DNA of 64,000 nt from Microbotryum violaceum. Its lineage: Eukaryota. The notes beneath the pieces are model-generated. The model was not told the DNA's origin, ran no database searches, and was given only the letters and a program-made list of their open reading frames with translations. A program made the position numbers and the translations under genes. Of the stretch, positions 1 through 64,000 are shown piece after piece. The stretch covers positions 248,001 through 312,000 of the forward strand of contig CDLV01000011.1 of NCBI GenBank assembly GCA_001244265.2, given 5' to 3'. Position 1 is the stretch's first letter. The number at the start of each line of letters is the position of its first letter.

Positions 1-844
1 GCGTCAGTTCTCCGGTTCATCCGAGTCTGCCACCTCTCTTCCCACAATACACTTCAATCAAGCTGATCGAAGTCTTTTTCTCATGATTACTGCTCCCGTA
101 GTCTATCGACGCCAAAAAAGGCTCACTCACACCAGTCGGTCAAGTGTTCGTCTCGTAGCGTCCTATTCGCCCGCGCTTGCTTGAGGAGCTGACACCACCG
201 CCGTGAGTTTTTTTTTTTGCGCACAGAGCGCTGGGACGCCCGTGGACCAAAACCGCTCGCACAGCGTTCCTATCATGCGAGTTATCTAAGGGTGAGTCAT
301 AAAGAAGTGCTCCTCCCATCCGGTAGCAAGCTAGCGAGATGGATGCCCGATCAATCCTGTACTTACAGGGAATTGACACTGCCGTTTCGCCGTTACAGTG
401 ATCATTCCGACCGGTTTCAGCGTATGGTGGAACAGCGATCCACGACTAAGCAGTGAAACCTCCTTAGCCGAGTACAACTCTAAAGGCCCCGGTGGAACTA
501 CGAGCGGTCGCAAAGTGGTACAACGTCAAGGCGAGGTCGATTCCAACCATCTCTCGTACATCTTGGACGAAGAGCGTGCCAAGCAGTTCAACATCAATAC
601 GGTCTTCGCCCCGACTGGAGGCACGGGTTTCATCGACTTTGACTACAAGTACACAGCTGCTCAGGCCCAAGAAGTTCCGGATATGTCCCCAATCGCTAAA
701 TCGACTTCCGGAACTCAGACACAACGTCACGACGCGGGCGGCCATGTCTTGCCGAAGGGAAGAAGTGGACTGCGGCGTGGAAGCTCCCGTTCGCATGGTA
801 GAAGGAAGACCCACCACCGGAGCCACCCCCCTTCCAAGCACTGA
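1..844 (+). CDS. Pectin methylesterase (CE8), 3' exons only; gene starts upstream of the window
   Basis: Exon ~227-291 reads ALGRPWTKTARTAFL (CE8 LGRPW motif). Last exon VIIPTGFSVW...LAEYNSKGPG is clearly paralogous to 3333-3977. GT..AG introns; basic C-terminal tail; stop at 844. Confidence 0.8.
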
Positions 845-1705
845 AGTAATGATGAAGAGTTGTAGACTGTGAGAACGATCCATGAAGACGGCTCTGGCTT
901 TATCGGTGTAGGACACGATCTCGCACCGACGGCTTCAAGTTCTGGCTCCCTGTTTCTCCTGTCTCCCTTTAGTGTCATTCATGACATATCTATCTAGACC
1001 CTCAGAGTAATCCTTCCGTCCACGTTGTTTTAAGTATTCTAAGTCATAAAATGCAGAGCGCTGTGCGCCGACGCTCCCCTTTTTTCTCCACTCCTATCTC
1101 CTCCTGGCCTGCATTTTGATCACCAGCGAGAATTACAAATACAGAGCCACTGATCTCGAGACGAGAGATCACGCCATCGTTCTGAAACAGTATGTTGAGT
1201 TTGAGGAGGTCGCGGAGGTACAAGTGCATGGAGCGTCTCCGATCTCGCGCTAATTTCGGGTGTTGAAGCGGTTACATAGTGTAAAATATGCGCCGTTGCT
1301 GTGCATAATCACTCTGTCGTTTTTGACCACCAGACAAAAATCAAGTCGAAACTACAATTCCCCAATCTAAGTTCCTCTGAGGCTGCTTATAAAACCGTCC
1401 TGCAAGGCGTCCCTTGCAGCTACTAGGACTTGCTTTTATTCCCGCCGATCGACGACGAACCGGCGATACCGGATGGCCGCCTCCAAAGTCCGTGTCCATC
1501 TTCGATTCATGAGTGGAAGCTACACTCGTACCGTTGCAAGATCACCGCGTGCGTGTTGGCCAATGCGCAGATGAAACCGATCTGGGCGGCATGCACCGCC
1601 CACTCAGGAAAGGAGCGCCGGACGGGTCCTTCCAGGGTGAAACACCAACTGACTGAGGTGCCCAGTCCCTCCCAATCCTCGCCGGGATGTTACCGGTATC
1701 GTGAA

Positions 1706-1791
1706 TCTCACCGGTCTCCCATCTTTTACTCTCATCGCTCTCCCATCTTTTACTCTCATCGCTCTCCCATCTTTTACTCTCATCGCTCTCC
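1706..1791 (+). repeat. 24-bp tandem repeat (~3.6 copies) in the 5' UTR of the second pectin methylesterase
   Basis: TCTCATCGCTCTCCCATCTTTTAC repeated directly. Confidence 0.9.
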
Positions 1792-1828
1792 CGCTATCTT
1801 CTCCACTTTATTTATCGTGTCCATCACG

Positions 1829-3977
1829 ATGGTGCAGGTCCACCACCGTCCCACAGGCATCAAGCGGCTCTTCTGTTGGGTCCTCGTTTTGCAACTAGCG
1901 TCGCTTTCGGCCTTCGCCGCGCTCGACACCGCTAAGCGCGAGGCGTGTCAGGTGTTCACCAACTCGCCAGATCTCTCGAAATGTCCCGTTGATACTATCT
2001 ACGTTTCTGCGAGGGACCCCAAGGCCAAGTTCAAGAGTATCCAACAGGCCATCAATTACCTCAAAGCGACAACCGCTAACACCCCTGCCACAATCTTGAT
2101 CGGGTCTGGCGTGTATCAGGAGCAACTCGTCGTTGATGGTACGTGGCCCGTGGGGAACTTATGACCTCCTGTTATGGGAAGAGCATGGAATCTTGCTGAC
2201 GATCGAACAAACCCTCGGATCGAACAAACCCTCGGATCGAACAAACCTTTCCTCCTATCCTGAACCTCTTAAAGGCTTCGCATCGATCACTCTTCTGGTC
2301 AGTTGTGAGATGAAGTTCGCGTAGGGGGTTGTTCCGCGTTTGGACAGTCTCCTCTCTTTTCTCGGCCAGGCTGACGCGGTCGGTCGCTCGATCCATCAAC
2401 TTTAGGGTCAAACCACTAGTCCCCGCAGCTCCTACGCACACAACACCGTCGACATCAACCACAATCGTGTACTACAAAAGTCAGACGGGTACCAAAACTG
2501 GTTGACCTCTACATTGTTGGTGAACGGGTGCGCCGACTTCAAGGCGTACAACCTAAACCTGCGCCAAACGGCGCCGGTGGGGATCGCCCTCGCCGTCGCG
2601 GTCATGTCGTCCTCGGGGAGTTTCTATGCGTGTGCCATAGAAGGATATCAAGACACCTTGTTCCTTGGCCCGAACAAAACGCGTGGGTACCTCTACGGTT
2701 GCTACGTCTCAGGCGTGGTCGACTTTATCTATGGTTGGGCGACCCTCGTCGTCAAGGACAGCCAGATCATGCTATTAGGTGAGGGGACCGCTTATGTGGC
2801 ATGGAGAGGCGCAGAAACCACAACGAGCGGCGCGTACGTACCTCATCAGTTCAAACACCGGATCAGCGCCGAGCTTGAACTTATGCTATCATCATTATCA
2901 CTTTTACTTCAATCTATCAGCTACTTCTTCGGGTCCACCTTTGACGCAGTAAGTGAAAAAACCTGCGAGCGAAAGTCTGATCATCCTGACTCATCCTGCT
3001 GCCCGCGATCGCGATCACCAACACATCGGGTCAGGCTCAAAATTCCTTTGGGAAGATCTATCCCAGAACGGTGTAGGTTTCTCCGTTGTCCATAGCTCTG
3101 CGGAAGCCTCAATAGGCTTGCGGATCGCCGGGAGAAGTCGACATTGACCCCCGCCTCCCCCCCCTCTATGTTTGTTTGTTCTCTTCAGGGCCGTTGGCCG
3201 AGCGTGGAACGACAAGGCTCGCATCGTCATCCTGGACTGTTACTTGGGATCAAGTAAGCAACGATAGACTCTGGCGAAGAAAGCCCGCCGGCAGTTACAG
3301 GATCATGACCAATGAAGGGGTCTATTCCCACAGTGATCGTACCTGGGATCTTCGCCCCTTGGTCGTATAACCCGAAGGATACTCGTCTGTCGAACGAAGT
3401 CTTCTTTGGCGAATATAACTCGCAAGGACCCGGTTCCGAGGCCAAGAGCAAGATCGTCGACAGTAGAACCGGGAAAGTCGATGTCGATCACCTGTTGCAC
3501 GTGCTTGATACGAAGTCCGCGGCGCCGTACTATTCGCTCTCGACAATCTTCGGCCAAGATATTTTATGGATCGACGGCAACTTCAACGTCAAGGCTGTGA
3601 GCCTTGCATCAGGAGGGGTTGGGGGATCTTCGACTCCCGGTGCACTGGCGGCGGCGCCTGCTTTGGCCGCCAGTCTTCCCCCGCCGGCGCCCAGTGCAGG
3701 CAAGGGTACCCCGCTGACAAAGCAAGACCCGAAGAAGCCAACGCAAGACCCGAAGAAGACAGAGCACAACCCGACGAAGCAAAAGTCAAAGCACCACTCC
3801 CACCCCAAGAGGAAGAAGAAGGCCACGTCGACGAAGCCTCAAGTTGATAGCGGCGCCGGTGCCAGCAGCAACCACGTGTCCGGCGGCAGACCGAACTTGG
3901 CTTCTTTGCCAAAGAAGCGAGGCCACGGCTCCGGTGGTCATCCCCACCACCATCATCATCATCATCATCATGGCTGA
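1829..3977 (+). CDS. Secreted pectin methylesterase (CE8), multi-exon, with Pro/Lys/His-rich C-terminal tail
   Basis: Signal-peptide-like N-terminus (LFCWVLVLQLASLSAFA). CE8 motifs FKSIQQAI, GVYQEQL, GYQDTL, VDFIYG, VGRAW, FGEYNSQGPG. Several GT..AG introns. Confidence 0.9.
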
Positions 3978-4423
3978 AAGCACCATCACTAAAATCCCCC
4001 GCAGCGAAGCTAGGCCCCGACTTCGACAAGCAAGTTTTCGGCACCCTCCGCCAGTGCAAGTTGCCGCTCTTCGTAGAATCCAGTCCACCGATACTTTCCG
4101 TATCCAGTCCACCAATACTTTCCGGTCTACATCTTTATTTTTTCCTTCGCCCGCGACCGAACTTTTCCCTCGCTGACTCTGAAACCCCTATTATTTCCTT
4201 TGGCCGTGCCTCGGGACATTCGCTCATCATTTCGTCTCACCGATCCTTTCTTGATCTTTCACACTCACGCTTTTGTCGTAAAGGGCTTCCTAGCGCGTGC
4301 TGATGCAAGTTGATCTTGATCCACTCTATCATTATTTCATCTAATAGCTCAATGACAGCATACATTTATCTATGCCTAGAAATCTTTGGCGAGATCGGAG
4401 GAGATGCATTTAGGCACATCGGC

Positions 4424-5617
4424 TTTTTTGTTGTTTTTGACTCGGGCTCATAAATTGCAATCCTTCGGGTTGGCTGGGACCGCTACAAAAAGAGCTAAAG
4501 CAGGTTATAAAGCAACGACGGCAAGCAGTTGGGTGAAAGTCAAACCCCTGCGCGCAAAGAGCGCTGCGCAGATCAAAACCCGCCGAGCACCTAACGCGGA
4601 CTCCAACGGGCGGTGAGTACTGCTGCCGCTTCACGTCCCAAGAGCGGGAGCAAAGATACTCGAAAACCAGGCAAGAGCGCCTAGAGAAAGAAGGGGGAGA
4701 GTATACAGAAAGTCACGACTGGGGATACGGAGAACCAGGAATACTAAGACAGAGAGGAGGGGAACACACCCGAGGGGCCAAGGTAGGGGGTCGAAGCCGG
4801 AGGTAGAGGTCCCCAGGGACTAACAGGCCGCAGCCAAGCCCCAGCTACTCGTCACCCCGACAGCGCCTGATGTCCTCCCTTGGCTGAATCTCGAGTGCTG
4901 GCTGTTGAGCCGTCGGGGCCGAGAGAAAAGCGATCCAGTACAACGAAACGAGCCTCGCCTTGACGCGAGGATATTGACCAGAAACGAGCGACCTTCCTTC
5001 CCGAGCCATGCCGTAGATCTTGACCAACGCGAACGAACGAACCATTCAACGGAATCCAACACACGGCTTAGGAGTAAAAGGAGAAGTGGCTGAAGCGTAG
5101 TCAACAACCGAGCAACAGGAACGAGAAGAGGAAGGGAAGGGAAAAAAGGGGGGAAAGGAGAGGGAAAAACTTCACAAAGCCTCCAACGCAAAGACAATCG
5201 ACCTGGCTTGCCGATCCATCCAAGAACAAAAAACCGCTACTGCGCAAAGTAGAGAGAGAGAGGGAGAGGTGCGCAGCCTTCCATTAACTCGGTCATCACA
5301 CCTCCCAATCTCGAGCCCCAGGCACAAAACCCGCTCGAGAGAGAAAATCTCGCTCAAACGCTCTGAGTGCACTGGGGAGCGAGGGAGGGGCCACGACCTT
5401 GTCCAGCTCGAACCGCTGATGAACGCGCCAGCGGAGCAGGTGCAGCCGCTGGAAGCCGATCGCGCAAGCCAGCCGAACCCACATCCACTCGGGAAGAGAA
5501 CTCACTTGTGCGGCTAGGCCAGTAGTTCAGGGCTCCTTCCCTTTTGGAGAAAGGATCAATTACTTGTATTGTCATTACCGGAGCGCTTAGCCGCGAAAAA
5601 GAAAGGAAAGAAATTGA
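4424..5617 (-). mobile_element. Putative non-autonomous retroposed element (~1.2 kb, non-coding)
   Basis: On the minus strand it ends in AAAAACAACAAAAAA (4424-4438), is strongly A-poor, has no credible ORF, and starts with a pyrimidine tract plus a multibranch hairpin abutting a tRNA fragment. No TSD seen. Confidence 0.4.
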
Positions 5618-5654
5618 GGGCGCAGGTTCGAATCCTGCCGCAATCGAACTTTTT
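5618..5654 (+). pseudogene. 3' fragment of a tRNA gene, probably tRNA-Ser, with Pol III terminator
   Basis: T-arm GCAGG-TTCGAAT-CCTGC (5622-5638), acceptor 3' strand CGCAATC, discriminator G (5646), then a T run. The matching 5' half (GATTGCG...) is not seen upstream. Confidence 0.75.
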
Positions 5655-5817
5655 GTCTGGTCGACGGTCATCGCCCTTCTCAAAGGGAAGTAGCGGTTGG
5701 GCTGATTCGTCTCGTGTCTATCATGCGTATACGCATTTCTTTTTCAACACGGTGCGCTCATTCATCATTTCAAAATCACCGTGATTTGGCCGACTTGAAA
5801 AAGGAAACTCCTATTGG

Positions 5818-7248
5818 ATGGACAACAACAACAACACCAACAACGCCAGCCATGCTGCTATACCACCTCTTCGCCCTGACCCTCCCGATCCTCCCGGCCA
5901 AGCCCCCGCCACCACCACCAAATCATACTCCGCCGCGGTCGGCGCCCGCTCCGCTGCGAAGCACGGAAACGCCACCGCCAACGCCTCGACTGCCGTCGCC
6001 GCCCATCCACTGATGCACAACATCGAGAATTGTGTCATCATCAACATCCCACCCTCAACCTCGGTCGAGCAAGTCCTCCTCGCGCTTGACAAATACTACC
6101 CTGGCCTTACCGGCGCAATGCCATGCGTCATCAAGGGTCAGCGCGGCCTCCGCTTTCCCAAGGCCGCCGATCTCGACACCCTGGTGGCCAACGGCCTCAC
6201 TGTTGGCAAGACTCTGTGCAAATTCGAGAAGCTGTACAGCTCTACTAGAGGAGGTGTTGTACAATGCACCCTTACGGGCTTATTCTCCGACCCCGAGGGC
6301 CTCTGCCTATTCGATGAGCAGATCGCTGCCTATGGCACGGTCCTCCATCGTCGCATCCAATACATTGGAAAGACGAAACACATCTCTGGGGTGTACGACT
6401 TTATCCTTGCCCTTAAGGATGTAGATGTTTTGCCCCCTGCCTCACTTTCTATTGCTCGTGACGGTGTCACTGAGCGAATCCCACTGAGGATCACCGGTGG
6501 CATGCGCCACTGCGTCTTCTGCCGTTCCGCGGCTCACGTCCGTAAGGTTTGCCCCGTCGCCCCGGCGTGCAAGTCCTGCGCGAGCACCTCGCACGCCACC
6601 CAGCACTGCCCGGCCCGTCATGCGTCGAGCCCCAGGGACCCCACGTCACGTGCCCCGCAAGCCTCCACCGTTACCACCGCCGCCCCCGCCGCCGTGTCCA
6701 AGTCGATCTCCCCGGCCTCCGCCCACAACCGCATGACCAACAAACGTCAAGTGGAACAGGATCTGGCAGCCCAGACTGAAGGTCTGCCCAACAGAGCCCA
6801 GCCTGATTCTCTGTCAAAGAATGCCCGCCCCGAGTTCTCCTTCAATTTCCCTTGCAAAACTGTCACTCCTCCTGCCCCCCAGCCTGCCTCCAATCAGGGA
6901 ATTGCCTACTCCCTCGTTGAAAAATCCTCCGAGTCCCCCAGCTCAGAGACCACCTCTCCATCCCCAAGCCCTCCTCCGGCCACGCCAAAGTCGATCATAA
7001 CTCAATCCAAGTCGATTGCCGCCCTCTCCAAGCCAGCCACTCGTGAAGCCCCTCCCACTGTGCCTGCCCTCGAAGCCTCCGAGCCGAGCCCCGAGCCGTC
7101 TTTGCCCACGCCGTTGCCCTCAGCCGCGCCCAAAGCCCGACCCGATGACGCCGACACCGACGACGAGGCCGACGAAGAAGCCGAAGACCAAGAAGCACCT
7201 CCTAAGGACGTGGAAGACGCTATGGACCAAGATGATGAGCACAATTAA
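5818..7248 (+). CDS. LINE ORF1 (gag-like nucleic-acid binding protein)
   Basis: Intronless 476-aa ORF with two CCHC knuckles (CVFCRSAAHVRKVC, CKSCASTSHATQHC), SYSAAV motif and acidic C-terminus; overlaps the ORF2 start. Confidence 0.88.
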   Translation: MDNNNNTNNASHAAIPPLRPDPPDPPGQAPATTTKSYSAAVGARSAAKHGNATANASTAVAAHPLMHNIENCVIINIPPSTSVEQVLLALDKYYPGLTGAMPCVIKGQRGLRFPKAADLDTLVANGLTVGKTLCKFEKLYSSTRGGVVQCTLTGLFSDPEGLCLFDEQIAAYGTVLHRRIQYIGKTKHISGVYDFILALKDVDVLPPASLSIARDGVTERIPLRITGGMRHCVFCRSAAHVRKVCPVAPACKSCASTSHATQHCPARHASSPRDPTSRAPQASTVTTAAPAAVSKSISPASAHNRMTNKRQVEQDLAAQTEGLPNRAQPDSLSKNARPEFSFNFPCKTVTPPAPQPASNQGIAYSLVEKSSESPSSETTSPSPSPPPATPKSIITQSKSIAALSKPATREAPPTVPALEASEPSPEPSLPTPLPSAAPKARPDDADTDDEADEEAEDQEAPPKDVEDAMDQDDEHN

Positions 7249-10200
7249 AATCCCAAACGTGTCTTTTGTTGCTGCCAACGTGCAGTCAATCAATGAAGAC
7301 CGTAAGCGTGCCTCTCTTTTCTCCAATCTCCGCTCCCATAACGCCGACGTCTTTCTCCTGAGCGAAACTGGCCGACCTTCCCCGAAAGGGTGGCCCAGTG
7401 GACTCAGGAGTGCCAAGACTTAAAGCTCTCCTCTCTTTTCACTCCTTTCAACAACACTGCCATACTTTGGAAGAGCGACTCCGTGGTCATTACTTTTGAT
7501 CCCGAGTCGCCTCCAAACACTCTTCGTGCCTCTTTCTCTTTCCCGGACCGAGTCACCAACGCCACCTTTTGTGTGGGTGATTCAAAAGTCCGGGTTGTAT
7601 CAATATACGCGCCTTCCTCCGACAAGCCAGACAAAAAACGCTTCCTCTCACACCTCAGCACCGCCCTCCGACAAGTTGTACGTGACGAACCCTCGCCGCC
7701 TGCGCTCCTAGTCGGGGGGACTGGAATTGTGTTGAGTCCCAGCCCCTCGATTCGGAGAACCAAAACGGAACGAATTATGGGGTCAGGAGATGCGCGACCT
7801 TGCCACGGCCAACAATCTTTTCGACGCCTATCGGCTCCATCATCCCAAAGGACGAGCCACGACGAATCGCTCAGCGCCCGGCACGTGCCGTCGCCTTGAC
7901 CGCATCTATGTCTCACCTGATTGGGTCGACCTCTTCCATGATCACAAAAGTTGGGCTCCTGACCTCAAATCGACGCACTCAATGGTTGTGGCACGGTTCC
8001 AAGTGCCGGGCGTAATCGACATCGGTCCGGGCAAATTCAAGCTGGGTTTGCACGTGATCGAGGGCGACGCGACCTGCGAGTACCTCACCTCCATTGTCCG
8101 CACCCTTTACAACAAAGCCCTCCTCCAGACGCCCAAGGATCCACCAGCAGCTTGGACGTCCACCAAACACCGCCTGCTGCCCGAGCTGCAGGCTCTGGCC
8201 CGGACTTTCGCTCGGTTCCGTCGTGGCGGGTCGGAGCAAGAGAGGGCTGACCACTCGCGCTACGGCGCGGCCCTGCGGTCCCGCCTCGACCCATCTCTGG
8301 CGGGTCCCTCTTCCATCTTCATCCGCCTGCGCAAAGTGCGAGCATCCGACCTGATCCCTTCGCTCACGGTCAACGATGTTGTTCATTCCGACCCTGATTC
8401 GATGCTTGGAGCGGCCAGCAACTACTTCGAGCGGGTCTATGAGGACCGCCCCATCGATGACGCGGCCCTGAAGGCGATCATCGACGGCCTCGCTTCAACT
8501 CGCCTCTCCCCGCGGACTCACTCAAGCTCGAGGAAGCGTACCCGTTGGAGGAGATGACAAAGGCTCAAGCGGCGTTCCTCTGCGCCGTTGGCCTTGGCCC
8601 CAAAGCCCGCCAATGGTACCGAGCGACCTACACCAACCAATCTGCCTTGATCTTCCTCAACGGTTGGCTCTCTGCCACTTTCGACATCCTGTCGGGCGTT
8701 CGGCAAGGTGATCCTTTGGCTCCGTCTCTCTTCGTCCTGGCGATCGAAGGTTTTGCCTGTCAGATTCGATTGAGAGTCAAGGGCATCGATATTGCGGGCC
8801 TCCAAAACGTTCGCGAACTCCTTTTTGCCGACGACGCTTGCTGCGCACTCCACAACCTCTCGGACCTCGACCACCTCAATCGGGCGATCGAGCTTTACGA
8901 ACGGGCAAGTGCCAGCAAGCTCAGCAACGTCAAATCTTTCCTCTACCCCCTTGGAGCTTTTCGGGATCGGTCGATCGCCCCAGATCTCGGGACCTGGCGT
9001 CTCAAGCGATTCGCAGTTTCGCTACCTTGGTATTCAGGTCGGGGTGGAGATCGCCGAGGATGCGGGCTGGGAAGATGCCAAGGCCTCGACCATCGCTCGG
9101 ATACGCTCGATTCCAATGTACGATCTCCCATATGCAGCCAAGTGTTCGATCATCAACATCTACTGCTACACAAAGATCTTGTACTACAGCCGATTCCTTC
9201 CCGCCCCAAGAGCGTTGTAAAGGAGATCTTTTAGAACATCTGAGGCCCGAGGCACGAGGTACGTAAGTACGAGAGCCGAAGATGGTAGTAAAGATAGTTC
9301 GAGAAGAGAGAGAAGAGCCAAGTGCGCGCGCACTAGGGAGGCTAGAGGCGCGCGGCTAATATCAACAACTAGATACTAATCTATTCTAAGTGGGAGGAAA
9401 CAGTAATACCCTTTTGACAAGATCGAGGAGGCCGCCATGCTCGCCATTCACGGTCAAGCTTCGGATGGTACTCAGCGACGTCCGAAGGTCTCCCGGTCGC
9501 GCCTCTGCACCCCTCTTGATCACGGCGGCTTCGGTTTGATTGATCTGCCTCGGCGTCTAGCAATCGATCACGCGAAGTGGGTCTTCCAGCTCCGGGCCCC
9601 GGACGGCTGCTTCACACGCCACCTCTTCGACATCCGCATCCGCCTCCAGGTACCAAACGAACCAACCCCTTTCACCTTGTCCAGACCGGCCCCCAACCAG
9701 CATCGTTGCCCTTGGATTTGGATCTGGTGGGCTTACTTTTGCCATCCTCCCCAAAGTGGGACCATGCGGTGAGAAAAACGACAAAACTTCTTCCTGCTCG
9801 TTGGGTCCGATACTTCGAAGCCTGGGCGTTGGTGACCACGCTCAATCCCCCGGCACTCTCCAAGAGCCAGAACCTCGAGCAATGGGCGACGCACGTACTC
9901 TATTTCCCAGCGGGCCACGGAATACAACTCTCGGTAAACCCGACGCTTTTTCGAGGGCCCGATGGGGAGGTGATGACCCCGTCTTCGTTTGTGAACGCGT
10001 CCAAACGCCACCAAGTCTTCATCTTCCCCCTATCTTCCCCAAGGGACACCAGAAGGTATTCGATCTGCCTGAGCAACGCTGGAACGCTTGGTGGAAGGCT
10101 TTGCGCAAGGTTCGCCGGGTTCACTCGGACGCCGAGGATACCGGCCACCTTCTCTCCCTGGGGTCCCTCCATCCGGGAAGCCAAGTCGCCTCCCCAACCA

Positions 10201-10538
10201 GCCCACATCCCAACAATCGATCTACCTCCTGTGTGATGTGCCTCTCGGAAGCACTCGAGTGCCTGGTTCACCTCGCGGTCGGCTGCCCATTTGCCCGGCG
10301 CCTCTGGTCTGCTCTGTCCCCGACCCCCCACCCAGTCTTTGTGGACTTTGCATGCCCGGTCGTGTCTCGCTCGGAACGTCGACTTGTCGAACTACGAGTC
10401 CTCTTCTTTCACTCGATCTGGAAGCTCTGTCGCCGTCGTCGATTCTCGTCGGATCTTTTGGAACCGATCACCGAAACGGAGTTCGAGGGGCTTCGAGCCT
10501 CTATCCAGGAGTCCAAGGGTCGCCTAGTGTCTCTGTAA
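7232..10538 (+). pseudogene. LINE ORF2 (AP endonuclease, reverse transcriptase, C-terminal Zn finger), disrupted
   Basis: APE motifs NVQSIN, LLSET, SIYAPS, RLDRIYVS; RT motifs GVRQGDPLAP, LFADD, FRYLG, GGFGL; CVMC..HLAVGC finger. Several frameshifts, loss of N-terminal RT motifs near 8570, and a 191-bp insertion. Confidence 0.9.
9229..9419. mobile_element. Solo LTR (191 bp) inserted in LINE ORF2
   Basis: 5-bp target-site duplication AGATC at 9224-9228 and 9420-9424. Ends are TTTTAG...TTGACA (TG..CA with one substitution). Removing it restores the reading SVVKEIEEAAMLAIHG. Confidence 0.8.
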
Positions 10539-10991
10539 GACACCAAAGGGGGTTTTAGTGGGTATGGTTGATCCTGGTTCAGGGTCAATGAGTCCTACAC
10601 TACTGGCTTCTGCCAATGTGCGTAGCAGCATTCCCTCCGACTTTTCCGAAGATTTCTAGGTATTAATATAATTATGCTGTTAATGAAGTCTATCAAATAA
10701 ATAAATAAATAAAAAATACCCGACCCGGCGCACGCCGCCGAGAGCGCGTTTTGTAATGAGGAGGATCCGCGAAATAGAAAGAATTGGGACGTGTGCGAAA
10801 TCTGCCGAGGCGCGTTGACGTCCTCCGTTCGCGACTCTTGCTCGCTCCATCCACTTGGCACTCCCTTCTCGCCCTGCGGTCTCTTTAAGCGCGATCTTGA
10901 CTCTTTCTTCTGGTCCTGCACGTCGCTATCTCTTTCTCTCCGACTCGGTTCGTCGCCCAACAGATCTATTCCCCCACGCGACTCGTCAAGC

Positions 10992-12088
10992 ATGTCCAAG
11001 GCTTCGCGTACGACCGCGGATAACCCCGAGCAACGACGACGGGACATTGAGAAGTACTCGGAGGCGATCTTCTACTCGGCGAGGTACTCGGGTAAGCTTG
11101 GAGGCTAGTAGTGGATGGCGCAGATCCCGATTCGGGTCGTGGTGTGTGGCGGAGGTTCGCGAATCGATCGAGGATTGTTGAACGAGCTCTCGCGGGGGGG
11201 CGCGCGCCATGCGAAGTCGACGCGTGCGACGATCAACATCGTGCAACAACCTCCTTTCTGTTCCTACAACCCGATGCAAACTTCAGCCGGCTGAGTTTCG
11301 GTCTACGGGTGCAGCGCGATCACTTCGTTGTTGATTCGTATGTGATCGGGCTTCGGCTTCGGTACAGCGCGCGGGCTCGCACACGACTTGGACGCGGGTC
11401 AGCTGAGGAAGGAGGCGGTGTAGGAACGTTTCCCACAGCCATCACTGTACTATTCCACCGTAATGGATGTGCGACCCCCGAGGAATTTTCTGGTCGACAG
11501 ACCGTCGACCCCATGAATTACTTTGGCTAGTGTTGACTCACCATCGCCGAGCTGAGCTGACTCTTCTTTTCCACTCTTCACACCTTCAACATACTCCGAC
11601 TCGTCTCCCGGATCTTCTCTTGAACAAACTTCGCCTGCCCGCCACCAGACGAGCAATACGAATACCGCCACGTGATCTTACCCAAAGCGCTGGTCAAATA
11701 CCTCCCGACCGATCGACTGGCCGAAGAGGACGAGTGGCGAGGGTTGGGCATCCGCCAAAGCCCGGGGTGGGAACATTACATGCGACATGGTCAGTGATCG
11801 ATGCTGGTGCTCATGAATTCGCTATGCCTCATGCCTCAAAGGATTCACGCCGATGGCTCATCGCGGCAAAGGATCCACGCCGATGCGAGTATTGGTAAAA
11901 ATAGGGGCTGATTCTTCCTCCACGACGGTCCCTCCACCCCCACAGCACCGGAACCGCATATCCTCCTGTTCAAGCGAGAAAAGGATTACCAGATCAAGTG
12001 AGTCAAACACCAGCGTTTACTAATCCTAATCGTAAGGAACGACGACGTACTCACCGTCCTTGTTCCATGTGATAGGTACCCCAATTAG
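10992..12088 (+). CDS. CKS1: Cyclin-dependent kinase regulatory subunit Cks1/Suc1
   Basis: Four exons (10992-11091, 11649-~11789, 11946-~11997, 12076-12088) splice to [21 protein letters not shown]...[30 protein letters not shown]. Missed by the ORF track. Confidence 0.95.
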
Positions 12089-12597
12089 ACACGTCGAGCT
12101 CGACTTCTGCCGCTCGACTCCATTCCCCCCCCCCCCCCTCCCTCTTCGATTCCTATCTCCCACCTACACACGCATTTTCGCATCTTGGAAGGCTTCACAC
12201 ATACACCACCTCCCGAACCATCGCACCACGAGATCCAATACAAACCAACGACCAGACCAGCAATGGAAATGGAAGAAAAATCAACGAAAAAAAAAAAAGT
12301 GGCGATATGATACGCCCACGCTACGCACGAATCGAACGCATCAAGCACGAAGAATCCTCAGGACGAGGAACAAGACAAGATACGAAGTAGGAAGCGTTTT
12401 ACAAGGACAAGAGAATTGACACCCACATATCTGTTTCGCATGTCGCAATTATTTGATTTTCAAATTTGAAAGGGAGTTTTAGAACATGAGCAGAGAGTGA
12501 GAAAAGTTGAATCGCTCGAATCGAATGTTAGAATTAGGCCACGACGTACATAAGCACTACCACTAATCAGAATACACGCCGTCAATCTCGGTACCGA

Positions 12598-14464
12598 TCA
12601 AATGATCGCCAACTTCCTCCCCCTAACGCCCCTCTTCACCCCTTCCCTCAAAGCCATCTGCCACCTCGAAACGGCCTCCGTTTCCTCGACCCCAATCAAA
12701 GCAACCCATCCGACCTGCCCCGGTTCGGACTCGTCATCAAAAACCGAAACAGAAGGTAACTTGGCTACCCTAATTTCCCCCCTCGTCCGACTCGATCTCA
12801 AAGCCTGAGCTGCCAACCGAGCCGTTTCGATTTCGGCACTGGGGGAAAGGTTTGGGATCCTTCGCCATCTCGTTAAAGGGAACGCGACGCGGAGGTTATG
12901 GAATCGATGAGAGAGGAAATAGGAAAGGAGGTAGAGGATGGGGTAGACGGTGAAGAGGGTGAGGATGAGTTTGATGTACCAAGGGGAAGAGAGGATACGG
13001 GAGATCCAGTTTTCGGGGCGGATGAGGATCTCGGTGGGACGCAGTTGGATGCTGATTTGGATCGTTCCGGTTGGGTGCAGGGGTTGGTATTCGGTTTGCA
13101 GAGTCGAGCGGATGCCCTGGGTGGTAGAAAAAAGGGTAAAGATGGTCAGAACTGCAGAGTATTCAAGGGTGGGAGCTCGTGGTCAGATGACTGACCGATT
13201 CCAACAGCTGCAGATTCCACCCAAACACCTCCTTCTCGACCCTCAACTCTTTCCACACGCTCCGGCACTGACAATACTGTTCCACCACCTCCCTCACCTG
13301 TTGTTCCCTCTCCTCCCTCTCCTGGATCAAAACATCATACGTAGGACTGGGGAGAGGTAAGCGACTGGAGTTGGTTAATCCGTATCCTACGCTCGCGTGG
13401 GCTTCGACGAGATCGACCCAATGACTTCGGAACATTAACGCGGGATTTTCAAGTTGATCGACGTTGGAACGTTCTTCATCGTCTTGTAGGTCCACCAGAG
13501 ACGCGGGATGGACGAACGAGGGCAGTCCGCTTTGAGCACGTTGTTGGAACTGACGCCAGAACGCATGCACCTGGCGCAAGGAGCTGCGCTTCCATTTCCC
13601 ATTCTTGCTCGGCCTAGGATGAATCGGGACGTTCGTCTCGTGCGTAGTTGCCGAGAGGGAAATAGGTTGCGTCGTCGATTCACGATCACCTCTTTGGAAG
13701 CTCGCGTCCAATTCCTCTCGACTCTTTTCGACCGTCCTCCAATTCCCACCCCTATAAGCAGGTTCCCAATCTCCAACATGGTACAATAACCCCTTTACTC
13801 CTCCTTCGCCTAGACCTTGTTCTACATATTCTGATGCATCGATGTAGAATTCGAAATCCTCCACCTCTTCCCGAACTTCGACTTCCTTTGTTTGGACTTT
13901 ACCATGATGATCTTGTTCGGTGCGACGTTCGACTCGCGCTTCGGTATGACTTCCTCTTAGATGAATCGTCAACGAAGGGGGTGACTCGGCATGTAATTTG
14001 AGGAACCTCGATAACGCCAAAGGGTTATGATTGAGTTTGGAGGAGTAGGTGGAGATGTTACCCTTTGAATCGATCGAATAAGGGAACTGACTGGCCAATT
14101 CTTCCGATTCGAAACTCGGAAGCGTCGATTCAAGTGGGGTAGGATTCGGACCCGACGGAGTTTGCGGTAAAAATCCATAATCGTCGATCGATCGACCGGA
14201 AGCTTGCGCTTCTTGAGCTAACTTCTTGCGTGCTTCAGGGTTGAGGGAGGAAAGAGGTTCGGGGGTATAGGTGCTGGAGGTCGATTGAGGGGTCAACGGG
14301 TTCGCGAAGGGGTTCATGGTCTGAGGGATCGAGCCTGAACCGGAGGCGGAGGACGAGGAGGGCATGCTATGGGGTGAGGGGGTGGAAGCGATTTGACTGT
14401 ACGAGGGCAATCCATCGAGGTCGGCGTCCGAGCCTGCACCGTTTTGAGGACGTGTAGGAGCCAT
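12598..14464 (-). CDS. Hypothetical fungal protein
   Basis: Long coding-like ORF (LPSY motif, LHAESPPSLTIHLRGSHTE, VEKEVFGWN) continued by spliced 3' exons to a stop at 12598. Start chosen after a CAG acceptor. Confidence 0.7.
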
Positions 14465-15738
14465 TTGGGCCTGCAAGGCGATTGTGATGATGAGCATCAG
14501 GATCGACAGTAAGATTTTGATGATTGAGCGTGACTGACCTTGGGATGGGAAGGATCGAGGATCGTCATGTTCGTAGACACGTGTCAAACGAGATTCATTC
14601 GACCCGAGTGGGAGCCAAGGGGAAGTTTCTGATCGATTCGCGATGGGTGCAGCGAAGCGGTCAAAGAGGGTGGCGAAGCTTGTCGGAGACCTGATTGGAA
14701 GGAGAGCCATCGAGATCAGTCTCCTCGATCAAATGGTCGTATGGATGTGATGACGTGTCACGTGAATTGATGAGGGCGGCCCGGGGCGGCCGTGTGCCTG
14801 CCGACCATGATTGCATGATTAGCACCGCCTCGACTCCCCGCCGGGAGCCCACCCGGATCATAGTCCAAAGTCGACCCCACTTGGGAAACGGAGGGGGATG
14901 GGACACTTGGGACGCTGGGCGGGAGTACTTGATTACATCGATGAGACTCACGAGAAGGTGTGAGAAAATCCGTTCACCGAGTTGGGGCCGTGAACGACTG
15001 GTAGCCCCAGCTTGGTCACGAGAAGGTAAGGTTCCGTAGACCGAAGCCGAGCGTACGGAGCAGGAGCAGACGATAGTCGTGAGAGAGTCAGAGCGGGGTG
15101 TCGAGGGAGTGACAGTGCTGCAGTGAGCGGGCAGCGATGCAACGCTCTGTCGATGATGCTACGTGGCAAAGGGATTAGTCAAATGATGAAAGTCTGAGAG
15201 GAAGCCCTCCACTCTGTCCAATCGCCAGTTACAGTTCACGCGTTCACGCTCGAGCTTGAGCGCTTGAGCGAAGCCGTTCGAGTCATTTTGGTGGGACAAA
15301 TCCCAGCGGACCGCCCGGCGACTGGACCTGTTCGCTGACCAACTTGGGGGTTACCGGAAACCTAATGTCGAGTAATGAAGCGCGGGATTCGCCGAATTCT
15401 TCCACACTTTGAACTCATCCCATTCGTGGTGGAAATTTCGAATAGGAGCCTAAGTAACCTGTACAACTTGAGCCTTTGCAATTCCAGGCTGGGATTGGGT
15501 GAATTTATTTCTTGTTGGAGGCATTTGTGTACTCCTTAGAAAATGAAAAGAGTTGTTTTGCCACCCGTACCCAGTCGCTGCCCACGTTGCGCAAACTCGG
15601 AGATACGCCTACTATTAGGCTCAAGCGACTACCAAAAGCCCGAGACTAAAACCCCCACGCCGGCCGAGCTCGTCGACCGGTGTTCTCTTCCTCATCCTAG
15701 CGCGCCCACCCCACCCCAACCCCCGAAAGCTCCAAGCC

Positions 15739-18495
15739 ATGTCAGGTCCGCCACCTACCTTACCTACTTGCAACCCCACCCCGACCGCCACACCCGCTCC
15801 GGCAACAGCATCAGCTAATACACCCGTGCCGCTGGTACCTCCACCCTTCGCACCACCGGCTTTCCTATTCGCTCCTGTACCACCACCTTGGACCGAGCAC
15901 AGAGGTCAGTGTAGCGGAAGTTGTTATAAATCAGATTGGAGGAGCCCAGCTGATCAAGAGTGCTGTGGTTGGGTGTTGGTTAGCTCCCGCGGGTCAACCG
16001 TATTGGTTCAACCCGATCACGAACGTCTCGACTTATGTTCGACCTTTACCACCTCAAGCTCAACTCTCCGCACCACCCGGTCTACCACCGATGATGAATC
16101 CACCCGCTTTACACTTTCCTTCCGCATCCACGTCCTCAGTTCCGATGAAGAAGGAGAAGGAGAAGAAGGAGAAACCCAAGACCAAGCTCGAGATTGAAGG
16201 AACGGACTGGATCGAAGTGACGACGAACCAAGGGAACGTGTTTTGGTCGAATAAGGCGACCAAGGAGAGTGTCTGGATTGTGCCGAAGGAGGTGAAGGAG
16301 CTGATGGCGAGGAAGGAGAGGGAAGAAAGGGCGGAGGGGGAGAGGGAGAGGGAAAGGGAAAGGGAGGCAGGGAGAAAGAGGAAGGCGGAGGAGGAGGGTG
16401 GGGCTGAGCAGACAGAGCAAGAAGCGGAGAAGAAGGAGGACTCTACTACGCAAAAGGAACATGCACCGACAACAACGAACGAGGTCCCATCAGCTCCAAC
16501 CAGCGCATCGGATAGCGTGGCTCCACCCAAGAAGAAGAAAAAGTCCAAAGTCGTTGTCGTGCACGACATTGAAGAGATGGAACAGGACGAGGATTGGCAG
16601 CGCCAGATCGCGGAGGAGATGGCGAGGGAAGTCGAGGAACAACAGAAGCAGCACGAACAGGAAGAACAGCAGCAGCAGCAGCCGGATCATGTGGGGAGGA
16701 GTGTCGGACGACCTCAGGCCGCTGCGGCGCCGCTCGGAGGGTTGGACGTCAGTGCAGAGGAAGGGATGGCGTTGTTCAAGGTGGGTTCTTTCGGGTTGAA
16801 CTTGGAAATGTTCGATACTGAAACGCTAGGATTCTTTCGGGTACAGGCCATGTTGGGCGAAAAGGAGATCAACCCCATGGCTCCCTGGGACATGGAACTG
16901 CCCAAATTTATTAATGACCCTCGCTACACTGGTCAGTCTCAACGCCATGTTTGCTCTTCCACCACGGATACTAACCGACTGTCTGTCATATAACCAACAC
17001 AGCCGTCAAACAACTCAAAGACAGAAGGGACCTGTTTGAAGAGTTCTGCAAGGAGAAACTACGCGAGATCCGCGCGGCCAAAGCCAAAGCCGCTGCCGAG
17101 GGATCATTATCCAAGCTGGATGTAAGTGCGGTATCCAATCAAGCGCGAAAGCGTTTTCACGGATTGACCTCGTTTTGACCTCCTTGCACAGCCTTTGACC
17201 TCTTATCGAGAGCTTCTCGAAACGGCCGTCACTTCGACCCGAACGCATTACTCTGATTTCAAGCGCCAGTACCACAAGGACCCTCGGTTTCGCAACTTTG
17301 GAAAGACCGAGGGGGAGAAGGAGAAATACTTCAAACAGTGGTTGCGCGATTTGGGGGAGAAGAAACGCGCGGATGCGAATAAGGCCGAGAAGGCGTTCAA
17401 GGAGATGTTGGGTGAGGATGCGACGATCAAGTCGAGTGATCAGTGGAGTGAAGTCAAGGCAAGGTTCGCGAGAGATGCGAGGTATGGAGGGGTTGTTTCC
17501 GCCTCGCAGAGGGAAGGGTTGTTCGAGGCGCATCGCAAGTTGTTGGGTCAAGGGTCGATCGAAGCGAGCTCATCGAAGGCTACGCCGGCTTCAACTTCGA
17601 CTTTGACGACGAAACCGACGTTGACGAAGGAAGAACGAGCGGCTCGAGCAGCTGCGAGTCTACGAGAAAGGGAGGAACAAGTTCGAGCTGAGAAGGAAAG
17701 GACGTCGAGGCAAGCCCGAGCGGCGAAAGGAAATCTAGGTCGGGAAGAAGGGGAACGCGAGTTTGGGACCTTGTTGGTGGATCAGGTTCGGGATCACAAC
17801 GCTCGATGGGAGCAAGTGGTTCCTTTCCTTTCGAAAGATACACGTTTTATCGATTCGCCACTTTCGATTCATGATCAAAGACGATTGTTCGATCTCCACC
17901 TCAAGACCTTGTACAGCAAGCGACTCGCGGTCGTCGAGGATTTATTCGCTCAACATGCTTCAACGATGATGACGCGATTCGAGACAATCCTTCCCAGCCT
18001 CGCCGACTCACCCCACGTCATTCGCCTCGTCGAAAAGGACTATGATCGTCTCGAACACCTCTACGAAGTCTGGCTCCGCAAATGGGCCGATCGAGCGCGG
18101 CGCGAATTCGACGAGTTGTTGAAAGAATCGGCGATTCTGGAGCACTGGGGTCGTTTGGCCAAGCATGAGGATTTGGACAAGGTCAAAGTGATGGGTGAGG
18201 AAGGGGCGGAGGATTCCGAGGATGAGGATGAGATGCCGAGTATCGTCGAGATGGCCAAGCAGGTCGATCTACCGGCGATTCAAAAAGTGCTACGCGTGAG
18301 TCGGGCCACTGCACGGTGCAAATGTTCGCATCAGTTCTTTGTGCACTGACCCGTGTTGGCATCATGTCTTGTTTCCCACAGCATGATAAAAGGTTTTTAG
18401 TGTTTGATCACGTGCCGGAGAAAAGGCAGCAGTGGCTCCAAGAGTATTTGGCGAATTTGTCGGCGCCGAAACAGACGGTGCATCAGAAGGAGTAA
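15739..18495 (+). CDS. TCERG1/CA150-like WW- and FF-domain transcription elongation/splicing factor
   Basis: Two WW domains (WTEHR..PYWFNPITNVSTYVRP; WIEVTTNQGNVFWSNKATKESVW) and multiple FF repeats (FKxML..PW..DPRY, FEEFC, DPRF, DARY, DKRF). Confidence 0.88.
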
Positions 18496-18756
18496 AGAGG
18501 GGTCGAAGCTTTTGTTTGTCTTGTCGAATGTTGGAAATCAAATGCATCTTCAGCTCACTGTTGTGTTGTGTAGATTTTCCGAGATGTAACGGTCACTGTG
18601 CGAGTGTTGGCCTTGGCTTCACTCCGGCTACCTCGGCGTGGCCGCGGCCGGCCGGGTCGTGACCTGTCGTGAAAGATCCGATCAGCCGCCGCCCCCACTC
18701 GACCGCGATGAGACTCTCTTCCTGGCTCAAACCGGCGCACCTTTCACCTCGCAGCG

Positions 18757-20190
18757 ATGCAGAAAGTTCCCCCCACTTCGGTTCGTCGATGCCGAACAGA
18801 CGGGTTAGTTATACACACTCCACTGCTCACCCTCACCTCTCACTGACGCTCTCCTTCACCTACGCGATCCAGCTTCGCGGCGTACGCGGTCAAATTTTCC
18901 CCCTTCTTCCCTCATCGACTCGCCGTAGCTGGATCAGCGAATTTCGGTCTAGTCGGGAATGGGAGGCTGAGTGTTCTCAATACGGGTGGGGCAGGGATGG
19001 GAGGGCCCGTGGGAGCTCATCGGGCGGGTAGTGGTGGAATGGCGATGGGCATGGGGATTGAGAAAGGGTCAGTCCCTCGAGACGGGGTTGCGACGTGGAA
19101 CTGATGCAAGTATTGGTTCGGGGGGTTATAGTTTTGATACGCAGGACGGGTTGTATGATTTGGCTTGGTCCGAGATGCACGAGAACCAGATCGTCACCGC
19201 CAGTGGGGATGGGTCGGTCAAGTTGTGGGATGTCGCATTGGATGTGCGTACAAGTCGTACACATACTATGCACCAACGTTATATTGCTGAACTTATTTTT
19301 TGGGGGTACTTAGGAGTTTCCCATTCGTAAATGGCACGAACACGCCCGAGAGGTCTTTTCGGTCGATTGGAACAATCTGCAAAAGGACTTGTTCTGCACC
19401 AGCAGTTGGGATTGTACAGTCAAGATTGTACGTCTAAACGGCGTGATCCGCTCGTAATACGGCTCTGCTGCTTCGGACCCCACTGACGTTTCGCACCGCT
19501 CCACAGTGGACACCTGATCGTCCCACTTCGATCGCCACGATTCCCGCTCACACCGCGTGCGTCTACGCCGCCGCTTTCGCCCCTCACCAACCCACCACCT
19601 TGGCCTCATGTTCAACCGACGGCCATCTCAAAGTATGGGACACTCGATCCCCCATGGCCGCGACACCCTCAACCGTACCTGGACAACCTTCCACCGCTCA
19701 AGCGCAAATCGCTGTTCCCGCGCATTCGACCGAAGTGCTTTCCCTCGATTGGAACAAGTATCAACCCCACTTGATCGCCACAGGATCCGTTGATCGAACG
19801 ATTCGAATTCACGATCTTCGGATGGCCGGACATGATCAGCGTTTACCGCCGAGTAATGTCCCCGTTAGGCAACCCACTTCAACGGTCGCCACCTTGTTGG
19901 GTCACGAATACGCCGTGAGGAGGGTCGCTTGGTCCCCTCATTCTCCGAACGTCCTAGGATCGACAAGTTACGATATGACTGCGAGGATTTGGACCATTGA
20001 CGCGGCGAATTTAAGAGCGGGAGGAGCTAATACGAGTTCGTTCGGGAGTGCGGGTATGGGCGGAGGTAGGATGATGAGGATCTATGATGGGCATACGGAG
20101 TTTGTGGTAGGGCAGAGTTGGAGCTTGTTCGAGGAGGGGTTGGCGGCGACTTGTTCGTGGGATCAGGAAGTGCATTTGTGGAATGCTTAA
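18757..20190 (+). CDS. PEX7: Peroxisomal targeting signal 2 receptor (WD40)
   Basis: Spliced [68 protein letters not shown]. Confidence 0.93.
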
Positions 20191-20914
20191 AATGGGTGGG
20201 GGGGGAGGGGAGGGGTGCCGAGGCGGTTGAAGGAAAAGTGATGGGCTTCTGTTTTTTGTTTTGGGTAATATTGTTGTAAGATTTGATTGAAAAACTAAGA
20301 GATATGTCTGCAGGACCTCGCCCGGAACAAGATAGGAACCTGAGCCGGGTCTGACAGAATTTTGTCACGAGCGCGCCGCGTTTCAGCTTGCTTCAGGGGT
20401 TGGCCGCGTTCCATCACCTCCGCCCAGGCCTAGACTTCAACACAGGCGGGTACGACCGACAACGACTTGGGACAGAAGACTGGATTGCTAGTGGTCAGTG
20501 ACTGGGGCTCGCTACTTCCTCGCGAAACACCGGCTCGTCGGAATGATTGAGGTCGACAAGCTGGCAAAGGATCACGTGGTGTGGGGCACCTGCACGAGGC
20601 TGGCTGGCGGGTTTGGCCACGGTCTACAGGCTCTCTGTCGGAGGCCTTCCCCGGAAGGGCTCATTTACGTCCGTGGATTGTGTTGTGATAGGAAAAGCTT
20701 ATTCTCACGAGGGATCATGCACCTGCACCACCCGAGTTCTACGGCCCGACCGCGTGCACGGGCCTCTGGGGTCGAGCAAGTCGCGTTAAGGTTGGGCATG
20801 CGCACTGACATCCTTGTTCCGTTCACACCTCTAGTCATACGAGAAGCCTTTCCGTACCACGGGCTGGACGCGGTTGAAAAAGGTCACGTCAAGACAAGCG
20901 AGTCTCACTCAAGC

Positions 20915-23443
20915 ATGACCGCTACAGCCTCCGGTCATCGTGGGTCCGTGCCGATCCAAGCTGCAGCTCAATCAGCGACGTTGGCCGATTTGACCGCCAC
21001 ATGTCGAAGAACAACGGGGACAAGACCACCACCACTCGTAAGTTACCTTTGTTGAGCTCAGAGAGTTGTAGCGATCTCTAGCCCAAGCGTGGAAGACGTA
21101 TTATCTTCCATCTCCCCTCAGGTCGGCTGCTCCATCACCCTGATCGATGACCACGCCTACGTCTTTGGAGGCCGCTTGGTCCCTAATCGAACCATGGTCG
21201 ATACGCTCTATTCCCTCTCCCTACGAACACTCGAATGGCAACTCCTCTGGCCTCCACACCGATCAACCGAAAACGGTATCGATTTCACCACCGAAAACCC
21301 CGATCCGAATTCACCCACCAAACTCAAAAACGTCGCCGACGTTTCGAATCCAGGACCTGCTCCTAGGTACTTTCATTCCGCCGAAGCGTGGGGAAAGAAA
21401 CTTGTTGTTGCGTTCGGTGAAGGGTATTCGTCCGTACCTGCCGATTCGGAAGCGGGTTCGAAAGACACTGGAGGATCAGGAGCCGAGGGGGATTCGAACG
21501 ATGGCTTTGGCGAGCTCTTCACTTTGGGCGATGTATGCATTTGGGACATCGAAAAGAAGGTGTGGGAGATGCCGGAGATCAAATGTGCACCAGGGGTAGA
21601 GGGTCCAGAAGCGAGGTATGCTCATCTGGCTTGTATCACCAGTGTTGGAGGGGGATCGAAGGAGACGGGAGGGGATAAGCAGGTGATGGTCATCATGGGC
21701 GGGCAGGATGTCAAGAATACCTGTGAGTCTGAGCGTTGAACTTGTCAGAAAGTCCTTGAAAATTGACCAGCTGTCCGAGCTCACAGATCTTCACTCGATG
21801 AGCGTGCTCGATTTGGGCTCGCTCACCTGGGTCCGGTCCAGTACGTGGGATCGACATATCGGAACGTATCGGGCCGTCGTGACGAGTGCTACGAAAGAGA
21901 TTCATCCTGTGACTGTGTTCTCCACTTCGATCAATGGTGCATCAGCGGTCTTGAACGAGGACGAGAAGCACGCTTCACAAAAGACCGTGACGGGCACTGA
22001 GGCATCGGACGAGCTGGCATTAGGCGGCGAATCGATGCGTCCATTGAGCTACTCGACAAACCCCGACCCTACCAAGCCCCAACCCCTACTCTTGTTCTCG
22101 AATTTCAACTTTGCCCAAGTGCGAAGGAATTTAGATCTACTCGTCGCGCCGACTGAAACCGACGAGTCGATTTCGGTGACCTCGCTCTCGAGCTTGATGG
22201 GCGGCACGTCGTTACCTCCGGGTCTACGTTTCCCTACGGGCAAGATCGTCGGTCACCACCTCCTCATCTTTGGCACGTTTCTCTCGCAAACCGTCAACAA
22301 CTTCTCCATCTGGTCTTTGGACCTCGGTCCCGGTGGAGCGAGTGGACTCGCAGCTCGTGCGGCTGCGCAAGAACCCTTGACTTGGTCTCGCATCGAACCA
22401 GGGAGTGTCTTGAGCACAGGGAGTTGGAACCGCGCACTGGTGTGGGGCAACAGCGTCGTCGTGATTGGGGATCGGGAACGAGACATCGCGATCGATTACG
22501 ACCATCGTCAAACGAACTTCGCGCACCTCGCGTTTGTCGACCTCGAAGCTTTTGGCGTGTATCAACCACCGCCGAGGGTCTTACCCCCTCTAGCTCAAGC
22601 ACTAGGTTTGATGACGCTTTCGCAACCCCATCTTTCAGACTTTGAACTACGTTGCAGTGACGGTGTTCGGCTGTGTTGTTCGCGCACGCTTCTCGTCGAT
22701 CGATGGCCTTGGTTCAAATCCCAACTCGACGACTTCAAGCTCCGCGCCAAGGGAATGATGGCAGCTCAACAACGTCGAGTCGATGCGGCACGTACTCTCA
22801 ATAGCCGTAGTAGTAACGGCGATTATTCGGACGATCCCACGAATCACAATCTCGGTGGCGGTGCGGAGGACGATACTTTACTCGTTCGAGCTTCCGAAAT
22901 TGCGTTATCATCAACGACGGAATTGAGGTTATCCCCTCGGACTTTGGACCTGCCCGAACCTTCGGTTGTGGTCCAAGCCTACCTGCAATACCTCTACAGC
23001 CTGAACCTGTCCACACCGCTCCAACTCGATCCGCCGGTCCTCTCCGCCCTGCTCATCTTTGCGAAAACGTACGATGATAAGGCGCTCAGGGCTTTGGTGA
23101 CGCATGCGTTGCATGAGGTTTTGGATCGGCACAAGGAAGGAGGGAAGAGTGGGATGGCGGCGTTGGTGTATGATGCGGCAACGTTGGGAGGTTGCATGGC
23201 GTTGCAGATTAGGGCGTTGAGGATCTTGATGGTCAGTCTTTCGGGGGAGCACTGCGGTCGGCATCGTGCATCAACAGGGCGTTCCCCTATCGTCGCATTG
23301 AACCCAATCTGATCATTACTTTTTGATTCCCTCGATAGTCTGGATCGAAATTCAACAAGAACCGTAACCCCGCCGGTCAAGGTTCTCATACGATGGTGCC
23401 TCCTACACCCCCTCCAAAACAGGCCCCTCCGACAGGAGCTTGA
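20915..23443 (+). CDS. Kelch-repeat plus BTB protein, Ral2/Mds3/Pmd1-like
   Basis: PPPLVGCSIT..YVFGGRL, PRYFHSA, ARYAHLA, PPGLRFP kelch motifs; C-terminal SDFELRCSDG..RWPWF BTB-like region. Confidence 0.82.
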
Positions 23444-23891
23444 TTCACCCCTGTCGATCCGGTAAACTCTTCTCGACCTGCCTTTTTCATAGGAGGAAGT
23501 GTTATGGTAGCACTGCAATATTTGATTTTTGTTTGGAGTTGTCGAGTTTCGGAATTCGCAGGAACGTGCTCGGTCTGATGGTTCCGCCCTCGCATTAATG
23601 GCCGAAAAATGCTGGAAAAAGTCATTGGGGTCAACGTGATGATTTGGTTCACCCATATTGTAGAGATCCGCTTTCATTACCGCCGCTGCCACCCCGCCCG
23701 ACCCAGCGCGGGGAGCGTGAGCCGAGGTGTTTGGGGTGCGAGCACCAGCCCGTGCCTTCGCCGGGCCGGGCGAAATCGGTTTTCGCGCTCGCTCGCGCTG
23801 GGTCGCTGGGGGGCTGCCTGCTGCTGGGTCCTTTCCCCCTCTGACCCACGCCCGCATCCTCCCCCGTTTCCCCCCTCACACGCGTTACAGG

Positions 23892-26361
23892 ATGCTCTCC
23901 CGCGCCGCCTTCTCTGTTCGTGCTGCTACGGTGAGTATCCAACTGTGCAAATGGAGGGAGAGGGATCGTCGGAACTGGTGTGATGTTGGGAGTAGGTGCG
24001 GATGCTGACGACGAGGGTATGCGTGCTCGTTGGCCCCCCGATCTGTGCAGCGCACTTCGGCCGTCAATGGCCTGAGGTCCTACGCCACCGCCAAGCCTGG
24101 TTAGTCCTATACCGTCTACGGCGTCGTGTGGGGTGGAACGTCGATCTGACCGCGCTCGTTAACGCCTTGCAGCGGCTTCGGAAGTGGCTTCGATCCTCGA
24201 ATCGCGCATCTCTAGATCGTCGGGCGGAGCTCATGTGCTGGAGAACGGTCGCGTCTTGACCATTGGTGACGGTATTGCTCGGTGAGTTGAGCAGGACCGA
24301 ATCTTTTCATCGAGCTCGGCGGACTGACGCGGTGTGTTGGGCGCTGCAGTGTTTACGGCCTCCGAAACGTTCAAGGTGCGTCGTTTATCCCGCTGGCTGC
24401 GCTCGTTCTCGCTGGCTCGCTGGCACGCCTGGCACGCTGGCCGATTCGCGCGCCTGCGGGTCGGCCCTGCGCTTCCCGTTTCCGCTTCGCTACGCCTGTC
24501 CTCCGCCCAAACGGCTTGGCGGTCGGTCCCAGCGCATCCTACCCGCTTCCACCCGCGGCGGATCGTGCACCTGCAATGCCCCCATACACTAACCACGATG
24601 ACGATCGTGATTGACCTACAGCCGAGGAGATGGTTGAATTCTCGTCCGGTATCCGCGGCATGTGCCTCAACTTGGAAGCCGGTCAGTAGTCCACCTCCCC
24701 CTTCCGTATGCTTGCTTCCGCGGGTGCCAACGCGCGATGGCACCCGATCGGATCTGGCGTAGGTCGCATCTTGAATACCCCACGACTGACTTGCTCTGCG
24801 CTTTCTGTTCCCTCTTCAGACAACGTCGGTGTGACCATCTTTGGTAACGATCGTCTCATGTGAGTTGACGCGTTATCATCACCACAACGAGGGTCGGCCA
24901 CGTTGATGCTGGTCCAGCCCGGCGGAACACCCTCGGCCGTGCTCGCACATCGCAACCGCGCCGCTGACCATCCTCTCCGCTTGTTCCACATCCCGCAGTA
25001 AGGAAGGTGACTCGGTCAAGCGAACCGGTTCCATTGTCGATCTTCCCGTCGGCCCCGGCATGCTCGGTCGTGTCGTCGACGCCCTCGGCAACCCCATCGA
25101 TGGCAAGGGTCCCATCAAGTCGACCGAGCGTCGACGTGCCCAGGTCAAGGCCCCCGGTGTCTTGCCCCGTCAATCCGTCTCGGAGCCCATGCTGACGGGT
25201 CTCAAGTCCGTCGACGCCATGGTCCCCATCGGACGTGGCCAGCGTGAGCTGATCATCGGTGATCGTCAAACCGGCAAGACCGCCGTCGCGATCGACACCA
25301 TCCTCAACCAGAAGAAGTGGAACGATGGCGCTGACGAGAGCAAGAAGCTCTACTGCGTCTACGTCGCCGTCGGCCAGAAGCGATCGACCGTCGCGCAGCT
25401 CGTGCAGACGCTCGAGGAGAACGGTGCGCTCAAGTACTCCGTTGTCGTCGCCGCCACCGCGTCCGAGGCCGCTCCCCTGCAGTACCTTGCTCCCTTCTCG
25501 GCTACCGCCATCGGCGAATGGTTCCGTGACAACGGCAAGCACGCCTTGATCATCTTCGACGACTTGTCCAAGCAGGCCGTCGCGTACCGTCAGATGTCGC
25601 TCTTGCTCCGTCGCCCCCCGGGACGTGAGGCCTACCCCGGAGATGTCTTCTACTTGCACTCGCGTCTCCTCGAGCGTGCGGCCAAGCTCTCCGACAAACA
25701 CGGAGGTGGATCGCTCACCGCCCTCCCCATCATTGAGACCCAGGGTGGTGATGTCTCCGCTTACATTCCCACCAACGTTATTTCCATCACCGACGGTCAA
25801 GTGAGTTGTCATCCGTAAAGCTGCTCGACTTGCTTTACTGCAACGAGTGCTGATCTCAATTTTTCCCACTCGCAGATCTTCTTGGAAGCCGAGCTCTTCT
25901 TCAAGGGTATCCGACCCGCCATCAACGTCGGTCTTTCCGTCTCGCGTGTCGGTTCCGCTGCCCAGTCTAAGATTATGAAGGCCGTCGCCGGTTCGTTGAA
26001 GCTGTACCTCGCTCAATACCGTGACGTCGCCGCGTTCGCCCAGTTCGGTTCCGATCTCGATGCCTCGACGCGCTTCTTGCTCAACCGTGGTGTGCGTTTG
26101 ACCGAGTTGCTCAAGCAAGGCCAATACCAACCCATGGCGATCGAGCTGCAGGTGCCGATCGTCTACGCCGGTGTGAACGGTCTGCTCGATCGCGTGCAGG
26201 TGAACGACATTGGCAAATGGGAGACGTCCTTCATCGACCACCTCAAGAGCTCGCAACAGTCGCTCTTGGACGAAGTGTCCAAGGGTAAGATGACGCCTGA
26301 GATTGACGCGCAATTGAAGAAGGTCGTCAGCGACCACGTCACCTCGTTCGTCTCGGCTTAG
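23892..26361 (+). CDS. ATP1: Mitochondrial F1 ATP synthase alpha subunit
   Basis: Presequence [27 protein letters not shown]-loop, [24 protein letters not shown]; several micro-exons. Confidence 0.97.
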
Positions 26362-26942
26362 AAACACTCCCCACACAGAAAAAAGAAGGGGTTTTTTTTT
26401 TTCACCTCCGTGCAAAAAAAAAAACCTCTAGTGTGTCCTTTCTCTCTCTTTTTGTTTGTGGTCGCGCATTTTATGGAAATCAAAGAGGGTTTCGAAGAAT
26501 CGAAAACGAAGAAAATGCAGAAGAATTAGAAACTCGAATATGAAGATACTCGCGCTACGAAGGTTGCCCACCCCTTGGGACAGGCGCGCTCTTGGCTCCA
26601 ACTTAGGCCTGGGTGTTTCGGCTGTCCCAATCCTCGAGGAGGAGGATTTCATTATGGATCCTGCTCGCCGCAGCTGACTTCTCACACTCGAGTCATTACT
26701 TCGTCGTGGCTTATGCTTCTTGCGCACACATCGACGATTCCCCCTTTCTTTCATCACCACTCCAAGCAAAACTTCACCCTCCCGTCACCCAGGCTACGTG
26801 ACTACAAGCTCAAGAGCTCGACTGGGGGACCCCTTCGAAGAGCTCGGAGCGTTCTCACATAGACCCCCCCCCCCACCACCACCGCCGGGCGAGAATCCTG
26901 CTTCGCCGACTTGTCCAAACCCCTGTTTCAACCACGACCCTT

Positions 26943-28845
26943 ATGAATCTCGTTGATACTTTCGCGGCACCTTTCCTGTTGGGTACCTTTCTCAATGTCT
27001 TCCTAGCGTAGGTCGGCCGATTCTGAGCTCTTGACGTCTACTACAGGACCTCGAGAGCTGATCGCCGATTCAGAGTCGTTTTGTTCGTTTCAAGCGGAAT
27101 CAATTGGATGCAGATCATCACCTATTTCAAGTGAGTGGTCCATCTTTCCCACCTACCGAGGAACCTAAGCCTGAAAACCACTCGTTGCACCTGCTACAGC
27201 ACGAGCCGTTCCGAGGAGAACGCAATCTACAAATGGGTGGTCAGTCACTTACTAGGTGTCCTCCCAGACCAAGCTTTCTGGAGCCCTTCTCCGCGGAGGC
27301 CGAAGCTGGCTCCGAAGGAGTCGAACGACCCTGGTCTGGCCCGTTGGCTAGCCCAATCGCGTGCTATCAGGAGTCTCTTGCGCATGCATGGCCCCGATAT
27401 ACGTTAACAGTGTTCATTGACACGGTAAATGCTTGCATGGATATTTGCAGGTGGGAATCGTTGGCCTGATCGGCACTTGGCACACCTGTTTCAACGTCGT
27501 AGGCGTGTACAACAACCTCGTTCAAAACTACGACAAACTGATGAACCTGCTCAGTATTCATTGGTCTTATGTCTTGGACCCCGTCACAACGTGAGTGCAA
27601 CAAACATCAGAATATTCGGTAAAGTTTCTGAGATTGACAGACTCGTCATACGATGCCATCTACAGTGCCGTCGTCGCAGCCATCGTCCAGGCAAGTCTTT
27701 TCCCAGGAGCTCAATCGATTTTTAACGGGTGCGCAGCGACTCGGATTGAACGAGATGACTAAACCCCAAGTCTACACCCGCTCGTAACTTGCAGAACTTC
27801 TATGCGTACCGCATCTACATCCTTTCGAAACGTTCAATCTTCATCCCCCTCTTGATCCTCTTTCTGACGCTGGTCTATCTCGGTGTCGGTTGCTTCACGA
27901 CCGCTTTCGCGTTCGAGCATGCGATTTGGCCCGTCATCGAGGCTCGTATCTCCTGGGCCCGTTTCAACTTGGCTCTTCATGATGGCCGGTACGGATCTAC
28001 TGATCACCGTGACGATCGCGTTCCTACTCACTCGATGAAAGTCCGATTTCACGGGTACGAATTCGATCATCGACAAAGTGATTCGGTACACGGTCACGAA
28101 TAACGGTCTCACCGCCGCCGCGGCGATCTGTTCCTCGATCATGTTCCAAGCCAGTTCAGGTTTATGGCACGTCCTACCCGGAACGATCATCATCAAACTC
28201 TAAAGTATCTCATTAATGGCTTCCCTCAACTCGCATAAAAATCTAGCGCACGATTTGGCCCTTTCCCGAACCGGGGGCCGGGGCGCGACCAAGTTGGCTC
28301 GCGGAGGTTCTCCGAAACAGTTACTACATTTTCCCGGCGTCAATGGAGCGAATCAGGTCGCTAGTTTCTCTTGTCAAAACGTTCAATCCGACGTACGTAA
28401 TCCTCCGAGTCTTCATTTCAAGGATACGCCGCTGCGACACGTCGCGAAACTGATCGGCGTAGGCGCACTAGGGAATGGGTCATTGGGTGGGAGTGCCTCG
28501 AGGTCGACTTCGATGCGTAGTATGAGTCGGCGGAGGGGTGGCAGTGATCATCACGGCGAGAATTCTTTCCCCGTTCAAGTTACCATCGATACGACTTCGA
28601 CAGAATTTCAAGTCGAGCAAATGGACTGGGAGGAGAAGGAACGAAAGAAGGTGTTCAAAAGTGAAGAGGATCGTACGAATGGTGACACTGGTAGTGCGAA
28701 GGCGTCGTCGATACCCATCGCACTGCCCGTTCCGACGCTCGAATTGACGAACCCACCTTTTCGGATCTATGTCGAGGAACCGGATTACGCTTCGTCGGGT
28801 TTGGAGATTGGGACTTCGCAATCGGATTTATTGTCCAAGGTGTGA
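26943..28845 (+). pseudogene. Multi-TM membrane protein (DUF6534-like basidiomycete family), disrupted
   Basis: PFLLGTFLNVFL, QNFYAYRIYIL, DLLIT, YTVTNNGLT, KL*SISLMASLN. Frameshift near 27960 and in-frame stops at 28036 (TGA) and 28201 (TAA). Confidence 0.75.
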
Positions 28846-29429
28846 GGCGGGGTGGTGGGGAGACAAATGGCATTAAGTGGTATGGTTTTGGATAGGGTGC
28901 CAGTTCTGGGGCGGAGCTTGCATTGTGAATGGATCTTGTTGTAGTTGTGCTTTCCGGGAAGTTGTTCTTTATGCTCAGCACGTCTAATAAGGGGTCAGGC
29001 CATTTGGTGCAGCTCGCCCAATCAACATATGATTATGTTCCACTAGTCCGAGGAGCAGTAGTCTGACCTCGAAAGATCCCTCGTGATAACAAAAAGCGCC
29101 CCACCCCTCGAGCAAACTCATTTTATGCTCTCATCTCTCCGGCACCAGTGCTTTCTCATCCCTTATTAAGCAGTCTTCTGAGAGACGAGGCCCTAGTTCG
29201 CGCTCTTCAGGGTACCTGGACGTGTCCTCACACCGTCGTCGAGCCAGAAGCCAAAGAACGGCAAGTGGAAAAGCGATTATTTTGCTCAAAAAAAGGACAT
29301 AAAGGAGCGACTACAACGTTCTTGAGTGACACTCTCTAGAGCCTCTTCGTCCTCCCGTCAAATCTTCCACTTGATCCTCGCCCGAAATGCGTTGCGTAGC
29401 CTGACTCGAACCTCGTAAGGAGAGTTGTT

Positions 29430-30953
<1,524 letters not shown>

Positions 30954-31478
30954 TTTGAAAGATGTTGTCGGGGGGGTCGGGTGGGGTGGGGGCAGGAGAA
31001 GAGAGGGAGGCAACGAGGGGGTGGCAAGGCAGCTGCTGTGTGGCGATTGGGCCGAGCCAGTTCGTCGGCCTGTCTGGCGCTGAGCGCTGAGCGCTGAGCG
31101 CGGCCAGCTGACGAAATTCATCCTCGCTCTTGGCTCTGGGCCTAGGTCCGAAATTGGTCAAAAACCATATCGCATTTCCTCCCCGCAGGACTCGGGAGCA
31201 CATTGCTTGATCAGCATTCGGGGAATGGCAATGTCTCGAGTCCTGACTCGTTTCATGCATGCGGGCACATCGGACCGTAACACCCAGTCGAGGAACCATG
31301 CTGAACGAATTTGGTCTCTTGGCGATACTAATTCATCCCGACTCGAGTCAGTCCCCCCCTCTCCTGAGCGTCCCTCAAATTCTCACCCGCTCGAATCCCC
31401 GGGAACCGCTGGCGTAAATCATCTTTCTCGAAAGCCGTGACGTGACTGATTGCAGAATCAGACACCACTCAAAAATCA

Positions 31479-33404
31479 CTACATGCTTCTTGTTCGAGTG
31501 AAGAGCTGATCAACAATATGCGAAATGTGACCCAGCGTCTCCAACGTCGCGTCGTAAGTTTTCTGATATAGACACCGACGGGACGAAAGGTCATTAGTAA
31601 AGCCCCTCAAATCCCGAACTTGACCAGGAGGTTTCACGAGACTCACATCCACCTCCGGTTCCTCCCAAACGATCAAACACCCGGCCCCTTGATCCAAGAT
31701 CCCATCAAACACCTTGTCCAAGATCATCTGACTCAACTTGGCCTCGACGTCGCGTACGGGTTGACCGACCAACTCGGCGATATGGCTAATCTCGACGCGG
31801 GAGAAGGGTTCGATGATGCGCACGAGGTTCTGTTCGAGCAGGGTGTCGTAAAGTGCCGAAAGGTGGTTGCGAATGATGGGGTCGTCGGACAGTTCTGGAC
31901 GATCGAAGAGTACGGTCCTGATTAGAATCGAAAAAACTCTTTGCCCACCAACGGCCTTGGCTTTAAACCTACCTTTCCGGTGTTCCTTCAACAGCCGCTC
32001 AAAGTCGGACAGACTTCGGTCCTCGTGTGCCTTTGCGACAGCTTTGATCGCATCGACCTGAGGCCCGGCGTATCGTTGTGCGAGTTTACCGGCAATGATG
32101 GAGGTCACATCCTCGGGCTGGGCATAGTAAACTCGGACTCTTTCAGCTGACTGCGCTTCCAGTAGATCTCAAGGAATCAAATACGCACCAAGTTGAGCAT
32201 GACTTTGCACATGAGCATGTACTTCAATGCGGCGGGGGCTTTGGGATCGTCCTGACTGGACAGGCCTTCAAGCGCCTCAAAGAAGTAGGAGAAGCTGTCG
32301 AGGGTAGAGATTGTGAGCGTGAGCGCAGGAAAAATTTCGAGACCAAACGGGTCAGGTGGCTTACGCGGTCTTGTAATCCTTGTCCTCGGCGTGGAGAATA
32401 CCGGACTGCATATCGAGCTGAGCTTGCAACAATGGCGGGCAGTAGATCGAGTTGGCCGCGGTTCGTGCCGAGGTCAAAGCGGCCTAGCGAAAGCGGGACG
32501 AACACACCATGTCAAATCAATCATCAAGAACACGTTTTTAGTGATGGCGTACCTTTGCTTTAGGCATGTTGGCGAGCAGGTGGTTGACGCGCGATTCGAG
32601 GAGGTGGACTTCGGTTAGGACCATCTTGTCGTCGAGTTTCTTGAGTTCCCTCAGCAAGGTCGTGATCAAGGCCAACGCATCCTTGTAGTTTTGGTTGTCA
32701 ATGTATCTGAGAGGAAAGCGGGTGTTGGATCAGGGGTGGTCCCTCGGTTGAACAGCCCGATCGAGTGGGGACTGACAATGCGATCAATCGAGTCTCGAGA
32801 TTCTGCTTGAGGAAGATGCGCTTCTCGGATCTGGCCCAGTCGACGTTCTCTTGGGTGACCTTTATTTGAAGTGCAGACGAGTTGGGGATCGCGCTCAATT
32901 GGTCCAACAGGGTCCGGACTGTGAGAGAGAGAGCGAGAATGAGCCAAGCTGAATGGGAGTAGGGGCCTGCTCGCTACGGGAGAGACGGAAGAGTATGCTT
33001 ACCCAGTTTGGCGGTCTTGGCTTTAGCAAGGTGTTGCATCAACCAAGTCGAATCTCGGATCAGCTGAGCCAAGGCGGTCGCATCCCTGTGTGCAGTCGGT
33101 CAATGTAGTGAGATGAGTTCCCTAGCCAATGACGAGGATGGGGTGTGAGCTACTACTACTCACTGTCGAGCGCTGTACAGCTGACCGAGCTCTACGATGG
33201 CGGTCTCCTTCTCTTTGAGCAGCTGATCATCCTGCGGGCCTAGGGGAGGACAGGGATAGGAGGTGTGAGCGGGGCGGGACTGGGTCGCACGAGTGAGGTG
33301 CAGGTGGGTGTGGACTGACCGTCAACGGGTTGATCGAGGATCGCTCGCAGTTGTTGCTCTGTACGAGCCGGCGTCGAGGTCGTGGCTTTGGGGGAGGAGG
33401 ACAT
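31479..33404 (-). CDS. RPN6: 26S proteasome lid subunit Rpn6
   Basis: [65 protein letters not shown] (PCI domain). Confidence 0.95.
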
Positions 33405-33608
33405 GATGGGAAGGGTGGATGTGGGTGATCAATCGATGATCGGGGGGGGGAGGGGGGGGGGGAAGCGAGGGTAGAGTTAAGCAGCAGCAGCGAGAGGTGC
33501 ATAGCCACAGAGAGCCACGCAAGCGCGCAAGGAGAGACTCTGGAACGCGCGTGCCCCACTCAACTCTCTCTTTCAGTCTCCTGCCACCCCCAGCCCGCCT
33601 GTTTCATC
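33405..33608. promoter_or_regulatory. Shared bidirectional promoter of RPN6 and RPN7 with PACE-like GCCAC cores
   Basis: Only 204 bp between the divergent ATGs. GCCAC at 33504 and 33514; TGCCACC at 33582-33588 (reverse GGTGGCA). Confidence 0.6.
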
Positions 33609-35417
33609 ATGGCTTCACCATCGACCACAACAGCACCCGCTCAAGAAGACCAGGTCGCATGCATCCCCAACCTCAAGCTGGCACAGCATGCGTTCCTCCT
33701 CTCCCGAGCGATCACTTCGACGTCCTCGTCCTCGTTGTCATCCCCGTCGTCATCGACAACCGACCTCGAAGCGACTCGCAAGGCATTGTTGCAAGCGATC
33801 GAGGAGGATGGTCAGTCGATCTTTAGCTCAAGCTCGACGAGATTCGGTGTTGATGATTCGTGCGCTCGTACAGAAATGGCACCTTGGCTAGCAGCGCTCA
33901 CCTCCTCCCCTCAAACGTCCTCCTCGACCTCCTCCACGGCATCAACCTCCTTCAACTCCGCCATTCTCCCTCCCCAACCCGACCTCCTCGCGCGACTGCA
34001 ACGACGCAACAAGGACCACCTCGCAACCCTCGACGCCCAGCTCGCCGATGCCGAAACCAATCTCGGCGAAACAGAGATCTCGGACGCGCTCAAGGCCAAA
34101 GCGTTGTACCTCGCTCGAATCGGAGAAAAGGTGCGCAAGGGGCACCTATATCATAGTTGCAGTCTGACGTGGGCAACTTACGACTGCTATATTAATCTCA
34201 CAGGACCTCGCGGTCAAGGCTCACTTGCACGCGCTGGACAAGACCGCCGGTAAAGGATCCAAGATTGACTTGCGCTTGGCTATCATCCGCATAGGCTTCT
34301 TCCACGGCGATCACAACCTCATCCAGGACAACATTGAAAAGACCCGAATGTGCGTTTCACACCGTACGCAGCCTCGCCGCGACTGAATCAATCTCACACG
34401 CTCCTCTCCTACCCAGTCTCGTCGAGGAAGGCGGTGATTGGGACCGACGCAACCGTCTCAAGGCCTACGAGGGTCTCTACCTTTTGTCGATCCGCAACTT
34501 CAAAAAAGGTGGACAGTTGCTACTCGACACCTTGTCGACCTTCACCGCGACCGAATTGATCGATTACGACGACTTTGTCGCGCTCTGCGTCCTTTCCGGT
34601 GCTTTGATGTTGGAGCGCAAGGATCTCAAAAAGAAGGTGGGCGCGATCGTGCTGTTCCATCACTGCTTGGATACTGATCGGCTGATCCTGCAACCTCCTC
34701 AGATCATCGAGGCTCCCGAGGTGATCGCGTTGATTCCGACGCGACCGACGTTGAAGGATTACTGCGAGTCCTTGTGGCGATGCGACTATGCTGCTTTCTT
34801 CAAAGCGCTCGGTAAGCCTTCCATCAACACCCTCAACCTTTACACCGCCTCCCTCCCCTCATGACTGAATTTTACGTCCTCTCCCTCCTCAACTTCCCCC
34901 TTTAGCCATCGTCGAAGAATCGCACCTACTCCCCGCGCGCCTCTTGTCCGTGCATTCGCGTTACTACGTTCGCGAGATGCGCATCAAGGCCTATGCCCAA
35001 CTCCTGGAATCGTACCGATCCGTTACGCTCGCTTCACTTTCGAACGCTTTCGGAGTCTCACAAGACTTTATCGACGCGTAAGTTCTAACTCTCTACGCGA
35101 GAGCGAGGCGAGAATGTTTTCTCTACTCGCGGGGGTTTCAATTTCCCAACTACCCTACGCGCCATCAAGCAATTAAAACTTTCTCTAACGCCTCCGCCTC
35201 TCCCCTCCCCAAACCCCCACTTTTGAACTTTTTTCATCTTTACAGCGATCTAGCTCGGTTCATCTCCGCCGGTCGGTTGAATTGTTCGATCGATCGCGTG
35301 AACAGCGTCGTCGAAACGAATCGACCGGACGGGAAGAATGCGAGGTACGCTAGTGTGATCAAGAAGGGCGATTTGGTGTTGAACAGTGTGCAGAGGTTGA
35401 GTAGGGTGATTGGATAA
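33609..35417 (+). CDS. RPN7: 26S proteasome lid subunit Rpn7
   Basis: [58 protein letters not shown]. Confidence 0.96.
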
Positions 35418-35790
35418 TGGGTTTCAACGAAGAGGGGTATCAGAAGAGGAGGTGGGGTGGGTGGATGTGTAGATGTCGAAGGCAACGAAATGAATGAACC
35501 TCCTTTTGATGTCAGGTGAATAGGGACCGTAGCATATTCTCCTTCCTCATACTCTCTTTTTATTTCCGAGTAGCGGGCAAGTATTTAAATGTTGGAAGAA
35601 AAAGGCCCAAGAGACCGAGAAGAGGTTCAACCATTACAAATCGAAACTAGAAAGGTCAAAACCTGCCCCGGTTTCCGACTCGATAATGTCTCAAAACTCC
35701 CTTCTCAGAAGGCCCAGGTCCCAATCCCCTCCTCGGTTCATTTTTTGGTTGAGGATTAAGGGCGAAAAAGTTCGATACGGGTGGGAAGTT

Positions 35791-36294
35791 TTAATCGAAC
35801 AAACCGAAGCCCATGTCGTCATCGGACTCCTCCTTCTCCTCCTCCTTCTCTGGCTTCTTCTCCTCAGCAGCGGGCGCGGCACCACCAGCGGCCGGCGCGG
35901 CGGCGGCCTATCGAAACAACATCAGCATCATCCAAAAGGAAATTGCAAGGGGTCAGATGTGAAGGCATAATGGGGGGATCAAGTAGAAAAAACTCACGGC
36001 ACCACCGGCACCACCGGAAGGAACGGACGCGAGCTTGGACGATCCCTCGGCAATCAACTCGTTCAAGTCCTTGCCGGACAACTCGGAGATGAGCTTCTCC
36101 AATCGCTCGGCATCAGGGGTGATGCTACGCACAAAAAGAGAGGGCGAGGGGAGTTAGTGATGGGTTTGAGGGGGAGGAGCGTGGCTGATGAAATGGGCTT
36201 ACTCGACGGTGGCGAGCAACTCGGTAACGTCCGAGGCGGAAGGGGAGGAGTTGCCTCCGGCAACGAGGAGAAGGTAGGCGGCGACGTGCTTCAT
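35791..36294 (-). CDS. RPP2: 60S acidic ribosomal protein P2
   Basis: [49 protein letters not shown] ~485-bp 5' UTR intron ends CAG|ATG. Confidence 0.96.
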
Positions 36295-37499
36295 CTGTTG
36301 TAGATAATGTATACAAGGGTCAGCACACTGCGCATGAGCCAAGGGAGGGGTTGCGTCGTCGGATGTCGAGCTCGATGACGTTGGCTGGGCCGGGGCGGGA
36401 TGGCGGCTCCGCACATGACAGCGCGCTCGCCTGCGATGTGTCGTCCGTCCGTCGCGATGCCACCTCGAACCCTTTCATCGGCCCTCTTGTCCACCAGCCG
36501 TCTCGAACAAGGTCCTTCCAACAACCACCTTGAATGCTCCCGACCGTAGTCAGGCATCCGTCACCGTCATTAATGCTGCGAGGCCCACCCGCGCGGGCCC
36601 CAAATTGTGCGGGAAAAAAGTCGAGTGCTGAGCCGAACGCGGCGGTAGGCCCGCAGTTGCGGCTGCTGGGTCGTGGCAGACAAGTCGTCGGTCCGCCTCC
36701 TCGTAGTACCATGTCGAGGGTCGAGGTGACGCAGTCGAGGAACGTATCCTTGAGTGGTTTAAGAGAATGTCCGACTAACCGATATCTGCTTTTACGCTTA
36801 AACTCTTGACGAGGGAAGTCGATGTGGAGAGCGAGAACAAGCAAGCCTACGACAAGCCAGCAAAGGCGCGAGCAGCCCCGCCGCGCTTTTCGTCGCAGGT
36901 TTTTTTCGCCTCGCGCAGGCGGGTTTGGCCCGCGTTTTGTACGTTCGAGACGGACTAATGGGAATTGTGCGTGGGATTACTGTAGACGTGCTTTGAGCTA
37001 GGGATATCATAAAAACTGGCGTTTGCACTTTCGATCAAGCTGGAGAAGGAGACAATTTAGCTATTGCTAATTTTCAGGAATATTTTGGCTCATCCTACCG
37101 TTTGCATGACATGCTTGCTAGCCAAGCAGGTTGAGCAAGAACGAGGCCCGGAGCCTGAAGGAGCACGGGCCTCTTCGAGCCTCGGCCACAAGCGAACACG
37201 CGCTGCAGGTCGGTTCGGTCAGCCTCAGCCGCATTTGCTCGAGTCGTGCGACCCGAGCTCCAGTGAGAACTGCTGCGCGGTGGAACGACACGTTGTTCAT
37301 TCCATCCGATCATCACCTCTACTTGCACCAAAACGCGCTCGAGCGACGAGCGTAGTGGCAGTGACCCTCTGTGAGACACGCGTCGCCAACTCCCACCAAG
37401 TCACGGGGTGGGGGTCGAACGCGGGAGCAATCAATCGAAACCGCCACACGTCGTCCCACCCCGCTTTTCAAGCCTTATCGCCCCTTCGTCGTCTTCGCC

Positions 37500-40415
37500 A
37501 TGTCAAACACATGGGACAATGTCTCGCAGGATGATGATCTGTCTTTCTCTATGAATGCGAGTTTGATCGAGATGCGACAAGGTGGGACCGAGACGCCTTC
37601 GGAGACGGGCTCCATGTCGTCGTCGTCGACGTCGTCCTCCACTAGCACCACGACCTTGGCCAGCAACGTTGCCAGCGTCCGAGCGTCTACGGCCGATCTC
37701 CTCGTGGAAGCGTCGATCAAGGACCCTCTGCGCTTGTCCATCAGTAGCATTGGTTCGTCTTCTTCGGTTGCGACTCCTTCGTCCTCCGCTTCAAGGCGGT
37801 CCCCACTGTCCGAGAGCATGGTACAGCTCGGCTTCGAGGGCGCCGCGCCTGACACTAGCACCACCAGCCTCACCGGCGATCGAGATCACGCCGACCGAGG
37901 CACCGAGTCATCCATCATCGAATCCTCGCAGTCACCCATCGAAGCTCGCTCGAGGGATCAAGACATTACCCCGTTGGTATCGATGAATGTGAATGATGAT
38001 GACCCATTCAACACGACACTGTCCCCTTCTGCGACGCGCGCCCCTGACGAACATTTGCCGGCCTCGGCAAGCTCGGCTCTCTCGACCCACCCCGACCACG
38101 TCCCGGACTCCATGAGGACGTCTTACCCCTTGGCGCAAGAGCTCTTGCATCGACACCATCGACCACAGGCGAGTGCCGCGATGAGCGACGGCGACGATAC
38201 AACGAGCATTGCAAGTACGAACGGCAGCCTCAATAGCGAGTTCGAGCACCTCGGCGGGGCGCACATGCTCGTCATGCCTTCGATGCGACTCTCGGGACCC
38301 CACAGCGCTACGACGTACGGTTCGAGCGAGTCGATCGTCTCGGCCTATCGCTCGAACGAGCATGATGAAGCGGGGAGGATCACCTCGCATGCTCTGTCCT
38401 CCCACGATCGCCACCAAGCGACGAAGCTGCTCATTCTCGGCAAATCGGTCGAACATCGCGCCGCGTTGGCGAGGCTGCTGGGGATGGCCTCTCTTCCGAC
38501 CGCACACAACACCGCCAGTCATACACCTCAACGAACGGATTCGCAAGTCGACTCGATGGTGAGCTCGTTTTGGTCCATCCGAACATCCGAGCACGGGCGC
38601 GCGCACACGAGATCGTCGACGCGTCAAAGCCATCCCTGGGCCTGCGATCTCGACACGCTCGAAGCTCTGCCCCACCGATCCCAGTTTTGCAAGTTTTCCC
38701 ACCCTTCGAGCGACGACAACATGCGTGAGCTCGTCGAGAACGTCGCGCGGTCGATTACGATCTCGTTGGAAGGTGTGGAGGCTTTGATCAATCCGACGCA
38801 GGTTCGGAGCGAGGAATTGGTCGAACTCGTGATGCGCATCGGGACGAGTCATTTCGAGGCGTGTTTGGTGTTGTTTTCTTCCCGTGAGTTATCGGAGACA
38901 TGTGCGATAGTAGACTTTATCTGGTGGCCCGGACCTGACGGCGAGCATTTCCTACAAATAGCCCCTAACTCGGCCGAGATCGCACTCGCGCGAATCGTCG
39001 CTCAAGTCATCCCGGTGTTCCCAATTCTGGTCCTCCCACCAGCACCCGTACCCACGAAACCCTTGAAGACGACCGCGCTCGTTGAAGCCGTCGTCGCACA
39101 ACTTGACTCGGCCGGAGTAAGATGGACCGCTGCGCTGGACCATCAAATCGGTGGCATTGTGCGTGGCCGAGCTACTGCCAAGCGTGGGCCATCGCCGCTC
39201 TACCTTTTGCCGCACGAGCTCTTCACGGAAAAGGCGTCCCAGGATCTGAACGCACCCGCTTCTGCGACCCATGGAACTGCACCACCTTCGCCGACCTTCA
39301 CAGCAACAAGTTCGAATGGATCAGCACCGGACGGATCTTCTTCGTCGGGCTCCCGCTCGTCTTCACCTGCGACTATGACGGCTGATTTGGCTAGGTTGAG
39401 GACGCTCGTCGGGACGGCGGGTATGCGCGATCGAATTCGCCGGGCCAATGCACTTGCTTTCCTCGATTGGAGGGAGATTGAAATCGCGGCCCTAGGGGAC
39501 ACCAAAGCCGTTTCCCCTGTATCTGACGATGATGTGGGCCAAGACGCTGGTTCCACTCTAGATACGCCAAGTAGTGAGACTGGGACCCCTCCGAGTCGTC
39601 AAGATGTCAAGGCTCGTCGAGATAGCCTCGAGTTCTCGCGTCGCGTCGCCGAACGAAGAATGCACCTCACGTCAACCGCTAAACGAGGAGTAACGGGAAC
39701 CAGACCGTCGCCGATCTGGGCAGATTTGGGGGTCAGCTCGGAGGTGCTCGCAGCGTGTGGAACAAGTTCGAACGAGGATGTCACGCCGTGTGACCCGATG
39801 TCGGGTTCGGTCTCGTCGCTCGGTTCGTCCAGTGAGGGAGCTGCACAAGCGCTGGCGAGCAGGAGCGCCCTCGAGCCCGATACGCCAAAGTGTATTTCGA
39901 GGTCTCTACCCGCTTTCACTTCGCCCACAGTGGGTACGCTGGATCCGGGTCACACTGCGTCACCACAAGCTGCGCCTTCTGGGCACCCTGCAAACCCCGC
40001 TCGAGCGAGGGCTAATACTGGCGCCTCGAGGACGAATGCATATGTTTCGGATCAACTTCCCTCGCCGTTCGATCCGTTCCACCTACCCGCCTTGCTGCAT
40101 CTCGTCGGACTCAACCTACGTCTCTCGTTGATACCATGGCCAATGCAAGCCGCTCAACTCTCGTCCGAAGACGTGGAGAAGCAAGGCTCGTCACCCGCTC
40201 GGCACCCTCACTCCCACGGTTTTCCCTCATCCGCCTCCCTAGGCGTTCGAAGTTGGATGAGCACGGCCGTCATCGTCGGCGCCGTATTCCTCGCCGGTTT
40301 CCTCTGCGGCATGGGCGTCTCGACCCCTCTCGCCAGCGCGAGGGTGCTCTCCCTTGGTATAACGGGTCCCATCGGTTCACCGCCGACGATTCGAGATGCC
40401 TGCCGTAGCTTCTAG
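37500..40415 (+). CDS. Ser-rich hypothetical protein with degenerate septin-like region and C-terminal TM helix
   Basis: ~1000-codon ORF with a probable in-frame intron (~38884-38960). KLLILGKS, ACLVLFSS, EIALARIVAQVIPVFPIL, DPFHLP motifs; hydrophobic AVIVGAVFLAGFLCGMGV. Confidence 0.7.
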   Translation: MSNTWDNVSQDDDLSFSMNASLIEMRQGGTETPSETGSMSSSSTSSSTSTTTLASNVASVRASTADLLVEASIKDPLRLSISSIGSSSSVATPSSSASRRSPLSESMVQLGFEGAAPDTSTTSLTGDRDHADRGTESSIIESSQSPIEARSRDQDITPLVSMNVNDDDPFNTTLSPSATRAPDEHLPASASSALSTHPDHVPDSMRTSYPLAQELLHRHHRPQASAAMSDGDDTTSIASTNGSLNSEFEHLGGAHMLVMPSMRLSGPHSATTYGSSESIVSAYRSNEHDEAGRITSHALSSHDRHQATKLLILGKSVEHRAALARLLGMASLPTAHNTASHTPQRTDSQVDSMVSSFWSIRTSEHGRAHTRSSTRQSHPWACDLDTLEALPHRSQFCKFSHPSSDDNMRELVENVARSITISLEGVEALINPTQVRSEELVELVMRIGTSHFEACLVLFSSRELSETCAIVDFIWWPGPDGEHFLQIAPNSAEIALARIVAQVIPVFPILVLPPAPVPTKPLKTTALVEAVVAQLDSAGVRWTAALDHQIGGIVRGRATAKRGPSPLYLLPHELFTEKASQDLNAPASATHGTAPPSPTFTATSSNGSAPDGSSSSGSRSSSPATMTADLARLRTLVGTAGMRDRIRRANALAFLDWREIEIAALGDTKAVSPVSDDDVGQDAGSTLDTPSSETGTPPSRQDVKARRDSLEFSRRVAERRMHLTSTAKRGVTGTRPSPIWADLGVSSEVLAACGTSSNEDVTPCDPMSGSVSSLGSSSEGAAQALASRSALEPDTPKCISRSLPAFTSPTVGTLDPGHTASPQAAPSGHPANPARARANTGASRTNAYVSDQLPSPFDPFHLPALLHLVGLNLRLSLIPWPMQAAQLSSEDVEKQGSSPARHPHSHGFPSSASLGVRSWMSTAVIVGAVFLAGFLCGMGVSTPLASARVLSLGITGPIGSPPTIRDACRSF

Positions 40416-41038
40416 CTCAGGAGTCGAGGGATTCGAAGTTGTCGCCTCGCCTGTGATTATCTTTGTATTGGTGATTGGTCTTTCTCCACGCTTGTTGGGT
40501 CCTGTCGGATTGTTTCTTGCTCTTTTCTTCTTGTTGCTTGCTACATAGTCTACTTCTTTGCACCATTTGAGATCCACGCAGTTCTCTTGTGTTTTTCGTT
40601 CGCCTCGAAAGACTCACCTTGGTACGGAGACCGATAGAGTTCGCAATCGACAAACATGATCTTCGTCTCATCGTCGCCCTTCGGCTGACAGAATAGCACT
40701 CCTCTCTCTTCGACAATTTTGTTCATATGTCCCTGTACAATTCCTGACCAGGTAGGTTTGCATCGCTGGTCTGTTGCTCGGCCTGTGCATGACGCCAGGC
40801 CACTGCAGCCGGTTCGCGCAAGCATGATCGATACTTCCAAGGCTTAATATGCCATCTATTACGAGTTCACAAAGTTTTGAATTTTGGTGCCCTATGATGC
40901 TTGAATTTACTAGTCCCACTCAAAAACCCCGTAGAGAAAGCGCGCCGAACCATTATCTAAGAAAGTTTAATCCTTATAACTTATCCTTAAAACTTATAAA
41001 ATATCCTTATCCTTAAAACTATCTTCTATCTATATAAA

Positions 41039-41159
41039 CTAGTGCGGTGGCGCGCTTCGCGCGCCATGACGTCACGCCACGTGGTTTGTCTCGTTCTAGA
41101 ATGTTCTTTGTCTCGACGGCCTATTTTATTATATATAGTTTTAAGGATAGTTTTAAGGA
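41039..41159 (-). mobile_element. 121-bp mini-Helitron nested in the larger Helitron
   Basis: Minus strand reads A|TCCTTAAAACTATCC...GGCGCGC-GAA-GCGCGCC-ACCGCA-CTAG|T. Its 5' region is homologous to that of the host element. Confidence 0.8.
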
Positions 41160-42491
41160 TGAATCTGTGTGGCTAAAGAACGTCAAAGAACGTCAGAGAA
41201 CGAAAGACAAAGCACGTGGTTTGACGTCATCGGCAGCTCTCGGTCCAGCGCGTCCCAGTTAGCTAGCGCTGTTTCAGCATCGGCGAGACCGCTTCGCCTA
41301 CCTTCATCGAGGTTCCAACGTTCCCCGAGGTTCCATTTCCCATCAAAGCAGCCTGGCACATGACTCTCTGCTTCCCAGACGACCGGTTTTGCGTGCTTGC
41401 CACATCGGAGCGTAGTCCCTTCAACCATCCAGTTCTGCCACTGCCGAGCAGTCATCTGCAAGCTTTCACGTCCCGTCTGCTGTACAACAATCTTCACGGA
41501 GCGCAGCGGTGCAGCAGAGACGTCGGCAGCTACTCGCGTTCCTCCTCCTCCGCACAATCCGACTCCTCCCGACTCCCGCTCTAATCGCACAGACGCCGCT
41601 GCCAGCAACCTCAAACAATCGTCGAAGCTCAGCGGCAACAACGCCTTCGCGAGAAGCAACAGCGCGAAACGGATCAACACGACGTCGCGCAAACTGGTTC
41701 GTCAATTCAACCTGCACCGGCAGCAGGCAGCCTCAGTGTCGCACGGCAAGTGCAACGGGCCCGCAGTTCTTTACCTCCAAGCCTGACATTCGTTCGTCCA
41801 CTTGAAGCGGTTCCAGACCTCGGGTAGCGTCGGCCAGTGCGCCAATTCCGCCGTTAGGGGCCCGCCAGCGTGTCACGGGGCTTCACTCCACGGCGTTCCG
41901 CGACATTCTATGATCCCGGTTTAAGCTGAGACGCAGGCTCCTCCATCTTTCTCCCTCCTGCTCTTTACACCCTACCCATCGCCACCTCCAGCTCGCGACA
42001 TCCGACTGAAGCGGTCGTCGAGGAAGCTCTGCAACGAATACGGCAGCAAGAAATGGCTGCCACATGCAGCATAGCTACGAATTCGAGTAAGTAACTTCAT
42101 GAACTGTGCTCTTGATGTGGGATTGATCAGAAGCTAATGGAAAACTACCAAGCAGCAATTCCCTTCAACACGTCCTCTTTGAATGTCAACCCTCGAGATG
42201 TTCCTTCACCGTCAGCTGGTGATACTGCGTGAGTCATCCCTTGACATGGCTGTGTAGTCTTAAATATGACAGACAAACTGATACGAAAAACAGACATTGG
42301 ACGTCAGTGAAACAGCGGAAGGATTGACTTCGTTCGGTTGAGAGTCCGGGTCTTTAGTTAGGACACGAAATGTGAGTCTTCACTGCCATAGCTACAGATG
42401 AACAACAGCAAGAATACTAATAGTTGTAACGAATCCCTCAAGAAAACAGGCTCTGGTCGCGTGAATTGCGGCTCACCATCCCGTGGCAGAT

Positions 42492-42774
42492 CCTCAATGT
42501 CTTGGTTCGGTGGGGTGACCATCGCGTTGGCAGGTGTGTGCCAATCTTTCAAAAGCAAAGCGCAGGGCAGCATGACTAACTGACCGGTTGGACCGTAACA
42601 TCACAGGGGATCCGAAGCAATGCCTTCCCGTCACCCTCAACGGCTCGGTTCGGTGGAGTGACCGTCGTGTTGGCAGGTGTGTGCCAATCTTCAAAAAGCA
42701 AAGCGCAGGGCAGCATGATTAACTGACCGGTTGGACTGTAACATCACAGGGGATTCGAAGCAATGCCTTCCCGT
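42492..42774 (+). repeat. 143-bp tandem duplication containing an intron-like segment
   Basis: Units start at 42492 and 42635; each contains CAG|GTGTGT...AACTGAC...CACAG. Confidence 0.88.
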
Positions 42775-45428
42775 TATTCCCAAGTCATCGCCTACACAAA
42801 TCGTCGACGCTTGCATCATGAATGTTGACTTCTGCGGGGATCTCTCTGTAAGTAGTAGTCCTTGCCTGACCTTTAGACCCTATACTAACAACGGCACGGT
42901 GCGAGCGCAGACAAACATGCCTCTTCTGGCCGCTGCAAACCGCATGGCCGAATCGGAACAGGCAAAGGCACAGGAGCTAGCGGGGCAGAGTCCCGACGGT
43001 GCGGGTAGGATTGATTGCTATACAATGGGGCGTTCGGGATCCAGGCGATTGGGGCGTTGGAGTCGGAGGCTGTACAGGTTGTGGAGGCAAAGGGGTCAGA
43101 TTTGCGCCATGCTGCACCAGACAACAGACAACAACTCGAACCCAGCGAGACCGCCAAACAGCACTCACGGGAAGGAGGGTTCAAAGCCTGTCCAGGAAGC
43201 GAGGGGGACCCAAGCGGGTTGTGAGCAAAAGGCGAATCTATTCATATGATGCGGAAGTCAGCAGCTCGTCCACTGGCAAATGAGCAAACGACGAAAGGCT
43301 TTGATGCCGGGCGGCGGACAAGCGCATGCGAGGTGTCGAAGCTCCGAATGGTTGGAGGGACGACGCGTCGAAAGCTTGATATGATTGAGCCATGTGTAAC
43401 GCGGAAGAACGATGAGTAGAAGAGTGATCTTGAACAGCGAACAGATACGAGCTGATGATCTGTCGCAAGGTTAATGGAGTGTGTTGTACAAGCCAAGTTG
43501 GGCTGAGAACAAGAGCAGTCAACAGGCAGGGCCCGCGCGACGCGTTCGCTGCCGCGTCGTGCAGCAGGACCCCAGAAAGCCCAGCCGGAGGCGCATTTTT
43601 TTTTGTTTTTTGACATTTTGAGGACCCAAAATCCTGAAAATCGTCGAGGCGCATTGCAAAAAATTGACATTTTGGGACGTAACACACGTTTTGTCCCCGA
43701 GGCGCCTTTGCAGATTTTGACATTTTTTCCCTTGGGTCGACGCAATTTTGGCCTACCCTGAGCAGCCTTCGGCATGACTTCGGGCCCGTTCGCCTTCGCT
43801 TGAAGACGCGCGTCGCGATGCTCGCGGCGCTTGTAAAGGTCACTAGTCATTTATTGTGATCTTTTTATTAGTGCAGTGGCTGTTAGGGATTAGATACCAA
43901 TAGTTCCCACTGTGATTGAAGCGGCGCCGGTTCCGTTCTGACGTTGAAGCATAGCACGTCAACATGATCCCATGCTTATTTCTCGACGAAGACCAGGACT
44001 GCTATTTGAACAGACGATGACTTCGATCGATTATCGCCGCTCACCATCATGACGATCGCCGAGCTCCTCGCCTTCGGTGTATCATGTCGCTCCCGCCGAC
44101 GCGTCTCTTCGCACCGAGTTGTCCAAAGACAAGCCCACCCAGTAATCGACCTACGGATACCTACCCTACCCGACGCTCCAGACCAGAGACGTGTTTCTCG
44201 CCACCGATGCTCTGATCAGGATATCGACCTTTGGCCGTCGCGTTGACAAGCAGTACGGAGCGCTACTAGTAGCACATCGCTCTCGTCATTTTGGATCGCT
44301 AGACGGAGTTGTAACCACTGCCACACCATTGGAGATCGGATCTCTGATTTGCTTTGACCTCAAGCGTGGCATGCAGCTGCGATCAAATTGCTTATGGAGA
44401 AGAACCGCTGTCCATAGAAGCTTCGCTTCATCAAAAAGCATGCTATTTAACTCACATTGATGGTACTCTGCCGTTCCGCATGATTGTTCCGCATGATTGT
44501 TCCGCATGATTGATGGTCGACAGGTCATCGAGTCATTAGGCCCGCCAACGATTACATATTGTCCCACAAGGATATTATTACCTCATGTTACCCCGACGAG
44601 CGCATAATCAGCACGTGCGCACGCGCCGAGCAAAGATTGCCGCCCTTCGGAGCGTGCCCGGGCCGTGAGATGATGCCGCCGGTAGAATCTCTACAAGCCG
44701 CACAGTTGCCACCGCGGATACAAAAAGCTCAAGTTCGGGAAAACGTAAGTCTGACAACGATATAGCGAGCCCACCAGTAAAGCAAGGAAGGCCCTCTTGA
44801 TGCCTGGAGCCACGCGCGACACCTGCCGAAGCGACCGCGCGCTGTTGTCGGGCTTACGGAGCTTGAATCGAGCAACACCGAGTACATACCGGCAGGCAGA
44901 CTTACGGTGGGTAAAGGGGCGAGTCCTTAATCCGCGACGGCTCGGTCTTGAGATGACAAATCATCGTCGGCTCGCCCATGAAGGGATCGCCGTTGGTTCA
45001 GTAGGTATTAGCTTGGCGCTCGAGGGATCCGCAGCCCGGCGCGCGCGCGCGGCAAAATGACAAAGAGTGTCTCAGACCGACTTTCCTCATTCACTCACTG
45101 AATCGTTCGGTCATGTTCGAAAAGGGAGAAGTAGAGGTTGCGCCGCTCGGGCCGTTTGTCTGCCCGGTTCTCGGGCTCGCAGGCTAGGAAATGTTCGATG
45201 CCTGCCCCCCACTGCGAAATGCCCAGCCCATTGTTGAGCCGAGTGTTCTGAGACATGGTGAGCATTGTCTGAGACCTCCGCCGGAGCTTCGTCCGGGCGC
45301 CCTCGATCCACATACAGCATTGTGTTGTGGCCCAGTCAACTTCGACGATCTTTCTTTCTCTTCTTCACTCCTTCCATTTTTTTCCGCTCCATCTCATTCA
45401 CTCCTTTCTCTTCTCTTGATCTTTCATC

Positions 45429-47636
45429 ATGCACGTCGGCGCTTCGTCCAACGCAGCCTGGCTCAGCCTGTTCGCGGCGACGATTTCATTCATCTCGGCC
45501 ATCGACGCTGCCCCGCTCACCAAGGGGAATACGGACATCACAAAAACCAACGGAGTCAAGGCCAAGGATGATGCGGCTTGCACTGCCGTCGGCCAGTTCC
45601 CTACGGCCATCGACGGTGCTTGCGTCTCTTGCTCATCGCAATTTCCAGGGGCTTCGGCTTGCACGGTCACCGCTGCTACCCGATGGTTAGTTGCTGAGAT
45701 GTATCGGGCACTTGGGGTTGCGGGATCGACCCGACTGAAAATCTCGATGTCTAAATCCTTAACCGTTCGTAGCTCAACTGGTTCCCTGTCTGCTGGTGCC
45801 TGTGAGTACATGCGCTTTAACCTCAGGTTCTGAGCCGGGTTTGGGCAATACTGATCGCCGTCGTCTTGCTCGCCCTCAGGTGTCACGGTTTGCACTATTA
45901 GTACCTTCAGCTTCAACGGTATTTGTACAGCATGCACAAGCAAATATCAAGGGGCTGCTGCATGCACAACGACCGGCGCTACCAAATGGTGAGCCCATCA
46001 CCCCTGGCACAGAGGTAGTTTGAATTCAAAATCTCATTCTCTTCCGTGTGCGGCTTCTCGTATCACAGCAACAGCGGGTTCCTCATCGGAGGTCAATGCG
46101 CGAGGGTTTGCCCCACCGGTTTTGTTAATGCGGCTAGCACGCGAACATGCATGCCTTGCACCAAATTCGACACCCTCGCGGCAACGTGCAGCGCCGGAAA
46201 GATCACCACTTGCGTTCCAGGAGCTTATGTGAGTTACCTCACGGTCCCTCATTACGGCTCATATGGCTTTGAAACTGACGTTCGTCCTGGGGTATAGTTG
46301 AACGCGGCAAAGAACGACTGCATTGCTTGCAACACCGTCAACAAGTTCGCCTCCGCGTGTTCGAGCTCTACCATCGTCACGGCATGCACGTGAGTTTTTC
46401 GTGCGCGTTCGATCAGGGGAATCACTTGCTGGCAGGGTCTGACCCGGCCTCCCATTTTCATCTTGCAGGGCGCCGTACACCGTTTCCGCCGACAAAAAGT
46501 CCTGTGTCCTTGGCACCGCGTGGTCGGTCTACCTCCTCTCGAGCATCCCCGATACGCCTTACCAAGCCAACACCCGCTCCCCGGGCTCCTGTGGAAACCG
46601 TGCCGTCGGCAAGGGAGCACAAGTCGCCGTCTTCGATTCCGACTCTTCGACGTGCTATGCGTCGACATCCAACACCTCGGTCTCGACCATGGCGAACCTT
46701 GTATGGGACATCGACAGTACCACGATCGTCTATGGCACTTGCAAGAAAAACAACGCGCTGAACCCGTTCGCGAAGGCGCGTTGCCGAGATGTGATCCTGA
46801 CGACTTCGTCGTGCAACTTGGTCTTTGATCGGTCCTTGTGCTCCACTCTCTTCACCCCCTGTGCTGGAGATCAGTTCCGCAACTACAGTCAGTTCACGTC
46901 TCGTGCTGCGCGAATCTAGTGTCTGCCTTGCTGGGACAGCGGTGCCAACCTATTCTTCTGCTTTCATCCACAGACGGAATCTGCCAAGACTGCGACGACG
47001 TCTACGACGACTCTCTGACCTGCGATATCTTCAACGGTGCAACATCCTGCGTCGCCGGCGACTACCTCACCAATGGCACTTGCAGCTCATGCTCGGACTT
47101 TGATCCCAACGCGGCCAGCTGCTCCACCGACGGTACCGTCGACGGTTGTAACGATGGTTGGGTCGTCTCCGGCAACTCTTGCGTCGTCGACGGTAGTGAT
47201 GTCGCTCAAGTCGGCCTCGATACCGCTTGGTCGTACTACCCCGATTCGAGCATCCACAACCTCGCTTCCCTCACCGTCCTCAACACCAATTCGCCGGACC
47301 AATACGACTGCGCCGAAAGCGTCTATGACTCCAACTTTACCATGGCTGTGTTTGATCCCACGTCTCATAGTTGCTACGCTGCTAATGCGACGACGGCTTT
47401 GACGAAGTCGATCACGGACGTTGATGGTGCGAGTGTGTTCGTTATTGAGGTGTGCGCAGCGAACCAAGCTCAGGGTAAGCTCCCTATGCTTCTTTGTGAA
47501 TTCACTGCTATACAAGACCTGGAAGCTGATTTCGAATTTGCTGGTTCTTTCAGTCCCTACTGAACAAGGCAGCACTTGCTACGACATCAAACTCGACAGC
47601 GCCTCGTGTCAGGTCAACGGAGGTTCGTGCAATTGA
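45429..47636 (+). CDS. Secreted cysteine-rich repeat protein (candidate effector or cell-surface protein)
   Basis: Signal peptide, many short exons encoding CxxC..A..C..C repeats, and two larger related modules (TAWS.Y..SSI..C..AVFD..S..CYA). Confidence 0.82.
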
Positions 47637-48866
47637 GCCCATCCCCTTCACCTCCATCATATAATCTCGATCCCCTCCATATTAAACTGCTCCATATAAA
47701 TGTCACTCTTATTAGAATTCCCCCATTTTTGTTGTAACTCTATGCAACACGTCTTGCTTTACCTAAGTCCTAGTCTGCGAAAACTCGAACCGTGCAAGGA
47801 TCCGTTTGGCTACCTTTGTACACTTTTTCGAAAGAAGTCAAAAACTCCACCCATTCCCTAGAAGAGCTCGATCTTCCAAACCCAAAGTTCCAAGATCGCA
47901 GAACTATTGTCCCTCTGGCTCCGACAGCGATCTTCTTCCATTGATAGAAAGGCTGAAACTCTGAACAGGATAGTGATTCCGACTTTTGCCTCGGAGAGTC
48001 TGAGACAAAGGGCTGCAGTAGTAAAGAGGGCCCTCAATACCAGACCCACGCGACAATTTATTACCAAAACCGGAGGCGCATCGCGCATTTGAGATGCGCA
48101 TCCGGTTTGGGGGGCGGGAGGGATCCTCATATTGCTCGGAACTCGAGAGAGCGAAGGCCGGGGGTTTGACGTCGGCGCGCCGCAGTAATGCTCTTTTCGG
48201 CTTTTGCTGCAAGAGTTTGACGCGGAGGCCAAAGCGCGCGCTACCTCAAGTCCCTGCTGTAAGCCCCCCCCCCCCTCTGCTGTAAGCTGTGCCCGCGCAC
48301 ATTCCCACTCCGCTATAAGCCGTGACTTCACGCCTGCCCGTTGAGCCTTGGTCCATAAGCCGGCCCCCGCGCAGGAGTTTCTACCCAAGCCTGCTCCTTC
48401 AGCCTTGTCAGTTCCGCACTGCTTGCCGCTGCTGTACTAGTTCATCGCTGTGTACCTCTGCTACCCTTCTGCCAAGGTTGGTGTCCGTCCTCGAACTCTT
48501 TCTGTCACTACCCCTCAGGCTGACAGGTTCCGAGTCTCGCACAGGACCTTCCCCAGCCGTGATCGGCATCAGTCTCTGCCGGACTGCTTGGACAACTGCC
48601 CTCTGTGTACGCTGCTTCTTCAACTCTCCTTGTTGGATGGTTGACTAACTTCTCATACCCTTGTATGCAGCCCACGCCCTGCGCCTGCCAAGCGTAGCCG
48701 TACCTCCTGCCATTGAGTACTACCGCGTCTTGCTCCTAGAGCTAAGGTACATCGCCTTCCTCTCCCGGGCTCTGCCCCAGTGTACTCCTACTCACAGCTG
48801 TCCTTGGTGGGCATGCTGACTTACTTGGCTACCTCGCTACGCAGTCAATCCTCATCACCCAACGTG

Positions 48867-49239
48867 CCAGCGTTCCGGGTTGATCATCTCTGTTCGTACG
48901 CGACGCACTTTCCAAGCAAAGGTATGCCAAGTCTTCCCAGTCATTTGCAGTAATCCTGGATACTGATAGGAAACGCGCTTTCCAAGCAAAGCCGTTCCAT
49001 TTTCTGAGCTCCTCCCACCCACCCCAAAAAGGGAAACCAACAAGGAAGTCATCATTTTGAAGTCATTTTTTTGTTGTCTTTGGGTGGGCGGGAGGAGCTC
49101 AGAGAATGGAACGGCTTTGCTTGGAAAGCGCGGTTCCTATCAGTATCTAGGATTACTGCAAATGACTGGGAAGACTTGGCATACCTTTGCTTGGAAAGTG
49201 CGTCGCGTACGAACAGAGAGAATCGACCCGGAACGCTGG
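48867..49239. mobile_element. Foldback/MITE-like element with ~158-bp inverted arms
   Basis: CCAGCGTTCCGGG...(to ~49024) is the near-perfect reverse complement of ~49082-49239, with a ~57-bp spacer. No TSD seen. Confidence 0.8.
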
Positions 49240-49775
49240 TCTCTTCTTGATTACATCTGTGGCTCGTCCTGGTAGTAGCACATCACCCCATGCCGTTTGT
49301 TACGGGATGCCGGGTTCAGCCAAAACCTGCAACTTGACTGGCTTCACCGGCTAACTTGGCTCCGCTCACGCGCTCTACGAAAGAGTCGAACCACGTTTTC
49401 GGTGTACGCGATATTCGTTGTAAGCTTCGTAGGTAGGTCTTGTCAAAAATGCCCCCGAAGCTGCCCTGGAAAATTGCAACCACATAAAGTTGGGTGGTCG
49501 GCAAGCCTTGATTCTATTCCAGCTCCAGAAAACTCCAAGATTACAATCCCACATTACAAGTTCGCAAAAATATCTCCAGCCGATTTTGCCAAACAAAAAC
49601 AACTTAAGAGCCAAGCTTGAAGAAAGTTCGCTCGATCCCTTCTGTCGATCGACTGGGCAGATCGGGGTCCCGGTCCCGGCGGGTAGCAGCGATCAAGCCG
49701 ATTGCTCCGATGATGAGCCGCCACCGTGGTGTCGAGAAAATCATTGAAAACTGTTTGGACTATGAATCAGCGTGC

Positions 49776-52750
49776 TCACCCTGTCGATCCCCCACCCCCG
49801 TTCTGTGTACCGGCCGCCGCCGCTCCAGCATCCAACCCGTCCCAATCCGCACTGGTCAAACCCGTCTCGAACCCAAACAAATCCCTCTGCCCCGAAGCGA
49901 ACATCATACCCGGCTCGACGCCACTCAATAAAGCGCCAAAGGGATCTTCAATCACATGATCGACGTGTCGAGGGGAACCGATGGGGGAGGGGTTCCAGGT
50001 TGTTGAGAGGAAGTCGTGGTAGGACCCGTTGGAGAGGGGGAGGAGGTTCGAGGGTGGTTGGGTGAGTGTGCTGTGTTCGGAGAGGGAGAGGTTCGTCGTC
50101 ATTGGGACGGGGACGGAGGTGGTCGCGCTGAGTTTGGGGCTTGTGGGAACGGAGAGGGTCTGCTTGCGGCCCGAAATTCCGGCTTCGCGAATCTTGCGCA
50201 GAAAAGCGGCTTGTTTGATTGCTGGGTGACTTGGGTGAGGGGCGATCGCGTGAAGGAGGTTCGCTCCGAGTTGGAGGAGGAGGCAAAGTTTGTCCGAGGG
50301 GTGGAGCGGTGCCAGAGGGATCGGCTGCGTCAAGGCGGCGAGTACGGAGAAGCTTGACAGGAGCAAGCCTTCGTTGGCCAACTTGGCGAGGAAGATCAAG
50401 GGGTATGAGAATAACTGCAAAGTGGACAGATTTGAACGTCAGGTGTGAGCACAGATTGCGCGTCCCACGACCTTGGATTTCCGACTCACCACACACGTCA
50501 AGCTATCCGAAGCCCACCGCACCTTATCCGCGACGTTCGGATCGACCGTCAAACTCCCCTTGACGTTCTCCCAACTCGTCTCGATCCCCTTCCCCGGCAC
50601 GTTCCTCTTCCCTTCGACCGAAACGGCCAACAAGATCGCTGCACTTGCCTCGACGGCAGCGGCGAGTGATTCGTGCTCATGCTCCGTTAACAAGGGTGCG
50701 GGTTGAAGGCTCGCTTGCAGTTCCGTTCTGCGAGCTTTCCATCTTGCGAACGAATAGCCATGCACAACGACTCTGATGAAGGCTTGATAAGGGATCGCCG
50801 CAGTCCAAGCGAGTCGGTCACGCTGTTCGTTCGCTGCTAGGATCGGTTGCCAGTATTCCGTCCACTGCGACATCTCATCCTCGAATCGATGCAGGTCCTC
50901 GCGGTCGAAATAATCCCCTTCTTTTCTGGTAGCTAGGACCGAAGCTGCCGTCGCTGCCAATTCGACAGAAGCCGCGAGCCGAACGTCCTCGGGTTGATTC
51001 TTTAGGGAGGCGAAGAGGCGCGTCGATTTGAGAGCATCTTGGGGGACGAAGTTGCTGGGTTTGCCCGATTGGAGAGCTCCATGGGCCTCGTGAAATACAC
51101 AGCCAAAGTAAAGCCGTTGCTCGTTGATGATGGATTGAGGGATCGGCGCCTCGTGCTGGTTCGCGAATGCTCGTGCGAACGTGGTCGTGATCGAGGGTAG
51201 CCCGATGAACATTGCGACTCGGGAAGCGATGAGTCGCAAAAGCCATGACGCGCGCACGTTCATCTTGGAGGCGTGTTCAATCGCCGTCAAGTCTTTGATC
51301 CCACGAGCGTGGAAAGTAGCGATGGGCAGGGGTTTGTACAGGGTCAGAAGATGGATCGAGCGAATAAAGTCGGACGAGAGCTGATCCGGTTGGGGGCACA
51401 AGATGTTGGGCGCGAGTATCGAGTCGATGATGGCCGAGATGGCCTGGTAGAGCGCCAGGTTCTCGGTCGTTCGTTCCCGGTAGTAGATGGAGATGAGGAG
51501 GATCGAGTGGAAAAGCAGCGGCGATCGGTTGCGCACGGTGAGTGGGTTGCGGTCCAAGGTCGAGGACAGGGAGAGGACCCAAGGGTGCAAATGAACAAAA
51601 TATCTGCAAACGACGAAGCATCGCGGCACATTAGTACACCTTCAATGCATCTAGCGATCGTCGAATTCACTTGCACGTCGAAAGCACTCTCGCAATCCTC
51701 GACAGTCATCAGTGTCCGACTGAGCACATCCGGTCGAGCCGGATCCCACACATCCGGGTTCGCGGCCGAGGCGTTGCCGATCCCATTCAAAGTTGCTCTG
51801 GACCTGCTTTGTTGGTGCGAATCCGATAGACCGACCAAGCCTTCCACCGCCATGGCCTCAATCGCTTCGCCCGTCGCTTCGACCGGGTTGGAGGTGTTGG
51901 GCTGGTGCTGGTGGTGCTGCTCGTGTGCGTAGGGGCCACTGAGCAGGGTTTCGTCCGACACGGTCTGACCGGAATGCGAGTGCGAAGGTCGATGGTACGA
52001 GGGATGGTGCGAATGGCTCGAAGAAGACGCCGAAAAGGAGACTTCGGCTCGGGCCAAGGCACCTTCGATGGACTCGAGGCGGGCGGCCATCGCTCGGAGT
52101 CTGGGAGAGGAGTGGCGAGGGAGGCGTCACTTCCCGGACAAAGGGCACTGACGAAGCCACCTCACTCACTGTTGTGTCAGCTCGATCGGTGTGATCGACG
52201 CAATAGCTGAAGGAGCCGGCGAAGCAGCAGCAGATGGGGCAGTACCGCCGCCGAGAGGGGGAAGTGGGGCAGCTGCCACCGCGTCGGAAGAAGTCGACGA
52301 ACGCCTCGGGTGGGCCACACTTGTAGGCGTTGCAACGGCCTTGCCTTTGCCCTTGATCTTGCCCGTGCCGGTTGCGGTATGTTTCGGGGCTTTGGCCTGT
52401 GGGGGTGGCGGCTGGGAAGGTACGGGCCCTGCGGAGGACGGGAATATGCACTCGATGCCCCACCTGGAAATCGACCCGACCGTCTGCCGTCGTCAGTGGT
52501 TGGGCTTGTTCGCACCGCACAGCGCATATTGGACGCACGTTTTGCATCGATGACAGGGACAGATCGAAGGGCCGTCGCAACGTCTGTGAGCGAGGTGATC
52601 TGGGTCAGTTCGGTGCGACATGGACTGCGCAGGCGACAGGCGACCTCAGACGACTGACTGTTTGACTCGATGGCATGCCTCACACGCTGCCCTCGAGCGA
52701 GCCAAACGACCGGCCTTCCCAGGTGCAGGTGATCCATGACGAGACGACAT
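49776..52750 (-). CDS. Zn(II)2Cys6 fungal transcription factor
   Basis: RSRAACEACHRVKQ|RCDGPSICPCHRC split by introns; middle region YFVHLHPW..RSPLLFHSIL. Confidence 0.88.
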
Positions 52751-53000
52751 GGTGGCCTCGGACTTGGATTTGCGAGGAGACGGGTGCGGTGAGAGTTGGT
52801 CCCGTCGATGTGTCCGGGTGAAGCGGAGCCACCCTTCGCGCCGCGCACACCGGTCGATCGCCCTCGGCCCAATTTTCGGCCAACCACATCGCCCCGTTTA
52901 GCATAAACTTGCCGACCTCGCTCCAAGCCTCGCATCTCGCTGAACACACCGCTTCCTTTCGTATTCACATACAAGCACGAAGAATACTACTCTTCCCCAC

Positions 53001-56000
53001 TCAAATCTTTTGTTTCTTCGTCGGACCCCCCGCCGACGCCTTGTCCCCCGTCCTCTTTTTATTCATTTCCGCCTTGGCCTTGGCCAACCCTCCTCTCCAC
53101 ATCTTTTGCAATTCCAACCCACTCTGGTACACCTGATGCTCGGGACTGGCATTGAATCTGAAGCAATTGTACAGCATCAACTCGACGTCCGCGTCGACCT
53201 CGTCGATCGACGCGTAACGATCCTTTTCGACGTTGGCTTTGATCGTGCCTAGATCACGTTGAGTACCAGGTGTGATGATGCTGTAATAGGTCGGGATTTG
53301 ATCGATGATGGTGTTCACTGATTCGCGGAAAGGCCACGAAGCCCCCTCCTTGAGGATTTTGTTCAACAACGCGAGGATCGACCTTCGTTCGTGGTACGAC
53401 ATGCGACTCGCCTTCTCCCATTCGGCGCTCCATGCGCGTTGGATCATCAGCACGTGCCATACGGGTTCGGTGTTGGGTGGGTTGAATTGTTGGCAGTTTG
53501 CGACGATGCGGTCAAAGTCGGCGAACACGTCGGCGTACGTCGCGTAGCTGCCGTGGTCGAGTTTGGCCTCCATCGTCTGCAGATCCATCGGCTCGCTGAT
53601 CTCTTGATAGTAACTGTCCACGAGAGTCAAACTACATTAGCACTCGCAGCTTGCTCCCCCCTCAACCCCCCCGCCCGCTTCACGTTGACTTACACAGGCA
53701 AAGCAACCGGATCCACCGGTTTGAGGAACCAAAACGCCTCCCTCATACCCTTGATCTTCGCCATCACCTGCCTAACCTTCTTCGGATCGACCCGATCATT
53801 GGGATTGATCCAAGTCGAAGGGGGCGGCAACTTGGGTTCATCCAAGACGGGAGGTCGAAGAGGGGCGGTTGGGTAGGCTTCGGTCACTGCTACGGGACCT
53901 CGTGCGGAGGGAGGTTCGATGACGTCGTCGGGTGGATCGGCGTAGTTGACTTCTTTACGCTTCTTCTTCTCCTTAAAAGGGCGGGGAACGTCCTCCACAC
54001 CCGCGGCGGCATCCCCATTACTCCCTACACTCCGTGAAGACTGCTTCGAAGTCGACCCTGCCGCTCCATAGGTCGCGTCATCCGTTGTCGTGCGTGACAT
54101 CTTCGGTGCCTTGAGCGGTTTAGGAGCTTTAGGTGGTTTGGGAGTAGTCACGGGTGAAACTGTCGGTCCACCAGGGGCAGCCGTGAGAGGTGCAGCGGCC
54201 CCGTTTGGTGCCGTCGGTGTCGTAGCAGCTCCACCAAACTTGATCTTGAACCCGAGCGAGGGAGTCGGTAGGGCAGGGGAAGCCGCTCCACGATTTTGCT
54301 TCTGCGCCGCCGGCGCAAGAGGAGGCGGAGTCGCTCGTACAGGAGGGGTAGCCACGGCAGTCGGAGCAGGAGCAGGCGCCCGAGGCTTGATCTTGAACGA
54401 CAAGCCCGTCGATAAAGGAACAGTAGGTGTCGGTGCAAATTCGTCCGCCGGCAACTCGGCAGGTGGTGGTGGTGGTGGAGGTGGAGGCAGCGGGTTCGTC
54501 GCCAATTTCAACACGGGCGGCCTCATCTCCGACGCCTTCTTCGAAGTGGTCGTCGTCGTCGATGCCGAAGCAACGGGTTCCACCATTTGAGCTGCAGGAA
54601 CCGCCGGAGTCGGCACTTCCATCATCTTGAGCGTCGCCTCGATCCGATCCCATTGCTTATCGAAAAACGCATCGAGCTTCCTCGCCAAATCGACGACGAC
54701 ACCCTGGACGTTATACAAGATCGCATTCGAGATGATGAGTTTGAAGTCCGCTCGGAAGGCGTACCGATCGGCATAATCCCCATTGTTGAGCTTGGCACTG
54801 AGGGTCGATACGTCCATGGGATGATGAACGATATCCCAATACCCCGGAGCACCAGATTTGACGGGATCTACCGGGTGTTGGAACAACGTGACGTGCTTGT
54901 CCTTGAGCAACTTCTTGACCATGCTCTTGCACGCCGTGAAATCGCTGTGCGACATCCCGGAGGCCTGAGCATGCTCGAGCTTGGGCGGTGCTTTGACTTT
55001 GGTCTTTTTCGGCTTGACCGTCGTCGGAACAGGGACGGGGATCTCCAAAGGAGCCGGGTTCTCGGCCGCGGGCGGTGCGGCCGTCGAGCCGCCCAACTTG
55101 ATCCTGGGTAACGAAGCAGTCTGCGTATTCGTCAGCTTGAGTCGAGGCGTCGTGGCCGATACAGGCGCCGCCACAGGTGACTCGGCAACGACGGGCATCC
55201 TGAACGTGATCTTCGGCAAGGGTTCCCCCTCGGGTCGGATCGTCACTTCGGCGAGCTTGAGCATACAATCCCTCACTTCGGGATCGATATCGGGATGCGT
55301 CAACGTCTGCAACAAGCACTGCCGGAAGTTGTTCGAACGACCGGGTTTCTTGCGTAGAGCTTTCAGCGTACTTTGGATCGAGTCACCCTTCTTTGTCGAA
55401 CCCGCGCCGAACTCTTCCAGTCCCGTCTCGGGCGCAGCCCCGAGATCTTTCGTGACGGCGAGGAAGGGGAGGATCTCGACGAGGGCTTGGGCGAGACGTC
55501 GTTGAACGAGGCGGGACGAATCGTCGCGCAAGACGGCAAAGAGGTACTGCACGAGCGGGATCGATTCTTGCATGTCTTGGAAAGGGTTGAGCAAGAGCAA
55601 TGCCTCGAAAGCCGCGATTCGGACCGGCGGGTAGTTCCCATCTCTGCAACAAACGAGATCACACCGTTATAACAACAGCACCTTCGGTCCTGAAGCAAGG
55701 AGCCCAAGGACGCACCGTGTATAAATGAAGAACGACATGCGATCCTCGGGCAACAGCGACGCCATCATCAACCTCAACTTGAACTCGATACCCGCGACTG
55801 TGATCGCATTCTGGAACGAGGGGACCAACCGATCCGTACTGAGGTACCTTTCGACCGCTGCCAGTGCCGGTTCGAGCGCCTCGAGACTCGACGCTTCGTC
55901 ACCGAACGTGCCTTCGTCGGCACCAAATATCCCTAGGTCGCGTTTGAGGGGTGTTCCAGCGAACGAGTACCCCAATGCGTTGATGATGGAAACGATGTAG

Positions 56001-58922
56001 AAGGCGTCCGAGAGCCGATTACCAAGGTTATCGTTGTAGGCCAACAGATCAATAAGGAACTGATGCACCACTGCGGGTGTTTGTCCCTGTTCGTCCCTGG
56101 CCATCGAGATGGCCTGAATCAGCGCCTTCTTGAGAAAGTAGAGGGACATGTCTGAGAAATCGTTCGTCTTGGGGATACAACGAAACGCGAACGGATCCTT
56201 CGTCTCTGCCGCAGGCTCGAAGCAAAACCACGATTGGAACAACTTGAACAGGTGAAAGAGACCCAAGTAATCGGCTCGGTTCGTCGCACACGAGACCAAC
56301 GCCAGCGCCGCTTCCATCCGGATGCGAATAAAGTAATTCCCCACGAGGACAGTCTTGCACAAATTGCTTGAAACCACCGTGTCGTGAATTGCCGGTTTTT
56401 CCGGATTCCGATGGACGGAAGCGCACATATGGGACAGTGCATGGATCGCCTCAAGTTGAGCAACGACGTCCCGATCACGTTGGAGTTGCGAGATCCACAT
56501 GAAGTCGGGTTGTTCAAATTGGATGCGCGCGATCCAGTCCATCTCGGCGTCAATGCGGATCCATTCGTACGTCGCCTGACTCATCAATACGTCGTCCTCT
56601 TCCGTCCAATCAGCAACTTGCCACCTCTCTCGTTCTACCTCTTCCTCCCACAACGTTGAGCCGAACCCCACATCGATCAAAGCCACGTCCTCAGCCGCTT
56701 CGAGATCGCCCGCAGCAGCGGCTTGCGCAGCTGCCTGCCGAGCCTGGTACCGCTTCGTATTACGTCGAATACGCTTGTACTTTGTATTGAACGGCACCTC
56801 GTGCCTCTTGAACGATTCGCTGATCGAAAGCACATGCTCATAAGGTGTCCCATCGGCTTCGTGGATCCGGATCGTCATCTGTCCTTCGAAACAAGCGACA
56901 GGTCGAAGATGGCCCGTCTCTTCCCAGGGCGCGGACTGGGCCCAGAGGTGCGCCAGACATTCTTGCTTGATGCTCAATTCGATCGCCATGCGTTTACGAT
57001 TGAACACGGCCGAAACGACGAACGTCGGACACCCCGAAGCATAGACCCATTGATCGAAAAAGTTTCGGATCGCATCAGCTGAACCGCCGCACGCTTTGCG
57101 ACACATGCGTTGGAAGGTCGTCGTCGACAGAGCATTGTAGTTGCCCGTCGAGGTCGTGCTCGTATCGCCCGTGATGGCATCCAGAAAGATCTTGGGCAAG
57201 ACCTTGTCCAAGCCGAGCGACGTGCCGGCGTTGCGCAGGAACTTGTCAAAGATGTACAGCACGAGCGGGGCTTTGAGCGCGATGAACTGCAACTGAGCCG
57301 GTTCGGGTTGCGCTAAGCGGGCGGGGACCGAGAGTGGCTCCCGTTGGACGTCCTGTGCGACGCAGCGGATCATGTCCTTTTTCAACCGGAACCGATACTC
57401 GTTGTTGCCCCACACCTCGCGCAGGAACAGGGACGTGATGTGTTGCGCGATCCCGATGACGAGCCAGACGTCCGAGGCGGTCCGAGCGATCAAGTTGATC
57501 CCTGACCACTGGACGGCAAGAGCATGCGCCAACGTGTGCCGCGTTTCAAACGCCTGATCGATGATGCTCGCCGGGTGCAACATGTCGGAACTGAGGATCG
57601 TCAACCCGGCCGAGTGGAACGTCGGCGAACCCGAGCTCAGCGCATCGACGAACGCGACGGTGTAGTTGGTGAAAGGATAAGACCCAAACTTGGACGTGTA
57701 AAAGTCCATCGCGCGCCGGACGATTCCAACACAGTTCGCCATCTCGGCCTCCCGACCGGGCAAACACAGCGCATGCAGTTTGGCCCCATCATGCGAGGCC
57801 AGAGGATCCTCCTCTTCCTCTGCACCCTCATCATCTTCCCCTTCTGCCGCAGCGGCATTCGCGGCATTCTCCTTGGGCGTCGGAGCAATTTCGGCGACAA
57901 CGAAGGGTCCGACGGCCCAGGCGATCTGCTGCACGCTGACGGGTGTGACTTGGGCATAGTGCCAAATGACGCGATCACTCCGTTCGGGATGGACGACCTG
58001 TTCGACCAGTTCACCCGAAGCGACGACCGAGACGGGCCATTCGACTTCTTCCTCGTCGTCGAGGTCGATCGCTTCTGGCCCGTACTGGCCGTCGACGTCG
58101 GTCGGTCGGGAGAGCGTCGAGGCCGAAGCCGAGTAGAGCACGCGCGGGACGATGAATTCGAGATCCCAGGTGCATCGATCCTTGGCGTGGTCCAAGCAAG
58201 GAACCCAATGTCGTGCCGAAATTTCGGAAAGCGTCGACGTAAAGACGTGGGGGAAGCGCTGGCGAAGAAGGCGGAGAGCAGCACCACGGTTAGCTGGTCC
58301 AGCTCAATCAACGAGACTCGTCCCTGCTCACCGAGGGATTCGTCTCATCCGGAGCGACGACCACGATCCCCGCCCCAGGTGATACGACCTCGTATTCAAT
58401 GACCAATACGACCGGTTCCCACTCGTCCTGCTTCTTGGCCTGATTCGCTTCGTCATGGTGACTCGCAGGATGAAGCTTGACGACCGAACCCTGAGGGATC
58501 GCAATACCGACCTCTCCTTCCTCGCCTTCGTTCGTCGATCGCCATACGGCTCGTTTCAGTTCGGGGTAGGTGTGGACGTTGTGAGGCTCGGTCAGAGTCG
58601 GGGCGAGAGGGGGGATGTAGGAGAACGCGAGAGGGACGGTCGTGGTCGGGAGACGCAGCGCCGTCGCGAGCACGTTCATTGACCGAGCGTGGAGCCATAC
58701 CGTACGCAGATCCGCGGTCGTAGGGGCGATCGTGAGTTCAGTATTACCCTGTTGAGAAGGGGAGAGTGTGTGCCGAATGCATCAGTCCTGCTGACTCGAG
58801 AGCTCGGCCGCTCGGCGGGAGGTGGACCACCAAGTCCGGTACAGAGCACTCACATGGATCTTGCCGTTCAGCGCGACATTGATGGACACTTTTTGACTGA
58901 GCAACGTAAATCCTTTGCCCAT
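53001..58922 (-). CDS. TAF2: TFIID subunit 2 (aminopeptidase-like fold) with three C-terminal bromodomains
   Basis: CTWDLEF, FGSYPF, QWSG, WVYASGCP, MTIRIHEADGTPYEH, EWIRIDAEMDWI, QLQRDRDVVAQLEA; bromodomain motifs FQHPVDP..PMD..N, FLKPVDP..PMDL..N, FRESV..DL..N. Start approximate. Confidence 0.95.
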
Positions 58923-60298
58923 GATGACCTATGTCCAACCTCCTGTTGTTCCTGGCAACCTCCTCGCGACAGACACGCGATGGGCAGGGAGGAGCTCGAG
59001 GTGGGTGGGTGGTGGGGACGAGAAAGCAAGCAAATCAATACTTCTTTCGGGGTCTTCCTCTTGGGCGTGGGCGTGGCAAAGTCGCCACTTGGTCGCTGGG
59101 TCGGTTAAGCACGCTGCGCGATCGAACGCGCGATGAGAGGGAGAGCCGCACCCCGCTCGCTGACTTGCGCTTCACGATGAATGGGCCGTTCCCGCGCGCA
59201 CGGACCCAATCCGGCCTGAAGCACGCCTACTTTTCCGGACGCCGACACGTCGACACGCCGACACGCCCAAATCGGCGATACGAAAAGCCCAATCGCGCAG
59301 ACGATCAAAGTTCGTCACGTCTGTCCTCCTCTAGCACGTACTACGGTGCGCGTCTGGTCGGACCGAGTTGTATTTGCCGTCGGACTGGAGCGAGTGGTCC
59401 GCTGGGCTGCTTCACCACCCCGGCCTCCTCCTCCCTCCTGGGCAATCCGAGGCTGAGGCTGCTTTTCGCGCGAACGATCAAGCGATTTGTTTTTGTAGGA
59501 ACTGTTCATCAGATTTCGCCCATTTTCTGTTCCCTCCTGATTGGCCTACGGAAGAACTAGATGGAAGTCGACGATGATAACACAAACCGCCCGCAAGATG
59601 CGAGAAACGGGCCAAGTCCATCGATCCGATACTTTGGATTCAAGTGCCCCAGCCAAGCGGTTTCTCCCACCCAGGAGACGAATGAGAGAGAGAAGGAGAG
59701 AGAGACAGAAAAATAAAAACAACAAGCGTGCTAACGACAAGAGGCCCACCTCACCGCCACCTCCCAACTCGGTCGAGACGAAGACAGGAGAGCGACTGCG
59801 CAGCTACCCCGACCCGCGAAGTCTCAAGTCTATGCTCGATCACAAAAAGACGCGGTGGAGGCCCCTCAAAACCTCCACCTCAGGTTTTTGAACCTCCAAA
59901 AAACATGAAGATCCGTACGAGCTTCACTACTCCACATGCGCCCGGGACTTGCGACTTGAATTTGCAAACGGAGGGATTCGACAGACTGACCCCGCAAACA
60001 GAGCAAGAAGCCCCTGTGATTTTCACCATGCGCCGGACTATTTCTTCTACAAGCGCTAACGAAAAGCATGGTACAGATCAAATCCTCTTCTTTTCGTCTC
60101 TCTGGACGCTCTTTTTCGCAATTTGACGAAAGCCTTTCCCTCGCTCCCCCCGAGATGCCTTGGTTTTGTGCCCCCCCCCCCCCCCCTTTTTTTTTCTTTC
60201 GGTGTGTGTGTGTTTGTTTTCTGGGTATGGGGTTGGTGCGCGCGCTGATCGAGCCCGAAGGCCACGGGTTATCTGTCTGTCGGGCCAGGTGTCTCGTG

Positions 60299-60975
60299 CT
60301 ACTGGCGCTGTCGTTTGCTGGGCTCGGGCGGCGAGCACTCTCGGATCTCGAGCTCGTCCTCGTCAGAATCGCTCAAAAGTTCAAGGATCGGTCCCGACGG
60401 GCCGTGGGCACTGGTGCTCGTCGTCGCCGCGTTCCCGGGCAAAGTCACTTCGGCACGCCGAGAGTACCCGTCGAGGGTGCGGGCAGTGTCGAGGTACAGC
60501 TCGACGTACTATCTGCGCTCGACGTTGAAGCCCGCCCCCCCCTGGGCGTGCTCCGAAGAGTCCCCTTCGCGCTGGCGGGCCTCGCGAGGAGCAGGCACGG
60601 GGACGAGCAGCGGGTTGGGGTCTCGAGGCAGGTGCAGCAGGGTGTTGAGGAACGCTCCCGAGTCTTGCGCATTGGGCTTCCAGAGCTCGCGGTCGCGGGG
60701 GAGCGTCGACTCCAGCGTGCCCTGCTTCACGAACGAGCTCTTGCGTCGGCTGTCGCAGACGTACACCTCGGGGTCGGGGTCATCGTCCGCGTCCCCGACC
60801 GTAAAGCTTGCCGTCCAGACTTTGCCCTCGGTCGGGTCGAGCGCAAAGTCGAGGGTGCGAATTCGAGCCGGTACGAGCAAATCGTGCCCATTGCGAGCCG
60901 GTTTTGCTTCGACGTGGTGGCGATGCGGCACTGGCAGTGCGGGGCAAGGGTACGGTAGGGGGGCGGCCAGGCACC
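60299..60975 (-). pseudogene. Orphan terminal exon of an unknown gene, disrupted
   Basis: Coding-like frame with an internal TAG at 60509-60511 that reads on to ...LELLSDSDEDELEIRECSPPEPSKRQRQ*. CTGAC branch point and pyrimidine tract end in CGG instead of CAG; no upstream exons before the repeat array. Confidence 0.5.
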
Positions 60976-61008
60976 GGAAGACAGAAAAAAGCGTCAGTCG
61001 GTCAAAGG

Positions 61009-61575
61009 GTATACAATACTTTTGGTTTCTCGTAGGGATCGTCATGCTTTTCGTAGGTCCAAATCGCGACTCATCTATCGCTCCTTCATCCTTTGCTGGC
61101 GCTTAGACCGCTCGGCCATATCTCCCCTCGAGTGTGTACAGTCTGTTTTCAGTTGCTCGTACGGATAGCGATCTTTTGGCAGTCCTGTTCAAACAGGAAC
61201 AAAATCTTTCATTCAGCTGCGTTCCCTCCATCCTTCGCTGCGCCTTAGACCGCTCGGCCATATCTCCCCTCGAGTGTGTACAGTCTGTTTGCAGTTGCTC
61301 GTACGGATAGCCATCTTTGGGCAGTCGTGTTCGAACACGAACAAAACCGTTCATTCAGCTGCGTTCCCTCATCCTTCGATGCGCCATATCTCCGGTGGAG
61401 TATATACACTACTTTTCGTTTCTCGTAGGGATCGTCATGCTTTTCGTAGGTCCAAATCGCGACTCATCTATCGCTCCTTCATCCTTCGCTGCGCCTTAGA
61501 CCGCTCGGCCATATCTCCCTCGGAGTATATACATTACTCTTCGTTTATCGTAAGAATTGTCATGCTTTTCGGGGG
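61009..61575 (-). repeat. Tandem array of units headed by tRNA-Leu 5'-half sequence
   Basis: 39-nt repeat at 61087-61125, 61229-61267, 61480-61518 and a 15-nt-deleted copy at 61370-61393. Minus strand reads GGAGATATGGCCGAGCGGTCTAAGGCGCAGCG. Two spacer types in order A,B,B,A,A(partial). Confidence 0.88.
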
Positions 61576-64000
61576 GGACCAACTACGCTTGAGGGTCCGC
61601 AAGGAACGCCGCATCGGATTGTCCGTCCGCCGCCGCCACTGCCGTTCTCGTTCTCGTTCCCGTTCCCGTTCCCGCGTTCGCTCCGGTCCGGGCAGGCTCG
61701 GTCAACGCAACCCACCCACTACTCGGACTGGTGTGAGTTGCAGTCAATAGCTGCTACGAGTGGAGTGGTGTAGGTGCCTAGCCATGCAGGGGGGGGCAAG
61801 TCGGCCACACCCTCACCTTGCACATACCACTCGTAACTGCTATCGAAGATATCGGGACTCTCTTCAAGGCGCTGGCGGATGGCGCATCGAGCTTAAGGTG
61901 GTGAGTGACCGACTTGGGGCACAGGTGGTGGATTTCGATCGCTGTCTGGTCGGCCAAATCGCGACAGGCCTGGGCGTACGAGTCCGGTCCCACGCTCGTG
62001 ACGTTGTACTGACCTGTCAATACGTCGTTTAAACGCAGGCACGATCATGGAAATCGGACCCACATTGTACTCCCCCCCATCCCAACCCTTGTCCGATCCG
62101 ATCTCGGGTCTGTGCGACACGCTCGAGGCGATCGAGGAGCAACGGTTCAACCTCGCGACGTCACTCGACCCATCCGAGTCCAACCTCGAAAAGCTACGCG
62201 ACGCAGTTCTGAATGTTTCGGACGTAGGGTCTCCGTCTCGTTCAGAGTCCCCATTCAGCAATTCTATCATACTCTCCGGATACCTCGCCAAACGGCCCGA
62301 CATAGTGCGAGGTTCGGCGTCGCTCACCGCTTTGGGGCCACAATACGTTTCCTTGACCGACAAGACCATGTGGACGGCCATGGGCGAGATATCGTCGACT
62401 CGGCCCTCGATTCCACTTGTCTACCTTCGGGGTTTTCCTGCTATTGTTAGAGAGCACCTCGAGTACTCGCTCGTGTTCGAGAATAAGTTCCCGGGTTCCG
62501 CTTTGGAAGAGAGGCTCTTCCGCAAGCGCCTCGAAGGACTTGACCTCGACCTCGTCGTAAGCCGCTTCTACGTGGGCTGGACGACACGCGATGTGATCTT
62601 ACGAGCCCAAGAAGATCAAGAATTGATCAAAAAGGACGAACTGGGCACCCAGTTCGGTAACTACATTTCGTCGATCGGTCGAGGCCGCGTAAACGACTTC
62701 AACATCTTCATTCTCAACCTTCCCTCGACAACGATTCATCGATCTCAAGCGCGCCAACTCACGGAACAGTTCGAGGCCTTCTTCATCGCACTTCTCGGGC
62801 ATGCAAGCCTGAACTCGGCTTCTGGGGGAACGACGACGAGATGGACGGCGGACAACGGCCTCTTCCGCTGGCGTGACATCATCTCTGCCCCACTCGTTGC
62901 GCAGGCGCAAGTAGAGGTCATCGAGGCCGCGGACTCACTCGCAGAAGAATCATGGCCCCTCACGCAAGCCGATCGAGATACCGCCAACCGTCGTGCGAGC
63001 CACGAGTTCGAGACCGCCGTTCGTAACCACTTCCAGGACTTCAAAGAATACTTTGAAAATAAACGCATCGCTCTCGTCGACCCTCAGAACGTGCAAATCA
63101 CGCCGGCTTACTTCGAGCAGTTAGTCCTTGCAGCGTGCGCGGTGCCGTTCAACCGCTTTGGGCAGATCATCACCATGAACGTGTTCGAGGTGCCACCCGC
63201 GAGCGAGTTCAACGGCGTGACCCGTTTTTTTTGGCGATGATCCTGGTGCTATGCGCGAGTGGTCGAGCGACATCGATCTCCGAATGGAGCGAGGTGTCGG
63301 AGAGTATGATAGAATTGCTGAATGGGGACTCTGAACGAGACGGAGACCCTACGTCCGAAACATTCAGAACTGCGTCGCGTAGCTTTTCGAGGTTGGACTC
63401 GGATGGGTCGAGTGACGTCGCGAGGTTGAACCGTTGCTCCTCGATCGCCTCGAGCGTGTCGCACAGACCCGAGATCGGATCGGACAAGGGTTGGGATGGG
63501 GGGGAGTACAATGTGGGTCCGATTTCCATGATCGTGCCTGCGTTTAAACGACGTATTGACAGGTCAGTACAACGTCACGAGCGTGGGACCGGACTCGTAC
63601 GCCCAGGCCTGTCGCGATTTGGCCGACCAGACAGCGATCGAAATCCACCACCTGTGCCCCAAGTCGGTCACTCACCACCTTAAGCTCGATGCGCCATCCG
63701 CCAGCGCCTTGAAGAGAGTCCCGATATCTTCGATAGCAGTTACGAGTGGTATGTGCAAGGTGAGGGTGTGGCCGACTTGCCCCCCCCTGCATGGCTAGGC
63801 ACCTACACCACTCCACTCGTAGCAGCTATTGACTGCAACTCACACCAGTCCGAGTAGTGGGTGGGTTGCGTTGACCGAGCCTGCCCGGACCGGAGCGAAC
63901 GCGGGAACGGGAACGGGAACGAGAACGAGAACGGCAGTGGCGGCGGCGGACGGACAATCCGATGCGGCGTTCCTTGCGGACCCTCAAGCGTAGTTGGTCC
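61576..64000. repeat. Long inverted repeat: arms 61576-62278 and 63298-64000 (>=703 bp, runs off the window), 1019-bp spacer
   Basis: Identical ORFs appear on opposite strands in the ORF track; paired end coordinates sum to the same value (125576), so there is no net indel. Confidence 0.95.
62047..63240 (+). CDS. GIY-YIG-like endonuclease domain protein, probably 3'-truncated
   Basis: Ordered motifs LVYLR...FYVGWT...R..ED...EAFFIALLG..LNSASGG match the GIY-YIG Y/YxG/R/E/N pattern. Possible upstream exon via intron ~61901-62038. Confidence 0.6.
   Translation: MEIGPTLYSPPSQPLSDPISGLCDTLEAIEEQRFNLATSLDPSESNLEKLRDAVLNVSDVGSPSRSESPFSNSIILSGYLAKRPDIVRGSASLTALGPQYVSLTDKTMWTAMGEISSTRPSIPLVYLRGFPAIVREHLEYSLVFENKFPGSALEERLFRKRLEGLDLDLVVSRFYVGWTTRDVILRAQEDQELIKKDELGTQFGNYISSIGRGRVNDFNIFILNLPSTTIHRSQARQLTEQFEAFFIALLGHASLNSASGGTTTRWTADNGLFRWRDIISAPLVAQAQVEVIEAADSLAEESWPLTQADRDTANRRASHEFETAVRNHFQDFKEYFENKRIALVDPQNVQITPAYFEQLVLAACAVPFNRFGQIITMNVFEVPPASEFNGVTRFFWR

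What the first reader, a model, noticed from the sequence alone, without database searches (positions are those of the whole stretch)
61009..63297. tRNA-Leu-headed repeat array directly linked to a GIY-YIG-like nuclease gene
Seen: four copies of a 39-nt repeat spaced by 86-103 nt. Its minus strand matches tRNA-Leu positions ~1-31 (acceptor 5' strand, A-box TGGCCGAGCGG, TCTAAGGCG) but has no tRNA 3' half. The last spacer grades into the inverted-repeat arm that carries the start of a divergently oriented GIY-YIG-like ORF. Established: this D-arm is typical of eukaryotic tRNA-Leu and contains a Pol III A-box; GIY-YIG domains serve homing and Penelope-type mobility; some transposons (Dada) target tRNA genes. 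Inference: a mobile nuclease module that either expresses Pol III or tRNA-mimic small RNAs from the array, or accumulates tRNA-Leu target-site halves. I do not recognise this pairing as a described system.
Basis: partly seen in the sequence, partly recalled or inferred. Interest (0 to 1): 0.85.

Follow-up and report, generated by a model that had tools for sequence, protein, structure and literature searches.

The report
Broken fungal nuclease beside tRNA fragments
In an anther-smut fungus, a broken gene for a previously unnamed kind of DNA-cutting enzyme lies back to back with four tandem leftovers of the front end of a tRNA gene, most likely scars of local duplications, though the enzyme may once have caused them.

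Summary
Mostly real, more broken than described. Microbotryum locus. Four minus-strand repeats start at tRNA position 1 and carry a Leu-type D-arm, but copy 2 lacks 16 nt including the A-box. The spacers are two related types (A,B,B,A), so this is a 125-142-bp tandem repeat, not a repeat-spacer array. B units hold a T-arm-like hairpin. The ORF has a GIY-YIG fold (I-TevI, Z 7.2) with Y/Y/G/R/E/N invariant in 7 of 7 aligned members of an unnamed family (named members are Microbotryomycetes). It is low-copy here, frameshifted at a T8 run and cut off by a recent fold-back inverted duplication with 7-nt microhomology. The array's apparent grading into the arm is a window-edge effect. No RT, transposase, array transcript or second array-plus-ORF locus was shown, and co-occurrence could not be tested. 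Best reading (0.45): duplication scars at a tRNA-Leu hot spot beside a dead selfish nuclease. Rival (0.3): a SegB-like nuclease that cut tRNA genes and made them. The scan earlier noted similar GIY-YIG/tRNA-fragment cassettes in bacteria (unchecked notes).

The parts
61480..61518 (-). Head 1: tRNA positions 1-28 (acceptor 5' strand, A-box, D-arm) plus 11-nt shared linker
   Evidence: (22.2 bits)
61394..61479 (-). Spacer type A (unit 1)
61371..61393 (-). Head 2, with a 16-nt deletion removing A-box and D-arm
61268..61370 (-). Spacer type B (unit 2) with T-arm-like / palindromic hairpin at 61325-61340 and a B-box-like motif at 61336
61229..61267 (-). Head 3, intact
   Evidence: (28.3 bits)
61126..61228 (-). 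Spacer type B (unit 3); same hairpin with one compensated pair change and a degenerate loop
61087..61125 (-). Head 4, 3 substitutions in the first 28 nt; best echo of a Leu(AAG) anticodon arm
   Evidence: (13.8 bits)
61010..61086 (-). Spacer type A (unit 4), ending at the left junction of the array
61519..61576 (-). Partial A-type spacer in front of head 1
   Evidence: (D3)
61639..62046 (+). Probable 5' leader of the nuclease gene (extra 408 nt of gene model MVLG_06516), with a 6-bp microsatellite at 61642-61674
   Evidence: supplement rows mapped by offset (inference)
62047..63240 (+). Broken GIY-YIG gene; nuclease domain about residues 123-263 (nt ~62413-62835); stop follows a T8 run at 63225-63232; the homologous frame continues to ~63295
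61576..62288 (.). Left arm of the inverted duplication as far as the window shows it (true outer end lies inside the array)
63289..63297 (.). Fold-back junction; 7-nt microhomology with the opposite strand near 62280-62288
   Evidence: contig 62249-63327
63298..64000 (-). Right arm, 703 of 703 nt identical to the left arm; holds codons 1-77+ of the ORF; runs off the window
60302..60970 (-). Single-copy coding relic of unknown gene with an in-frame stop (old model MVLG_06515 covers part); cut at its 5' side by the array
59886..60130 (+). Older, degenerate piece of the array unit in opposite orientation plus tail; a second diverged genomic copy is joined to a B-like unit
   Evidence: 0 of 500 shuffles; joint 59929/61261
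59536..59884 (.). Unrelated high-copy repeat (about 100-fold depth) between the TAF2 gene and the locus

Best explanation
A rearranged graveyard at a tRNA-Leu site. A free-standing GIY-YIG endonuclease gene of an unnamed, patchy Microbotryomycete family came to lie back to back with a tRNA-Leu gene (shown: fold, family, geometry; inferred: selfish origin, intact tRNA beyond the window). One unit made of a tRNA front end plus decayed remainder or flank was duplicated in tandem, diverged into types A and B and was reshuffled by unequal exchange (shown: homology and A,B,B,A order; inferred: mechanism). Recently a break or stalled fork inside the gene folded back on a 7-nt microhomology about 1 kb away and copied promoter and array into a perfect inverted repeat, truncating the gene; a 1-nt frameshift also stops it (shown: junction, identity, stop; inferred: mechanism). 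The array is a scar, not a working partner of the nuclease, and the nuclease is a neighbour of the tRNA site more than the maker of the array.
For: Tandem homology of all units. Decay of heads 2 and 4 and a still older relic at 59886. ORF region at the depth of unique flank in 3 of 3 DNA runs: 59.9 vs 58.5, 36.7 vs 37.5, 30.1 vs 28.4; arm 104, 84, 41 (depth is a rough guide only). The 1079-nt loop contig has 0 gaps in 3 of 3 DNA runs, so the T8 run and early stop are not a long-read error; the older 454 record reads through. Microhomology at the junction. Relatives are 552-1218 aa and share sequence beyond the point where this copy ends. All 3 other Microbotryum records look damaged too: two fused to a copia gag stretch (Pfam E 8e-6 for P0003), one 137-aa fragment. 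The neighbourhood holds other debris, and earlier scan notes report LINE stacks 49-71 bp upstream of many tRNA genes in this genome, one starting 246 letters past this window (unchecked).
Against: The first 39-43 nt of an A unit and a B unit are nearly identical while the rest has diverged strongly; neutral decay does not predict that without gene conversion from a real tRNA gene or selection. The B hairpin shows a compensated pair change. The catalytic set is intact in this copy, and the old gene model has a 408-nt leader that probably rests on RNA-seq (inference). A diverged third array piece exists at about single-copy depth. GIY-YIG genes are enriched beside tRNA genes in phages (PMC13096335 section 10), so adjacency may not be chance. 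The intact tRNA beyond the window was not seen.
Confidence: 0.45

Rival explanations
1. Relic of a tRNA-gene-directed selfish nuclease: a nuclear, SegB-like free-standing GIY-YIG gene that cuts in or near tRNA-Leu genes (or at the unit's hairpin). Each cut-and-repair cycle duplicated 'upstream flank + tRNA front end' between the gene and the surviving tRNA, refreshing the heads, and a late cut caused the fold-back that killed the gene.
For: Homing-endonuclease-type fold: I-TevI top at Z 7.2, rmsd 3.1, 88 of 92 residues; 23 of 26 named rows among 50 BFVD rows are endonucleases, 13 named GIY-YIG (none at E<=0.001). Identical heads on diverged spacers. SegB drives segmental amplification that includes tRNA genes (abstract of PMC13096335). 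Patchy multi-copy family: 3 paralogues in one yeast genome at 46-66% identity.
Against: One locus only; no genomic context for any homologue. In X1 the 64 nt before head 3 (61291-61332) show one identical copy plus the diverged one, not two, so an identical spacer after the LINE stack is not supported; X10 has double depth there and X14 single. Homing needs an empty allele in a dikaryon or diploid and was not tested. The His of the R/H/E/N set (PMC8557442 passage) is Asp in this family. The 64-bp match has a fair chance of coincidence if LINEs always land 49-71 bp upstream of such heads.
Confidence: 0.3
2. Fragment of a Penelope-like or other retro/transposable element with an N-terminal GIY-YIG domain, the tandem and inverted repeats being pseudo-LTR-type structures.
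For: PLEs of the Naiad/Chlamys clade have an N-terminal GIY-YIG and complex tandem/inverted insertions (PMC8557442 passages). Array-like sequence occurs on both sides of a minus-strand coding relic.
Against: No RT or transposase family in any of 9 relatives scanned, up to 1218 aa, nor in 15+9+2 window frames. No CCHH motif inside the GIY-YIG core. The inverted arm duplicates the 5' end and promoter, not the 3' end. No hammerhead hit (one core-like string at 59512 outside the locus). Low copy.
Confidence: 0.12
3. One reading: the array is transcribed by Pol III into tRNA-mimic small RNAs that guide or regulate the nuclease.
For: A-box exact in 2 of 4 heads and nearly so in a third; B-box-like hairpin in 2 of 4 units; T4 runs downstream of the heads; divergent layout.
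Against: Only two spacer types; the best B-box-like motif is in the unit that lost its A-box; A units have none; the gene is broken; no RNA-binding domain found; the array is copy-variable between runs.
Confidence: 0.07
4. The inverted repeat or the array is an assembly artefact.
For: Arms are 100% identical over 703 nt.
Against: The same symmetric loop contig (62249-63327) appears in 3 of 3 DNA runs from 3 studies, with raised arm depth; it passes the junction by 39 letters from the start of the microhomology and 30 from its end (just under the tool's 31-letter rule on the stricter count). The older independent 454 scaffold ends at the position that maps to 63298.
Confidence: 0.02

Closest known systems
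SegB and other free-standing GIY-YIG homing endonucleases of T-even phages (PMC13096335: abstract and section 10 read)
   Same: Free-standing GIY-YIG gene within 1 kb of tRNA sequence; local tandem amplification of tRNA-containing DNA; fold matches I-TevI and phage/virus endonucleases.
   Different: Fungal nuclear gene with nuclear codon use (GC3 0.68), 550-1200-aa family with a ~45-residue insert between the two motifs and unknown C-terminal domains; no sequence-level match to phage families; targeting and homing untested; this copy is dead.
Ssn single-domain GIY-YIG ssDNA nucleases with hairpin repeats (PMC11893778: abstract and passages read)
   Same: GIY-YIG gene flanked by short hairpin-bearing repeats.
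   Different: Ssn are small single-domain bacterial proteins with 20-50-nt hairpins, often in hundreds of copies; here a large protein, 2 hairpins in the window, tRNA heads, low copy.
Dada DNA transposons targeting tRNA-Leu (PMC3706591: passages read)
   Same: tRNA-Leu gene fragments beside a mobile-type gene; Dada occurs in a basidiomycete (Laccaria).
   Different: Dada encodes a DDE transposase with CCCC/CCHC fingers, leaves 6-7-bp TSDs, splits the gene into 5' and 3' parts and has no long inverted repeats; none of that is seen.
Naiad/Chlamys Penelope-like elements (PMC8557442: passages read)
   Same: N-terminal GIY-YIG; tandem and inverted repeat structures.
   Different: No RT, no CxC linker or CCHH motif seen; inverted arm copies the 5' end; low copy.
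tRNA-derived SINEs and Helenus TRIMs (PMC10886601: passages read)
   Same: Short units with a tRNA-derived head in which promoter motifs outlast the cloverleaf.
   Different: Not dispersed (array depth about 1-6 times single copy), no LTR pair, PBS, PPT, tail or TSD seen; that paper reports no Helenus in Microbotryum.
Nuclear GIY-YIG pseudogene of mitochondrial origin in Ustilago maydis (PMC7593156: abstract read)
   Same: Dead GIY-YIG gene in a smut fungus nucleus.
   Different: That one is AT-type mitochondrial DNA with a mutated active site; this one has nuclear composition, an intact catalytic set and a nuclear family.

Membership tests
GIY-YIG endonuclease superfamily | GIY-YIG fold | tested here: met
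   Model residues 123-263 (pLDDT about 70-85 over 121-220) match I-TevI catalytic domain at Z 7.2, rmsd 3.1, 88 of 92, next unrelated row 5.2; T4 EndoII Z 4.5; same top hit; BFVD neighbours. Z is in the range the tool calls middling; support comes from agreement of the searches and the residues.
GIY-YIG endonuclease superfamily | Two Tyr motifs plus catalytic R, (H), E, N | tested here: met
   Y126, R128, Y175, G177, R186, D190, E243, N256, S257, G260 invariant in 7 of 7 rows of A3; His position appears to be Asp; P0003/P0008 (not in A3) have Glu for G177. Equivalence to I-TevI residues is inferred from motif order, not from a printed structural alignment.
GIY-YIG endonuclease superfamily | Match to a curated profile | tested here: inconclusive
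   No Pfam or PHROG hit; Atlas GIY-YIG clusters at 0.82-0.86 only.
SegB-like free-standing homing endonuclease | Gene within 1 kb of tRNA sequence | tested here: met
   tRNA fragments about 530 nt from the ATG; an intact tRNA gene was not seen in the window.
SegB-like free-standing homing endonuclease | Association recurs across genomes | not testable with these tools
   No genome held; no loci for relatives in metagenome or viral contigs.
SegB-like free-standing homing endonuclease | Site-specific cleavage and gene conversion of empty alleles | not testable with these tools
   Needs bench work and population genomes.
Penelope-like elements (Naiad/Chlamys) | RT in the same ORF as the GIY-YIG domain | tested here: not met
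   No RT family in 9 relatives up to 1218 aa; this copy is truncated, so the test rests on the relatives.
Penelope-like elements (Naiad/Chlamys) | Pseudo-LTRs formed from element 3' ends; inverted 5'-truncated copy | tested here: inconclusive
   The perfect arm copies the 5' end; an older opposite-strand relic at 59886-60970 could be read as a 3' piece but shows no homology to family C-termini.
Dada transposons | DDE transposase | tested here: not met
   Fold is GIY-YIG; no transposase family passing cut-off.
Dada transposons | Target gene split into 5' and 3' parts with 6-7-bp TSD | tested here: inconclusive
   No 3' part in 54000-64000; DNA beyond 64000 not available.
tRNA-derived SINE / Helenus | A-box and B-box in one unit | tested here: inconclusive
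   Unit 3 has an exact A-box and a degenerate B-box-like hairpin; unit 2 the better B-box-like motif but no A-box; A units none.
tRNA-derived SINE / Helenus | Dispersed multicopy family | tested here: not met
   Array depth about 1-6 times flank, against about 100 times for the neighbouring repeat; heads absent from the rest of the window.
CRISPR-like repeat-spacer array | Unique, unrelated spacers | tested here: not met
   A,B,B,A; types homologous.

The most novel reading that the evidence does not exclude
A nuclear, free-standing GIY-YIG endonuclease family of Microbotryomycete fungi that homes to, or repeatedly cuts at, tRNA genes and leaves tandem 'flank + tRNA front end + hairpin' scars: a eukaryotic counterpart of phage SegB and of the bacterial GIY-YIG/tRNA-fragment cassettes, and possibly a new source of site-specific nucleases working on eukaryotic chromatin.
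Probability: 0.25. Interest if true: 0.78.

Novelty: new variant of a known kind. Interest (0 to 1): 0.42.

Why it matters
As it stands: it puts a fold and an intact catalytic set on an unannotated fungal protein family (11 sequences seen, none with a GIY-YIG profile hit among the 10 scanned) and explains an odd locus. Eukaryotic homing endonucleases are said to be mostly organellar or in nuclear rDNA (abstract of PMC7593156), so a nuclear family tied to tRNA genes would be a new habitat for them. That tie rests on one broken locus and is cheap to test with public Microbotryomycete assemblies. If it fails, the finding is an ordinary rearrangement scar.

Tried and rejected
Whole genome not held, so sequence beyond 64000 and the parent tRNA were never seen. 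ARAGORN: 0 genes in the window; relaxed thresholds gave only inconsistent calls. Rfam 56000-64000 at E<=5: 0 matches. Exact 27-mer in metagenome contigs: 0. Relatives with DNA context: none in metagenome or viral contigs; the alignment query was too divergent to seed. Foldseek against PDB found nothing at E<=0.001; the single-sequence domain model was unusable (pLDDT 34.7) and was not searched. PDB sequence searches gave only E>0.2 rows, including a proteasome ATPase look-alike that I reject. No RNA holder listed; run X20, RNA by guess only, covers parts at depth 3-5 and is not used for or against expression. The lay-reads tables were cut (62 loose ends, 307 pieces and 17 variants not shown), so the continuation of the heads was not visible. 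My first idea that the stop at 63240 is a long-read error was dropped. My idea that the 78 unaligned letters of the diverged 373-nt contig are the tRNA body was dropped, because the alignment stops 7 nt into the head. The bacterial promoter scan is irrelevant to a fungus. The tree of 8 domain slices has 0 of 5 strong branches (P0001, P0004, P0008 left out) and supports no order of events. The coding relic 60302-60970 matched no Pfam family and not the family HMM. Literature: searches (listings only, except the papers named) showed no description of this family or pairing; the library lacks most subscription papers and Repbase, so absence is weak. Supplements of PMC4469406 (24 files searched) give coordinates but no expression value for the gene. 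PMC7290008 had nothing relevant.
Full report
Setting. The window is fungal nuclear DNA: the neighbouring gene is TAF2 with a bromodomain, and the ORF is identical over 395 of 395 residues to the partial model MVLG_06516 of Microbotryum lychnidis-dioicae. No whole genome was held, so everything beyond position 64000 is inferred.

The array. Four heads lie on the minus strand at 61518, 61393, 61267 and 61125. Heads 1 and 3 are identical over 28 nt, head 4 differs at 3 of 28, and head 2 has lost 16 nt including the A-box. To avoid relying on memory I fetched natural tRNAs: a 21-mer of the head hits 33 viral-contig loci, where ARAGORN calls Leu in 24, Ser in 2 and nothing over the motif in 7. A covariance model built from 11 of them finds heads 3, 1 and 4 at 28.3, 22.2 and 13.8 bits, against 8.2 for the next match in 10 kb; the model was built from sequences chosen for this motif, so it locates heads and does not test them independently. 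Leu is the likely isotype and Ser is not excluded. Similarity fades at positions 28-37, with a weak echo of a Leu(AAG) anticodon arm. The spacers come in two types in the order A,B,B,A, 91-92% identical within type and homologous between types (0 of 2000 shuffles). No spacer matches a tRNA 3' half beyond chance (48 tests, best 15 of 300 shuffles). Both B units do contain a five-pair hairpin with a T-loop-like centre and one compensated change (4 and 2 of 3000 shuffles; a post hoc test). It can be read as a decayed T-arm or as a DNA palindrome. A still more decayed piece of the unit lies in the opposite orientation at 59886-59921. So the array is a short, old, reshuffled tandem repeat with unusually well kept heads.

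The protein. Profile libraries are silent. An AlphaFold model from 6 sequences is confident only for residues ~121-220. An unbiased structural search puts the I-TevI catalytic domain first (Z 7.2, rmsd 3.1, 88 of 92 residues), with T4 EndoII at Z 4.5 over the same residues (same top hit); among 50 viral-structure rows, 23 of the 26 with names are endonucleases and 13 are named GIY-YIG, though none reaches E 0.001. Y126, Y175, G177, R186, E243 and N256 are invariant in 7 of 7 aligned members; R, H, E and N are the residues named as catalytic in a passage of PMC8557442, and the His position is Asp here. Searches found 11 sequences in all: this one and its older record, two near-identical M. silenes-dioicae copies at only 39% identity, an M. 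intermedium fragment, four from Microbotryomycete yeasts (three in one genome) and two unnamed. A 39% best match in a congeneric species and several paralogues per genome suggest a patchy birth-and-death or selfish family (inference). None of 9 relatives scanned has an RT or transposase domain; P0003 runs into a copia gag stretch. The word-seeded searches scored only 8000 candidates each, so the family may be wider; the Atlas points to unnamed ascomycete clusters at 0.87-0.92.

The gene is broken. The window has 8 T at 63225-63232 and stops at 63240; the older record reads on for 23 more residues in the frame that aligns with relatives. Short-read contigs from 3 of 3 DNA runs match the window there without gaps, and the older assembly was made by 454/Newbler (PMC4469406 section 22), so the early stop is probably genuine. 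In either frame the gene ends at the inverted arm, while relatives continue to 552-1218 residues.

The inverted repeat. Arms 61576-62278 and 63298-64000 are identical over 703 nt and meet through a 7-nt microhomology. It is not an artefact: one symmetric loop contig, 62249-63327, occurs in all three DNA runs at flank depth, with arm depth 1.8, 2.3 and 1.4 times that, and the published scaffold carrying MVLG_06516 ends at the position that maps to 63298 (supplement rows; offset). The arm's left end at 61576 is only the mirror of the window edge; doubled depth continues into the array. This geometry fits a fold-back template switch (established mechanism, recalled; one search gave listings only). 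The same table gives the model 408 nt more than its coding length, which maps to a start at 61639 and probably reflects an RNA-seq-based leader (inference).

What lies beyond. An earlier scan note describes a LINE stack starting 246 letters past this window and ending 64 bp upstream of a tRNA-Leu gene (unchecked). By arm symmetry, 64 nt upstream of head 3 maps to 64245, and run X1 shows a depth step between 61332 and 61333 (138 to 321) of the size expected at a branch. This suggests that in the right arm the position of head 3 is held by the real tRNA gene, with LINEs inserted in front of it. Against it, X1 shows no second identical copy of the 64 nt before head 3, X10 shows two copies without the step, and X14 one; and other notes put LINEs 49-71 bp upstream of many tRNA genes in this genome, which makes a near match less rare. 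A separate 373-nt contig at single-copy depth joins a diverged B-like unit to a homologue of 59929-60032 in 3 of 3 DNA runs: a third array piece of unknown position.

How it most likely works. Best reading (0.45): a dead free-standing nuclease gene next to a tRNA-Leu site that attracts insertions and rearrangements; the array is a duplication scar, and the inverted repeat a late fold-back. Rival (0.3): the nuclease itself cut at the tRNA gene and each repair duplicated flank plus front end, as SegB amplifies tRNA segments in phage T6 (abstract and section 10 of PMC13096335); the identical heads on diverged spacers are the main fact that favours it. A Penelope-like fragment (0.12), a small-RNA partner array (0.07) and an artefact (0.02) fit worse. 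The remaining probability covers a host gene family with chance adjacency by other routes.

Comparison and novelty. It resembles SegB in layout and fold, Ssn in the hairpins, Dada only in the tRNA isotype; it fails the RT test for PLEs, the DDE test for Dada, the dispersal test for SINEs and the unique-spacer test for CRISPR-like arrays. Searches showed no description of the family or of the pairing, within a library that lacks most subscription papers. The scan has noted GIY-YIG genes with tRNA-fragment and hairpin scars in several bacteria (AI notes, not checked here) and no look-alike of this DNA or protein. I rate it a new variant of a known kind: the family assignment is fairly firm, the tie to tRNA genes rests on one broken locus. 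Interest 0.42; 0.78 if the tRNA-directed reading (probability 0.25) holds.

Noticed in passing
window 59536-59884 (probably from ~59503): High-copy repeat, about 100-fold depth in 3 DNA runs, 600 nt upstream of the TAF2 gene; begins with a TG-like end and may be a solo LTR; no TSD identified. A hammerhead-core-like string with a long spacer starts at 59512 on the minus strand.
   Followed up: partly
window 60302-60970, minus strand: Single-copy coding relic (GC3 0.78-0.79 on both sides of an in-frame stop) preceded by a branch-point-like motif and pyrimidine tract near 60997; no family match; two runs show a 7-nt deletion at 60958.
   Followed up: partly
window 48867-49239: 373-nt imperfect palindrome, 89% self-complementary; looks like a MITE or fold-back element.
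   Followed up: no
window 42492-42774: Two tandem copies of a 143-nt unit, 92% identical; same size class as the array unit but no head match.
   Followed up: no
window 37371-40415, plus strand: 1014-codon open frame with a coding signature and no Pfam match at E<=1.
   Followed up: no
window 4332-4423 and 10612-10704: Weak inverted repeat, 72% over 94 nt, about 6.2 kb apart.
   Followed up: no
proteins P0003 and P0008: Two near-identical M. silenes-dioicae homologues with locus numbers 21 apart, both running into a copia gag-like tail and both with Glu in place of the motif Gly: a recent local duplication there too.
   Followed up: partly
proteins P0005, P0007, P0009-P0011, region after the nuclease domain: A second conserved block (ending in an FFG...GHGP-like motif and a later DFW-like motif) of unknown fold; this locus breaks inside it.
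   Followed up: no
L002, L008, L019, L023, L025: Viral loci with the tRNA-Leu D-arm 21-mer directly before a tRNA-Asn gene but no tRNA called over the motif; possibly truncated or atypical tRNA-Leu copies.
   Followed up: no
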